Positions 1 through 64,000 of a stretch of DNA of 64,000 bases are shown piece after piece. Location of the stretch: contig OZ025678.1 in NCBI GenBank assembly GCA_964019335.1, forward strand, positions 310,001-374,000, given 5' to 3'. A model generated the notes under the pieces. The model saw nothing but the letters and a program-made list of their open reading frames with translations, made no database searches and was not told the DNA's origin. This DNA is from Diplonema japonicum (lineage: Eukaryota; Protista; Euglenozoa: Diplonemea). The stretch's first letter is position 1. Each line of letters begins with the position of its first letter. The position numbers and the translations under genes are program-made.

Positions 1-1317
1 TCCTTTGCAGGCACACCAGCTTACATGGCACCCGACTTCTTCAACGGAAAGGACGGCTACACCAACAAAGTAGACATGTGGGCCCTCGGGGTGACTGTGT
101 GCAACGTGGTGCTCCAAGAAGACCTGAGGAATCTCTTTCTGAAGTACCTGCATTCTAACCGGGAGCTTGTGATGGGGAAGCTTCAGACCCACCTCCCCCC
201 TGCCCTCTTGGGGGTTGTGTCCCGCCTCCTCTCCACCGACCCTTTGGAACGCCCCAGTGCACTGGAGATGCTGCAGACGAGACCCCCTGGGATGGTTCCT
301 CAGCCAACCGGAAAAAAGGTTCTTCTTGCTGTTGGGAGTGTTGGTGGAGAAGAGAGGAAAAGGAAGCTCTGCGTGGCAGTGGGGGCAGGAGCGGAGGAGG
401 TTCGGATGGCGGCAGCAAAGGCCTTCTCTTCGATGGGGCAGGAGCTCCTCAGGGTTCGCAGGTTGGAGGTCTTCGACAAGGACTTCGGGGAGTTCGTGGA
501 GGAGGACGACGGGGACATCGTGTTCCAGGACAAGGGACGGGTCCGTGTCGTGTTTGAAGCACCGCTCCCAACCACCGCTGCTACTTCAACCACCAGTGAC
601 AGCAGCAGCAACACGCACCCACCTGCTGCGAACAACACCACCCTCACAAAAGAGGAGGGGAGGCTTGCCTTGGTCAGTGCTGTTTCAAAAGGCGACCTTG
701 AGGAGATGAGGCATCTTGTTCTGGAGCGGGGTGTTGACCCTGGTGCAACGGACAGCGATGGTTTCACAGCCCTGCACTATGCAGCTCGCGGAAACAACTG
801 TGTCGAGGCTGTGGCTGCTCTCGTCTGTTCTTACGACCAGGACCCTGGTGTCAGAAGCAACGACGGTTGGACTCCGGTCCATGAAGCAGCAGAGTATGGA
901 AGTCTCGAGACAGTTAAATATCTTGTTGAAACTCGCAGTCTCGACGCAGGTGTCAAAAGCAACGATGGTCGGACACCGGTTCATCTAGCAGCACAGTACG
1001 GCCACCTCGAAACAATTAAATATCTTGTTGAAACTCTCGGTCGTCTCGACGCAGGTGTCAAAAGCAACGATGGTTGGACACCGGTTCATCTAGCAGCAGA
1101 GAACGGCCACCTCGAAACAATTAAATATTTTGTTGAAACTCTCGGTCTCGACGCAGGTGTCAAAAGCAACGATGGTTGGACACCGGTTCATCAAGCAGCA
1201 CAGAACGGCCACCTCGAAACAATTAAATATCTTGTTGAAACTCTCGGTCGTCTCGACGCAGGTGTCAAAAGCAACGATGGTTGGACACCGCTTCAATTTC
1301 TGCGTTCCATTTATTAA
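1..1317 (+). CDS. Ser/Thr kinase (C-lobe only; 5' end outside window) fused to ankyrin repeats
   Basis: Frame is open from base 1 (SFAGTPAYMAPD...VDMWALG kinase motifs). About 6 ankyrin repeats follow (GxTPVHxAAxxGHLETIKYLV). Stop TAA at 1315-1317. Confidence 0.9.
   Translation, partial: SFAGTPAYMAPDFFNGKDGYTNKVDMWALGVTVCNVVLQEDLRNLFLKYLHSNRELVMGKLQTHLPPALLGVVSRLLSTDPLERPSALEMLQTRPPGMVPQPTGKKVLLAVGSVGGEERKRKLCVAVGAGAEEVRMAAAKAFSSMGQELLRVRRLEVFDKDFGEFVEEDDGDIVFQDKGRVRVVFEAPLPTTAATSTTSDSSSNTHPPAANNTTLTKEEGRLALVSAVSKGDLEEMRHLVLERGVDPGATDSDGFTALHYAARGNNCVEAVAALVCSYDQDPGVRSNDGWTPVHEAAEYGSLETVKYLVETRSLDAGVKSNDGRTPVHLAAQYGHLETIKYLVETLGRLDAGVKSNDGWTPVHLAAENGHLETIKYFVETLGLDAGVKSNDGWTPVHQAAQNGHLETIKYLVETLGRLDAGVKSNDGWTPLQFLRSIY
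853..1293 (+). repeat. Tandem ~102-105 bp ankyrin-coding DNA repeats
   Basis: Near-identical units AGCAACGATGGTTGGACACCGGTTCAT...CTCGACGCAGGTGTCAAA, repeated 4-5 times. Confidence 0.9.
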
Positions 1318-1400
1318 ATAAAATCGCGTTTTGGGGTAGTTTAAGAGGGGATGCTCTTTACTCAAAATCCCAAACTGCCTATGACAGATAACTAACCAGC

Positions 1401-2213
1401 TTGGGGTTTCCGCTCGCTTTGGCTAGAGCAAGCAAAGACCAGCAGGGCAACAGGAAGAGATGGTGGTCGAGGTGTGGCACAGCATACATGACTACCCACG
1501 ACGGCGACGAAGCCCTGGCCCCACACTCAGCCCCAGCCCCGGCCCCGCCCCTCGCAAGCCACCACAAGAAGAAGCGAAAGGGAGGCGCATGCCCGGACGT
1601 GTACCTTGGCCACGACACCAAGCTGGTAAGGACCAACACAGATCGTGCACCAGCGCCACCTCTGCTCGTCAAATGGCGGTCCAAGAGCGCGAAGCGCGGG
1701 CAGTTGTGCGACGGACAAGCGGAGCCCGCAAAGAAGAAAGACCGCTTGGACCTCCTCAGGGCGAACCGACGGTCGGGCAAGGCCGCCGTTCACGCCCTGG
1801 CTGAAGAACATCGAGCGGGTCTGGAAGATAAGCTCTCCCACACGAAACTGGCGACGGCCGGGATCGTCGAAGCGGAAGGGGAGTGGACGCCAGAAGCCAT
1901 GATACGGGTCTGCAAACACGTGCTCGGCGAAGAGCCTAAAACCGCGAAGGAACTCGGGATTCACATGAAGTTTGTCCGGTTCGCCCTCATCCTGGACTTT
2001 GACAAGACGTGGATCATGGCCAGGTATGACTCGGAAGGCTGGAAGGCGAAGGGGGACGTCGAGAGACGGCAGCAGTTCACGCGGCACGGAGATATGAGAG
2101 CCTTGAAGGATCACTACTTCGTGGCCACTGACTGGCTGTTCTTCACCACGCTGCAGTGGCATAATGTGGGACAGCGCCACCCCCCAAGAACCACGAAGAC
2201 CTTACGCAAGTAA
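1401..2213 (+). CDS. Hypothetical basic protein, possibly derived from a mobile element
   Basis: 270-aa GC-rich ORF annotated from a TTG start, with an internal in-frame ATG at 1488. No recognisable motif. Confidence 0.35.
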   Translation: MGFPLALARASKDQQGNRKRWWSRCGTAYMTTHDGDEALAPHSAPAPAPPLASHHKKKRKGGACPDVYLGHDTKLVRTNTDRAPAPPLLVKWRSKSAKRGQLCDGQAEPAKKKDRLDLLRANRRSGKAAVHALAEEHRAGLEDKLSHTKLATAGIVEAEGEWTPEAMIRVCKHVLGEEPKTAKELGIHMKFVRFALILDFDKTWIMARYDSEGWKAKGDVERRQQFTRHGDMRALKDHYFVATDWLFFTTLQWHNVGQRHPPRTTKTLRK

Positions 2214-3187
2214 GAGTGCTGGCCCGGCGAGCTACGAGGGCAAAAAACCTCATTTCTCCTTGGAGATGAGAAGAAGAAGAAAAAAGAAAGAGAGATTCTA
2301 CCTATTAGCGAGAAAGTTTGTTCCCCCTTTTTTCACCCCAAAACGCGAGCACCAATATGCCCCCCCCCCTTTTTTTTAGTGTCGTTTTAAGGATAATTTA
2401 AAAACAACTAAAATAAAAAAAAAAGTGTCGTAAGTGTGTTAAATTTCGACAGGGCACATTGCCACGTTCCTCGCCTTCTCGATTTTGTCATCCCATTCCA
2501 TATCCGGGACATGCCCGTCATCCGGTGACACTGACCCTTCTTCAGAAGAGCTTTCGGCACGACTCTTTATGGGGTGTAAAAAAAGCAATGTTTGTGCTAC
2601 TATTTTTTTTTTCTCCCCTTGCAGTTTGACACAAAGATTTATGGGCAATATAGCGTTCAGTAAAAAGAAAGTCGCGCAATAGGGCCCCTCTTTAGAGAGA
2701 GGGGCTGTAGAGCACTTAAAATGCCTTAGCAGAATTAAAGAAAAAAGAAATGTTCCACCTAACGAGAATGTGTTCCCCTTTTTTCAACCGCGCGCACCGG
2801 ATCTAAAAAAAGCGGATCCCTGGAAACCACCTCCCCCACAATCCCTCACCCTGTGTACGGGAGGGGCCCGTTTTTTCTTTCTTTCTTTTCTTTTTAACCC
2901 TTGTTCCATTTTTTTTTATTGCGGGGGGAAGAGGAGCTTCGTTCTCTTTTCTTTCCTCCATTTCTTTTTTTCAGTGAGCACTTTATTGAATTCTTTTTGC
3001 AAAAAGGAAAGCCACATTGCCTGCTTCCCCTTTTTTTTAGGCAATCCTGTCACATACTGCAGGTTCCCTTCAAAGACATCTTTCTTCTTCCAAAACCATT
3101 GTATTCTTGGTGTTTGTTTTTCTTTGTTCCCCCCCCCCCCCCCATTCTTAATCACTTCAGCTACCTGCACAACAACAACAACAAAAT

Positions 3188-6100
3188 ATGGATCCGTCGG
3201 TACTTCAGAAGTACGAGCAAGGGGAGGGGTCGGTGTACAAGGCAGTGAAAAAGGTGGATGGAGGTATCTTTGCGATGAGGGTGATGGAGGCGCTTTCGGA
3301 AGATGAGCAAAAGAAGAACGTGGAGGAGGTGCAGCACATGCTGAAGCTGAAACACAAGAACCTTGTTCCCTGCCTTGACTTCTTCGAGACGACAAAGCAG
3401 CTGGCAAGGGAATCCCTTGGGAAGGTGTGGCGGGTTCACATCGTGATGCCCCTGTACGGAAAAGGGGACCTCTGCTCATGCGTCCAAAAGGAGGGACCCC
3501 TCTCTCCGGAGAGGGCGGACAGGCTCTTGCGGGAGATGGGAGGGGTCCTTCAGTACATTCACAGTGAGGGCTTCATCCACAGGGACGTGAAACCCCAAAA
3601 CATCATGGTGTCGGGGAAGGGACCTCTTTCTGCGGCCAGTGTTACTTGCGGCGGGGAAGGGGAGGCAGAGTTCATCCTGGCCGACCTGGGACTGTCGAAG
3701 GAGGTGTCCTCCGATGGGGTAGCGAACTCCTTTGCAGGCACACCAGCTTACATGGCACCCGACTTCTTCAACGGAAAGGACGGCTACACCAACAAAGTAG
3801 ACATGTGGGCCCTCGGGGTGACTGTGTGCAACGTGGTGCTCCAAGAAGACCTGAGGAATCTCTTTCTGAAGTACCTGCATTCTAACCGGGAGCTTGTGAT
3901 GGGGAAGCTTCAGACCCACCTCCCCCCTGCCCTCTTGGGGGTTGTGTCCCGCCTCCTCTCCACCGACCCTTTGGAACGCCCCAGTGCACTGGAGATGCTG
4001 CAGACGAGACCCCCTGGGATGGTTCCTCAGCCAACCGGAAAAAAGGTTCTTCTTGCTGTTGGGAGTGTTGGTGGAGAAGAGAGGAAAAGGAAGCTCTGCG
4101 TGGCAGTGGGGGCAGGAGCGGAGGAGGTTCGGATGGCGGCAGCAAAGGCCTTCTCTTCGATGGGGCAGGAGCTCCTCAGGGTTCGCAGGTTGGAGGTCTT
4201 CGACAAGGACTTCGGGGAGTTCGTGGAGGAGGACGACGGGGACATCGTGTTCCAGGACAAGGGACGGGTCCGTGTCGTGTTTGAAGCACCGCTCCCAACC
4301 ACCACTTCAACCACCCGTGGCAACGCATCAGGCAGCTTCGGCGCTGCAGTGTGGGGGGCTGCTGTAAACATGGGCTTTCCTCCAGCTACCACGAACGGCA
4401 CTTCCAGCTTGGGCTTCTGCACTACATCGGGTGGCTTCGGCACCACATCAAGTGGCTTTGGCACCGCATCGGGTGGCTTCGGCACAGGTGGATTCAGCAC
4501 CGCATCGAGTAGCTTCGGCACCACATCGGGTGGCTTCGGCATCGCATCGAGTGGCTTTAGCACTGCATCGACTGGCTTCGGCACCACATCGGGTGGCTTC
4601 GGCACAGGTGGATTCAGCACCGCATCGAGTAGCTTCGGCACCGCATCGGGTGGCTTCGGCACCACATCGGGTGGCTTCGGCACCACATCTGGTGGCTTCG
4701 GCACCACATCGGGTGGCTTCGGCACAAGTGGATTCAGCATCGCATCGAGTAGCTTCGGCACCGCATTGGGTGGCTTCGGCACTGCATCAACTGGCTTCGG
4801 CACCACATCAGGTGGCTTCGGCACGAGTGGCTTCAGCACTGCATCAAGTGGCTTTGGCACCGCATTGGGTGGCTTCGGCACTGCATCGACTGGCTTCGGC
4901 ACTGCATCGGGTGGCTTCGGCACCACATCGGGTGGCTTCGGCACAAGTGGATTCAGCATCGCATCGAGTAGCTTCAGCACCGCATTGGGTGGCTTCGGCA
5001 CTGCATCGGGTGGCTTCGGCACCACATCGGGTGGCTTCGGCACAAGTGGATTCAGCATCGCATCGAGTAGCTTCGGCACCGCATTGGGTGGCTTCGGCAC
5101 TGCATCGGGTGGCTTCGGCACCGCATCAAGTGGCTTCGGCACCGCATCGGGTGGCTTCGGCACCGCATCAAGTGGCTTCGGCACTGCATCAACTGGCTTC
5201 GGCACCACATCGGGTGGCTTCGGCACCGCATCGGGTGGCTTCGGCACGGGTGGCTTCAGCACCACATCGGGTGGCTTCGGCACGGGTGGATTCAGCACTG
5301 CATCGAGTGGCTTCGGCACTGCATTGGGTGGCTTCGGCACTGCATCGGGTGGCTTCGGCACTGCATTTGGTACCGCTAGGTCCTGCAAGAAGTTTGAAGA
5401 AAATCCTTCCACTTGCACTGGTTTCGGTATCGGCAACAACAAGCAAGAAGCGCCTGCAGAGACAGAGACCGCCAACAAGCCTGCATTGTACAACAAAGAC
5501 CTGGACGAGGGTGTGGCATACAAGCCTGGTGTTGCTGGGGGTTGGTTGTGCACGAGGTGCAAAAACAAGAAGGAGATTAAGAACCCCGAGAGGTTCAAAG
5601 GCAGGGTGAGCCTCACCAGTGACTGCAAGACGTGTGCGAGGTCTGTGACCTTCAAGTGGACCCCTTCAAGCGGCACGGCTGCTCCTGTTGCTGTTGAGAA
5701 GCCTAAGTCAGTGGAACCTATTTTTGGTGGATTTAGCGGTTCTTCGGCCGCATCTACATTGAACTTTGCCAACACCAACACCTTCACGGGCTTCGGCGTC
5801 TCTTCAACACCTGCTTTCGGGAACAGCATACCGATGTTCCACACTGGACTCAAAACAGAAGAACCGAAAAAGGAACAGCCTGCAGAGACAACGGTCGCCA
5901 ACAAGCCTGCATTGTACAACAAAGACCTGGACGAGGGTGTGGCATACGAGCCTGGTGTTGCTGGGGACTGGTTGTGCACGAGGTGCAAAAACAAGAAAGA
6001 GATGAAGAACCCCGACAGGCTCAAAGGCAGGGTGAGCCTCACCAGTGACTGCAAGACGTGTGTGAGGTCTGTGACCTTCAAGTGGACTCCTTCAAGCGGC

Positions 6101-6478
6101 ACGGCTGCTCCTGTTGCTGTTGAGAAGCCCAAGTCAGTGGAACCTACTTTTGGTGGATTTGGCACCTTCACGGGCTTCGGCGTCTCTTCAACACCTGCTT
6201 TCGGGAACAACACACCCATGTTCGTCACCGGACTAGAATCGAAAAGGGAGGAGAAACCTGCAAAGACAGGGGGTGTGGCATACGAGCCTGGTGTTGCTGG
6301 GGACTGGTTGTGCACGAGGTGCAAAAACAAGAAAGAGATGAAGAACCCCGAGAGGTTCAAAGGCAGGGTGAGCCTCACCAGTGACTGCAAAACGTGTGTG
6401 ATGAGGTCTGTGACCTTCAAGTGGACCCCTTCAAGCGGCACGGCTGCTCCTGTTGCTGTTGCCCAGGTCACCTGGTAA
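3188..6478 (+). CDS. NEK-like kinase domain (degenerate motifs) + FG-repeat region + three CxxC-x21-CxxC Zn-ribbon repeats
   Basis: 1096-aa ORF with HRDVKPQN, DLG and GTPAYMAPD motifs, then a long run of GGFGT(T/A)S units, then WLCTRC...DCKTC three times. Confidence 0.85.
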   Translation: MDPSVLQKYEQGEGSVYKAVKKVDGGIFAMRVMEALSEDEQKKNVEEVQHMLKLKHKNLVPCLDFFETTKQLARESLGKVWRVHIVMPLYGKGDLCSCVQKEGPLSPERADRLLREMGGVLQYIHSEGFIHRDVKPQNIMVSGKGPLSAASVTCGGEGEAEFILADLGLSKEVSSDGVANSFAGTPAYMAPDFFNGKDGYTNKVDMWALGVTVCNVVLQEDLRNLFLKYLHSNRELVMGKLQTHLPPALLGVVSRLLSTDPLERPSALEMLQTRPPGMVPQPTGKKVLLAVGSVGGEERKRKLCVAVGAGAEEVRMAAAKAFSSMGQELLRVRRLEVFDKDFGEFVEEDDGDIVFQDKGRVRVVFEAPLPTTTSTTRGNASGSFGAAVWGAAVNMGFPPATTNGTSSLGFCTTSGGFGTTSSGFGTASGGFGTGGFSTASSSFGTTSGGFGIASSGFSTASTGFGTTSGGFGTGGFSTASSSFGTASGGFGTTSGGFGTTSGGFGTTSGGFGTSGFSIASSSFGTALGGFGTASTGFGTTSGGFGTSGFSTASSGFGTALGGFGTASTGFGTASGGFGTTSGGFGTSGFSIASSSFSTALGGFGTASGGFGTTSGGFGTSGFSIASSSFGTALGGFGTASGGFGTASSGFGTASGGFGTASSGFGTASTGFGTTSGGFGTASGGFGTGGFSTTSGGFGTGGFSTASSGFGTALGGFGTASGGFGTAFGTARSCKKFEENPSTCTGFGIGNNKQEAPAETETANKPALYNKDLDEGVAYKPGVAGGWLCTRCKNKKEIKNPERFKGRVSLTSDCKTCARSVTFKWTPSSGTAAPVAVEKPKSVEPIFGGFSGSSAASTLNFANTNTFTGFGVSSTPAFGNSIPMFHTGLKTEEPKKEQPAETTVANKPALYNKDLDEGVAYEPGVAGDWLCTRCKNKKEMKNPDRLKGRVSLTSDCKTCVRSVTFKWTPSSGTAAPVAVEKPKSVEPTFGGFGTFTGFGVSSTPAFGNNTPMFVTGLESKREEKPAKTGGVAYEPGVAGDWLCTRCKNKKEMKNPERFKGRVSLTSDCKTCVMRSVTFKWTPSSGTAAPVAVAQVTW
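4410..5380 (+). repeat. Coding minisatellite of 21-bp and 15-bp units (GGFGTAS / GGFGT)
   Basis: GGTGGCTTCGGCAC(C/T)(A/G)CATC repeated throughout the interval. Confidence 0.95.
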
Positions 6479-6569
6479 GCACGATTTTTATTTTAAAAGA
6501 ACGCTTTATTGCGTGCAAATTACGCGCAAATTTTTAGCAATGAAGCAGCAAATAAAAAATTAGCCAAGT

Positions 6570-6719
6570 GAAAATAAGATATAAAAAGCATTATTTCACG
6601 CATGGTGGCAGGGGGTTTAGCGAGTAGGGATCTTAGTTTACTTCACGAGCACAGCGAGTAAAGTAAAAAAAAACTACTAGTTAAACCTGTGCCACAAGTG
6701 GAATAATGCTCTTATTTTC
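6570..6719. mobile_element. ~150-bp palindromic (fold-back, MITE-like) element
   Basis: Paired arms GAAAATAAGA/TCTTATTTTC, AGCATTATTTCAC/GTGGAATAATGCT, GTGGCA/TGCCAC and GGTTTAGCGAGTAG/CTACTAGTTAAACC surround a central CGAGCACAGCGAG. Confidence 0.55.
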
Positions 6720-6769
6720 CCTTAATACGTTGTTTTATTTAACAAAACTCTACCACGTGGATTGGAGAG

Positions 6770-7114
6770 CAGCCATCCCAGCATCACAGATGGCCTTGCG
6801 CTGCATCGGAGACCCTGTGTGGGTGAAACAGCCGATGCACTGATGAATAACACATCGTGGTTACTTGCTTGTGGTTGATGTGGGCCTTACAGTCCAAGGG
6901 TCTGTTGACAGGCGATGGAAGAGCTTGTTTAGACACAGATTATTTTTGACTTGTTGTCACGTTTGCTTGTTTAGTTGGGTGTTCTTTGTTCCTTAAGAGA
7001 CAGTACGGTCATGAGTACTCGGGCAACCGGGTGAGCGTCTCGAGACACTTCCAACCCACCTAGTGGGTGCGACCTTAGCAAGTCGAAAAGGAAGTGGAAT
7101 TAAAAAAAAAAAAA
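6770..7114 (+). ncRNA. Candidate structured RNA or retroposon (SINE-like) 3' end with poly(A) tail
   Basis: Consecutive hairpins, a three-way junction closed by CACTTCC/GGAAGTG, G-U pairs that favour the + strand, then a 14-nt A run. Confidence 0.35.
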
Positions 7115-7213
7115 CACGCTCTACAAAACAATGGCAGTGGCCTCTCAATCATTTTTTTTATATTTACTCCCCCCTCTCGTGTGATGTTGCGAACCTCTTT
7201 ACCAGATACCAAG

Positions 7214-8256
7214 ATGCGTTTCTCGTCTGTGCTGCTGCTGTCGATGGGTGTGATGGCCCAGGGCCTCACTGAGGACTACATCAGGATGAACGCGAAGTCT
7301 ATGTGGTCCGTGTTCAAGCAGGACTACAACAAGGTGTACTCCCCCGCGGAGGAGGGGAGGAGGTACGCGATCTTCTACCAGAACATGCTGAAGGCGGCTG
7401 AGATGGGTTCCGAGTACGGAGCCTCCCCCTTCGCGGACCTCACCGAGAAGGAGTTCTCCGTGTACCACAGCGCCGGCAACGCCTTCAAGAAGGCCCCCAA
7501 GCAGCCCCTGAGGAGTTATGCTGATGTCAAGGTCTCTGCTGACCCTGTGGATTGGAGGCCCAAGGTACAAGAAAGAAAAAAGATAAAAATAAGACAAAAT
7601 AAAATTTAAATATTTACACTACTATTCTTTTTTTTTTTTAGGGAGCCGTGACCAACGTGAAGAACCAGGGCCAGTGCGGGTCGTGCTGGGCATTCTCGAC
7701 AACCGGGAACGTGGAGGGGCAGTGGTTCCTTGCGGGGCACACCCTGACCTCTCTGTCTGAGGAGCAGCTCGTGGCTTGCGACAAGAAGGACGACGGGTGC
7801 AACGGGGGCCTCCCTGTGGACGCGTACAAGTACATCGAGAGCGCCGGGGGTCTCGAGACGGAGGGGGACTACCCGTACACCTCGGGGACCGGGAAGGTTG
7901 AGGCCTGCAAGTTCGAGTCGACCAAGGTGGCCGTGAAGATCTCCAGCGGGTCGGTCCTCCCCGGGCACGAGGCCTCGATGCTGACCTGGATGGCGGCGAA
8001 CGGTCCCATGTCGATCGGTGTGTACGCTGGCGGCCTGAAGTGGCAGCTGTACACCGGCGGGATCATGAAGGGGTGCGAGGTGAGGCAGCCGGACCACGGT
8101 GTCCTCATCGTCGGCTACGGCACCGAGAGCAACGTCCAGTACTGGATCATCAAGAACTCCTGGGGCGCGAGCTGGGGTGAGAACGGTTACCTCCGTGTCA
8201 CCTACGGGGACAACTCCTGCAACATCCAGAGCATGCCTTCCTCCTCCAAGATCTAG
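7214..8256 (+). CDS. Cathepsin L/F-like papain-family (C1A) cysteine protease, pre-pro form
   Basis: Signal peptide, I29-like prodomain, QGQCGSCWAFS, DHGV and WIIKNSWG motifs. One GT-AG intron at 7565-7641 joins VDWRPK to GAVTNVKNQ. Confidence 0.95.
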
Positions 8257-8545
8257 AGTCTGTATCGCAGCCTGCGATATTCATCTTAACGTATTTTGTT
8301 AACCTTTTATTCTTTTTTGAAGTTACCGCCGCTGGTTTCTTTCTTTTTTCAGGCGTCCTGCCACATACCGCAGGTACCCTTAAATGTCTCTTTTTTTTTT
8401 TTTTTTTTTTTATGTGATTGAAAACAACATAGAGTGAATTGATGCTCCCCCCACCTCCCACTTTTATTCTTCTTTGAGGTACCAAAAAGTGAAGTTTTAA
8501 TGGGAAAAGGTTGGAGTTGGGGGGGGGGGGGGGGGTGGAAGGAAG

Positions 8546-10942
8546 ATGTCTCTCAATTCCATTATTGAGCGTGTGTTGAACGGCTTCCAGCAGCTGTTGT
8601 GTTATACAGTGTTATCTGATGATAGTACGCTGACGAAGAAACGGAAGAAATTAGCGTTGGTGATGCAATCAGTGATTATTTTTACGTCGGCTGCGGTATT
8701 CCCAGCAGCTGGGAATTACACACGAATAGCCACTTCTCTCGGGGCCTCGAGCAGTACAGCATGGCTTGTATATCTGTTTGTTTTCAAGAGATGCGGGCCA
8801 TTGTATTGGGAATCGCTGACCTGCATATGGGGTGTGGGCTGCATTATGATAGATTACAACAACATTACAGAATCCATGTCCCGCATGTGGCCCCTCCTTA
8901 TTGTGTTGGTTGATCTCTTGTTCTTCCTAAAAGTGCGCACCAGATACCTCCTTGCCATGGCGCTGTTGTGGCTTTTTGTCACATCGTTCGAGAATGCGAT
9001 CCGCTTTGGTCTCTACGACCTCCCCTTCACCCTCACAGCTGGTGAGCGGTTTGAGAAATCGTGTACCTGCGCCATCCTCCCTTGCAAGGAAAGTATAGCG
9101 GAGAACCTTTCGCTATTCATCGGGTACATGCTGGTGTTTGGGTTCGACTCGATGGTCATTAACCACTTCGCTCAGGACCTTTACGCTGAGAACGCCAGCA
9201 TGGAGGCTGCCATCAGTGTCGCGCAAGATATTTCGGTCCACATTGCGGACTTCGACCTTGAAAGCGCGCAGACTCTCCTCAGCAAGCACGCCGAAGAGAT
9301 CCCTTCTACCTACACACACGCACTGCAGACTATACTCAACAACCTGCAGCTCTACCGGCCGTACCTCCCCGACACGCTTTTTGATCTCTCGCGTCATCCC
9401 ACGCTGTGTTCACCTCATATCAGCCGTGCTCCACCCGGCATCACCAGCAATAGGGCTGCACTTGTGTTCACAGACATCGAGCGTTCCACCGCCACATGGA
9501 ACGCGCACCCTAAGGAGATGCGCGAGGCGCTCAACTCCCACGATGTTATCATCCGAAACGCAGTCGCCGAGCACAACGGGTACGAGGTGAAGACCATCGG
9601 CGATGCATTCATGGTGGCCTTCGACACGGGTCGCGAAGCTTGCTTGTTTGGTTTACACGTGCAAACGGAGCTATATGAAGAAACATGGCCTGAAGCTCTC
9701 GCAAGTTTACCGCAATGTGCAGTCGAAGAAAACTGCTGGAACGGCTTACGGGTGCGGGTGGGGGTCCATGTTGGGGAGGTCAACGTCGAACGGAACTTCG
9801 TGTGCAGCAGATACGACTACTTCGGGCAGACAGTGAATAAGACCGCTAGGCTAGAAGGCGCGTGCAGTGCGGGAGGTGTTGCCGTGTTCGAAGACATGCT
9901 AACACAGATGAGGAGTGTTGAACACATAGAGAAAACAGACAGCGAGACCATCAGTGACGTGGTGTGCGATGACCTCTCTGATCTGAACAGCCCTGTTGTG
10001 CTTAACCTAGGAAGTGTGTTGCTGAAGGGGTTTGATAACGAATGCGTGATATGTGTGTTGTTCCCAAGGAAGCTCGCGATGCGGAGGTTTCACTGCAAGC
10101 TGAAGGAACAAAACAATGCAAAACTACCAGTGATAGTAGAAAACTTTGACGCTTTGACCAGCATGTCGAAGAGCTCGAAGAGCTCCAGCATGCAGATGTC
10201 AGGGGAACACAGCGCGATGAGAGAAGCACCCGATATGATGGTAAACGCCACTGTGGGCTGTGCTTCGTTGGTGTTCCCGGACATTATGGAGATGGATTTC
10301 CAGATAGTGGCAGACGCGTTCAGCAAAGTGCTGAACTGCGTGGAGCGGGGTGACGGGAAGGCCCTGACTGTATTTGGAACAAACATCTACTTGGGATGGA
10401 ACATAGGGTACAGAAAGAACACAAGGCGCACAGACGGCGCTATCCGTTTCGCAGCACTTCTGTCACGAGTCTTCGATCACGAAAAGCCGTATCTTGCGCT
10501 GTCTACAGGGAATGTTCTTAGAAGCCATGTTGGTTCATATAAAAACAAGTACCTTTCCGTCTTTGGCCCTGTTGCGCTATCAGTCGGTCCCCTCTCAGTT
10601 TTATGTGAGGAACTAAAGGCCTTCTGCCTGTCTGTGAGCGAATCCGACACTATTGTGGAGGCTCTGCAGTCCATTGCCGGGTCTGAATGGCATGCTGTGG
10701 CCCGCCCAGTGAGTTACTACCATACCTCTTTGGGTGATATCGACGTCTTTGAGCTGCACACGCCAATGATCCACGAGATGCTTTCTTTGAAGTATACATC
10801 TACTTTGATCAGAAACCCAACGTTCTCGTGGTCGGCGGAGTACCACGAGGCGTTTTACAAGTCCGACTTCAGCAAGATACTGAGGGAAGGGGGGGGCGAC
10901 CTGGTCCTGAACAAGTTGGCTCGGAAACACGTAGATACATAA
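8546..10942 (+). CDS. Multi-TM receptor-type adenylate cyclase with a C-terminal degenerate second cyclase domain
   Basis: N-terminal hydrophobic helices. Class III cyclase motifs FTDIERST, YEVKTIGDAFMVAF, LRVRVGVHVG and YDYFGQTVNKTARLE. Confidence 0.92.
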   Translation: MSLNSIIERVLNGFQQLLCYTVLSDDSTLTKKRKKLALVMQSVIIFTSAAVFPAAGNYTRIATSLGASSSTAWLVYLFVFKRCGPLYWESLTCIWGVGCIMIDYNNITESMSRMWPLLIVLVDLLFFLKVRTRYLLAMALLWLFVTSFENAIRFGLYDLPFTLTAGERFEKSCTCAILPCKESIAENLSLFIGYMLVFGFDSMVINHFAQDLYAENASMEAAISVAQDISVHIADFDLESAQTLLSKHAEEIPSTYTHALQTILNNLQLYRPYLPDTLFDLSRHPTLCSPHISRAPPGITSNRAALVFTDIERSTATWNAHPKEMREALNSHDVIIRNAVAEHNGYEVKTIGDAFMVAFDTGREACLFGLHVQTELYEETWPEALASLPQCAVEENCWNGLRVRVGVHVGEVNVERNFVCSRYDYFGQTVNKTARLEGACSAGGVAVFEDMLTQMRSVEHIEKTDSETISDVVCDDLSDLNSPVVLNLGSVLLKGFDNECVICVLFPRKLAMRRFHCKLKEQNNAKLPVIVENFDALTSMSKSSKSSSMQMSGEHSAMREAPDMMVNATVGCASLVFPDIMEMDFQIVADAFSKVLNCVERGDGKALTVFGTNIYLGWNIGYRKNTRRTDGAIRFAALLSRVFDHEKPYLALSTGNVLRSHVGSYKNKYLSVFGPVALSVGPLSVLCEELKAFCLSVSESDTIVEALQSIAGSEWHAVARPVSYYHTSLGDIDVFELHTPMIHEMLSLKYTSTLIRNPTFSWSAEYHEAFYKSDFSKILREGGGDLVLNKLARKHVDT

Positions 10943-11108
10943 ATATTCTTTCCTTTTTGTTGGGGGTTACATTTACATGCCGTCCCCATGCCGCCCTCCC
11001 CTATTATTATGGTTTGCCTACTTTTCATGTTATGCGCTTTTTTTTTTTTTTTCTTCTCTTTTTCCTTCCCCCATATCGCAACTGTATCAAAAGGAAGATG
11101 TTGGCACG

Positions 11109-12365
11109 ATGGATCCATGCGGGTGCGAAGGAGGGTATGGGTGGGACGGAGACACGTGCACACTTGGTATAAAGACAGCCTCTGAAGATATAACGTGCTG
11201 TGGATGCGGAGGCCGCGTAGTAGAAGGGGCGTGCAACTGCAGCAGTGCAACGATAACAGAGCTGTGGAAGGAAGGGGATGGGTCCGACCCAACATTGTGG
11301 ATTGTGCTTCCTCTTGTGGGCGCCTGCTTGTGCGCACTGCTGGGAGTGATGTGGGCCTTACGCAGGCGGCGGCGACCGAACCAACAACCGAGCGAGGAAA
11401 AACCTCTCAACCCAGAATCCGAAATTGATCTGGCTGAACCTATCCCCAGTGTTGGCTTTGATCCAGTGGGTGAATCAGATTCCGACCCTCTACAAGATGA
11501 CCTACCAGTGGCCAGAGTACCGAGTCCGGTACCGACCCCGAAGAACCCTCTTGGGATCAACTCAGCAGCAATGATAGAAAGACGGCTTGATAGATTGGTA
11601 GCACTGTTGACAGAGGAAGGCTATCAACGGGAAGCACCGAGCCTTGCTGATCAAATGGGTTCTGCGTTGATCTCTTCAGAGACACACCCGCTTGTGAGGC
11701 CACCTGGTGGCGATACGAGTGTTGTCGACGAGATGTTAAAGAACTTCAGGTTCCCGCCTTGTTCGGGTGTGTCGGAACTGAAAACGCTTGCGATGGTGGC
11801 TTGCCGTTTGGTGGATACCAATTCTGGTTATGACTACCCGCCTGTGGTGATGCTTGCGGTGTGTTTATTCACAGCGCCACATGAACTGCTTGATGCACTG
11901 TTGCTGTGGAAAGATGGTGAGCAGCACAACAAGTACATGGCGGCGGAATGGTGGAGGTGGCCGCGCCTCGTGACGATGCTAGCGGCCTATGCCATCTTCG
12001 ATGATGGCAAGCCGCCTGTGGTTGTCTCTGCTGTCATGACCGGCACCCCTCAAAAGGAACCTGCCGACCGTATTTACCTCCCGGGGCCCACCGTCTGCAC
12101 TACATCGGATATCAACGAGACTTCCCTCTCCACAGTTGTAAGTGCGTATCTGCCTGTCCCCAGCTGTGGCACTATCATCATCCCGCCCCTCACCACCTTT
12201 GTCGTTGATTCGGTGTTGCATGGGCCTTCTTCGGTGTTTTATGAGGTGACCGCCACCCACATCCCATTCTCACCACTGATGCAGGAGGCCTTAGGGACCG
12301 TCCACGCTGATTGCCGACGGCTTGAAGCCGCAGCGAGTCTTCATACCGTCGCGTTTGAAATCTGA
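11109..12365 (+). CDS. Single-pass membrane protein with a Cys-rich EGF-like N-terminus and a possible degenerate ADP-ribosyltransferase-like cytoplasmic domain
   Basis: CGCEGGYGWDGDTC motif, then TM segment LWIVLPLVGACLCALLGVMWAL followed by RRRRR. First plausible ATG is 11109; the upstream part of the ORF is poly-T noise. Confidence 0.65.
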   Translation: MDPCGCEGGYGWDGDTCTLGIKTASEDITCCGCGGRVVEGACNCSSATITELWKEGDGSDPTLWIVLPLVGACLCALLGVMWALRRRRRPNQQPSEEKPLNPESEIDLAEPIPSVGFDPVGESDSDPLQDDLPVARVPSPVPTPKNPLGINSAAMIERRLDRLVALLTEEGYQREAPSLADQMGSALISSETHPLVRPPGGDTSVVDEMLKNFRFPPCSGVSELKTLAMVACRLVDTNSGYDYPPVVMLAVCLFTAPHELLDALLLWKDGEQHNKYMAAEWWRWPRLVTMLAAYAIFDDGKPPVVVSAVMTGTPQKEPADRIYLPGPTVCTTSDINETSLSTVVSAYLPVPSCGTIIIPPLTTFVVDSVLHGPSSVFYEVTATHIPFSPLMQEALGTVHADCRRLEAAASLHTVAFEI

Positions 12366-12427
12366 AAAATGGGGGAAAAAATAGAGACAACGAAAAAAAA
12401 AAGAAAAAGAGAAAAAAATGTGTGTGT

Positions 12428-12461
<34 letters not shown>

Positions 12462-12688
12462 CTCTTGTCAGGACAAGAAGAGTGAAAGGAAACGAAGAAA
12501 AAAAAAAGAGGGCAGGGGATACAAAAAAAAAAGCCTTCATTTCCCCCCCCTCCCATTGTTCTCGACATTCGTTAAAAAAAATATTTAACCCAATAAACAA
12601 AAGAGGGGAGGGAGGGAGGGAGGGAGGGAGGAGAGGGGGTGGTTCTTGAAGAAAGAGGGAAAAGAAAAAAGAAGAAGAAAGGACAGAA

Positions 12689-13410
12689 ATGTCTCGGTAT
12701 GGGGAGAAGGACCCCGCGACTGACGATCAGATCGAGGCGACCGCACGGAGGGTGCTTGAAGAAATAGCAGCAGTGGGGACTGGGACTGAGGTCCAATTGG
12801 ATGAATACATAGCGGTATGGGGGCACCCTCTCTGTCTACTTATAATAGATTCTCGCCAAATATCGTCGAACTTGTGAAAAGCGGTCGAACTATAAGGAGG
12901 CAGAGCTGGTGCAACATGTGCTCAAGCAGCTGCGTCTAGAAGAGGAAAACAGGTGCGTGAAACGAAAACAAAATGAAAAAAAGAGGGGGGGTGAATTTTA
13001 AACTACCTTGGAAGCTCTCTGTATCTCCTGCTGTGGTCGGTTCCCACATCGTGCATCAGGTCATAAAGTTAGCGAGAATGTTTTGAGAAAAGAAAAAAAG
13101 CATTCTGTATCTCCTGCTGCGGTCGGCTCTTCTTGCATCGTGCATCAGGTCATAAAGTCTGCGAGAATATTGGCGTCCGGACAGGTTTCTTTTTTGGCGT
13201 TTCCTAGAAGCTCTCTGTATCTCCTGCTGTGGTCGGTTCCCACATCGTGCATCAGGTCATAAAGTTAGCCAGAATACTGACATCCCAGCCGAGTTTTTTT
13301 CATTTTTCTTTTTAACTGCCTTGGAAGCTCTCTGTATCTCCTGCTGTGGTCGGTTTCCACATCGTGCATCAGGTCATAAAGTTAGCGAGAAAATATTTGT
13401 ATCTCAGCTC

Positions 13411-13442
<32 letters not shown>

Positions 13443-14974
13443 GAAACTACCTTGGAAGCTCTCTGTATCTCCTGCTGCGGTCGGTTTCCACATCGTGCAT
13501 CAGGTCATAAAGTTAGCGAGAATATTCGAGATTCGTGGTTCTAAAAAAAGCATTCTGTATCTCCTGCTGCGGTCGGCTCTTCTTGCATCGTGCATCAGGT
13601 CATAAAGTCTGCGAGAATGTTGGCGTCCAGACAGGTTTCATTTTTAGCAGCTCCTAGAAGCTCTCTGTATCTCCTGCTGCGGTCGGTTCCCACATCGCGC
13701 ATCAGGTCATAAAGTTAGCGAGAAAAATTGGCATCCCAGCCGAGTTTTTTCACGTATCTCCTGCTGTGGTCGGTTCCCACATCGTGCATAGCGAGAATAT
13801 TCGGCGGGTTTCGTGGTTTAGAAAAAGAAAAAAAAAAAAAAGCATTCTGTATCTCCTGCTGCGGTCGGCTCTTCTCGGCTCATCGTGCATCAGGTCATAA
13901 AGTCTGCGAGAATATTGGCGTCCGGACACGGTTTCTTAACGTTTTTCCTGGGAAGCTCTCTGTATCTCCTGCTGTGGTCGGTTCCCACATCGCGCATCAG
14001 GTCATAAAGTTAGCGAGAAGGAAATAAATAGTTCGGTTTCTTAAAAACATTTCTGATACTCCCCCCCCCTTTTTTTTCTTTTGTGTTCAACTGTTTATCA
14101 AAACAAAAAAAAAAAAAAAACCACAGGCACGTCTACGCTCTAACACAGCAACAAGAGCTGGAAAGGCAGGGGCTGGAAGAAGCCCACACGCTGGAGTTTC
14201 AGAATTTCAATCAGGTACGTTTGAAAAAAAAAAAAAAAAAAAAAAAAATATTCTTTGCAGATATGGAACGAGAAGATCGACAGCTTTGAAGAGCACCAGC
14301 TGGAGTGCGAGGCTGTGATGCTTGAACACCACAGCATGGAGCTGACGAAGTTCCACGGCAGCATGACTGCCGAGGCTCCTAAGAAGGCGAAGTTCTCAAA
14401 GGATCTTCTGAACCTCCGGAAGATTCAAGAAACACTAGCCAAACAAAAAAACTATGTGGAAGCTCAAAAAGTCAAGATAAAGGGTGACCGATTGGAGTCT
14501 ATCGAACTCGAAAGGATCAACAGGGACAGGGGGGACAGGTACGCTAAGAAAGAATCACAGATATTGGGTAGACATCGGCAAGAGTTGCTTGCGATGAGGA
14601 AACGAATGGAAAGAGGCAGAATCGAGCTCGAAAGGAGGAGGAAAAAAGAACTTGAAATGCTGCTACAGAGGTACAACAATGTGAAGAGAGGGCTTCTCGG
14701 GCAACAAAACATCATCAAGGCTAAGACCGGTAACATGCTTCTAAAGCACGCAGCAAATAAGAAGACTGATGGTAGTGGATCGCAAGCCATCGTCACCTCC
14801 ATGAACAGCGGCACCTTTGGTCCAGGGTTAAAGAAGAAGGCGGACTCTAGCTACCCCTCAGCTACCGATGTTGTGAAGCAGATACAGCAGGAAGTTGCCC
14901 AGCAGCATGGAATGGCCGGAGAAGTGCCTTCCCCCACCGCAGCTGACAATTCTGGTACTTTGCCGCCTGTTTGA
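12689..14974 (+). CDS. Conserved-looking coiled-coil protein; host gene of the intronic guide-RNA array
   Basis: Exons 12689-12814, 12849-12952, 14127-14214 and 14261-14974 splice in frame through GT-AG introns (…DEYIA|ILAKYRR…EEENR|HVYALTQ…QNFNQ|IWNEK…). Confidence 0.85.
13012..14021 (+). ncRNA. Intronic tandem cluster of 10 single-hairpin AGA-box (H/ACA-like) pseudouridylation guide snoRNA candidates (7 type A including 1 truncated, 3 type B)
   Basis: Units at 13012-13080, 13098-13169(B), 13208-13276, 13325-13393, 13456-13524, 13548-13619(B), 13658-13726, 13754-13799 (partly deleted), 13840-13914(B) and 13953-14021. Fold: GCT/AGC (or GCA/TGC) lower stem, 10+10 nt pocket, CCTG/CAGG upper stem, AGA 14 nt below the upper stem. 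Confidence 0.75.
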
Positions 14975-15293
14975 TGGGGGAGAAAAAAAAAAAAAAAAAA
15001 GCGAAAAAAAAGAAAGTCAGATACATTCTTGTATCGAAATTAGTTTTTTGAGAAAAAAAAAAAAAAAAAGAAGAAAAAAAATCCACTGATGTCAATATAC
15101 ATTCTCCCTTCTTTTCCCGTTTCTTTTTTTTTTTTTTTTTTTTCCTTTCTCTATACCGTTTTTCTGACCAATGCACAACAAAAAAAAAAAGAGGGGGAGA
15201 GAAGAAAAAATCGGAGGAGTTTTTATTTTTATTTTTTTTTTTCTTTTTGTCTAAAAAAATAACCACTTTTTCTTTTTTTGACTTCACACTGCG

Positions 15294-15324
<31 letters not shown>

Positions 15325-15468
15325 CAAAAAAAAGAAACCCTTTTTTTTAATCCTCTATTCAATTTTTTTTTTTTTCATTTTGTTTAAAAAAAAAGAAAAA
15401 CACACAACAACAACAACAACAACACAAAAGAGAATCCACCGCTGCCACATGTCCGCATTCCATCAAAA

Positions 15469-16614
15469 ATGGAGTGGAACACCTATGGAGCAGATGAACT
15501 GAGAAAAATGAAACAAGAAAAGGAAAAAGAAGGCGCTGTGGAGGTAGGAGCACCAAGTCTCACTCTCGAGTCAGAACACGCACTTAGAATGTCAGGTGTC
15601 GGCTTCTTATGGGAATGCGGTTTCAGTGAAAGGTTGAGCACACGCAGCATCGCGGAGGCAGAGTGCAACTCAAAGTACAGCAAGAAGCTCAGAGCCGAAG
15701 AAGGGGAACTTTTTACAACCTTCGACACCAGCGAGAACAAAAACCTCATCAAAGCGTTCAAAGCACAATCGCAGGCTTGCAAAGACCTTTCAACCCCCGA
15801 AACAAACGACTTCTCCCAACGTAACAGAACTGCCTGTCTCCAAGCCATCCTCATCTACCACCACTTCTTTCTGAAAAAGAGTTTCAGGCAATACGACAGA
15901 TTCCTAACAGCAGCCGCAGCGTTGCTTATAGCATACAAGTCGCAAAACATCCTCCCCCTCCCTGGCAAGGAAGCCCCTTTGGACTCTGTACAACGGTGTA
16001 TCAGACAGCTTCTTCCAAATCGGTACAAAAGTAATGAGTACAGGGTTGTGATAAAGAGGTTGGAGATGAAGGTGTTGGACGCAACACGGTTTTCTGTATC
16101 GTCACGAAGCGCTGTTGACGTAGCTCGCATGGTATGCAAGAGGATAGAGGCGCCAGAGGGAGTCGAGAAGCTCAGCTTGGCCGTCATTACAGATAGTTAT
16201 TTACTTACCGATATTTGTGTAAGGTATGAAGTTGAGTGCATCGGCATTGCTGGTGTCCTTTTGGGGATCGCAGCCACGCCTGAGCCCTATCCTGAGGGCG
16301 GTGTCCCTGCACTTATCCTTGATTTTCAAAGCGATCCGCACAAGGCCCTGCCTGGGTACAATGCGTTACACGCGAAAACGCGTGCTCGTCTTCACGATTC
16401 GTATATTCGTGCTGCTTGGTTGGACCTCTTGTCTATGTACAGGCAGTCGGGGGGAGGGTATGACAGTCCCCCTCTCCCCATCCCCGTGCTGGAGGGTTCC
16501 GACCGTGCTGTCGAAAAGCGCAAACGAGACGAAACGTACATCGCGGCGATGAAGAGGAAGATAAGCAAAACGGTCGTGAACGGTGAAGCCGCGCTGCCGT
16601 CGTTGCACTCTTGA
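15469..16614 (+). CDS. Transcription-type cyclin (cyclin K/T/L-like)
   Basis: Cyclin box ACLQAILIYHHFFLKKSF..YDRFLTAAAALLIAYK…LEMKVLDATRF, with a second cyclin fold downstream. Confidence 0.75.
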   Translation: MEWNTYGADELRKMKQEKEKEGAVEVGAPSLTLESEHALRMSGVGFLWECGFSERLSTRSIAEAECNSKYSKKLRAEEGELFTTFDTSENKNLIKAFKAQSQACKDLSTPETNDFSQRNRTACLQAILIYHHFFLKKSFRQYDRFLTAAAALLIAYKSQNILPLPGKEAPLDSVQRCIRQLLPNRYKSNEYRVVIKRLEMKVLDATRFSVSSRSAVDVARMVCKRIEAPEGVEKLSLAVITDSYLLTDICVRYEVECIGIAGVLLGIAATPEPYPEGGVPALILDFQSDPHKALPGYNALHAKTRARLHDSYIRAAWLDLLSMYRQSGGGYDSPPLPIPVLEGSDRAVEKRKRDETYIAAMKRKISKTVVNGEAALPSLHS

Positions 16615-16752
16615 TCCCGGTCGAACTTTTCCCCCCCCCCTTTTTTTTTCCCATACCCAATTCCCATTTTTCAATACAACCTGTATCGCCAATAAAGTGG
16701 GTGGGGGGGGGGGGGGGGGAGGGAAACCCTTCCCTCTCGAAAAGAGAGGAAA

Positions 16753-17419
16753 ATGGATCGAAAAACCGTGGCACTGGGTGGGTTTGTAATGTCATCAGCA
16801 GCATGTGCGGTGTGTTTCAACCGGTGCGTACGTGGGAGGCAGGACACGGAAGGAACGGGGTTGGTGGAGTACAAAAACACGGAGTTTAAATTTCTGATAA
16901 ACCATCACGAGGGGTACGATGTGGTCGTCTCCCGGCACACTGGCTGCGTGCTGTTCGAGGTGACAAAGGAGGGCCACGAACCGATCACCATTGTCATGGA
17001 AGAGCTCAAGATGGACATAAGCCTCGGTGACTACTCCGAGTGCGCTGCCGTAAAAACAGTTGAAGAGCTCCGTAGCATCGACAACAGCAACGTCAGCATC
17101 GTGCCCTGCAGCAGCACCATCAAGAATCGGTCTGGAGCGGAGTTTGTCCAATGGCAGATCTTGCACGAACCGGCGGGTACTGATATCGCCCCTGTTAACG
17201 TTTGGAATGGGTATGCAAAATGAAGAGGAAGGGATAAAGAAGTTGTATACACCTCATTCAGAATTTGTATGCACAATAAGTGCGGGTGGGGTATTCAAGC
17301 ATCTGCAAGAAGCAATTTCGATGAAGTATGTTCCTTGGAGGGAAAAAAGTTTTTTCTAAAAAAAAAAAAAGGTGATGCACCATGCTATTACGATTGCGAA
17401 TAGTCTTTCGTTCTTGTAA
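16753..17419 (+). CDS. Hypothetical ~200-aa protein
   Basis: ORF extends through GT-AG introns 17211-17231 (21 nt) and 17326-17371 (46 nt) to TAA at 17417-17419, reading …VWNG|DKEVVYTSF…NFDE|VMHHAITIANSLSFL. Confidence 0.65.
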
Positions 17420-17589
17420 CAATACTTGCTTTTTTTTCTTCTTCTTCTTTTTTTTTTTTTTTTTTTTTTTTTGCTGCTTCAATCGGTCTCTCCAAAACTC
17501 AAATAACCCATTACCCATAGGAGGAGGGGTGGGGCAGCCCGGGATACACTTGCTCTTTTTTTCTTGAGCAGATAAAAAGAACAAAGCAT

Positions 17590-20500
17590 ATGAAGCTCCT
17601 AGTTGAAACCGTGTTGCTCGTAATCTTCCTGTTATGCCACACAGTGGCAGGAGAAGAAGAGCCCGTCAAACCAACTGAGATGGTAGAGGTAACGAATCTG
17701 CAGAAGCTTGAACCTGATCTGGGGGGTAAAGTGAAAGCTCACCTTGTGGAAGATGCCAACCGTGCCGAGGCTGTCAAGGATTCCAAACCTGTAGAGACCC
17801 GTATCCTTGACAAGGAAGAAGCCATCCACATGAACACCCAGGTGGAGAGCAACAGTACCCAGGTAGTGGAGAGCAATAGTACCCAGGTAGTGGAGAGAAA
17901 CAGCACAGACAATACCTCTGAAGCAACTAACGCTACCAAAGAGGAGCTCAAGACGGGGATCCGCGTTACTGTTTTAGAGGATAACAGAGAAAACAGCTCG
18001 AACACCTCCGACTCGAACCACAAGGAGGAACCCAAGGTGGAGGTCCGCCACATTGTCAACCCCGAGGTTTCCAAAACCACTGCAACAGCAGCCACTGTGC
18101 AAGACCTCAAGGGGGAACCGAAGGTGGAGGAAGTACGCCACGTGGTGAATCCAGAGGTGTCCCGCGAGACCAGCAGGAAGGAGGAGCTCACAGCAGTGCA
18201 CCGGGTGACCACCGAGGAAGACACCGACAAGTCCAAGTCCCTGAAGACCGAAACTACAGACACCGCACGAGACAAGAAGGAAGAGCCGGAGGTACGCCGT
18301 GTGGTCGACCCGGAGGTGCTCGACAGGAACGAGCCCAATGCTAACTCCCGTGCGGCCCCTGAGGTGGCACTTGGGGCCACGGTATGGCTAAGAAAAAGAA
18401 AGAAAGAAAGAAAGATGAAGAATTGAGAGGGAAAAAAAAAGGGGGGGGGTGGTTCCCACATATTTATCACACAACACACAGTGGGCTTTCTCCCCGAACC
18501 GCGGTCGAAAGGGTCTCCCCATCGCGATGAGGCACGCGGCAGGCGACAGCAAACACGTTGCAGGGACCATCATAAGCAGGTACCAAGGGGAAGATGAGGG
18601 AAAGACTGGTCTCTGGATTGTGAAAACGGCTGAAGGTACCCATGAGGTGGCTTCAGACGACCTCAAGGTGCGGGTGGCTGAAGGGTATGGAAGGAGGGGG
18701 GAGAAAGAAATGATAACACCAACACCAACAACAGGCTTGAGGTGACGGACGGAACACACACAGGTGTGGTGGAGAGGGTCGGGTCTGGGAACGGGACGTA
18801 CGACGGGAAGATTATGGTGAAGTTCAACAACGTGGCGGAGGCGAAGCCTGTTGAAATGGGGGAACTCATGTACGTATCGAAGGAGGTGGTGGTATGAGTG
18901 TTTTCCCTCTCCCTCTCCCTCTCCCTCTCCCTCTCCCTCTCCCTCTCCCTCTCCCTCTCCCTCTCCCTCTCCCTCTCCCTCTCCCTCTCCCTCTCCCTTT
19001 CCCTTTCCCTTTCCCTTTTCCTCTCCCTCCCCCTTCTCTTTCATCCCAATCACAGTTCGAGTTGGACGACGTTGTCGACGTACGGGACAGCGAAGAGAAG
19101 GAATGGAAGGTCGGTGTTGTGGACTCGTTGGAACCGCTGCTGGTGAAGATTCGTGGGTGGCGCAATGCACACTCGTGGAACCAGGTCCGCCACCACGTGA
19201 AACCCGAGCCGAAGAAGGAGTCTGGTGGTGGTGAGGAACGCTCTCGCACTGTGTATGCAGTCGGGGACAAGGTGGAGGTGAAGGACGGGCTGTCGGGCTC
19301 CTGGCGGCACGGGACCGTTAATTCTATCGAAGGCGACGCAGTCAAGGTCCTCGTCGATGGGTGGAAGAGCCCTCACACCTGGAAGTTCATCAAAGTGGCT
19401 GAAGAGGTGTGCTATACTTCTTTGTTCTAACACACACCAGGGCCATGCAAGCGACGAGGGCAAGAGCCAAACCGAGAAGCCTGTATACACCTCCACCAAA
19501 GAAGTAAAACGCCAAGAAGAAAAGGACCAGGCAACGCCGCCTCCCACTGTGCCCCCTATCACAATGGCGAACTACACAACTGCGGTATGCAAGCGTGAAG
19601 AAAGTACAACACAAGCTAAACAACAACACAGTGGAAGGAAGTATGTCTGCATGCCATCTGTGACTTTACTGCTGATGAAAACTGCGTACCAGAGTACCTG
19701 TGCACAAACATCAGTGGGTGCTCCTGGGATGAGCTTGACACCCCACCTTGCAGGAAGAAGTTGAAGCTTGGTGATTCTGTGGGTTTGGCACCTGGAGCAC
19801 ACGAGCAAGGATCCCTCCGCGCTGGGGAGGTTGGGGTGGTAATTCAGATTCTTGACGAGGAGCAGCCGTACGAGGTGCGTGGTGGGTACAGCGATGTGTA
19901 CAGGTACAGGGAGGACGAGCTTGTTCCTGCTTGGAACAAAAACACAAAGGGGATTGATCCTACACTGATGAACCCAGTACTATTGAAGTGGAGGGGCAGT
20001 CCTTCCTTTGGTAAGGCTGCGGAAGAGCTGGAGGGGGCCATGATCGATCCTGGTCTGAAGACCCCACCTCCTGAGGACTGGGGACCCTCAGTAGCCGGTC
20101 CACTCACACCATCCCCACTACTTAACCACCGGGGCACAACAAGATATGACAGTATACCTAGGACAGCACCACCACCAGTATACACTCCTCCCCCTCAACA
20201 AGTAGTTACACTGCCCCCCCCTCCCCCTCCTACGTTGCCGCCGCCTCCCCCACCGAGACCTGCTGCAGATAACACAATTCCCAAGCCTGTATCCCCAGTA
20301 TCACGCCCACCAACCCCTACAACACCACCAACCCCTGCAACACCACCACCCATCACACGCGCTCGCGTCCCAGTCCCAGCACCCACACATCGGATTCCAG
20401 CGCCTACACTACGCCCGAAACCTCCAGCAGCACAGAGCGTTCCCACCATCAACATCTATGCACCGGAACAGCCCGACTTGTGCGGGGAGTACAAACTGCA

Positions 20501-21278
20501 GCCTAAGAACAAGCTGATCAGGAACCAGCCGTTGTACATCTCGACGGACTGCGCGACAGGCGAGTGCCAGATGTTCTTGTCACACGGTGGCTTCTGGATG
20601 GTCGGGAAGCACGACGGTGATGGGAAAGCGAACCGTGGTGTGTTCAAGACCAAGGACAAGGCTCCTATGAAGAAAACGTTTCCCTTCATGATGAAGGGCT
20701 GGCAGTACTTGGGCGAGGGGGTGTGGTCGGACTCGGAGGGTGCGGTCGACACCCCGGAAAACTTTGCGAAGAAAGGTCTGTCCACCACATGCGGTGCGAA
20801 GACCGAACAATCGCCGCCAGAAAACCCACCCCCGCCACCCCCTGCTCCAAGACCACCCACTGAAGTGGAGAAGCGAGCGGACACCGATGGGATGCTCTAC
20901 ACAAAGGAGGAGTTCCGCATGTTCTACATGTCAGACGAGCAATGGGAATCGGTATGTTGGAAAAATCTTTTTCAAGGGGTAAAAATATTTTCGAAAAAAA
21001 AAAAAAAAAGAAAAAAAAAAAAAAAAAAAAAACCCTAGAGAGCCTCGACTAGTACATTGAGATCTGCTCCGGAGACCACGGGGTCTGGGCCTTTCAGAAA
21101 AGATCAGACGGTGGTTTCAACCAAAGATATTATTTTAGGTAAGAAGCTGGTTGTCAAGCAAGGTAGCTCCGGAATCATCATCGGCCAATCTTTTATGAAG
21201 TGGCAGGTCCGGTTCACTGGTGAGTTTTCTTCCGCTGTGACAATGGTGGTTGAAGCAGACCAGATACAAGCTGCTTGA
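17590..21278 (+). CDS. Secreted or surface multi-module protein (signal peptide, acidic S/T-rich stalk, several SH3/Tudor-like modules, Pro-rich linker), paralogue A
   Basis: Six GT-AG introns (18382-18481, 18685-18734, 18892-19055, 19407-19440, 19585-19631, 20952-21039) give one continuous frame. Confidence 0.8.
18905..19010 (+). repeat. (CTCTCC)n intronic microsatellite
   Basis: Read directly. The paralogous copy at ~24310-24400 is 18 bp (3 units) shorter. Confidence 0.95.
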
Positions 21279-21643
21279 TTAGGATATGACGAAATTAAAA
21301 AAAAAAAAAAAGAAATGCTGGATAAGTGAGATTATTCACAGCCAGTGTTGCAGTCAAATATAGAAATACGAGAAGAATAACAACAAGGAAAGAAAGAAAT
21401 TCCTGAAACCCCCCCCCCCCCCCCCCTGATGCCTTGTCAACGGCGTGCATACTCAGGGGTGCCAAAGGGTTCAGGCGTTTGTTAGTGAACAAAATCTGCT
21501 TCTCGATGAAAAATCCCCTTTTCCCCCTTCTTTCATAAGGAAAAGAAATTAATGGTATTTTTACAACCCCCGCCTATTTTTATTCTTGCCAACAAATTAT
21601 GATATTTATGGTTTTATTTCACGGTGAGCACTCCCCCTGCGCG

Positions 21644-21646
<3 letters not shown>

Positions 21647-21708
<62 letters not shown>
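21647..21708. repeat. (AT)n microsatellite
   Basis: Read directly. Confidence 0.95.
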
Positions 21709-21710
<2 letters not shown>

Positions 21711-21818
21711 CTTTTCTTCGAAACGTTTTTTTTTTTTTTTTTTCTTTTCTTTTCTTTCCCGGATGAGATGCTGCATTGCTCCACAAGCAGTACGAACCAA
21801 AACCGAAAAGCGGAAGAA

Positions 21819-21852
<34 letters not shown>

Positions 21853-22654
21853 AACCCCTCCCATGGGTGGCGTATAATATCCAACTATGTTTCACGGAAA
21901 CGGTGATCGAGTTGCCATGTAAAGCGCAAATAACTGGCCGCAAGTTATTTTGTCTTTTTGATGGTACAGGGAGTAGTGAATGTCACCAATGTATACTTTG
22001 TCCCTCCCCTCCCCCCCCTTTCCCTTTATGAAACTCTTTTCCTTCATGCGGTTGCGAAGGGTATTTGCCCGCAGGGGGATGGGTCTATCAATTTTTTTTT
22101 AGTTTCTTTCACACTCCCTTCAACGTTCAGTTTTCAACTTTCTTTCTCTTTCTTAGGTGGGTCGTTGCTAACCACTCATAGTGAATTCGTATCTTCTTTT
22201 TTTTTTTCCTATGCTTAGGGTGACGAACAAGCAAACTGCACGAGGTTACCCGGTCTGGGGTTGAGATGCACACTGCACGCATGAAGGACACGATGCATAG
22301 AATGCATAACAGGTAGACAGTGCTTCCACAAGGCGGCACCAACACCGGCACCCTTTATCTCTTTTTTATATTTCCTTTTTTTTTTTTTTTTTGTTCTCCT
22401 TTACATCTTTCTAGCCGAACTCGGGGAACACAAAAAAAAAAGCCCCTTATTTCTCTCTTCTTTTTTTTTTTTGTTTTTCTTTTTTCTTCTTGTTCTTCTT
22501 TCTCTGTGTTTTGTTTTCACATAATTCCCTCAAAACGCCGGCAGAAAAGAGGGAGGGGAACGAGAAAAAAAAGGGGGGGGAAAACGAATGCAAATAGATA
22601 CTAATTATTATACCCACCAGCTGATGAGGGCTCGTCATGTGTTTATTGTCAACA

Positions 22655-22752
22655 CGGGTTCCCCTATCAACCTTGATGCTGATGCTCCGGAACATGAATA
22701 AGCTGATCAGGAACCAGCCGCAGTGGTGGTCGACCAGATACAAGCTGCGTAA
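22655..22752 (+). pseudogene. Heavily deleted remnant of a third paralogue copy
   Basis: Contains, in order, GTTCCC..ATCAAC..CCGGAACA (cf. 20439-20470), AAGCTGATCAGGAACCAGCCG (cf. 20511-20531) and GACCAGATACAAGCTGC (cf. 21257-21275). Confidence 0.6.
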
Positions 22753-23039
22753 TTATGTTTCTTCTTTTTTGTTTCCCCTGTGCCACATGGTACATTTATT
22801 GAGCGAGAGTGCTGCATTGTCTCTAATAGAAACAATTGGTCTTCTTCTTCTTCTTGTTTTTTTTTTTTTTTAATTCATCTGACTCCGCGGCACGACAAAA
22901 GCCCATTTCAGTATATTTCTCCCCCCCCCCCCTTCCTTTTCGCTTTTCCCACGCACACTTCAGGTAAAAAAGTGGGAAGAGGGCAACCCCCCCTCCCCTC
23001 CCCTCCCCTTTCGATTCCCTCACAACGCCAACAAAAAAA

Positions 23040-26000
23040 ATGCAATTAGCATCTCCGAAAATTATAATACTCAGCTTCTTGCTATGTCACACGGTGGCGG
23101 GGGAATCTGTCAAGCCGGCAGAGGTGATGGGGCTGGCAAGTCCGCTAAAAGTCAACGACAGTGAAGTAGGCACTGAAGGAAACAGCACCGAGACGAACAA
23201 GACCCGTATCCTTGACAAGGAAGAAGCCATCCACATGAACACCCAGGTGGAGAGCAACAGTACCCAGGTAGTGGAGAGCAATAGTACCCAGGTAGTGGAG
23301 AGAAACAGCACAGACAATACCTCTGAAGCAACTAACGCTACCAAAGAGGAGCTCAAGACGGGGATCCGCGTTACTGTTTTAGAGGATAACAGAGAAAACA
23401 GCTCGAACACCTCCGACTCGAACCACAAGGAGGAACCCAAGGTGGAGGTCCGCCACATTGTCAACCCCGAGGTTTCCAAAACCACTGCAACAGCAGCCAC
23501 TGTGCAAGACCTCAAGGGGGAACCGAAGGTGGAGGAAGTACGCCACGTGGTGAATCCAGAGGTGTCCCGCGAGACCAGCAGGAAGGAGGAGCTCACAGCA
23601 GTGCACCGGGTGACCACCGAGGAAGACACCGACAAGTCCAAGTCCCTGAAGACCGAAACTACAGACACCGCACGAGACAAGAAGGAAGAGCCGGAGGTAC
23701 GCCGTGTGGTCGACCCGGAGGTGCTCGACAGGAACGAGCCCAATGCTAACTCCCGTGCGGCCCCTGAGGTGGCACTTGGGGCCACGGTATGGCTAAGAAA
23801 AAGAAAGAAAGAAAGAAAGATGAAGAATTGAGAGGGAAAAAAAAAGGGGGGGGGTGGTTCCCACATATTTATCACACAACACACAGTGGGCTTTCTCCCC
23901 GAACCGCGGTCGAAAGGGTCTCCCCATCGCGATGAGGCACGCGGCAGGCGACAGCAAACACGTTGCAGGGACCATCATAAGCAGGTACCAAGGGGAAGAT
24001 GAGGGAAAGACTGGTCTCTGGATTGTGAAAACGGCTGAAGGTACCCATGAGGTGGCTTCAGACGACCTCAAGGTGCGGGTGGCTGAAGGGTATGGAAGGA
24101 GGGGGGAGAAAGAAATGATAACACCAACACCAACAACAGGCTTGAGGTGACGGACGGAACACACACAGGTGTGGTGGAGAGGGTCGGGTCTGGGAACGGG
24201 ACGTACGACGGGAAGATTATGGTGAAGTTCAACAACGTGGCGGAGGCGAAGCCTGTTGAAATGGGGGAACTCATGTACGTATCGAAGGAGGTGGTGGTAT
24301 GAGTGTTTTCCCTCTCCCTCTCCCTCTCCCTCTCCCTCTCCCTCTCCCTCTCCCTCTCCCTCTCCCTCTCCCTCTCCCTCTCCCTTTCCCTTTCCCTTTC
24401 CCTTTTCCTCTCCCTCCCCCTTCTCTTTCATCCCAATCACAGTTCGAGTTGGACGACGTTGTCGACGTACGGGACAGCGAAGAGAAGGAATGGAAGGTCG
24501 GTGTTGTGGACTCGTTGGAACCGCTGCTGGTGAAGATTCGTGGGTGGCGCAATGCACACTCGTGGAACCAGGTCCGCCACCACGTGAAACCCGAGCCGAA
24601 GAAGGAGTCTGGTGGTGGTGAGGAACGCTCTCGCACTGTGTATGCAGTCGGGGACAAGGTGGAGGTGAAGGACGGGCTGTCGGGCTCCTGGCGGCACGGG
24701 ACCGTTAATTCTATCGAAGGCGACGCAGTCAAGGTCCTCGTCGATGGGTGGAAGAGCCCTCACACCTGGAAGTTCATCAAAGTGGCTGAAGAGGTGTGCT
24801 ATACTTCTTTGTTCTAACACACACCAGGGCCATGCAAGCGACGAGGGCAAGAGCCAAACCGAGAAGCCTGTATACACCTCCACCAAAGAAGTAAAACGCC
24901 AAGAAGAAAAGGACCAGGCAACGCCGCCTCCCACTGTGCCCCCTATCACAATGGCGAACTACACAACTGCGGTATGCAAGCGTGAAGAAAGTACAACACA
25001 AGCTAAACAACAACACAGTGGAAGGAAGTATGTCTGCATGCCATCTGTGACTTTACTGCTGATGAAAACTGCGTACCAGAGTACCTGTGCACAAACATCA
25101 GTGGGTGCTCCTGGGATGAGCTTGACACCCCACCTTGCAGGAAGAAGTTGAAGCTTGGTGATTCTGTGGGTTTGGCACCTGGAGCACACGAGCAAGGATC
25201 CCTCCGCGCTGGGGAGGTTGGGGTGGTAATTCAGATTCTTGACGAGGAGCAGCCGTACGAGGTGCGTGGTGGGTACAGCGATGTGTACAGGTACAGGGAG
25301 GACGAGCTTGTTCCTGCTTGGAACAAAAACACAAAGGGGATTGATCCTACACTGATGAACCCAGTACTATTGAAGTGGAGGGGCAGTCCTTCCTTTGGTA
25401 AGGCTGCGGAAGAGCTGGAGGGGGCCAAGGTCGATCCTGGTCTGAAGACCCCACCTCCTGAGGACTGGGGACCCTCAGGTGCCGAAAATGGAGGTGGCAC
25501 TGTACCGACTACTAGGAAGTACATGCCACCGCCAGTCCCACCACCAGTATACACTCCTCCCCCTCAACAGCCACCGCCAGTGCAGGCCATTCCGGGACCT
25601 GCTTCAAGCGATAAGAACCCAGCTCCCGTGACACCAATCATGGAGGCACCGAAGCAGTCGCCTGTTGCAACACCAACACGACCTCCTCTTCCGCCAACAC
25701 CTCCAGTGGCGCGCCCCACCCCGGCAGGGACCATTAAGATCAATCCTCCCACAGCACGACCCAAGAAGCTCACAGCACCCCCCGCAACAAGCATCCCCAT
25801 CATCCACATCTATGCACCGGAACTGCCCGACATCTGCGGTGAGTACACTTTGCAACCCAAGAACAAGCTGGTCAGAAGCATGTCGCTGTACATTTCAAAA
25901 GACTGCGCGACAGGCGAGTGCCAGATGTTCCTGTCACACGGTGGCTTCTGGATGGTCGGGAAGCACGACGGTGATGGGAAAGCGAACCGTGGTGTGTTCA

Positions 26001-26675
26001 AGAGCAAGGACAAGGTGACATCTACAATGGGGAAAAAAACCCTTCCTTTCATGATGAAGGGCTGGGAGTACTTGAGCGAGGGGGTGTGGTCGGACTCGGA
26101 GGGTGATGTCGACACACCGGACAACTTTGCGAAGAAAGGTCTGTCCCCCAAGTGCTCCGCTAAGATGGAAATGAACGCAGACATGGAGATTGCGATGGAC
26201 CCGGAGACAGCTCCGCCGCCACCACCAGAAACACCCTCTAAGGTTCCGCCTCCACCCTCTTCACCTACTTCATCATCATCAGCCGCAATCGAAAAGCGAG
26301 CGGACACCGATGGGATGTTCTACACAAAGGAGGAATTCCGTACCTTTTACATGTCGGACGAACAGTGGGAAGCGGTATGCTGGGAGGAAAAAAAAAAAAA
26401 AAAAAAAAAAAAAGAGAGCTTCTACGAGCACATTAAAATCTGTCGCTGAGGCATCAGCGGGTGGTGGTGGTGATGTTTCCGTGCCCTTCAAGAAGGACCA
26501 GGCGGTAATCTCCACTCAGGACATTATCTTAGGAAACACCCTCGTTGTCAAAAAAGGCAGCCCTGGGCATATACTTGGCGCTTCCGGCACAAGATGGCAG
26601 GTCCGGTTCTTGGGAGTCTTTGCCTCTGCAGTAAACGTAGTTGTAGAATCCAGCCAAATACAAGCTGCTGCGTAA
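23040..26675 (+). CDS. Secreted or surface multi-module protein, paralogue B
   Basis: Introns 23787-23886, 24090-24139, 24297-24442, 24794-24827, 24972-25018 and 26375-26414. Same architecture as paralogue A. Confidence 0.8.
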
Positions 26676-28079
26676 GAAAAAAAATGGGGGGACAGGGGGG
26701 GTTTTTTTTTTGTTTCGAGTTTTTTTTGGGGGTAGTTCTGACAAGATACGTTGATCTAAAGCACCCTTATAATATTTTTTTTTTTAAAGCATAAGTCCGT
26801 ACATTTCTTTATAAATGTTTCGTTTTTTTTTTAGACAAAAAGGCTGTTTTGACAAAGTAGACAGAGGAGGGAACACCCTCTTTATAAAAAGGAGAAAAAA
26901 GAGAGAAAAAGTCAAAACAGAAACAAGTCAAAATCAAAAAAAAAAAGAGAAGAAATTTCAAGAAGAAAAAAAAAAAAAAAGAAAAAAGAGAAAGGGTAGA
27001 ATTGATTAAAGAAATAATTATAGCCAGTGGTAAGGTATTGATCCGATTGAGAACTCTGGGGACGAGGCAACTAATAATAAAAAGAGGGAAAAAAAGAAAA
27101 AAGAAAAAAGAAAAAAAAAAATAGCCTGTTGTTCACTGCTCATTCCGCATCACTACAAAGCCTACCCATATATTATTATCTTATTTTATTTCCCCTCCCC
27201 CCTTATCCCCATCTCTATTTCTATGTTTCTTTTTTTTTTTTTTTCTTGTCCCCCTTTCCGCGTTTCAGGCACCAACCCGAGTCTGTACTTGGGTTGGTGA
27301 ACGAGGGGAAAGGAGAACAAGAAAAGAAAAAAAAAATATCGAGATTCTGGAAATAAAACTGGGGTGCAGCATGCTCACATAATAAAAAAAGGGGGTGCTA
27401 TTTGAGATATCTAATCTGATTTCTTTCTTATGTTTCTGAGACACAGTTATCATGCTTCCACTTTCTTTTCTTTTCTTTTTTTTCGCAACGTAGTTCTACG
27501 TTCTTTTTTTTTTTTTTTTTTGATTTCTGTTAGCGCCCGTCGAGCCGCTTTTCCGAGCTGATGATCAGGATGGTGAGGGGTCATTGCTCAGCGGGAGAAA
27601 AAGAAAAATGGTCTAGTTTTTTTGTTTTGTGCGTTTTTTTTTTTTTTTTAAAGTACTTTTCGGTCCATTTCAAACAGAACGTATCGTAACTCTCCCTGTT
27701 CTATACACAAAACCACCTTCTCTCCCCCCTCACTGCGATGTTTTTCTTTAAACTTCCATAAACTTTTTTTTTTCCACGTGAAACTGTATCTGTACCAAGA
27801 AAAAATCTTCACCCGAAAAATAGTTGAGGAGGAGAGGGGGAAAAAAAGAAAAAAAAAAAAAAAAAAAAAACGTGGCAATTTTAATTTTTCCGGAGAAACC
27901 CTCGCCATCAGTGTTGCCCGCAGAGCCCAGTGCGTAGGGGTGGGTGGGGGGGGGGGGAGGAGGCGCGACAAGGCTACCACGGAAGTAGCGAGGTATATTT
28001 TCGATTTCTTGGTTTTTAAGTACAATTTCAAAAACGAGGGGAAAAAAGAAAAAAAGGAAGAAAAAAAAAGGGGGGAAAG

Positions 28080-30996
28080 ATGAAGACCGCGTGGAAAAAA
28101 AGCTGTAGCAGATACATCACCTTGGATGCGGCCTCCACCATGGTGGGGGGAAGGAGCGTGGGTGACGACGTCAGAAGCACCATCGATCTATTTAAAACCC
28201 CCTCCGACCCGAACAACATGGGGAAGCACCTTGGAGGGGACGACATGGGCATAGGGACCGACTGTGCCCACCTGGAAGGCCCAGAAAGCGACCACCGAAC
28301 CCACAAGAAAATAGGCTCTTCTCTGGACACCCTATTCCCCATGGGGTTCGTACCCCCGCCGAATGCTCTTGAGATCGCCACAGCACCAACAGTCGAAGAG
28401 CTAGAAGCACTAGATGAAAATGAAGCTCTGAAAGATTCAATCCGCGAGCGGTACAGGCTGTCAAGAGATCTGAAACAAGCTGAGAAGGACAGGATTGAGA
28501 GAGCAAACAAACATCTTAAGGTATGTGTAGGGGTTTTTAACCATCTACCAACGGACCATTTTTGCCCACCAGGGGGTAAATTTTCAAAACTTCAAAAAAA
28601 ACTATTCTAGCGCAACGCCGGGCTATATGCCCCCGGAAATGCCTCCAGATGTCCCAATTCTAGAGAGAGGGTGCCCACAGCAGGGCCCACCCCACAACAT
28701 TGTCAAAAATATCGTTCCCGAAGTGCTCGAGAGGGGGTACAAAAAACAAGTCAAAAAAAATCGACTGTAAAATTCTACAAAAAGCTATTTAAGGCCTTCT
28801 TGACGCGGTTCGTACGTGCCCCAGGGCTGAGGGACTTCTTTTTTGACCCCGAGAGGGGTTTCTGGGGGGTATCCCCGGCAATGGTAGTCTTTGAAGCCCG
28901 GAGTCACGCAAAGTTGTACAAGCAGGCTGAACACTGAAATAGGGGTCTTTTCGACTTGCAATGCTTGCACCGCACGTTGCGCTACTTTTTCGGGGAAATG
29001 GTCCCAGAAGGTACTGTCGCGTCGCATTGGGGCCTCAGGGCACTCGTTCTGTGTTTCGGGGCATGGTATTGGGGCAGCCTGCTCTGTAGTTGACTTTAGC
29101 TGTTGTTTGGGCAGCCTCCCTAGTAGCCCTTCGATGACTGCCTCTTTGAAGGGCGTGAATCCACTGTCGTTCATACTCAGGGTGTTGGGGGGCAATGCTT
29201 CTTTCCAAACAAGCCAGGCATTTGCCAGAGATTTATCTAACAAGTACGAAAATACTTTCAGGGGCCACTTCGAAGTCATAAGGGTGCGTTTATGGCGTTT
29301 TGTCACAGCATCACCCAGCGTCGGTTCCGCCCATTGCGGTGTTGTAAATATGCACTTGGTGGGGAGCGGGATGTCCTTTCTGGAGGGCCTCCGGCTTTCA
29401 TTCTCTTTTGGCCGACACGCCAAATTTGACTTCACCAGGACATCCAGCGCACAGGCTTGATGTCATGCCACGTTGTGGTGCAAAGGATGCTCACGTGCTG
29501 GTGGAACTGGGTGTCACCACAGGGTGCGCGTCCTTGGGCTTGCGGCCTCGCTTCTTTGGAGCATCCGTGATCTCCGGGAGGCCTTTGCGATAGGTAGAAG
29601 TCAGCACGCTTGTTTGTTTCGCTGTGGAAACACAGATTTCCCAGAATAGTCAAAAAGCAGTCTCTTGACATGACGGTGGCGTACCCAGGGGTGTGGTTGA
29701 GAGGCGTGGAGCCAGTGCGCCAGTAGTCAGAATAATCTGGCATGATATCCAAGTCCATCGACAAAAGGGCACCTAGGAAGGTACGCAGAGAAGCAGCATC
29801 GAGATCCAGGGAAACACCTTTTTTAGCTGCATTTGCCACATTGTTCGAAGTTATGACCCGAATAACGTTTGGACGAGCATTTGGGAGAATATATGGAATG
29901 GCGTTGAGCCTCTGATGTCAAAACAGGGTCCACATTCCGATCTTCACGAAACCGGATGCCTTCCAACTGCTCCGGCTTTGCCGTCCAATCACTCTGCTGT
30001 GACTCGGAATCGGTCGAATTCGAATCAGAATCACTGTTCGTATCAAAATTGCATAATAGGGATGAGCCATCAGTGCTACCATCACTCATAATGTCCTCTT
30101 CCGGCCTCTTTCTGGGTGCCCTTTTTTGAAGTGATTTTTAAGGGTAAATTGGGCTGGCGTTTTTTTTTATTTTTTCATCTTCTTGCAAAGTTAGGGCAGC
30201 ATTTAGTTTATATTTTTCATATTTTCCGCGCAGGATGCGAGAAGTGTCCGGGCTGTATTGCATTGAAAGCCCTTTGCGTAAAAGATTTTTTTTCAAATCG
30301 TCTCTATAAAGACGCTCGTTGGTAGATGGTTAAAAAGAAAAAAAAAAAAAAGAAAAAAAAAAAATACAAATACAGAACGCGGTGAACGGCATTCCTTCCA
30401 TAACTCAGACTGTCAAAGCGGAGGAGAACAAGGCGGAGCCCGACAGGCTCCAGGCAAACCGGATCTACCAGCAGTTTGAAAGGTCGGACCCTTATGATGC
30501 TATGGAGGTGTGGAAAAAAAAAAAACTTTTTTTTCATAAATGCCAACAGGAAATGGGCAACAAAGTCAGCAAGTTGCTGAAGAAAACAAAGGAAGAGAAG
30601 ACGGTGGTGAAAGGAGAGGCAACCACCCCTGTTCCCAAAAAAACCGAACAGAAGGTAGCAACAGGTTCGGACCGGAGCTTGCACATTAAGGCGGCGAGGA
30701 TGTTGGTCCAGTCATTGGCGCAGGAAGACGACCAGAAAATGACTGAAATGATGGAGTTGTGGGGGAAACGATCGACCACTGTGTCAGTCCCAACCCCCGA
30801 TTCTACCCCTGATGGGGAGAAAAAGAAAATAACTTTGCGTGAGAAAATGCAACAAAAGCAGCAACAAAAGCAAGGAGCAGCCTTCACAGAAGAAGATAAG
30901 CTCAGAATGCGCGTACTAGAATTGGAATCGAAGAACGTAGCCCTGCGAATGGAGAGGGAAAGGGAGAGGCTGTACGCCCTGCTAAGAGGAGAGTAG
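28080..30996 (+). CDS. Hypothetical coiled-coil protein (start uncertain)
   Basis: …ERANKHLK|NAVNGIPS… is joined across intron 28521-30375, which contains the piggyBac element. A probable 42-nt intron lies at 30508-30549. TAG at 30994-30996. Confidence 0.6.
28541..30329 (-). mobile_element. piggyBac-like DNA transposon, internally deleted and frameshifted
   Basis: Perfect 13-bp TIRs CCATCTACCAACG / CGTTGGTAGATGG flanked by TTAA at 28537-28540 and 30330-30333. Minus-strand fragments read LRTFLGALL…DYW…MSRDCF..IL, YNTAMGGTD, KWPLKVFSYLLDKSLANAW and LCVTPGFKDYH. Confidence 0.92.
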
Positions 30997-31106
30997 ACAA
31001 GAACGATCAAGAATGTTTAGTTCTTTCTTTTATATGAAGAATAAAAAAATAATAATAAATCCATTGTTTTCCAACCCCATCTTAACAGGGCGAGCAGAGG
31101 CAGCAA

Positions 31107-33358
31107 TGCTGCAACATCTCCCCCCGGAGCTGACTCCTCCCAGCATATATGACACCCATTTGGGGCACACACCCTTTAGTCCAGAAAGGTTTGCCGACAT
31201 AGTAGTCAACGACACTGAGGGGAATGGCGGGATGTACATGTTGCCAGGAGGTGCATACAGGGACCTTCTGCGAATGGGACGGGAGTACTGCAGAATGCTG
31301 CACTCATGGTTCTCCCGGAAAACTGTGCAAAGCGGTGTGTACTTCGACAAGATGCAAGGACTGAGCATGGAGGAGCTACAGGCCATATCATCAATGAGTT
31401 TTGATGGTCTACAACTCTTCGAAGTAGCCCCGGAAGGTCGCCGGGCGATGACAAGGGAAACCGTCAGCGTCACCATTTTTCATAAGAAAATCTCAATCCA
31501 CACAACGCAAGGCCGTCTGCAGGTCGTAGACCCTTTCGATGTCAAGCAGGTAACAGATGTGGTTCACGACCCTGCGAACAGGAAGCTGACCATTGTCATC
31601 GCCGACGGCTTCACACACCGCGGCCTCGTGAACTACGAGATGGAGTGCTACGACCAAGCAGTCCTGCGAAGCCTCTACTACGTCATCATCAGCCGTCACG
31701 AGGACGTCAGCACTATCATCGATCCTGTCGCAAATGCACAGACTGTCCTCGGTACCTGCCAGCTCCCACAACACATCCCTCCTTCTCGAGTGTCACCAAG
31801 TAGAAGCTTCTACAACACCCCTCACACGGAGCCTGAGGTTACCAGCCACAGAACCACGCGTACCGCCTCGAGCACTGTCACCCGTGCCAGCAACAACGCG
31901 TCTCAAAGCATTAAATCTGCTAGTACTGTGGCACCCACTCCCACACCGCAGCACACACCACTTCCTGTCCCCGAACCTTCAGTGGAAGCTGTTCCTGTTG
32001 CCGAATCTGTCGCTTTGAGTGGCGACGATGTGTACAGTAACACAGGAAGTGCTTGTGGCGCACCGGGGTTGAGTGAGGCGAGTATCGACTCCGCTGGCGG
32101 GTTAAATGTTACTCGCGGTGCGAGCAGTGCTGCTAGCGGTAATGGGTTGGAGCTTCTTGAAAAGCTCAAAATATTGGAAAGTCAGGTCGAAGAACTGAAG
32201 GTGTCGGCCAAGGAAAAACAATCTGCATCCACAGCCTCCCAGTCCCGACATTCTTCCTCCCGCCGTTCCTCCTGCCGCTCCGACCGATCACACCGAGTAC
32301 CAAGCTTGCATGAGAAACACTCGTCGCAGTCCCTCAGTTCTCACCGATCGCACCGTACAGCTCAGCCTATCTCACGTTCGTCCTCGACACTGCTCGCCTC
32401 GGATGATGAGCACCCCATACTGCAGGCCGCGTCCGTCATACAGCTGATACCCACAACGCCTCAAGTGTCTATCAACGACCAGTCACAGAAACGGGGGAGT
32501 GCCGAAGATCACCCACAAGCACGATCAACCATCCCGCAGGTGAAGCTTAAGGAGCAAGTCAAGCAGCTGGCTTGCGAACAGCAGTCGGATGTCACATCCA
32601 CAGTCACCTCGTGCAGTGCATCAGACTCGCAGTCTGCAATAACATCCGCAGCAAAGTCGCTTGTCATCGTCGTGGAGTACACTGCGACGCACTTCGAGTT
32701 GGACAACACCGGCCTGTCGTCTGATGTCTCGCGGTTTCTCGTGGACCAAGGCTTCCTTGCAGAGCAGTGTCTGCTTGCCGACCACATCGACGAGAGCCAA
32801 CCGACAAAGAAGAACATCTTGACAGGGATAAGGTGGCTGATGCGGGGCGCCAGAAGCGGAGAAGCGTTGTTCATATCAATATCAGCAAGAACAAAAGAAA
32901 AGGAACTATACCCAATGGACTACATGGGAACAGGGCCGCTGCTGCAGGAAGAAATATCTCATCTGTTGGCGAGCACCTTGCCTAAAGGGTGCAAACTGCT
33001 CTTGCTCTGCGACATCGACACAGGGGAGCTCATTCAACTCCCTTACCAAGTGAGGTTAGGCCCTATGGGGATTAACGAAACACGGCCGGATGTACTTCGT
33101 GTTCCTCCGAAGGAGGGCGTTATTCTCCAGCTGCATGCAACATCAGTCACCTCATCCTTGAAGAAGAACACCCGTTCGCGTGCTGGGGTCTTCACCACTG
33201 CTGTGTTACAGGTGTTGCGCTGCAACTCGCGGCCAAGTATCGGGTCTCTGCTGACCTCTCTTTCGGAGATTTTAGGGAACGACTTGCAGCCCTGCGTGTC
33301 TTCTAACTTTCCTCTTTCGTCTATTTCGGAATTCACGCTTGCCAATGATGTTGCGTAA
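31107..33358 (+). CDS. Protein with a C-terminal catalytically dead metacaspase (C14)-like domain
   Basis: PTKKNILTGIRWLMRGARSGEALF…YPMD…LPKGCKLLLLCD..LPY matches the metacaspase fold pattern. The His and Cys motifs are replaced. Confidence 0.75.
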
Positions 33359-33517
33359 TAAATAAATAAATAAAAAAAAATTAGAATACTTGTAGTATAC
33401 CTCACTCCACTCCTTTTTCTTTTTTAGATATCCGCGATTTGAAACGAAATATATTCTTTTTTTTCTTTTTGTATTTTTTCAACGCACGTCAAAAAAATAA
33501 AAAAAAGGGGGGTGGGG

Positions 33518-36500
33518 ATGGCGGATGTCGAGGCCGATGTGGCCGCGATGCTGGACAGCAGCGTCAACATAACTGCGATAGACGAGATCGACTCGGAGGC
33601 GAGGGACCACTTTCAATTCTTACAACAGTCAATCGGGCAGAACTTTGTCAGCGTGCTGAACGACCCGAGAGAAGAGAAAGCCGGATGGTTCGGAGGCGGG
33701 CTGTTCGGGGAGAAACAAACAGAAAACCCTGTGAAACTAAGCAAAATCCCAGCCGTAAGCACGCAAGCACTTGTTGACTACATGGCACACCTCGGCTCGG
33801 GGTACAAAACATGGCGGATTTCAAAAAGAGCGCAAAGAGAGGGCAACAAAACAGCGGAGTTCGGAATGCTGTCTGTACCGGCGCAGTTTTTCGGGAGCTC
33901 GTTGGATATTTTGGCGCAGCCGATGCTGTTTGAGGAGATCATGCCGGAGGTGCAGGATCCTTACACCTCGCAGCTTCTTGTCGCGAAGCTCGAGTTTTTT
34001 CAGTCGGAGGTCGACGCCAAGCTGTTCGCACAGGTAAAACAGCGTTCCCCGCAGTTCTTCGACGCGTTGCAGACGTTCAACGATCTCAAATCTGAGGTCG
34101 TCGACGCCCTGCAAGGCATCAAGACGCTCCGTCGTGTGGTCACCACAACACAACAACAATCTGTCGTTTCTTCCCTCCGTGTGATCCATCTCAAACGCCG
34201 CGTCAGAAACCAGCAACGCGTCCTCGAGCTTCTCAAAAACATACAAAACCTGCAACAGGTCCACGGCGCGGTGGAGCGGAAGATAGAAACCGGCGACTAC
34301 ACCACCTCCGTCTCCGATATCAAAACGGTGCATCAAGAAAGCCGTTCGTTGCTCCGGTTGTCATGCGTCCGCGGTATTCTTGAGAAGTTCGACGAGATTC
34401 AACAAGAATCCTTCAAGGTTATCCACAAGGTCCTTGTCGATTTGTTGCTGTGCAACGCACCTGCCCATCCGTGGCCAGACAGCAACGACGACAACACACC
34501 GCAACAACAACAACAACATGACGATTGGCACGCAAAACTGGAAAAATCTGCAAGCCCTTTGCTGACGCAAGGGCTGCCGTTGGCAAGGGAGGTGTTAATA
34601 GAGTACAGGAAAGGTATTTTGGAAGAGGTGAGGCGCATCGTGTCCGACACGTTAAAACGGGCGATGAACTTGATTTTAGAAGGCCCGCAACTATCCGAAG
34701 AGGAGCTGTTGAAGCAGGGGAAGATGAAGGAGCTCAACGTCGCACATTTCGGATTTGTGTTGGAACAGCTATTCGAAGCCGTTTTCTTCTTCTTCAGAAG
34801 GACGTATCGAGTGACAACTTCCATGAGCACCATACTTTCGCGAAGCCCTATGCCTGAATTCCATCAAAAAGCCTTGCAGGATCTACTCACGGAATCCCGA
34901 ACCAGCGTTGTCAAGAGAATTCAAAGCAGAATCATTCGCATGTTCGAAGTCCGTCGAGAGGAGCATGCGTCCCTCCGATTTCCTGAGATGAACCAGCTCA
35001 TGGCCCTCTCCTTCAACTTCCTTCTGCGGTTGCAATCTGTGTCGGGTGACACAGATGCGTCAGAAGTCTCTCTCCGGTCGACACTCATCACTCAAGCGAA
35101 AAGCTTCTTCAAACGCCAGCACGAAAAGCAACAGCAGAAATTGCTCGAGATACTCCTTTCCGAGAGATGGCAGGCAGAGGCAGAGATCGACGTGTCTTTC
35201 CAGGTACAGAACACAACAAGGGTTTAAAATATTTTATTTAAAAAAAAAAAAAAAAAGGCATACTGCGACCGTATGACTGACGAGTCCGCGGACTCCATTG
35301 AAGCGGCGAAAAAGATGGCGATAGACAGGCCCGGCTACGTGCCATTTGTGGAAGGTTCTTTTTGAAAAAAAAAAAAAAAAAGAAAAAAGAAAAAAAAAAT
35401 CCCAGATGAAATTGGGGAAGGATGCAACCCTAGGCTGTCCTTGTGTGGTCAGTCGTACTACTGTGTCTCCCACAGTGTTCTTATGCTGTTGAGGGTATGC
35501 ATAAACGAAAAAAAATGGAAACCCTCTCCCTCCCAACAGATCCTTGCTGACTACGAGCAGTACGTCTTTGCCATGCCCTTCCTGAGTCATGATGTAGCTC
35601 AGAGAGTACACGACTTGCTGAAGGTGTATGATGGCCAGACTACAGGTCTTATATTGGGTGCTGGCGCACGTGAGACTGTATGGAATAAATTTGTGGGAAA
35701 AGAAAAAGAAGAAAGAAACCTTCACACAGGCCGGCATCGGGACGATCACCGTGTCCCACCTCGCCGTGTCTGCGCAGTGCCTTTCGTTTTTGGCAGCGTT
35801 TGCACCCCTGTTCAGACGAAGACTGGAAGCCGTCCTCCCACCGAAATCCACCGTTTTCCTCAAGAACCTCGAGCGGTTTTCAAAAGAAGCCATCGACCAC
35901 CGAAATGAGTATGCTGTGACAAATCTAAAAAAAAAAAAAAAAAAAAAAAATTAAAGGGCCCCCCCGAATAATCCCTTTATTTGGGCAGTGGAGGGGGGGT
36001 GTTTGGGCTCCAAAAAAAAAAGAATTATTTGGAATACACTTATTTGGGTTGTACTTATTTGGGCTGGGGGGCCTGCCACATGGGTAACAGGGAGCGGGGC
36101 TTGGAGCACTTCTTGGTCTTGTGTTCTTGCCAGTTTTTCTCCCAGGCTGTGGAGAACCCACAAACGTTGCAGACAATCCGCCTGGTTTTGGCGTTAGGTG
36201 GTTGCTGGGAGGTTGCGGGGGTCTGAGAGGCCGCTGGGGCTTGGGAGGCTGGAGTCTCGGGTGTAGTGTCCGTTGTCACACCCGCAACAACGTTCTGTGC
36301 TGCACTGTCTAAAGGGTCCGACTCCTTCAAAGTGCTTACTTCGCCAAGTGCTCTTAGCTGTATGGTCTCCACGGAACTACCTGGTAGGTAGCCGAGAGAC
36401 CGCATACAGGTAGAGGTGTCGAGCAGTTGCATGACCTTCTCATGTGCCTGCCCTACCCACAGTGCCACGTTGATACGGCGCTCTGCTGCAGTCATCGACC

Positions 36501-37798
36501 CACGTCCCGCCTCAGTTGCTTAGGCATGCCACAGCCCTCCTAACCCCTCAAAATGGAGTTTAAATAACGAAAAATAAAAACGTCTAAAAGTTGTAGATCC
36601 GTGGTAAGCCCACCAGGGATCACAGCTGGTATAATCTTTGCAGCCTTCATGGCCGCCTTGCAGCACCGTCGCATCTTCAGGCACCGCAGCACGCAAGTAT
36701 GGGATGTAGACATTAATAAAAAAGTCAGAACCCACAACTCCACTTTCGCATGCTGCGACCTGCACCCCTTTGCACTTGTCTATTTCTCCCTGGGACGGGA
36801 GCCTGTCCTTCTTCAGCAACACGATGGGCTCTGGTTGCTTGTCGGTGGTGTTGATGATGGTGATGATCGCACTGGCGAGCCTTTTGGTGTCGGCGGCAGC
36901 GATCGTGGGGTCGTCTATGTCGGCATCCTCCCAACCGGGCCGACGACGCGGAGGAGGCGTTTGCCGAGTGGGCAGATAGGCGACTCGTCCATGTTGCAAA
37001 TTATTGCAGTCGGACAGAGTCGGTGGACGGAGTGCAGGAACTTAAAGAAGCGTGCAGCTTCAAGCTTCCTCTCCGCCACCGGTTTCCCCATCAGCCTGCT
37101 GACCTTCTTCTCACTAAGGTTTTGCCTCTTGAGGAAGAAGACCTTGTCAGACAGCACATAATTGCTGTTGACGGGGTCGGACTGGCGGATTTTCTTTTGG
37201 AGAAGTTGTCGGGCCTGCAGGTTGGTGCAGGGCTTTTTTTCTTCCCGTAATTTGCGGATCTCGTCCCCCGCTTCTTTTTCCTGGTCAGGAAACTGTGGGG
37301 GCCTCCCGCCTCCTGGGGCCCTCCTCCTCACCCTCGCCTTGGCGTCGCGGCTATTGAACAAGTCGATGTACGCCTGTTCATTTGCCATAATACTGGCAAG
37401 GTCACGCCTGCGAAGGCGTACTTCCGCGACACCGCCTCCGCACCCGCCGTCTTGCACAAGGCAATTATCCACAACTTCTCCGCCACGGTGTACTCACGGC
37501 GTCTCCTCTTGTTTTCATGTACTTCTTCCTGCTCTTGCTCCTGCTCCTGCTCCTCCTCCTCCTCCTCAGGCTCTTCACCCGCCAACCCGTCTCCGAACGG
37601 GTTTGCGTTCAACTGCCCATCGTACACGTACCAGTCCTCATCCGTAGGGGGGTAAGAAGGCCATTTTAAAGAGGTTTAAGATTGATAGTCTGATGAACAG
37701 TGCCTGGGCTTGGCATTACATTCTGAATAAAATAAACTGCCTTCCACTTCTTGGTCGGGCGTCAGCCACGTCTACAGCTCTACAGCCCCCCCCCCGTC

Positions 37799-37837
<39 letters not shown>

Positions 37838-38401
37838 ATCGGGAATTATTTGGGAAATTTGGAGCGGAAAAATCCCCGAAAAAAAAAAAGAATTATTTGG
37901 GAAAAAACACATTATTTGGGAGGGAATTATTCGGGCCCCCCCTTTACAACAACAAAAAAAAGATTTTACGTGAAGATCCTTGTGATGGTCAAAGAAGGCG
38001 GGTCGTGGACAAAAGAATGGAAATCTGACAACTGGAAGAAAGAAGGCGGGGCATGGATACTAAGCTTGCTCAAGGAAGTCGGTAGATTGCTGAAAAAGGG
38101 TGGGTTGGAAAGGCTTCTGGATAGAAGGCAGCTACGCATTGTGATGTACCCTATCCTTTACGCTTACTTCACGAAGATAAAAACTTGTGTAAATGGTATC
38201 AAGGGGCTGAAGGATAACCCCGAGCTGCTACGCAAGGTAAGGGAGGACATCCTGCACTACAAGGTCAACATCGAGAATTTTGGATTCTCCGTCATGGTCT
38301 CGACTGCCGCAAGGGATCTCACAGCCGCGTCTTCCTGGCTCCCAGAAGAAAACGAGAGTTTACCAGAATCGGACGAAGCCGTCCTTGCACTTTTCCTCTA
38401 G
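33518..38401 (+). CDS. VPS54: GARP complex subunit Vps54
   Basis: Motifs LFAQVKQRSPQFFDA and DLLKVYDGQTTGLILGAGA|..GIGTITVSHLA. Introns 35204-35257, 35355-35405, 35495-35539, 35678-35729 and 35909-37962. Confidence 0.85.
35954..37944 (-). mobile_element. pogo/Tigger-like (Tc1/mariner superfamily) DNA transposon, frameshifted
   Basis: TA-flanked imperfect ~23-bp TIRs (AAGGG....CCCGAATAAT.CC). Minus-strand fragments read RRREYTVAEKL (HTH), GGGRPPQFPDQE (CENP-B-type HTH), ICNMDESP and IPGGLTTDLQLLDV. Confidence 0.85.
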
Positions 38402-38682
38402 CTTTTTTTTTTTTTTTTTTTCGTTTTTTGCGGTCTTTGTATTCATTTGTTCCAGCCCACCCTCCAAAATCTCGTTTTCTTTCTTCTTCAATTAAAAAAA
38501 AAAAAAAAAGAAAATTGGAATTGGAGTTCGATCGCGTAATATAACCCACCTTCCCCCCCCCCCCCCCCCCCCCACTACCACTTCCGATATTTTCTAAACT
38601 CTTAAAAGGAGGGGGGGGGAAGGGGGAACAGTAGAACCAAATAGAAAAGGAAAAAAAAAGAATAGATTGGCAAAATAGGGGG

Positions 38683-41600
38683 ATGGCGTTGAAGCGCACG
38701 AAGGCGTGCCAATGGCACTGCGAAGAGTGCAGAACGGTGAACCTGTCGTTCAGTCAGAACTGTGTGCAGTGCAGGGTCCCGAAACCGGGAGGCGAACCTA
38801 CAACGAGGGATCTCCTCAGACAGTCGGAGCTGCAAGAAAAACGGGTAGAAATGCTAGAAGCCATGTACAAGACACGTCCGGAAGGACCTCCTATAGAAGA
38901 TATTAGAAGAAGCCCGGTGCGGCGGACGACGCCGTCATCAGCATGGGTGGATGATCTTCTGTCGCCAAGAGGGATGCAAGGGGTGAAGGTGAAGAGGACG
39001 CCGTCTCCTGCACTGCTCCCAGCAGCTCACAACACTTTACTCGCGAATACCGTAGAGGAGATACGGAAGAGGCACCATGTGATGCCCACGTCAATGCCGC
39101 TCAGCTCACCAACTGCCTCTTCTCCTCCTGTCCCTACGGCGGTGTACCGCCCTCCTGTTGACCTTCTCCCTGATGTAGAGCTTAAGGCCTTGCTTACTGC
39201 AGAGTCTGAAGCCCGCCGCGACGCAGAGCGCCGCGCACGCGTTCTTGAGGAACGCCTCCTTGCATCTCGCCAACGCGTCACCGAGCTCACCGAAGACCTC
39301 AACGCCTTCGACCAGAACTCCAACAAGTGCGCAGAGCTCGAGGCCGCCGTCGCCTCGCAGCGTCTCACCCTCGACCAGAAGGAGCGTGAGCTCGACACCC
39401 TCCGGAAGCAGCTCGACTTCAGCACCAAAGACTACGAAAAACAACTTAAAGAAACCGACAAACTCGAAGCGAAAGTGCGGCAACTCGGCCTCGAGTCTGT
39501 CGCCAACAGGGGCAACGACACCGCCCTCGTGGAAAAGGACGCGCAAATAGAAAAGCTAAGGGAACTGGTTGTTTCTCTCGAAACACAGTTGCAAAGCAAA
39601 GAGAAAGAGGTCCAAAATTTAGCGGGGCGGGACGAAGGGGTCCCGTTCTCGGAGTACAGCAACTTGCAGAAGATGCTGCAGCAGGTGGAGAACGAGTCGG
39701 GGGAGAAAAGCAACGCGATTGAAATCATGACGGAGAAGTTGAAGAAGCAAAAGGAACTCCTGGTGGAGATGCAAGAAAGGTTTGGTGAAAAGGAACAAGA
39801 GATCAGCCTGAAGGAGTCTGCCAACGGCGAGCTGCGCAACTACGCAGCTGGCCTCGAGCACGAAGTGCGAATCATCAGTGAAGACAACGCAGCACTGCGC
39901 AAGATTAAAGACGAGCACAAAGCAGACCTGAACGACGCACAAAACAAGCTCGCGAAGAACGAGAGCATGTTCAAAGAGCAGCAACTTTCCGCTGAGATGC
40001 AGAACGATGCACGCGATGCCGATGCACGACAGCAGCTCAAAGAAAAGGACACTCTTCAAGAGCAACTCTCCACTGCCATCTCCGACAAGCAGTCTCAAGA
40101 CGCTCTCATTCATCAGAAAGACAATGACCTTTCAGTTCTGCAAGACAAAGTGACTTCGATAGAGCAGCAACTCAAGAAGGCTTCCGATGCAGTATCCGCC
40201 AAAGAGCAGGAAATATCGCTGCTGCAATTGGAAGCTCAAGGAAAGGACGCAGCCGTGCAGAACACAGAGCAGAAGCTTGAAGATGCAGAAAAGAAGGTCA
40301 CGTTGCTGACATCACGGCTGGAAGACACCGTTGAACGGAAAATAGAGAGCGAACTTGTGAAGGATCAGAAATCTGAAGAATTAGAGACTATGGCGGCAAA
40401 CGTAGCTGAGTTAGAGGAAGAACTTGCTGCGTGTCGTGAGGCAAGCAGGCAAGCGGCCAACGGGGCTGCAAGTGTCTTGCAGAACTTGGAAGAGCTGAAG
40501 CGAAATGAGATCGAGGCCGAGGCTGCTGACTCACCGCATCCTACACCACCTGAGCAGATGTCCATCACAGACCTCCAGGGCGTGTGGCGGGCTAGGGACG
40601 GGCAGTACGTGACCATCGAAGGCAAGACCGTGAAGTTCGGAGAGACGAAGGAGGTCTTCGAGCTTAAAGACTCGGAGTGGGTGTCGTTCCTGGGTTGCAG
40701 ACCTGTACCCAAGGCGGAGAATGGCACAGTAATATGCTGGAGTGACAACGATGTGTGGGTAAGGCCCAGCACTGCCGAGAAGGTGAAGAGTACTGAAGGC
40801 ACGCAGACTGATGTGTCGTACGCTCTACTTGCGCAGCAGTTGCAAGAACCTGAGATGCGATCTGAGATTCAGAATGAGGAACAGCAAGCGTGGTCGAAGC
40901 TGCTCTCGGCCAATAAGACAGCCCAGACAAGCCTCATGCAACTGCAGCTAAACGAAACAGCAAGATCTGCTGCAACCCTGCCCATCGTAGAGCAGTCCTT
41001 GAAAAACTCGCAAGAAACTGTCCGTGACCTGGCCGATGCCTTAAAGGTGGAAGAAGAGAAGCGTAAAGAACTGCAGGATACGGTCGATGCCCTGAAGGAC
41101 GAAGTGCCCTCTGACAAACAGCGTGAGGCAGAGCTCATCACGGAAATAGAACAAGTTAAGCGTGGTGCCGCTGAGGCTGCAGAGGTATGACTCAAGCTCT
41201 TTATCCACAATGCGCAGGAAATCACGTCTCTTCGGGCTCAGCTGCATGAAACCCTGAAGGAGATGCACAAAGCGAAGTCCGAAGTTGACAGCAGAGACAC
41301 CGACCTCGATGCACTTCTTTCGGAGAACGAGATGCTGAAGAGGAAATTAGACATACCGGAGGTGCGCAATGGTACATTTTTTTAAGCATAACCAAACCCC
41401 AATAGGCGCCTCGTCTCGTATCATCAACAGGAAGTAGCTCATCGCACGACGCACCTGCGGATGATGAACCTGCACAAGTCGAGCCTAAGACGCCTGTGCG
41501 AAGCTTAGAAGTTCAAGTGTCGTCACCTACGAACACTGCAGGGACGCAGGTCGACATCCAGGGGCCCGGTGTTGCATCGCCCACCAGCACAGCAGCCACG

Positions 41601-44600
41601 CAGGCTGGAACATTTGGTGAGACCACCGACGCTTCGATTCAGGTGGCAGCTTCTGATTCTGTGGCGCACCCGGTTACATCTCCTACAGCTACAGCGGCTA
41701 CGCAAGCTTTTGAGGCTGAGTCGGCCAATGCTTCCACTGAAACCTTTCCTGCAGAGACTTCAGACGTTGCCACCCAGGAAGGCTCTGTGGTACCGCCCAT
41801 TACAACAGCACTTGTTGACGTGGCCGTACAGGAGCACCCCGAAACATGTGTATTCTTGCAGCAAACTGATGAGCCACTCCTTCGTGACGCTGATACACAG
41901 GCCGTCCCTGCGACAGCAACTGCTGCTCTGCAAGTAGATGCCGACAAAGTGGACATCACTACCAATGGCACTCAGACGGGAAGCATCGAGTTGACGCATG
42001 AGGTGGGTGTCCAGGAGGAACCTGTGATGGAGGCACAAGGTCAGCAAACGGCCGTCGAAGTGCAAAGTACTGAACAGCAGACAGACGAAAGTGCTGACAA
42101 AGACCACAAAGACGCTGGTGTGCAGGAAGTCCCCCTGACGCGTGTGAAGCTTCTGCAGACAGAAGAAACTGAAATGCATGCTAAAACCATACAGACAGAG
42201 GCACCCAAACTCGTGTCCACCCTGTCACAAGCATCTGAGGACATGGCAACAGCGACAGTGCAGACGGAGGACTGGGGGGTGTCGAGGGATGCTTACGAAA
42301 AGTTGGAGAATGACCTAAAGCAAGCCTACGATGAGATCCAACGGTTGTCGCATGCCATAGCAGCTGGTATTGAAGCGGACAGCAACGAGATCGTCGTTTC
42401 GCGTGCAGAAGGCCTGAACGAAAGGCTCCAGACATTGCTGCAGGACTCGTCGGCTTCACAAGACGAGATCGACGCATGCATCAAAGAAGCGGAGGAGGAG
42501 CTGGGAAGCCTGACGACACTTGTGGGACCCGCCTCTGAGGTTGAGCGGTTGAAGAAACAGCTTGCTGGTCAGAAAAAAGGCCGCGCGGAGCTTGAGGGCA
42601 ACATGGCCGCACTAAGGACTCAGATACTCGAGAAGGATGCAGCCACGAGAACACTCAAGGCAGAGAACGAAAGCCTGTTGCAAAAATTAAGTGACAACAA
42701 CGAACAACTGGAGTCTCTGCACAACATTAATGCAGAGCTGCGTGCTAAGATGGACAGTGTGGGCATGCAGTCATCTACAAGCAGCTCATCGACGGAAGGC
42801 AAGCACAGAGCGCATGAAGGGCTTTTAAGGCTTGAAATGCAGAACTCAGAGCTTAATGCTGATCTTTCAGCTGCCCAGTCCAGGATCGCAGCACTCGAAG
42901 CTGCCCTAGATGCAACCTATAACATACAAGACCCCGGCCAGCAGGTAGAGGAGGAAACCCCTTCCGTCGTCAAGGGACGCGAACTGGTAACTGCTGTGTA
43001 CAAACCAGGGAGCCAGGCCTTCGGGGAGCTGAAAGCCATGATGCAGGAGGCTTCGCATGCCGTGCTATTCGAGATCGAAGAGCAGCGAAAAGAAAGGGAA
43101 AAGGAGATGATGCTGAAGATCAAAGAGCTTTCGGAGAGCCAAAGCAGCGAGGATGCCGCTGCGCAGATTGGTGCCGTGCTGCAGAGCGTAGAAGAGCCCG
43201 GCAACCTACACGTGAAGGAGAGGCTCGATATCATTCTTAAGCAGCAGGCAGAGCTAGGTAAGAACCAAGATGCGTTAAGATCACTGCTGATGCAGCCTAG
43301 TACATCTCGTCGCAGCAGCCTTTCTGAGAACACTGCGAAGCTCTTGCCGATTGTTACCGCATTGCAGTCTTCGCTTCAGAGTTTGGCTGACACCGGGGAC
43401 GCAAAACAGCGAGAAATAAGCACCACATTGACAGAGGTAAAGGACTTGCTTACAAGGGAACCACAGGACGATGAGGGTGTGGAGCTGCGCGAGACGGCTG
43501 TTGCAAGCTTGGTGAACAAGCTCAAAGACGTATTAAACAAAACAAGCGACCATGACGCTCAGCATGCTGCCGAGCACAGGGAGATACTCAGCGCGCTTGC
43601 ACAGCTTCAGAGCCAAATGCAACAGAGCAAGACGAGCGACAATGGTGATGTTGCTGCGAAGTTAAACATCATTGCCGACAAACTTAACGAGAGCGGTGCG
43701 CAATCTGAGCCGGTTCAGCACTTCCTTGCCACACGCGACGAGACATCGACACAAGCTTTTGATTCCGCTGTCGACTTGCTGCAAGAGCTGCAGGCTGGCA
43801 TCTTGCAGTCGCATAGTGCTGTGCCCGTCGCTGAGAAGCTCGACGAACTTGCTGTCGCGATACAAACAGACACTGCTGCGAAGAACGAGCTGCATTCGAG
43901 ACTTGCTTCTGTGGAACATGCACTTGATATGGCTCAGCTACAGTCATCTTCGACTAGCCAAATGCCTGACTGGGCATCCGACTTGCTGCGAGAGATCAGA
44001 GGTGGTGCTGTCTCATCTGCGCCTTCTCCAGAAGAGATCCAGGCGATTACAGAGAAGCGCAAGCAGCAAGCCGTTACTGAGATAGCCGACCAGAGTTTGG
44101 AGCTGCTCCAAGCAAAGGTTGCTTCGATGGGGGAGCAACTTGCAGCTGGTGAATTGCGTGAGTGGGAAAAGAACAGTGTGACGAACAGTTTACTTGAGGA
44201 GAACAAAAAGATGAAGGAAGACCTGAGAAACACCTGCGACATCAACCTCTTGACGCAGGCCCACCAAGATCTTGCGGTTGCAAAGATGGCACTCGCTCGC
44301 AATGAGGCATCAGACGATGGCTCGGTAGCTGATGCGCTAGCAAGGCTAAGAGATGCCGAAACGCATATCGCGGGGTTATCACAAGACTTAGAGTTGAGCC
44401 ACAGGTCGTCCAAACACTGGGAAAGCACTGCGAAGGACTATTTAGCTGAGCTCCAGTCCAAGGCGAGGGAGTTGAACGAAGTGAAGCTGAGATTAGAGAC
44501 GGCAGAGGCTGGGAGTGAGGACACTTTCCAAGCAAACAGAACAAACAGCGTGTTCAGCAGCCGAAGAGGATCGGGTCAGCTTGGGGAAGATCTGCCTAGT

Positions 44601-47600
44601 GTTAGCTCAGCTGTAGAGTTCGACGAGGAAGTCTCCAAGATCACGGCCGTAGGCACGCCTGCTGAAGGGCCTGTGTACGCAGGCACGGTGTCACCCAGCT
44701 CCGAGGTGCCAATAAAGAAGACGCGAAGCATCAGAAGTACCGGCAGCGGCTCCGCGCATCGCAGGCGGTCTTCTTACTCCGAGTCCTCCGGCATGCAAGA
44801 GCGCACTTGCAGTTCATGCGGAAAGAAGTACGTAACAGGAAAGCTCGACCGCACCGTGTGCAAGGACTGCTTCAGGCAAAACTCTCCTATCGCAGGCCAA
44901 TCGCCCACCACGCAGTCGACGCCTCCACTGCCAGCACTGCCCCCCGAGTCCCCAAAGAAGAAAAAGAAAGCTAAGGAGCCGAAAATGACGGACCAGCTCA
45001 GGCAGCATCTGAGAGACCTTGGGCTCGCTGTGACTAGCGAGAAGGAAATAAAATCTCGACCCGGTGTTACACAAGAAGAAATAGCTCAAGCTGAGGAAAG
45101 GAGACAGCAAGAGGCGAAAGCTGTAATGGCCCTAACTCCTGACAAGACGGGCAGCTTGGCTGTCTTAATGAGCAAAACCTCACTAGGAGTACCGGGGGCA
45201 AGCGACCCCCTTACGTCCAGCCTGCGCAGGGTGACTTTCAAGGACGATCCTTCAAAAACCATCGAGCAACTACAGGAGAGGGTCGATGCCTTGGAACACC
45301 AAATCGTGAGGCAAAAGCCATCCCAGGAAGAGGAGACGCATTTGGACAAGCCAAGCATGCTGCTCGAACGCAGGAAAGAGAAACAGGCGCAGGAAGCCGC
45401 ACAGCAGCAGCCGTCAGAACTACAGAAAGAGGTTTCTGCACTGCAAGAAGTGACACGCAAGCATGAAAATGAGATGCGCAGGCTGATCGAAGATGTCGGA
45501 CGCGAGATGCAGAAGACGCAGGACCTCGAAAGGCGCCCTACCTCTTTGGATGACCTTCGCGAAGCATTGGAAGTGGAGCTCAAACAATTGCAGCGACTCA
45601 ACAGTGAGGCGTTGGTTCTGAGACATGAACACAGCAGGCTAGCAGCTGAGGTGGAGGAGGATGTCGTAGCCCCGCAGTTGGACCCTGAGAAGGAGACCTT
45701 TATGGTTGCCGCGAAGTCACCAGACCTTCAGCTTCTTACGCAACAAGCGTGCTTGGACGGGCATGTCACAGCCGACACAGTGGAAAAGAGTGACCCCGTT
45801 CCTGAGAACCCTCCGTCCACAAGCAAGTCGGATTTGGAGTGGAAACTGCTCCAGTTGCACGAAGTCGACGTCGTACGTACGAAAGAGATGCGGAAGCTCA
45901 GCGACGAGCTCGCGGCACTCAAAGCACGCAACAAGGAGATCGAGGTGGCCGCAGAGAACATCGACAAAGACGAGCACCAGATACTGCTTGTTGAAAGGAC
46001 GCAACTGACAGCAAACGTCGAAAAGCTTACCAACGAAATAGAGGCACTGAAGAACCAGAATGACACTCTGAAAATGAAGCAGTCGCCACGAGGCAACAAG
46101 CCTGCTGAAGGCCCTGCAGCTCAGGTGTCGACGTCCTTACCGTCGATTTTAATTGCAGGCAAAGCCGATCGCAGAACTGACTCAGGCTTTGTAGCTTTCC
46201 AGGTGGAGAAGCCTGCTGAGACGCTGGATTCTTCGCAGAGGCAGATGCGCTTATCTGTGACACACCAAAAACTGCAACAGATCATGTATGAGCCTGAGAG
46301 CGAAAGGAAGAGGTCCCGCGCTTTAGAAGAAGCGTTGAAGGAAGAGGTAACGGAACTGACTGTCAAGCTCGATGCTGCCGAGCAAAAGGTCGATAACCTC
46401 ATTCAGTTGGTGGAGACAAGGGAACTCACCATACAGCAACTTGAAAGTACGATACAACAACTTGAAGCCGAGCAAGTAGAACTGCCTGAAGATAGCTCCG
46501 AAGAGTCATTGAAGATGCACAGGCAGACAGCTGCATTATCAGTGAGCCTTAGAGTGGTGGACTCTTCTGATTCGCTTCTGGAGAAGGACCAGGTGCTCAC
46601 CAACGACCTGATCACGCTGACAAAGAAGGTGTCCACGCAACCTTCCGACTCAGACGAGATCAACCTACTAGTAGAGAAGGCGATGGACTCGAAGACGGAG
46701 CTGTCAAAACACACGGAGGCACTTCGGAAGGCGGACCTTGAGAAGATGCAAGAGCTTGAAAGCGAGATCACGGTGCTGAAGTCCAAACTGTACAGAAGAA
46801 CAAGCGCTTCGCAACGTGGCTCAAAGAGCAGTGATTTGCTAGAGTTCCTCAGCAAACCAGAAAAGGGGAGCAAGAAGGACAGTTCTACACCTAACACGCC
46901 ACCTCTGCTGATGGTTCGCACCCCTGAGACCTGGAGCGACCTTAGTGCCAGCCATAAATCTCATATCAGCGTCACGAAGCTGGATCCGATCTTGGACATG
47001 GATGCGGGCGAGGGTGGTACATCAGACAAGCAAACGTCTGGTGGTCACTCAGACGAAGATGTGCCCCATTCTGTGTCTACGCAGAATCTTGGCTTCGAGA
47101 TCATGCTGGAAAAGGTGCAACAGGGCGAGGACGAGCCTTTGCAGGTCACCCTGATGAAACTGACTGAGTCTAAAGACAAACTTGCGTCGGAACACCAGAA
47201 CTTACTGCAGCAGACCATGTCCGACAAGGAGTCGTACGATGCGAGATGTGAGGAACTGGAAACTGCACTCGAAGTGCTGCAGGCCAAGAACAAGGGTCAT
47301 GAGACGGAAAGCGAGACCCAAGCAGAGCGCATCAGAAAGCTCAACAACGAGCTGTCTGCGTGCAAAGAGCAACTCTTACTTGCAGATGCCAGGAACCTAA
47401 TCCTCTCAAACATGCAGGAACCCAAAACGCCGCGAGTCAAGCAGGACGCCACGGACCCGATGGCTAGCGATGTTCAACATGCGGACTTCAGTCAGTTGCT
47501 GGCACAGTTTGGATTGTCTGATGAGAAGACTCCTGAGAAGGACTCGCCTGCAGAAGAGGAGACCCTTGAGGAGTGCAAGAAAAGGGCAAAGCAGTTGGAG

Positions 47601-50600
47601 ACAGAGCTAAAAAAAGTGAAAGACGCCTCTGCCGTGTTGGAAATCGCGCGTGTGAACGAGAAGCAAGACGTGGAAGAAAAGCTCCAGATACTCGAGCAGC
47701 AAGTCTCCAACACCAACAGTGTGCTGGATGCAGAGACGAAAGCGCTCCAAGAGAAATTGCAGCTGCAGGAGGACGAACTTCAGGAAGCACAGCAGGTGAT
47801 TGATATGCTGCACAAGCAGCGTGCTGAACGCGATGCTGCTTTGGGTGCTATGGAGGGCAAGGTCCTGGAGTCCGAGGCAGAGGCAGGCACGCTGACCGAC
47901 TATATTGCCAACCGGCAGAGCGATCACGACCAATTGGCTGGAAAGATAAGTGAGCTTGAAGCCGAGAACACTTCCCTCACAACTAGATGTCGCGAGGCGG
48001 AGGATCAATATGACGATGCAGCAGAGAAGTGCAAAACCTTGACAAATGAGCTGGAGATCCTGAAAGTCAGCCAGGTTCCTCAGGAAGACCGAACCGAGAA
48101 CGAGGATTCACTGAAGGAAATGGAAGAAGAGCTGCAGCTGGCGAAGCAGAAGTTAGTTGAGGTGCAAAAAGAGAGTGAAAAGAAGGCCGGTGAACATACA
48201 GCCCTGAAGGCTCGGTTGGAGCTTTCCGAAGCCAGGAACCTAATCAAAGACAATGTAGAAGGCACTGTGCTGACTCCCCTCACCCCGGGGCAGGGGACAG
48301 GTTTCGGTGCGTCGCAGTTTATACAAGGTGAGGACCTTGGCCCGTTGCTGCAGAGGTTTGGGTTGCTCGAAGGCAAGCTTGAGGAGAGCAAACACAAGGT
48401 GAAAGAGTTGACAGAAGAACGTAGCGTGCTAGAGGAACAGCTGCAGACTACTCAAAAAGACTTGAAAAAGGAACGTGACTACAAGTTTGACCAGTCTGTC
48501 GCGTCAGCATCAGTAGCTGTCAGCACAGAGGGCTTCTTTGAGCTGCAAAAGAACGACGATGACATCATATCCATTGTGTCACCGAAGACCGTGTCTGGGG
48601 GTACCTTCGATGACTACCCGAAGTTGTCGCCAAGGGAAGACCTCTTGGCATCTGAACTGGATGCTGCTCATCAAGCTGCTTTAGAAATAAAGTCTAGACT
48701 CGACGAACTCGAGCAAGAACTTGCCACGTGCCAAAGCCAGAAAGAATCCCTTGAGGAACGCGCTTCGATCCTCCAGTCTGTATCTGATGCGCGTGAGATG
48801 GAAAACGAGGCCCAGGTAGAGCGCATCGCAAAGCTCAACGCAGAGCTGTCCGCGTGCAAAGAGCAGCTGTCCCTGGCAGATGCCAGAAGCCTTCTGGCGA
48901 ATGTGTCAAAGGAACCTGATACACCACGGGACAGGCACGGCATTGGCGGCGACCCCATGGCCTCCGCCGTACAGCACGCAGACTTCGGTCCTTTGTTGGC
49001 ACAGTTCGACTTCGACGAGTCCCGCTCAGGATCAACGGTGGGCGAAAAGCAAAAACTACAAGCCGCTGAGAAAAAAATCAGTGACTTGGAAGAAGAACTA
49101 GTATCCCTAAAACAAGCCGCTGAGAAGGAAGCATCCATGGCAGAGAAGCTTTCTGCTGCAGAAATAGAAGTTGCACGGCTGACCGAGGAACTTCATGATC
49201 GCGAGATCCAGGAGCAGTCGACGCTCTCCGGCGAGCAGATCGACATCGCCCTCGATGAGTCCACCCTGTCCTTGGGCAGTACCGTGCAGGAGGCCAAGCG
49301 TGAGGAGCTCGTCGTTTTGGTCCAGCAGTTCAACTCCCAGAAAGATCTACTCACAGCTTCGCACGTATCGGAGGTCGAAACCCTTCGTTCTGAGATCGCG
49401 GATCTACAACAGGAGCTCTCGCTGCTAAAGGAGGGCAAACCCGTTGTCGACTTCATGACGGACAAGCTGAGCAAAATGGAGTCAGCAGCCAAGGCAGCAG
49501 AGAGCCGTGCTGACAGCCTCTCTGGTGTTAACGACAAGCTGAACGAAGCAAACAGGGCACTGTCGAGTGAGCTAGAAGAACTGCGCCGAGACATTTCCGC
49601 ATCGCCACCTAGAACTGAACCCGATGAACACCTGCGTGAGCAGATCCAGCAACAAGCAGCAGAGCTGGACGCGGCAGAGGCTGTAATCAAGGAACTAGAA
49701 GAGCGTCTCGAGAACAAGACTGAGGAGCTTTCGGTCAGCACTATGAAAGTACAGGAAGAAGAAATTGCCACGCTGCAGCAAAAGGTCAAAGAGCTCGAGG
49801 AAGAGGCCACGGCAACACGTGGCGGTGCAGCACACGAGCAAGATGAGACGATTATAGAACTGACCAACGAGATCCGACAGCTTCGTGAGAAAACAGAGTC
49901 TCTAGCCTCTGAGAAGGAAGCACTTGAAAAGAAGGTAGCTGAGTTGTATGATGACCTGAAAAAGCAACAGGCGATGAAACACTCTGACGATTCGTCATCA
50001 TCTTCAAGTGATGCCGACGACAAGCCTGAGGACAGGGTCCGTGTCTTGGAGGGTGAGATTGCTTCTTTGAAAGAACAGCTTTCAGCAACAGAACCTTCAC
50101 AGCCTGCAGAGTCGTCAGAGAATGTACAGCAGCTTGAGGATGAGGTAGCTTCTTTGAAAGAACAACTCGATGACAGCACAGCGGCTGTCCAGTCTCTTCG
50201 GGAGGAGCGCGAATCGGCCCTGAAGTCAGCACAGTATGACGCAGAACAGAAGGCACAGCAGTTGGAACGCGAGGTCATTTTGTTGAGAGAGCAGCTCGAT
50301 GCCAACATGGATACGGTCAAGCCTTTGCAAGACACTTCCGAGTCACTAGCTGACAAGGAAGCGCTTGAGAAAAAGGTGGCTGAACTGACAGATGAACTGA
50401 GGAAGTTTCAGCAAGAAGCAAAGCAATCCATCGATTCGTCATCGTCTTCAAGTGATGCTGACGACAAGCCTGAGGACAGGGCCCGTGTCTTGGAGGGCGA
50501 GATTTCTTCTTTGAGGGAACAACTTTCAGCAACAGAAGCAAATCTGGCAGAGTCGTCAGAGAATGTACAGCAGCAGGATGAAGTGGCTTCTTTGAAAGGA

Positions 50601-53600
50601 CAACTTGCAGCAACGGAACCAAAACTGGCAGAGTCGTCTGAGAAGGTACAGAAGCTTGAGAAGGAGGTGGCTTTTTTGAAGCAACAACTACATGATAGCA
50701 CAGCGGCTATGCAGCCTCTTCGACTCTTGCAGTCTCTTCGGGAGGAGCATGAGTCGGCTCTGGAGGCCAAGGAGCAGCTTGAAGACGAAGTTGCCTCATT
50801 GAGGGAACATCATAAAAGCGAAATAGACACACTGCAACAAAAGGTCAAAGAGCTAGAAGAGGAGGTGGCGGGGCATGACGAAGTGGCACGCGAAAAGGAT
50901 GCAACAACGAATGAACTGACCCACGAGCTCCGGCAGCTTCGTGAAAAAACAGAGTCGTTGGCTACTGAGAAGGAAGCACTTGAAAATAAATTGAAGCAAC
51001 AGGAAAATACATCGTCTTCTTCAAGTGATGCTGACAAGCCTGAGGGTGGAGTGGCGGATGACGTTACAAGAGAGCTCAGCGAGCTTGAAGCCATTAATGC
51101 GATGCTGCATCAAAAGCTAGACAAGCAGGCAGGGGAACTCGAAGAATGCCGCGAGGAGCTAGAGGCCATGAAGCGGAAGGACGAAGCACCAAGCGAAGGA
51201 AAGCCTGAACTGGAAGAGCTGTTAGAAACGCTTCGGGGCAAAGAGCACCATATCGAAACGCTGGAAGACAAGCTGCTGAAGCGCAATGCTTCGCTTCAGA
51301 AGCTGAAAGCAAAGCTTGATTTGGATGAAATCTCGAGTGACAGTGGGTCAGAAGAAGCACAAAAGCAGCCTAGCACACCAACTGAGACCTCTGCATTGCA
51401 AGAGCAGATTGAGGAGCTTCATACGCAGCTGCGCGAAGCGGAGGAGAAGGCAAGGGAGGTCAAGGGGTTGCGCGAAGCTAACGAAACATTGCATGCAGTG
51501 AAGGAGGACCTCATGGAGAAGCTCTACCGGCAGGACGAGGAGACAGCAACCACGATGCGTTCCCTCGAGGAGAAGGCCAACACGGCACAGGCAGAGCTTG
51601 AAGCCTTGCAACAGGAGCCGCAGTCTGACACGGCCGACAGGCGTGTGGAACTCGAAGCCCTCCGCAAAGCCAAACGCAACCTTGAAGACGAGGTGAAGAA
51701 CTTGCGAGCTGCATCTGTTGAAGCCCAGCACGGCGCAGACGAGGACACGGTCGACAGTCTAGAGCAGCAAGTCGCCAAATTGGCACAGGAGCTGGAAGCA
51801 TCATCAGAAGTGATAGCAGAACTTGAAAACAAGCTTGCGACAGTAGAGGGTAGCGGTCATGATCAGCAACTCCAAGATGAAATTTCTTCTCTTACTGAGG
51901 AGCTAGCTGACGCGAAGTTGCGACCCTCAAAGGAAGAGTTCAGCACACTACAACAGAAGGTCAAGGAACTTGAGGAAGAGGTGGCAGCACGTGACCAAGC
52001 AGCACGCGAGCAAGATGAGACGATTATAGAACTGACCAACGAGATCCGACAGCTTCGTGAGAAAACAGAGTCTCTGGCCTCTGAGAAGGAAGCACTTGAA
52101 AGGAAGGTAGCTGACCTGAGCAAACAGGATACGAAACACTCTGACGATGGTTCATCATCTTCAAGTGATGCTGACGACAAGCCTGAGGACAGGGCCCGCG
52201 TCTTGGAGGGCGAGATTTCTTCTTTGAAAGCAACAGAATCTTCACTAGCTACAGAGTCTGAGAAGGTACAGCAGCTCGAGGACGAAGTAGCTTCTCTGAA
52301 GGAACAACTCGATGCCAATACAGAAGTAAGTGCAAAGGCGCAGCAACTTGAGGATGAGGTTGCCGCTTTAAAAGATGAGCTTAAGGTTAGTGCCGAGCAG
52401 GTACAATCAATGGAGGCGGAGACCACTTCTCTCAAAGAATTACAGCAAGATAGCACTAAACAGGCAGAAGAGAAAGCACAGCAGCTCGAAGACGAGATCC
52501 GTACTCTCAAGCAGCAACACGAAAGCGCAGCAGTAGCGCAGCAAGACGATATCACAGCATTGAGAGATGAGATCTCGGCCAGCACGGAAGCAATGCAGTC
52601 CTTAAAAGAAGAAGTTGCCACAGCGCAGGCGAAGGCAAAAGAGCTTGAGGAAGAGGAGGCAGCACGTGACGAGGCAGCAACCAAGCAAGATGAAACAATT
52701 TCTGAATTGACCAACGAGCTCCTACAGCTTCGTGAGAAAACAGAGTCTCTGGCCGCTGAGAAGGAAGCACTTGAAGGGAAGATAGCTGACTTGACGGGTG
52801 ATCTGGAGAAGCAACAGAGTGTGAAGCACTCTGACGATGGGTCTTCAAGTGATACTGACGACAAGCCTGAGGACAGGGCCCGTGTCTTGGAGGGCGAGGT
52901 TTCTTCTTTGAGGGAACAGCTTTCAGCAACAGAAGCAAAGCTGGCAGAGTCGTCAGAGAATGTACAGCAGCTTGAGGATGAGGTGGTTTCTTTGAAGGAA
53001 CAACTCGATGACAGCACAGCGGCTGTGCAACTTCTTCGAGAAGAGCTTGCGGCCCTTCAGCGTGAGTCCGAGAGAACGTCGCAAGCAAACGAGGCTGCTG
53101 AGCAGGCAGGAGATAAAGTGAAGGAGCTTGAAAAAGAGATTGTTGCACTAAAAGCTGAACTTAGTGCCAATGCTGAACGAGTGAAACCCTTAGAGACAGA
53201 GATTGCTGCTCTGAAGAAAGTTCAAGACGAAGGCAGGGAAGCACTGGAGAAGAAGGTAGCTCACCTGACTGAGGAGTTGAGCAAGCAACAGGAGGCGAAG
53301 CACTCTGAAGATAAGTCATCGTCATCTTCAAGTGATGCTGACGACAAGCCTGAGGACAGGGTTCACGCCTTGGAGGGTGAGATTGCTTCTTTGAAAGAAC
53401 AACTTGCAACAACAGAACCTTCACAGCCCGCGGAGGCGTCAGAGAATGTACAACAGCTTGAGGATGAGGTGGCTTCATTGAAGGAACAACTCGATGCCAG
53501 CACAGCGGCTATGCAGTCTCTTCGGGAGGAACACGAATCGACAAGTCAGAATGCGGGACCGGCCCTGGAGGCACAGGAGTTGCAGCAGCTTCGCGAAGAA

Positions 53601-56600
53601 AATCTTGAATTGACGACAAAGCTGGAAGACAAAGAAAAGGTTTTAAAGAAGATTGCAGATGAGTTTGTAGAACAGCTTGAGGCGCAGGTGAACGCCGCTC
53701 GTGAGGAATTACTGTCTGAAATCGAGGACAGCGACCAGAGCGAACTCCTGAGGGAGGTGAGCGAACTGCGGGACGTTAAGAGCGAGCAGGCTGCTGAGCT
53801 AGACGAGGTCTTCGACAGGATAAACAAGCAAGAGCAGGTTCTGGCAAGGTTGGAACGAGAGCTGTCTGCTGCAAAGAGTGACAAAGACGTGCTACAAGAC
53901 GAGAAAGACAATCTGCTGGAGAAGATACGTACATTGGAGAGGGAAGTAACCAGCGAAGGTGTAGAAGACTCACTGAAGAAGTCGTCCAGCAGTAAGACAA
54001 GGGAGCCGCTCCACGTCGCCTTGAGGGGGCTGATCAACGAGACCAAGGAAAAGGCAGAAGAGCTGCAAAACGCGGGGCTCGGCGAAGACATGAGCAACGT
54101 CCTCGCGACTCTGCACGATTTTGAAGACAAGCTGCAGCAGCGCGTACACAGCGTGAGCGAGCTAGAAACTGTTCTGGTACGGATGCAGACGGCAATTACA
54201 ACACTGAACGAAGGCGCTGACACTGGAGATGCCATGGAAACCATCAAAGAGGGTACACTACTACTGAATCAGGTGGATCTAACACCCGTAAGCACAGAGG
54301 GCCTAGGGATTGACGTCGAAATAGCCAAGACTAAAGTAGAGGGGATGCTCAACATGGAACCAGGAGACGCCCATCTAGTAGATATGTGCGCCTTGCTCGG
54401 GTCGGCTGAGGACGCTGTTTCAGAGCTGTGCCATAACGAACAGCTCATGAAAAGCGAACTACAGAAGGTGCAAGAGATGGTGGTCGAGGCCTTGCAGAAA
54501 CTGAAGAAGGCGGTTGAGACGTATCCACCCAACAAAGAACAACTTGCAGCGTGCCGTGAGATACTAGACGGCATACAACAGTTCATCCAGTTAAGCTTCA
54601 CCGATGATGACCAAGGTGCCGAGTTCCGTGTGACGTCCTTAAAGCGACGCCTCTCCGAAACAGGCGAAGCACTCTCCTCTATGCGCGACAAGGACAGGCA
54701 GCTGAAAGGCGGTATTGAAAACCTCCGTGAGAAGCTGATGTCTGCGAACGACCAGAATATCGAACTTGTGAAGATGCTTGAGATAAAGAGGCTCACAGAG
54801 GGGAAAAGCAACCCTGAGGAAATCCTTCGGGAAGAGGTGCTCATCCTGAAGCTGAAGCTTGAAGAAAGTGAGAGGGTATGCGAGCTCCTTGAGCAGCAGG
54901 CCGTGGGCAACAAAGAGATCGACTCACTGACATTGTCAAAGACAGTACCTATGGAGGACATCGCAGGGTTGGAGTTCATTGAAGATGCTGAGGCAAGAAC
55001 GAGGGAGCTGCTCGAGCAGCAAGAGGCCGAAGATGTGGCGACGATTGTCAATAATGATAACTTGCAGAAGATCATTTTGAGTCTCGCTTACTTGCGAGAC
55101 GAGCTGGGCGACGATGAGTTGACCATGCCTGAGACAGCGTCTGTGCTAGACTTCACAATGCTTACAAGTTCAGTCAAAACGCTTAGGATGCAGATCGACG
55201 CTTGTCGTGAGCGCGAGGCAACTTTGCTCCAGAACATCGATGAGGCGGACACAGCGCAATTGACGCAACAGATCATCGACTTGGTGAACAAGCAGATCGC
55301 TCTTGATGCGTCTTTGAATGGCCGCACGGAAGCGCTACGGGAGGCAGAGGAGAGGATTTCTGTACTGCACGACGACAGTGGCGAGTCGGCAAGGCTTGTT
55401 GAGTCACTGCAGGAGCAGGTCAACCAACTACGCAGCACTCTAAGTGTTTGTCAACAAGGCAACGTGACGCTTCAGGCTGACCTTGACGCAGCGTGTGTAT
55501 CCATCAGCGAGATGAAGGCCTCCCGTTCTGTCCTTGAAGAAGATCAGCTCGACCTGCAAAAGAAGGTTTCAGACGTTCTGACACTGGAAACAATAGCCGA
55601 TGAAAAGATCGAGGTGCATAGAGCAAACAATGCCCGAGCCCGCGATTCCTTGGAAGACAAGAGCCAGCAGCGCCACAACGAGCTCACAGAACTCATGCAC
55701 TCCATCACCCAAGAGCTAGAAAGATCCCCCGACACGGAAGAGCTGAAGAACATCTTCGGGCCTTTGCAAGAAAAGCTTTCTGAAGCCGAGCAACAGAACC
55801 AAGACCTGCTGTTGCAGCTGCTCGAGATGACCGATGAACGGATTGAAGCTGAGACAATGGTGCAAGAAAGGGAAGAGGTGAACCAACTAGCGCAAGCAAC
55901 AGCAGAGGATCTGTCAAAGACGCAGTACAATCAAGTGCAGAGCATGCAGACGAAGCTACACGAGATCCAAGAGCAGAACATGAGATTGTCGTCTCAATTG
56001 GTTGCCATCACGAACATACAGGAAAGGACCACTAAACTGGAGCAGAGTGTCCTGCAGAAGAACAAGACCATCTCCGAGCTCAACGACAAATTGGTCGGAG
56101 AGCAAGCTCGAAACGAGAACTTGCATGCACAGCTACTGCGGATTACCGATAACCAACTTGAGGCGGAGGACAGCAACGCGGAGTACTCTCAACAGGCGAA
56201 GCAAGCACTTGCTGTGCTCAAGGAAAAATACACCAACGACCTTGAAGTATTGAAACAGCAAATGCATGATAAGAATGAGGGACAGAAGGCGGCAGTCGAG
56301 GAGCTTGGGGCCGCACTTCGCGAGGAGCAAAACACGGTGACTAAACTCGAGAAGCGCACGCAAGCTCTAGAAGCAAGGAAGAATGAGCTAACAAGGGAAA
56401 ATGATGATCTAACAAGGCAGCTGCTGGAGTTGGCCGATGGGCAACTGCAGGCGGAGACTAGCCCTGTTGCAGAGATGCGCAGACTGCGCGAGGAGATGTC
56501 AGCACTCAAGACGGAAGAGAACCGCAAAGAAGAGGCTTTCACGTCACAGATCGCGGCACTCACTGCAGAAAGGGATGCCTTGCAGGGAGCTGCCGACAAG

Positions 56601-59600
56601 AACCGGAACAAGTTGGGTGCTGCTGACAGTCAGAACAAGGAGCTGATGGCGCAACTTCTCGATTTGGCAGATGACCAGCTTAGGGCGGAGGAGGGCATGG
56701 CTGTTGGTGAAAGTGGTCCAGAAGCCGCAGCACAAGCAAAGGTGCATGAACTGGAGGAGAAACTGGCCAAGCTAGCTACAGAGAAGTACGAGGCCGTGCA
56801 CGGCTTAGAAGTCAGGCTCGCCAGCTGCGTGCAAGCACGAAACACACTACTTGCTGAGATTCAGCAGTTGAACACCAAGTTGTCTGCAGAGGAAAGCGGG
56901 AACAAAGACCTACTTAAGCAGCTAATCGAGATAGCTGACAGCCAGCTGGAGGCGGAAATGCAAGCAGTCGAAGAGGCTGAGGCCACCATACCTGTTGAGG
57001 AGATCGACGAGTCTATTTTCGACAGCTACAAGAACAAGATCAGCATGCTCACAGAGGAAAAGAACCGCCTGGATAAGAAGATCCTAGACCAGCAGAGGAT
57101 CGCACAAGAAGATCGCAGCGCGTTGACAGAAACCATCAAAAACCTCAAGAACAAGCTCGGTGAGATAGAAAGCGAACAAGGGAGCCCGTTAAGCCAGGAA
57201 CAAATGTTCTCGGAGCCCGGGATATCCGCTGACCAGCTTGAAGCACTCAAAGAAGAACTTGAACGGGAAAGCAGAGAGAATGTGAGCAACAGATTGACGA
57301 TTAAGAACCTAGAAGTAGCTCTGGGGGAGTCTGACAGCCAACAAGAGCTTTTGCAATTCAAGCTGGACGGACTTGTTGCCTCGGAGCAGGAACTGAAAGT
57401 CAGGTCGCAGGAGCTCCAAGAGCAGGTCGTCAAGCTGGCACAGGCAGCTATTGGTAGCCCCACGTCCTCCCAAGCTAGCGAGCCCGAGTCACGAAAGGTT
57501 GAGTTCCGACTCTCGGAGCTGAAGGCGTCGTTGATGGAGACACAAGACGACCTTGCAGATTCCAAGCGGCGTGAGATCCAGCTCGAGGAGTCGCTTGAAG
57601 CCACGAGACGCACTCTTGACCAGCAGGAGCAAGACGCAGAGGAGGCAGAAGAGGCACTGCGTGCGCAGCTTAAAGAATTGCAGAAGAGAGTCCTGCGACT
57701 CAGCAAGCCCAATGAGCGTCCTGACCTAGGCAGTACAGGTAGGAGCTTGAGCGAGCCAGATGTGAAGAGCGACTTGTCCACAACGCAACCTGGTGACCAC
57801 CAAAACAAGGTGAAGGTCCTGATGCTAGAGGGCGAGCTTGAAGCACTACGGGCATCATCAAAAGCTGCTGACAAGCGATGGGCTGAAGACTTAAACACGG
57901 CTTTGAAGGAAGCTCAAGAGATCACGGAGGCCAACCAGCAGCTGAAGGAAGAGGATGCAAGGCTGAAAGAACACGTAGCTGAACTCAAAAAACGTGTCGT
58001 TGCCTTGGGCACAGGCATTCTAGAGGAGCCTGACCAGTTAGTGCAAAGCTTAGAAAAAGAGCTTGTATCAAAGAGCAAGGCAATGCAGGCACACGGAGAG
58101 AAGTCTGCTGCAGAGGTGGCGGGTGTTGCGAAGAAGCTTGCAGATGCTGAGGCGAAGAACCAAGAGCTCGGAAGCGAGCTCGCAAGAAGTGAAAAGCACC
58201 TAGGCGAGCTGCAAGAACGCGTTGTGATGCTGACGAAGAAGAGCACGGTGGACGAGAAGGACAAGAAGATACAGAGCCTCATGAAGGAGAACTTCACCCT
58301 GATGGACACCCTGAAGACTGCTGAAGGAGTCGAGGACGAATTGAGGGAACAGGTCAAAGACGTGCAGAGGCGCCTGCTGAGGATAGGGGCCCGCACGAAG
58401 AACCCAGAAGAGAATAGCCCCATGAGGACACCGTGCACGCCTGGGACACCACCAACGCCACCGATTGAAGGGAGGCGCAGACCGGATGAGCTGGAGGAGT
58501 ATCAAAATATGCTTAACGAGTCAGAAGAGATGAGGTTGCAACAAGCCGAAGACATCAAAGCGTTGCACGAGAAGATAACAGAGCTGGAACGCGAAGCCCG
58601 CAAGAGGACCTTGTCTGTGCAGCCCCTGAAGTACCCTAGTGTCGAGTACGAAGTAAGTGAGACGTCCGAAGACGACGACAAGGCAGAGATGCAAAAGGAG
58701 ATTATCCGCAAGAACGAGATGCTAAACCAGCTTAAGGAAGAACTTCAAAAGATACAACAACAGGCTCCTATCACAGGGGACCTGGAGTTGGTCAAAAAGA
58801 TTGAAGAGCTTGAGAACGCGAACAGGGAACTTGTGGCAGATGTCAAGTGTGGTGAGGAGATCGAAAGCAAGCTTCGAACCCAGCTACGCGACATGCAGAA
58901 GAGGATCTTGAGGTTGAGCAAAGAGAAAAGCATCCCTGAAACACCCTCTTCTGACCTGGAGAGCCAGATAGCCGACGGCGACGCAAAGCTTGAGAAAGTT
59001 ACCAGACAGCTTGCGGTGTCTGAAAAGAAAATTGAGAACTTACAAGACAAGTTGCGAAAGGTGGAACAACAGCTCGACGAAGCCAATGCAGGCAGGCAGG
59101 AAGCTGAGAGGGCTGCACGTCAAGAGCCTGGGAGAAGCAAGCAGGCTGCGCATGTAGAAGGCTCCCAAAGGATTGCCGAGCTGGAACGCGAGAACAAGGA
59201 ACTGGCCAACGATCTCAAAACCAGCAGTGAGATCGAAGAGAAGCTCCAAGCACAGTTGCGTGACATGCAGAAAAGAATGCAGAGGCTCACCAAGAAGCGC
59301 CCTGAGGACGTGGATATACCTTCTATCAATGCTAAAATAGCCAAGCTCGAGGCGCAGCTCAGGGAGGCACACCTGCGCGAGGCGATGCGTGAAGGCGAGT
59401 TAGACACTTTGCGTGAGGCTTTGGATCTAAAACATAGACAGCTCGAAGAAGAACAGAACGGTTCAAGAGAAGCACGCCTCGGTGATGCCAATCTCCTCGC
59501 AAAGGTCGCAGAGCTGGAAAGCGAGAAGCACGAAAGTGCGCAGATCGAGGAAAAACTGCGATCACAACTCCGTGACATGCAAAGGCGCATCATGCGTGTC

Positions 59601-61210
59601 GAGAAACGGCGACCCGACGAAGCTGCACAGCTGGCTGAGGTTGAAAGTCTCAAAGCGCAGCTGGCGTCACGAGCAGACCGACCTGAGGTTGAGATGACCA
59701 TCCGCACGCTGGCTGACTCTTTAGAGGCGAAAGATGCTGCGCTGAATGCGGCTTTGGAAGAGCTGAAGGCACACAAAAAAGGAGACATTGGGCGTAGCAG
59801 GCAGGCCACAGATCTGGAAATCAGAATCAAGGAGCTCGAGCAGGACAAAAAGTACGCAGACGAGATCGAAAAGAAGCTCCGCTCGCAGCTACGCGAAATG
59901 CAAAAGAGGCTGACAAGGATGTCCAAGGAGTCCCCATCGAGCCCGAGTGCAGCAAGCACCGCAGATGACAGTACCGCCCCGTTGATCGCGCTGCGCAAAG
60001 AAAAAGAAACTGCTGAAAAAGCCTGGCTCGAGGAGATCAAGCGTTGGCAGCAAGTCGCTAGGGAAGCCGAAGAGAAAACCGCTCACGCAGAGGAAAGGCT
60101 TCAAAATGCGCAAAGAGAGCAACCGCAGGACACCGTTTTGCCATCCCACGTTGTGAAGCTCAACCAGCAGCTGAGCGAAGTGCGCACAGACTACGTCGAC
60201 GCAAAGGGCAAGATCTTTGAACTGGAGACGGAACTGGAGCTGGAAAGGAAGAACTCCACAGCAAAAGACCTGGGCGGGACACGGGCGTTAGAAAAAGAGA
60301 ACAAATACCTGCAGTACAAGGCATCGTTGTGGAGCGCGCTGCTTGATGGAATCAAGGAAGACGGGGGCTCCGAAAAGCGCAATGAATGGAGAAAGATCAA
60401 CGCCGAAGCTGAGCAGGCATACCTGTGGGGCGTGCAAATCGGACGGGGGCAAAGCGAGGACGACACTGAACTACTCTCCCGCGCCGCTAGAGCACTGTCA
60501 ACAGCACAAGTAGAGAAATCAGAAGTAGGCTACCGATGGGCCATCCAGACAGCATGGTGGCAAGGAATGCTGTCGATGGCAACGAGACTGGCCCGCCACG
60601 CGTACAACGGGGTTTCACCGAGAACCTCGCCTTACAGATCTTCGCGTGTGAACTCCCCTTCCATGGGCACGTTGCTGTCAGGAAGATCGAGTCCTCTACC
60701 GATGCCACCCATCCCATGGGTTCCGACTCATGTGGCGCCTGGTATTCCTGAAGCCGCGAGGGCGTCGCCTTTGAGGATTTCGCCCCGTGGCCGCACCATG
60801 CCACACGATCTGCTACACGAACCTTCACGTAGAACACCTATTAAAACTGCGGCCACGAGGCAAAGGTATGGGGGGAAAAGAGAAAAAAAAAAAGTAGGGG
60901 GTAAATTATTTTCTTTTTTAGGAGAGGAAGACCTGTATCATCACCTGTGGGCGACAGGGCCTACGAGCGCTCGATGTCTTCGCACAGCCGCACTCCAAGG
61001 CGTTCGTTCACGCCGACGAACTATTTCTCACGGGTGCAAGACGTTCAGCGAAAGTTGAACATGCTCCGGTCTGAGCTCCAAGAGAATTCATCGAAGGTGG
61101 CGGAGGAGCCTTATTATGAGAAATTGGCCGATTTTTACCCCTCTGATCCCCCCTCACCATGGGTCCCTCCCCCGGGGCGGACAAGCCCCACTAACAGACT
61201 GGGACTTTGA
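38683..61210 (+). CDS. Giant (~7,464 aa) coiled-coil cytoskeletal or scaffold protein with an N-terminal RanBP2-type Zn finger
   Basis: Exons 38683-41184, 41218-41361, 41406-60865 and 60922-61210 total 22,395 nt and stay in frame. WHCEECRTVNLSFSQNCVQC at the N-terminus; E/K/L/Q heptads throughout. Confidence 0.85.
49760..53540 (+). repeat. Internal coding repeats of the giant protein (~6 diverged copies)
   Basis: Recurrent unit ELTNEIRQLREKTESLASEKEALE…SSSSSDADDKPEDRxRVLEGEIxSLxEQL…SSENVQQLEDEVASLKEQLD with high DNA identity. Confidence 0.9.
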
Positions 61211-61751
61211 GTGTTTTCCATGCTTGACGTTCGATTTTTTTTTCCATTTCATCCCCTCCCCCCCCCCTTTTTTTGCATTACAAACCCTTTTCCTCCTCCA
61301 TCGCGAAAATTTCCTTTTGCATAGATACTCCACGCTATCAAAAAAAAAAAAAATAGTTCCCTAGAGATATGTTTTTGCTTTTTCTTCTTCTTTTTTGTGT
61401 TTGCCAGTTATTCCCCCCTCTTTTATTTCTCTTTTTATCTTCCCCAAGAAAACGCTTGGAGAATAGAAATGCTGCGAGTATACGTTTTCAACTGAAAGGC
61501 CGGTGAGCGCAAAGAGAAAAAAAAAACGTGAAGTTTTATTATGCCCCCCCCCATTTTTATTTTCCTTTTGACATCTTCGTAGATTAGTAATCCCCCCTTT
61601 ATCCTTTCCCCCTCTTTTTCTTTTTCTAAATGAACCACCACAACAAAAAAAAAAACCCCCCAAGGACCCCCCCCCCAATCCCGTCCTCTCCTTCTCAACC
61701 TTTAGCCTTCTGTAGTTAAAAACGCGTCGGTGCATTCAGAGATTTCACAAA

Positions 61752-64000
61752 ATGGCGGGACACTGTGATCCTAACAGGGGTGCACTGCCACCGAAGGAAG
61801 GGTTGTTTGGGGAGGTAACGTATTCAGAGGAAGGAGTAAACCGAGGGGGTGGTTTCCCGGTGTGGCACAAGCCCACCTCCGGAGTAGATAAGGGTCTCAA
61901 GGTGAAAAACTCCCTTAGCGCGGGACCAAACGGCGACTTAGACCCCTTTGTCCCAGGGTTCAAGAACAGGGTCTTATGGTACACATGCGGCCCCACTGTC
62001 TACGACTCCTCGCACATGGGACACGCTAGGGCGTACCTCACCTTCGACATCCTCCGAAGGATCACCGAGGAGTACTTCGGGTATGATGTCCTGTACCACG
62101 TCAACGTCACCGACATTGATGACAAGATCATCATCAAGTCAAGGGTCAACTACCTTCTCAAGCAGTACGAAGACGAGAAGCACGACTTTAAGTCCGTCGC
62201 CGAGAAGGTCCAGCACGCCATCAAGGTCAAAGGTGAAAAACTCGACTCCAAGAAAGCCGAACTCTCCGAGCCTCTCCCCGAGAACTCCATCTCCCGTATC
62301 GTCAACGAGCGTCAGGACGCTTTGAAGATCCTCGAACTCAAGGCCACCCAACACAAGGAAGTCGTGTCGGCGGTTGAGAAAACCGTGAAAGGCGGCAAAG
62401 ACACCGCTGCGCTTCTCCGCGAGGTACAGTTCCATTTCTCCCCTTTTTACAAACACCACAGGGCCGCGATGCGCTTGGCGAGCTTCTCGATACTGAGAAG
62501 GGTGCCTCCGTAACCGATCATTCTGTCTTTATGGCACACGCCAAGAAGTATGAGAAGGAGTACTTCGAGGACATGGCCGCTCTGGGTGTCAAGGAGCCCG
62601 ATGTCCTCACTAGGGTGACCGAGTACGTGCCGGAGATCAAGAAGTTCATCCAGACCATTATCGACAAGGGCCTTGCTTACGAGAGCAACGGTTCTGTCTA
62701 CCTCGACATCAGCGCCTTCAAAGCCCGTGGTCACGACTACAGGAAGCTCCGACCGGGTGGCGACACAACCGCCGATGAGATGGCTGAAGGGGAGGGTGCC
62801 CTGGCGGGAGAAGCTTCTGAAAAGAGACACCCCAACGACTTCACTTTGTGGAAGAAGAGCAAGGTCGGCGAGCCTGAGTGGAAGTCTGACTGGGGCATGG
62901 GCCGCCCCGGTTGGCACATCGAGTGCAGCGTTGTGGCCTCCGACATCCTTGGGCCTGTCATGGACGTGCACGCTGGTGGGTCGGACCTGAAGTTCCCGCA
63001 CCACGACAACGAGCTGGCGCAGAGCGAGGCTTGCTTCGGACACACCCAGTGGGTGAACTACTTCTTCCACGCAGGGCATCTGAAGATCAAGGGGCTCAAG
63101 ATGGGGAAGAGTCTGAAGAACTTCATCACGATCAAGCAGGCGCTTGAGAAGTACAACGCAAGGGAGATCCGTATCTTGTTCCTCCTGCAGCCCTGGCACA
63201 AGGAGATGAACTTCTCTGACCAGGCGATGGACGATGCAAAGGTGAAAGAGAAGGCCTTCCGTGAGTTCTTCCACAAAGTGAGGAGCCTTGGGAGGACCGA
63301 CTGGGCAAACACGCCGGTTGGGTTCCAGGAGGGTGCGGCGGACAGGGAGCTGGTGACGCTACTGTTCAAGACGAAAGAGGAAGTGGACGCGGCATTCAAG
63401 GACAACTATGACACAGTGGCGGCGATGCTGGCGATGTACAAGCTTGTGGGAGCCTTCAACAAGTATGAGAGCGACGCGAAGAGGCCTGTGGTGCACTTGG
63501 CGCAGAAGATTGCGATGTTCATTACAGGGATCTTCCGTGTGCTGGGTCTTGTGCAGGGAACCGACAGCATCGGTTTCGGTGAGGACGCAAGCGGTGGTGG
63601 GAAGGACGCGCTTGTCCCGTTCCTTGACAAGTTCTTGGACTTCAGGACCGGTGTCCGCAAGGAAGCCCTCCCGAAGGTGAAGTTCGACGAAGCTATGAGG
63701 AGCATCATGAAGGCCTGTGACGAGGTGCGTGACACCGACCTCCCGCCTCTGGGCGTGCGCATTGACGACCGCCCCGACGGCTCCAGCGTCTGGAAGATGG
63801 ATGACCCCGAGGTCCTCATGAAGGAAATCAACGAAAAAAAAGAAGCGGCAAGGGAAGCCGCGGCGAAAAAAGCAAAGGCTTCCGTCGACGCACTTGAGAA
63901 GAAGGTCAAAACCTTAAAATCCGTCCTTGCAGCAGGCGATCCCGCTAACATGTTCGAAGGGTACGCACTCAGCGAGGAAGGCGTGCCTTTGAAGGACAAG
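61752..64000 (+). CDS. CARS: Cytosolic-type cysteinyl-tRNA synthetase (3' end outside window)
   Basis: Motifs [43 protein letters not shown] and KMGKS. One 38-nt intron at 62424-62461. Confidence 0.97.

What the first reader, a model, noticed from the sequence alone, without database searches (positions are those of the whole stretch)
13012..14021. Intron-encoded tandem array of ten AGA-box single-hairpin guide RNAs with covarying stems
Seen: ten ~70-nt conserved units separated by variable, homopolymer-rich spacers, all inside one intron of an otherwise tiny-intron gene. Each intact unit folds as lower stem / 10-nt pocket / CCTG.TGYGGT...ATC.GCA.CAGG upper stem / 10-nt pocket / lower stem / AGA. 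The lower stem covaries between types (GCT-AGC in A, GCA-TGC in B), TGT/TGC alternates against GCA (G-U versus G-C), and most variation falls in the apical loop while the pocket cores TCTGTATCT and TCATAAAGT stay fixed. Established: trypanosomatid and Euglena pseudouridine guides are single hairpins ending in AGA about 14-16 nt from the target U; here the distance is 14. Inference: this is an amplified snoRNA cluster hosted in a cis-spliced intron, an arrangement I do not know from trypanosomatids, which have almost no cis introns.
Basis: partly seen in the sequence, partly recalled or inferred. Interest (0 to 1): 0.88.

Follow-up and report, generated by a model that had tools for sequence, protein, structure and literature searches.

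The report
Intron-hosted tandem pseudouridine-guide snoRNA genes
One long intron of a diplonemid protist gene carries nine intact copies and one broken copy of a small hairpin RNA gene that most likely directs one conserved pseudouridine in 18S ribosomal RNA; the RNA type is ordinary, but this gene layout is not yet described for this group.

Summary
Window 13012-14021 contains nine intact units of 69-75 nt and one truncated unit, all on the + strand, and they occur nowhere else in the 62.5-Mb assembly.

They lie in a 1174-nt GT..AG intron (12953-14126) of a four-exon coiled-coil gene whose other introns are 34 and 46 nt. Exon-by-exon colinearity with three relatives' proteins and a spliced contig from a related organism confirm the intron.

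Every intact unit has the same layout:
- a 3-bp lower stem
- a 10-nt pocket strand on each side of the upper stem
- an upper stem
- AGA 14 nt below the upper stem

Both pocket strands and the AGA box are invariant. The pocket pairs 4 + 6 Watson-Crick bp around U1204 of this genome's own SSU rRNA. This is the site and register of yeast 18S Psi999, guided by snR31, and snR31 is also the top, sub-threshold, Rfam match.

Units diverge less than spacers (3.7% against 13.5% substitutions, plus many spacer indels). Covariation is thin, at most two compensatory pairs. No RNA-level evidence could be obtained, and relatives' introns could not be fetched.

Verdict: a real H/ACA-like (AGA-box) guide-snoRNA array in an intron, a new variant of known layouts. 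This scan has already found similar arrays elsewhere in the same genome.

The parts
12689..12814 (+). Host gene exon 1 (ATG at 12689, 42 codons)
   Evidence: ORF. Aligns to residues 8-39 of P0001 and 8-42 of P0003. Covered by spliced contig X2 record 10.
12815..12848 (+). Intron 1, 34 nt, GT..AG
   Evidence: Joint 12813>12848 (cut +1) in a contig of run X2. Exons 1 and 2 abut in the relatives' proteins.
12849..12952 (+). Host gene exon 2 (34 codons plus 2 nt of a split Arg codon)
   Evidence: 34/34 residues identical to P0001 residues 40-73. Covered by X2 record 10.
12953..14126 (+). Intron 2, 1174 nt, GT..AG, with an A-rich tract before the 3' splice site; it hosts the whole array
   Evidence: X2 record 10 joins 12953 to 14132 with exactly the 4 letters that correspond to 14128-14131. 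Exon 2 ends at P0001 residue 73 and exon 3 starts at residue 75, with the split codon AG|G giving the Arg at residue 74.
13012..13080 (+). Unit A1, 69 nt, AGA at 13075
   Evidence: constrained fold -11.4 kcal/mol.
13098..13169 (+). Unit B1, 72 nt, AGA at 13164
   Evidence: -15.0 kcal/mol. Top Rfam match is the snR31 3' hairpin.
13208..13276 (+). Unit A2, 69 nt, AGA at 13271 (linker G>C)
13325..13393 (+). Unit A3, 69 nt, AGA at 13388
13456..13524 (+). Unit A4, 69 nt, AGA at 13519
13548..13619 (+). Unit B2, 72 nt, AGA at 13614
13658..13726 (+). Unit A5, 69 nt, AGA at 13721
13754..13799 (+). Truncated unit (A6t), probably a dead copy: no 5' stem I and no start of the pocket, and a 14-nt internal deletion that removes the 3' base of stem II and the 3' pocket
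   Evidence: (L010: 100% over query positions 10-45 only).
13840..13914 (+). Unit B3, 75 nt, AGA at 13909 (extra 3 nt in the apical region)
   Evidence: -15.9 kcal/mol.
13953..14021 (+). Unit A7, 69 nt, AGA at 14016
14127..14214 (+). Host gene exon 3
   Evidence: 27/29 residues identical to P0001 residues 75-103. Covered by X2 record 10.
14215..14260 (+). Intron 3, 46 nt, GT..AG, containing a run of 25 A
   Evidence: X2 record 10 jumps from 14212 to 14259, where the AG is ambiguous. Exons 3 and 4 abut in the relatives' proteins.
14261..14974 (+). Host gene exon 4 (237 codons plus stop). Coiled-coil protein with no Pfam domain, 83% identical to D. papillatum 'immunodominant antigen'
   Evidence: Single copy in the assembly.

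Best explanation
The array is nine functional genes and one dead copy for a single-hairpin, AGA-box (euglenozoan H/ACA-like) small nucleolar RNA. It is carried in sense orientation inside intron 2 of a protein-coding gene of a diplonemid, a close relative of Diplonema papillatum whose intron features fit D. japonicum.

Inferred mechanism: the host pre-mRNA is transcribed and intron 2 is spliced out. The H/ACA proteins (Cbf5/dyskerin, Nop10, Nhp2, Gar1) bind each hairpin. Nucleases remove the A/U-rich spacers up to the protein-protected ends, about 1-2 nt before the lower stem and 3 nt after AGA. One splicing event would therefore yield up to nine guide RNPs of about 70 nt.

Each RNP opens its pocket onto pre-18S rRNA. 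The 3' pocket strand UCAU pairs with AUGA, and the 5' pocket strand GUAUCU pairs with AGAUAC. U1204-C1205 is left unpaired at the foot of the upper stem, 14 nt from AGA, so that Cbf5 converts U1204 to pseudouridine.

Shown here: the sequence architecture, the intron, uniqueness in the genome, stronger conservation of units than of spacers, the complementarity, and the presence of a Cbf5 gene. Inferred: transcription as part of the intron, processing, RNP assembly and the modification itself.
For: - Architecture: all nine intact units share one layout. It runs AA, a 3-bp stem I, a 10-nt 5' pocket strand, stem II (4 bp, a 1x1 mismatch, 4 bp, a bulge, an apical stem-loop), a 10-nt 3' pocket strand, stem I, one linker nt, then AGA. 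With the pocket and box forced open they fold at -11 to -15.9 kcal/mol.
- Fit to the published trypanosomatid consensus (PMC2613932): the AGA box, 57-91 nt size, A before stem I, 1-3 nt linker, 5-11 nt pocket, 13-16 nt spacing, a perfect 3-7 bp stem next to the pocket, a loop of at least 5 nt and dG of -5 or lower are all met.
- Constraint: homologous units differ at 13/351 aligned positions with 3 gap positions. Homologous spacers differ at 15/111 with 44 gap positions (Fisher p = 8e-4 for substitutions, 6e-21 with gaps). Variation inside units falls in the apical loop, the linker, the 3 nt after AGA, and stem positions that stay paired (one U-A/A-U swap in stem I, two Y-opposite-G positions, possibly one U-A/C-G swap in the apical stem).
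- Target: in the genome's own rDNA, the only all-Watson-Crick site of 10 bp or more is SSU U1204, in GAUGA-UC-AGAUAC. Shuffled pockets reach this in 20 of 5000 trials.
- Same site and register as an experimentally assigned guide: yeast 18S Psi999 is guided by snR31 (PMC5699541). Its homologues Nc ACA5, plant snoR5 and human ACA8 use the ACA-side hairpin (PMC2780460). snR31's 3' hairpin is the top Rfam match among 4227 families, aligning GUAUCUCC, GGUCAU and the box with the same 14-nt spacing.
- Sole source: a pattern for this pocket and box hits only these nine units in 62.5 Mb, and the unit itself occurs only here.
- Context: the units are on the same strand as the host, inside a verified intron that is about 30 times longer than the gene's other two. 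A Cbf5-specific DKCLD domain is encoded in the genome.
Against: - No RNA evidence. No run on record as RNA holds the array, only Logan contigs were available, and contig depth cannot be interpreted.
- All copies are recent paralogues, so invariance of the pockets says little, and covariation rests on one or two events. The shuffle control reaches the observed covariation score in 6/500 trials, the count of covarying pairs is not above shuffles, and the RNAalifold covariation term is only -1.05 kcal/mol.
- Stem I is 3 bp, against 5-8 bp in trypanosomatids (PMC2613932).
- Unconstrained folding is not better than shuffles (z from -0.5 to -1.9).
- The Rfam match is far below threshold (12-18 bits against 45; E about 1).
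- A loose model (AGA, 4-bp stem, 10 or more WC bp to rRNA) fires about 45 times in the rest of the window on both strands, so a target match on its own is weak evidence.
Confidence: 0.8

Rival explanations
1. A decaying or non-functional tandem repeat. A snoRNA-derived or merely hairpin-forming satellite amplified by unequal crossing-over inside a tolerant intron, producing no stable RNA and guiding nothing.
For: All copies are recent duplicates arranged as a higher-order repeat. One copy is visibly broken. Covariation is minimal. Free folding is no better than shuffles. There is no RNA evidence. Loose target matches are common in background sequence.
Against: Units are clearly more conserved than the spacers that were duplicated along with them. 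Every stem substitution keeps pairing. The pocket, box and spacing reproduce the register of a validated yeast guide for a conserved pseudouridine. The genome has no other gene with this pocket.
Confidence: 0.1
2. The mature RNA is a canonical two-hairpin H/ACA snoRNA made of an A unit and the following B unit. The A unit's AGAAUA-type hexamer or the A-rich spacer acts as box H, and the B unit's AGA acts as the 3' box, giving about 160 nt instead of about 70.
For: A-to-B spacers are the shortest (17 and 23 nt). Six of the nine AGA+3 hexamers fit ANANNA (sequences). B units are always preceded by an A-rich tract that the snR31 model aligns to its H-box region.
Against: The order A B A A A B A (A) B A leaves most A units without a B partner. 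The two A-to-B spacers are poorly conserved (12 matches in 24 columns). Each unit carries its own box at exactly 14 nt. Single hairpins are the rule in Euglenozoa (PMC2613932).
Confidence: 0.06
3. The RNAs are real but act on another substrate: U6 snRNA (the ACAGAGA region), LSU rRNA as a companion first-reader note proposed, or as a non-modifying chaperone.
For: Type-A units are perfectly complementary over 10 nt to this genome's U6 GAUACAGAGA, and type B gives 8 WC plus 1 G-U (U6 read). The five guide nucleotides that extend this pairing are not needed for the SSU site.
Against: No U6 uridine sits in pocket geometry; the best site has 1 + 4 bp. The best LSU sites reach 7 bp including wobbles. 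An alternative SSU site, U2055 (3 + 8 bp), needs a different fold and exists in only four of the nine units. SSU U1204 is available to all nine units in the conserved fold and matches a known conserved pseudouridine.
Confidence: 0.04

Closest known systems
Trypanosomatid and Euglena H/ACA-like (AGA-box) single-hairpin snoRNAs (consensus in Psiscan, PMC2613932)
   Same: One hairpin of about 70 nt. AGA instead of ACA. A before stem I, a 1-nt linker, 10-nt pocket strands, 14 nt from target to box, a perfect 4-bp stem next to the pocket, and genes amplified in tandem clusters (PMC2784804 for clustering in Euglena and trypanosomatids).
   Different: Stem I is 3 bp, not 5-8 bp. The genes sit inside a cis-spliced intron of a protein gene, whereas trypanosomatid clusters lie between genes in polycistronic units. 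The array holds a single guide species in two subtypes, not a mixed C/D plus H/ACA cluster.
Yeast snR31, Neurospora ACA5, plant snoR5 and human ACA8 (SNORA8): guides for 18S Psi999 in yeast numbering (Rfam RF01257, clan CL00026)
   Same: The same rRNA site, the same short 4 + 6 bp register, the same pocket letters (GUAUCU before the CC of the stem, UCAU after the GG), the same 14-nt distance to the box, and use of the box-proximal hairpin.
   Different: Those RNAs have two hairpins with H and ACA boxes and are 190-225 nt long. This one is a lone hairpin with AGA. The Rfam score is 12-18 bits against a gathering score of 45, so family membership by sequence is not established; the resemblance may reflect only the shared target.
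Intronic snoRNA gene clusters of rice and Drosophila (cited in PMC2780460 from Liang 2002 and Huang 2005)
   Same: Several snoRNA genes in sense orientation inside one spliceosomal intron of a host gene, so they must be released by processing of the excised intron.
   Different: Here there are nine near-identical copies of one guide, of the euglenozoan single-hairpin type, in an organism that also trans-splices and whose typical introns are about 40 nt (PMC12621601). The original rice and fly papers were not available to me, so finer comparison is from memory only.
Other snoRNA arrays noted by this scan in the same genome (s1-864463, s1-856392, s1-858161, s1-864446, s1-865583)
   Same: A tandem single-hairpin AGA-box array (helix 69 guide), and mixed snoRNA arrays inside long introns of BiP, cyclin and carrier genes.
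   Different: Those notes describe either intergenic homogeneous arrays or intronic mixed arrays. This locus is a homogeneous array of one H/ACA-like guide in an intron. I did not re-test those notes.

Membership tests
Euglenozoan H/ACA-like (AGA-box) snoRNA | Terminal box AGA, expected 3 nt from the 3' end | tested here: met
   AGA is invariant in all nine intact units. The position of the mature 3' end was not measured.
Euglenozoan H/ACA-like (AGA-box) snoRNA | Single stem-loop of 57-91 nt | tested here: met
   Predicted units are 69-75 nt and adopt one hairpin fold.
Euglenozoan H/ACA-like (AGA-box) snoRNA | Stem I perfect, 5-8 bp (experimentally more than 2 and no more than 8) | tested here: not met
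   Only 3 perfect bp (GCU/AGC or GCA/UGC). The next two positions are mismatched and are followed by one C-G. This is above the experimental minimum of more than 2 bp in PMC2613932 but below the observed trypanosomatid range.
Euglenozoan H/ACA-like (AGA-box) snoRNA | A one nt upstream of stem I; 1-3 unpaired nt between stem I and AGA | tested here: met
   AAGC at every 5' end. The linker is one nt, G in eight units and C in A2.
Euglenozoan H/ACA-like (AGA-box) snoRNA | Pocket 5' strand of 5-11 nt; target uridine 13-16 nt from the box | tested here: met
   The 5' pocket strand is 10 nt. There are 14 nt between the last stem II pair and AGA.
Euglenozoan H/ACA-like (AGA-box) snoRNA | Perfect 3-7 bp of stem II next to the pocket; apical loop of at least 5 nt; dG of -5 kcal/mol or lower with the pocket open | tested here: met
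   CCUG/CAGG gives 4 bp. Loops are 6-11 nt. Energies are -11.0 to -15.9 kcal/mol.
Euglenozoan H/ACA-like (AGA-box) snoRNA | Guide-target duplexes of 3-9 bp on each side of a uridine in rRNA | tested here: met
   4 + 6 Watson-Crick bp around SSU U1204 of the same genome. The chance rate is 0.4% per pocket, but the background of a loose model is high.
Euglenozoan H/ACA-like (AGA-box) snoRNA | Stable small RNA bound by Cbf5/Nhp2/Nop10/Gar1 | not testable with these tools
   No RNA run holds the array. A Cbf5-type DKCLD domain is encoded in the genome.
snR31 / ACA8 family (Rfam RF01257) | Reaches the Rfam gathering score | tested here: not met
   17.9 and 12.4 bits against 45. It is the top match, but E is about 1.
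snR31 / ACA8 family (Rfam RF01257) | Two hairpins with box H and box ACA | tested here: not met
   Each unit is one hairpin with AGA. Only model positions 106-223, the 3' hairpin, align.
snR31 / ACA8 family (Rfam RF01257) | Box-proximal pocket complementary to the 18S site of yeast Psi999 | tested here: met
   The pocket letters and register align to the snR31 3' hairpin and to the organism's own SSU U1204 (PMC5699541, PMC2780460). Equating U1204 with yeast U999 uses my recollection of the yeast sequence, which is consistent with Cm1007 in the PMC5699541 table.
Intronic snoRNA gene cluster | Two or more snoRNA genes in sense orientation inside one spliceosomal intron | tested here: met
   Nine intact units lie inside intron 12953-14126 on the host strand.
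Intronic snoRNA gene cluster | snoRNAs released from the excised intron, not from their own promoters | not testable with these tools
   No reads show RNA ends.

The most novel reading that the evidence does not exclude
All of the cell's copies of the guide for a universally conserved 18S pseudouridine depend on the splicing of one intron of one non-ribosomal, coiled-coil (probably cytoskeletal or flagellar) gene. The same intron-borne hairpins, through their 10-nt perfect complementarity to the U6 ACAGAGA region, might also bind U6 snRNA. That would couple or buffer spliceosome activity with ribosome modification, a dual-target intronic H/ACA-like RNA.
Probability: 0.04. Interest if true: 0.75.

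Novelty: new variant of a known kind. Interest (0 to 1): 0.4.

Why it matters
Diplonemids are among the most abundant marine eukaryotes, yet I found no description of their snoRNAs in the searchable literature. The D. papillatum genome paper and the 2025 diplonemid intron paper never mention snoRNAs.

This locus gives a clean, testable example with three points of interest:
- The euglenozoan single-hairpin AGA-box design extends to diplonemids.
- It serves a pseudouridine site shared with yeast and human.
- In a lineage that kept cis-introns, such guides can be mass-produced from one intron, unlike in trypanosomatids.

It also explains an outlier intron of 1174 nt in a genome whose median intron is about 41 nt. 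The RNA class, the target and intronic clustering are each already known, so this is useful annotation and a modest evolutionary data point, not a surprise.

Tried and rejected
- Rfam at gathering thresholds over the whole window gave no match.
- Free-energy z-scores of single units are not significant. This is expected for open-pocket RNAs and counts neither way.
- LSU and U6 targets, from the companion first-reader note, were rejected. The best LSU sites reach 7 bp with wobbles, and U6 has no uridine in pocket geometry.
- A site 40 nt upstream of the SSU 5' end (unit position 6785) ties at 10 bp, but it needs a G-U next to the target and lies outside the mature rRNA.
- SSU U2055 (3 + 8 bp) needs a different fold and exists in only four units.
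- The metagenome pattern scan returned 70 loci. About 60 are one gut-bacterial sequence matching by chance. The rest are unrelated singletons, including L040/L059 in an AT-rich contig with no array. These are bacterial or environmental contigs from gut metagenomes, not human DNA, and I did not pursue them.
- RNA evidence: no holder on record as RNA. The laid runs are contigs. Depth differences in X4 were noted but, following the tool's warning, not interpreted.
- The host protein has no Pfam domain.
- The rice and Drosophila intronic-cluster papers are not held.
- A trypanosome counterpart for this site was not found in PMC4855143.
- I searched the host gene exon by exon and did not build or submit a joined coding sequence.
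Full report
OBSERVATION

Window 13012-14021 holds ten copies of one conserved element, all on the + strand.
- Nine copies are intact and 69-75 nt long. They start at 13012, 13098, 13208, 13325, 13456, 13548, 13658, 13840 and 13953.
- One copy is truncated (13754-13799). It lacks the 5' end and has a 14-nt internal deletion.
- There are two subtypes: A (six intact copies) and B (three intact copies). They are arranged as a higher-order repeat of about 450 bp, (A B A A) twice followed by (B A).
- Spacers are 17-62 nt, variable, and rich in A or T runs.
- BLAST of a unit against the whole 62.5-Mb assembly finds only these ten places. A pattern that encodes only the functional letters (GTATCTCC, a gap, GGTCAT, ten N, AGA) finds only the nine intact units, with zero hits for the reversed control. 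So this is a local array, not a dispersed satellite or transposon fragment.
- Contigs from runs of two different studies reproduce the first units joined to exon 2 and the last unit joined to the unique 3' part of the intron, with no differences (X4 and X8).

THE INTRON

The array lies between 12953 (GT) and 14126 (AG). I translated the four exons separately (12689-12814, 12849-12952, 14127-14214, 14261-14974) and aligned each one on its own to three relatives' proteins. I did not build a joined coding sequence.
- The relatives were two transcriptome-derived proteins (P0001, P0002) and the Diplonema papillatum protein named 'immunodominant antigen' (P0003), all found.
- The exons map colinearly and without gaps. 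In P0001, exon 1 ends at residue 39, exon 2 covers 40-73, the split codon AG|G gives the Arg at residue 74, exon 3 covers 75-103, and exon 4 covers 104-339.
- A 431-nt contig of a run from a closely related organism (X2, record 10) shows mostly third-position-like differences. It joins exactly these four blocks and skips 34 nt, the 1174-nt stretch, and 46 nt.

The 1174-nt stretch is therefore a cis-spliced intron of a gene whose other introns are tiny.
- Further context:
  - The host gene is single copy and has no Pfam domain.
  - The A-rich tracts before the 3' splice sites and the roughly 40-nt small introns match what is published for D. japonicum: a median intron of 41 nt and A as the most abundant nucleotide in the polypyrimidine-tract region (PMC12621601).
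  - The 83% identity to D. papillatum places the organism in Diplonemidae.

ANATOMY OF A UNIT

The alignment of the nine units, pair counting, RNAalifold and folding with the pocket forced open all give the same picture:
- AA, then stem I of 3 bp (GCU/AGC in type A, GCA/UGC in type B)
- a 10-nt 5' pocket strand ending in GUAUCU
- stem II: CCUG/CAGG, a C-U mismatch, UGYG/CRCA, a 2-nt bulge, and an apical stem-loop that differs between A and B
- a 10-nt 3' pocket strand beginning with UCAU
- the return strand of stem I, one linker nucleotide, AGA, and three variable nucleotides

Constrained energies are -11 to -15.9 kcal/mol.

I compared this with the published consensus for 100 trypanosomatid H/ACA-like RNAs (PMC2613932). 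Every criterion is met except one: stem I is 3 bp where trypanosomatids have 5-8 bp. Experiments in that paper required more than 2 bp.

IS IT UNDER CONSTRAINT?

All copies are young paralogues, so invariant pockets prove little. Two observations do carry weight.
- Units diverge less than the spacers duplicated with them. In homologous positions of the higher-order repeat, units differ at 13 of 351 aligned positions with 3 gap positions. Spacers differ at 15 of 111 aligned positions with 44 gap positions (Fisher p = 8e-4 for substitutions alone).
- The differences inside units fall in harmless places. These are the apical loop, the linker, the three nucleotides after AGA, and stem positions that remain paired.
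  - One stem I pair changes on both sides (U-A to A-U).
  - Two stem II positions vary only between U and C opposite G.
  - In RNAalifold's register, one more apical pair changes on both sides, from U-A to C-G.

Covariation is therefore real but thin: one or two events, an RNAalifold covariation term of -1.05 kcal/mol, and a count of covarying pairs no higher than shuffles. Unconstrained folding is also no better than shuffles, which is usual for RNAs with large open pockets.

TARGET

I located the rDNA of the same genome: SSU 2070 nt, 5.8S, and LSU, in a compact 6825-bp unit. I then scanned every uridine in it for pocket-type pairing.
- Best site: the only all-Watson-Crick site with 10 or more bp is SSU U1204, in the context GAUGA-UC-AGAUAC. 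It gives 4 bp to UCAU and 6 bp to GUAUCU.
- Chance rate: shuffled pockets reach this anywhere in the unit in 20 of 5000 trials.
- Other substrates: LSU sites are weaker, and U6 has no uridine in the right geometry.
- Match to a known guide:
  - This is the site of yeast 18S Psi999, assigned to snR31 (PMC5699541).
  - Its homologues in Neurospora, Arabidopsis (snoR5) and human (ACA8) use the ACA-side hairpin (PMC2780460).
  - Equating U1204 with yeast U999 uses my memory of the yeast sequence, but it fits that table, which places Cm at 1007, eight nucleotides downstream.
- Rfam: without any use of the rRNA, snR31 is the top match among 4227 Rfam families for a single unit. The alignment puts GUAUCUCC, GGUCAU and the terminal box in the same columns, with the same 14-nt spacing. 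The score is far below threshold (12-18 bits against 45), and the similarity may simply reflect the shared target. I therefore treat snR31 as a functional counterpart, not a demonstrated homologue.
- From general knowledge, not tested here: the site lies in the loop of SSU helix 24, the bacterial '790 loop'.

A control tempers the target argument. A loose model (AGA, a 4-bp stem at the right distance, 10 or more WC bp to any rRNA uridine) fires about 45 times elsewhere in the window on both strands. The target match counts only together with the other evidence.

MACHINERY AND EXPRESSION
- A Cbf5/dyskerin-specific DKCLD domain is encoded once in the genome.
- No run on record as RNA holds the array, and all laid runs are assembled contigs. 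Neither the existence nor the ends of a 70-nt RNA could be checked.
- In run X4, contigs made mostly of unique spacer have several-fold higher word depth than the exons. The tool warns against ranking contig depths, so I leave this unexplained. It could reflect collapsed copies or RNA accumulation.

RELATIVES
- My one metagenome scan, with a 20-base functional pattern, returned only chance matches, mostly one gut-bacterial sequence.

MECHANISM, COMPARISON AND NOVELTY

The most likely mechanism is given under Best explanation. In short, the spliced-out intron is a polycistronic precursor from which up to nine identical-function H/ACA-like snoRNPs are cut. Each guides Cbf5 to isomerise SSU U1204. 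This is the only source of that guide in the assembly.

How it compares with what is known:
- The RNA type is the known euglenozoan single-hairpin AGA-box guide.
- Clustering and amplification of such genes is known in trypanosomatids and Euglena (PMC2784804).
- Intronic snoRNA gene clusters are known from rice and Drosophila (PMC2780460).
- What is new is the combination: a homogeneous tandem array of this RNA type inside a cis-spliced intron, in diplonemids. I found no published snoRNA description for this group.
- This scan has already reported, on other DNA of the same genome, a tandem AGA-box array for helix 69 and several intron-hosted mixed snoRNA arrays. I did not re-test those notes. 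They make this locus one more instance of a genome-wide habit, not a singular oddity.

An unexplained detail is the 10-nt perfect complementarity of type-A units to the U6 ACAGAGA region. It does not fit pseudouridylation geometry.

VERDICT

My confidence that this is a real guide-snoRNA array is about 0.8, and about 0.7 for the specific target. I class it as a new variant of a known kind, of moderate interest.

Noticed in passing
window 13016-13026 (and the same positions in the other type-A units) against U6 snRNA in L026 (G000:C8:559647-559750, minus strand): The 5' pocket plus the stem-I flank of type-A units is perfectly complementary over 10 nt to the U6 GAUACAGAGA (ACAGAGA-box) sequence of this genome. 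Type B gives 8 WC plus 1 G-U. No uridine sits in pocket geometry, so this is not a canonical target.
   Followed up: partly
L024 (G000:C119:1-7200): The rDNA unit is very compact at 6825 bp. It holds SSU 2070 nt, 5.8S and an unsplit LSU match of 3480 nt, and leaves only about 790 nt between the LSU 3' end and the next SSU. At least five tandem units lie on a 33-kb contig.
   Followed up: partly
window 19063-19662 and 24450-25049: The two stretches are identical at 600 of 600 positions, 5.4 kb apart. This is a long exact duplication, found by accident in a control scan.
   Followed up: no
window 13154-13783, run X4: Contigs made mostly of unique spacer sequence inside the array have mean word depth of about 500-1000, against 151-295 on the host exons. 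Run X8 is flat. Either the assembly has collapsed extra repeat copies or X4 contains RNA in which the intron array accumulates. The tool warns against ranking contig depths.
   Followed up: no
window 14100-14126 and 14224-14248: Runs of 20-25 A sit just upstream of the 3' splice sites of introns 2 and 3. This matches the unusual A-rich 'polypyrimidine tract' reported for Diplonema japonicum (PMC12621601).
   Followed up: partly
L024 position 6975 (unit position 6785, 40 nt upstream of the SSU 5' end): A second 4 + 6 bp pocket match (UCAUGA-UG-GGAUAC, with one G-U) lies in the short 5' external spacer just before mature 18S. It is probably chance.
   Followed up: no
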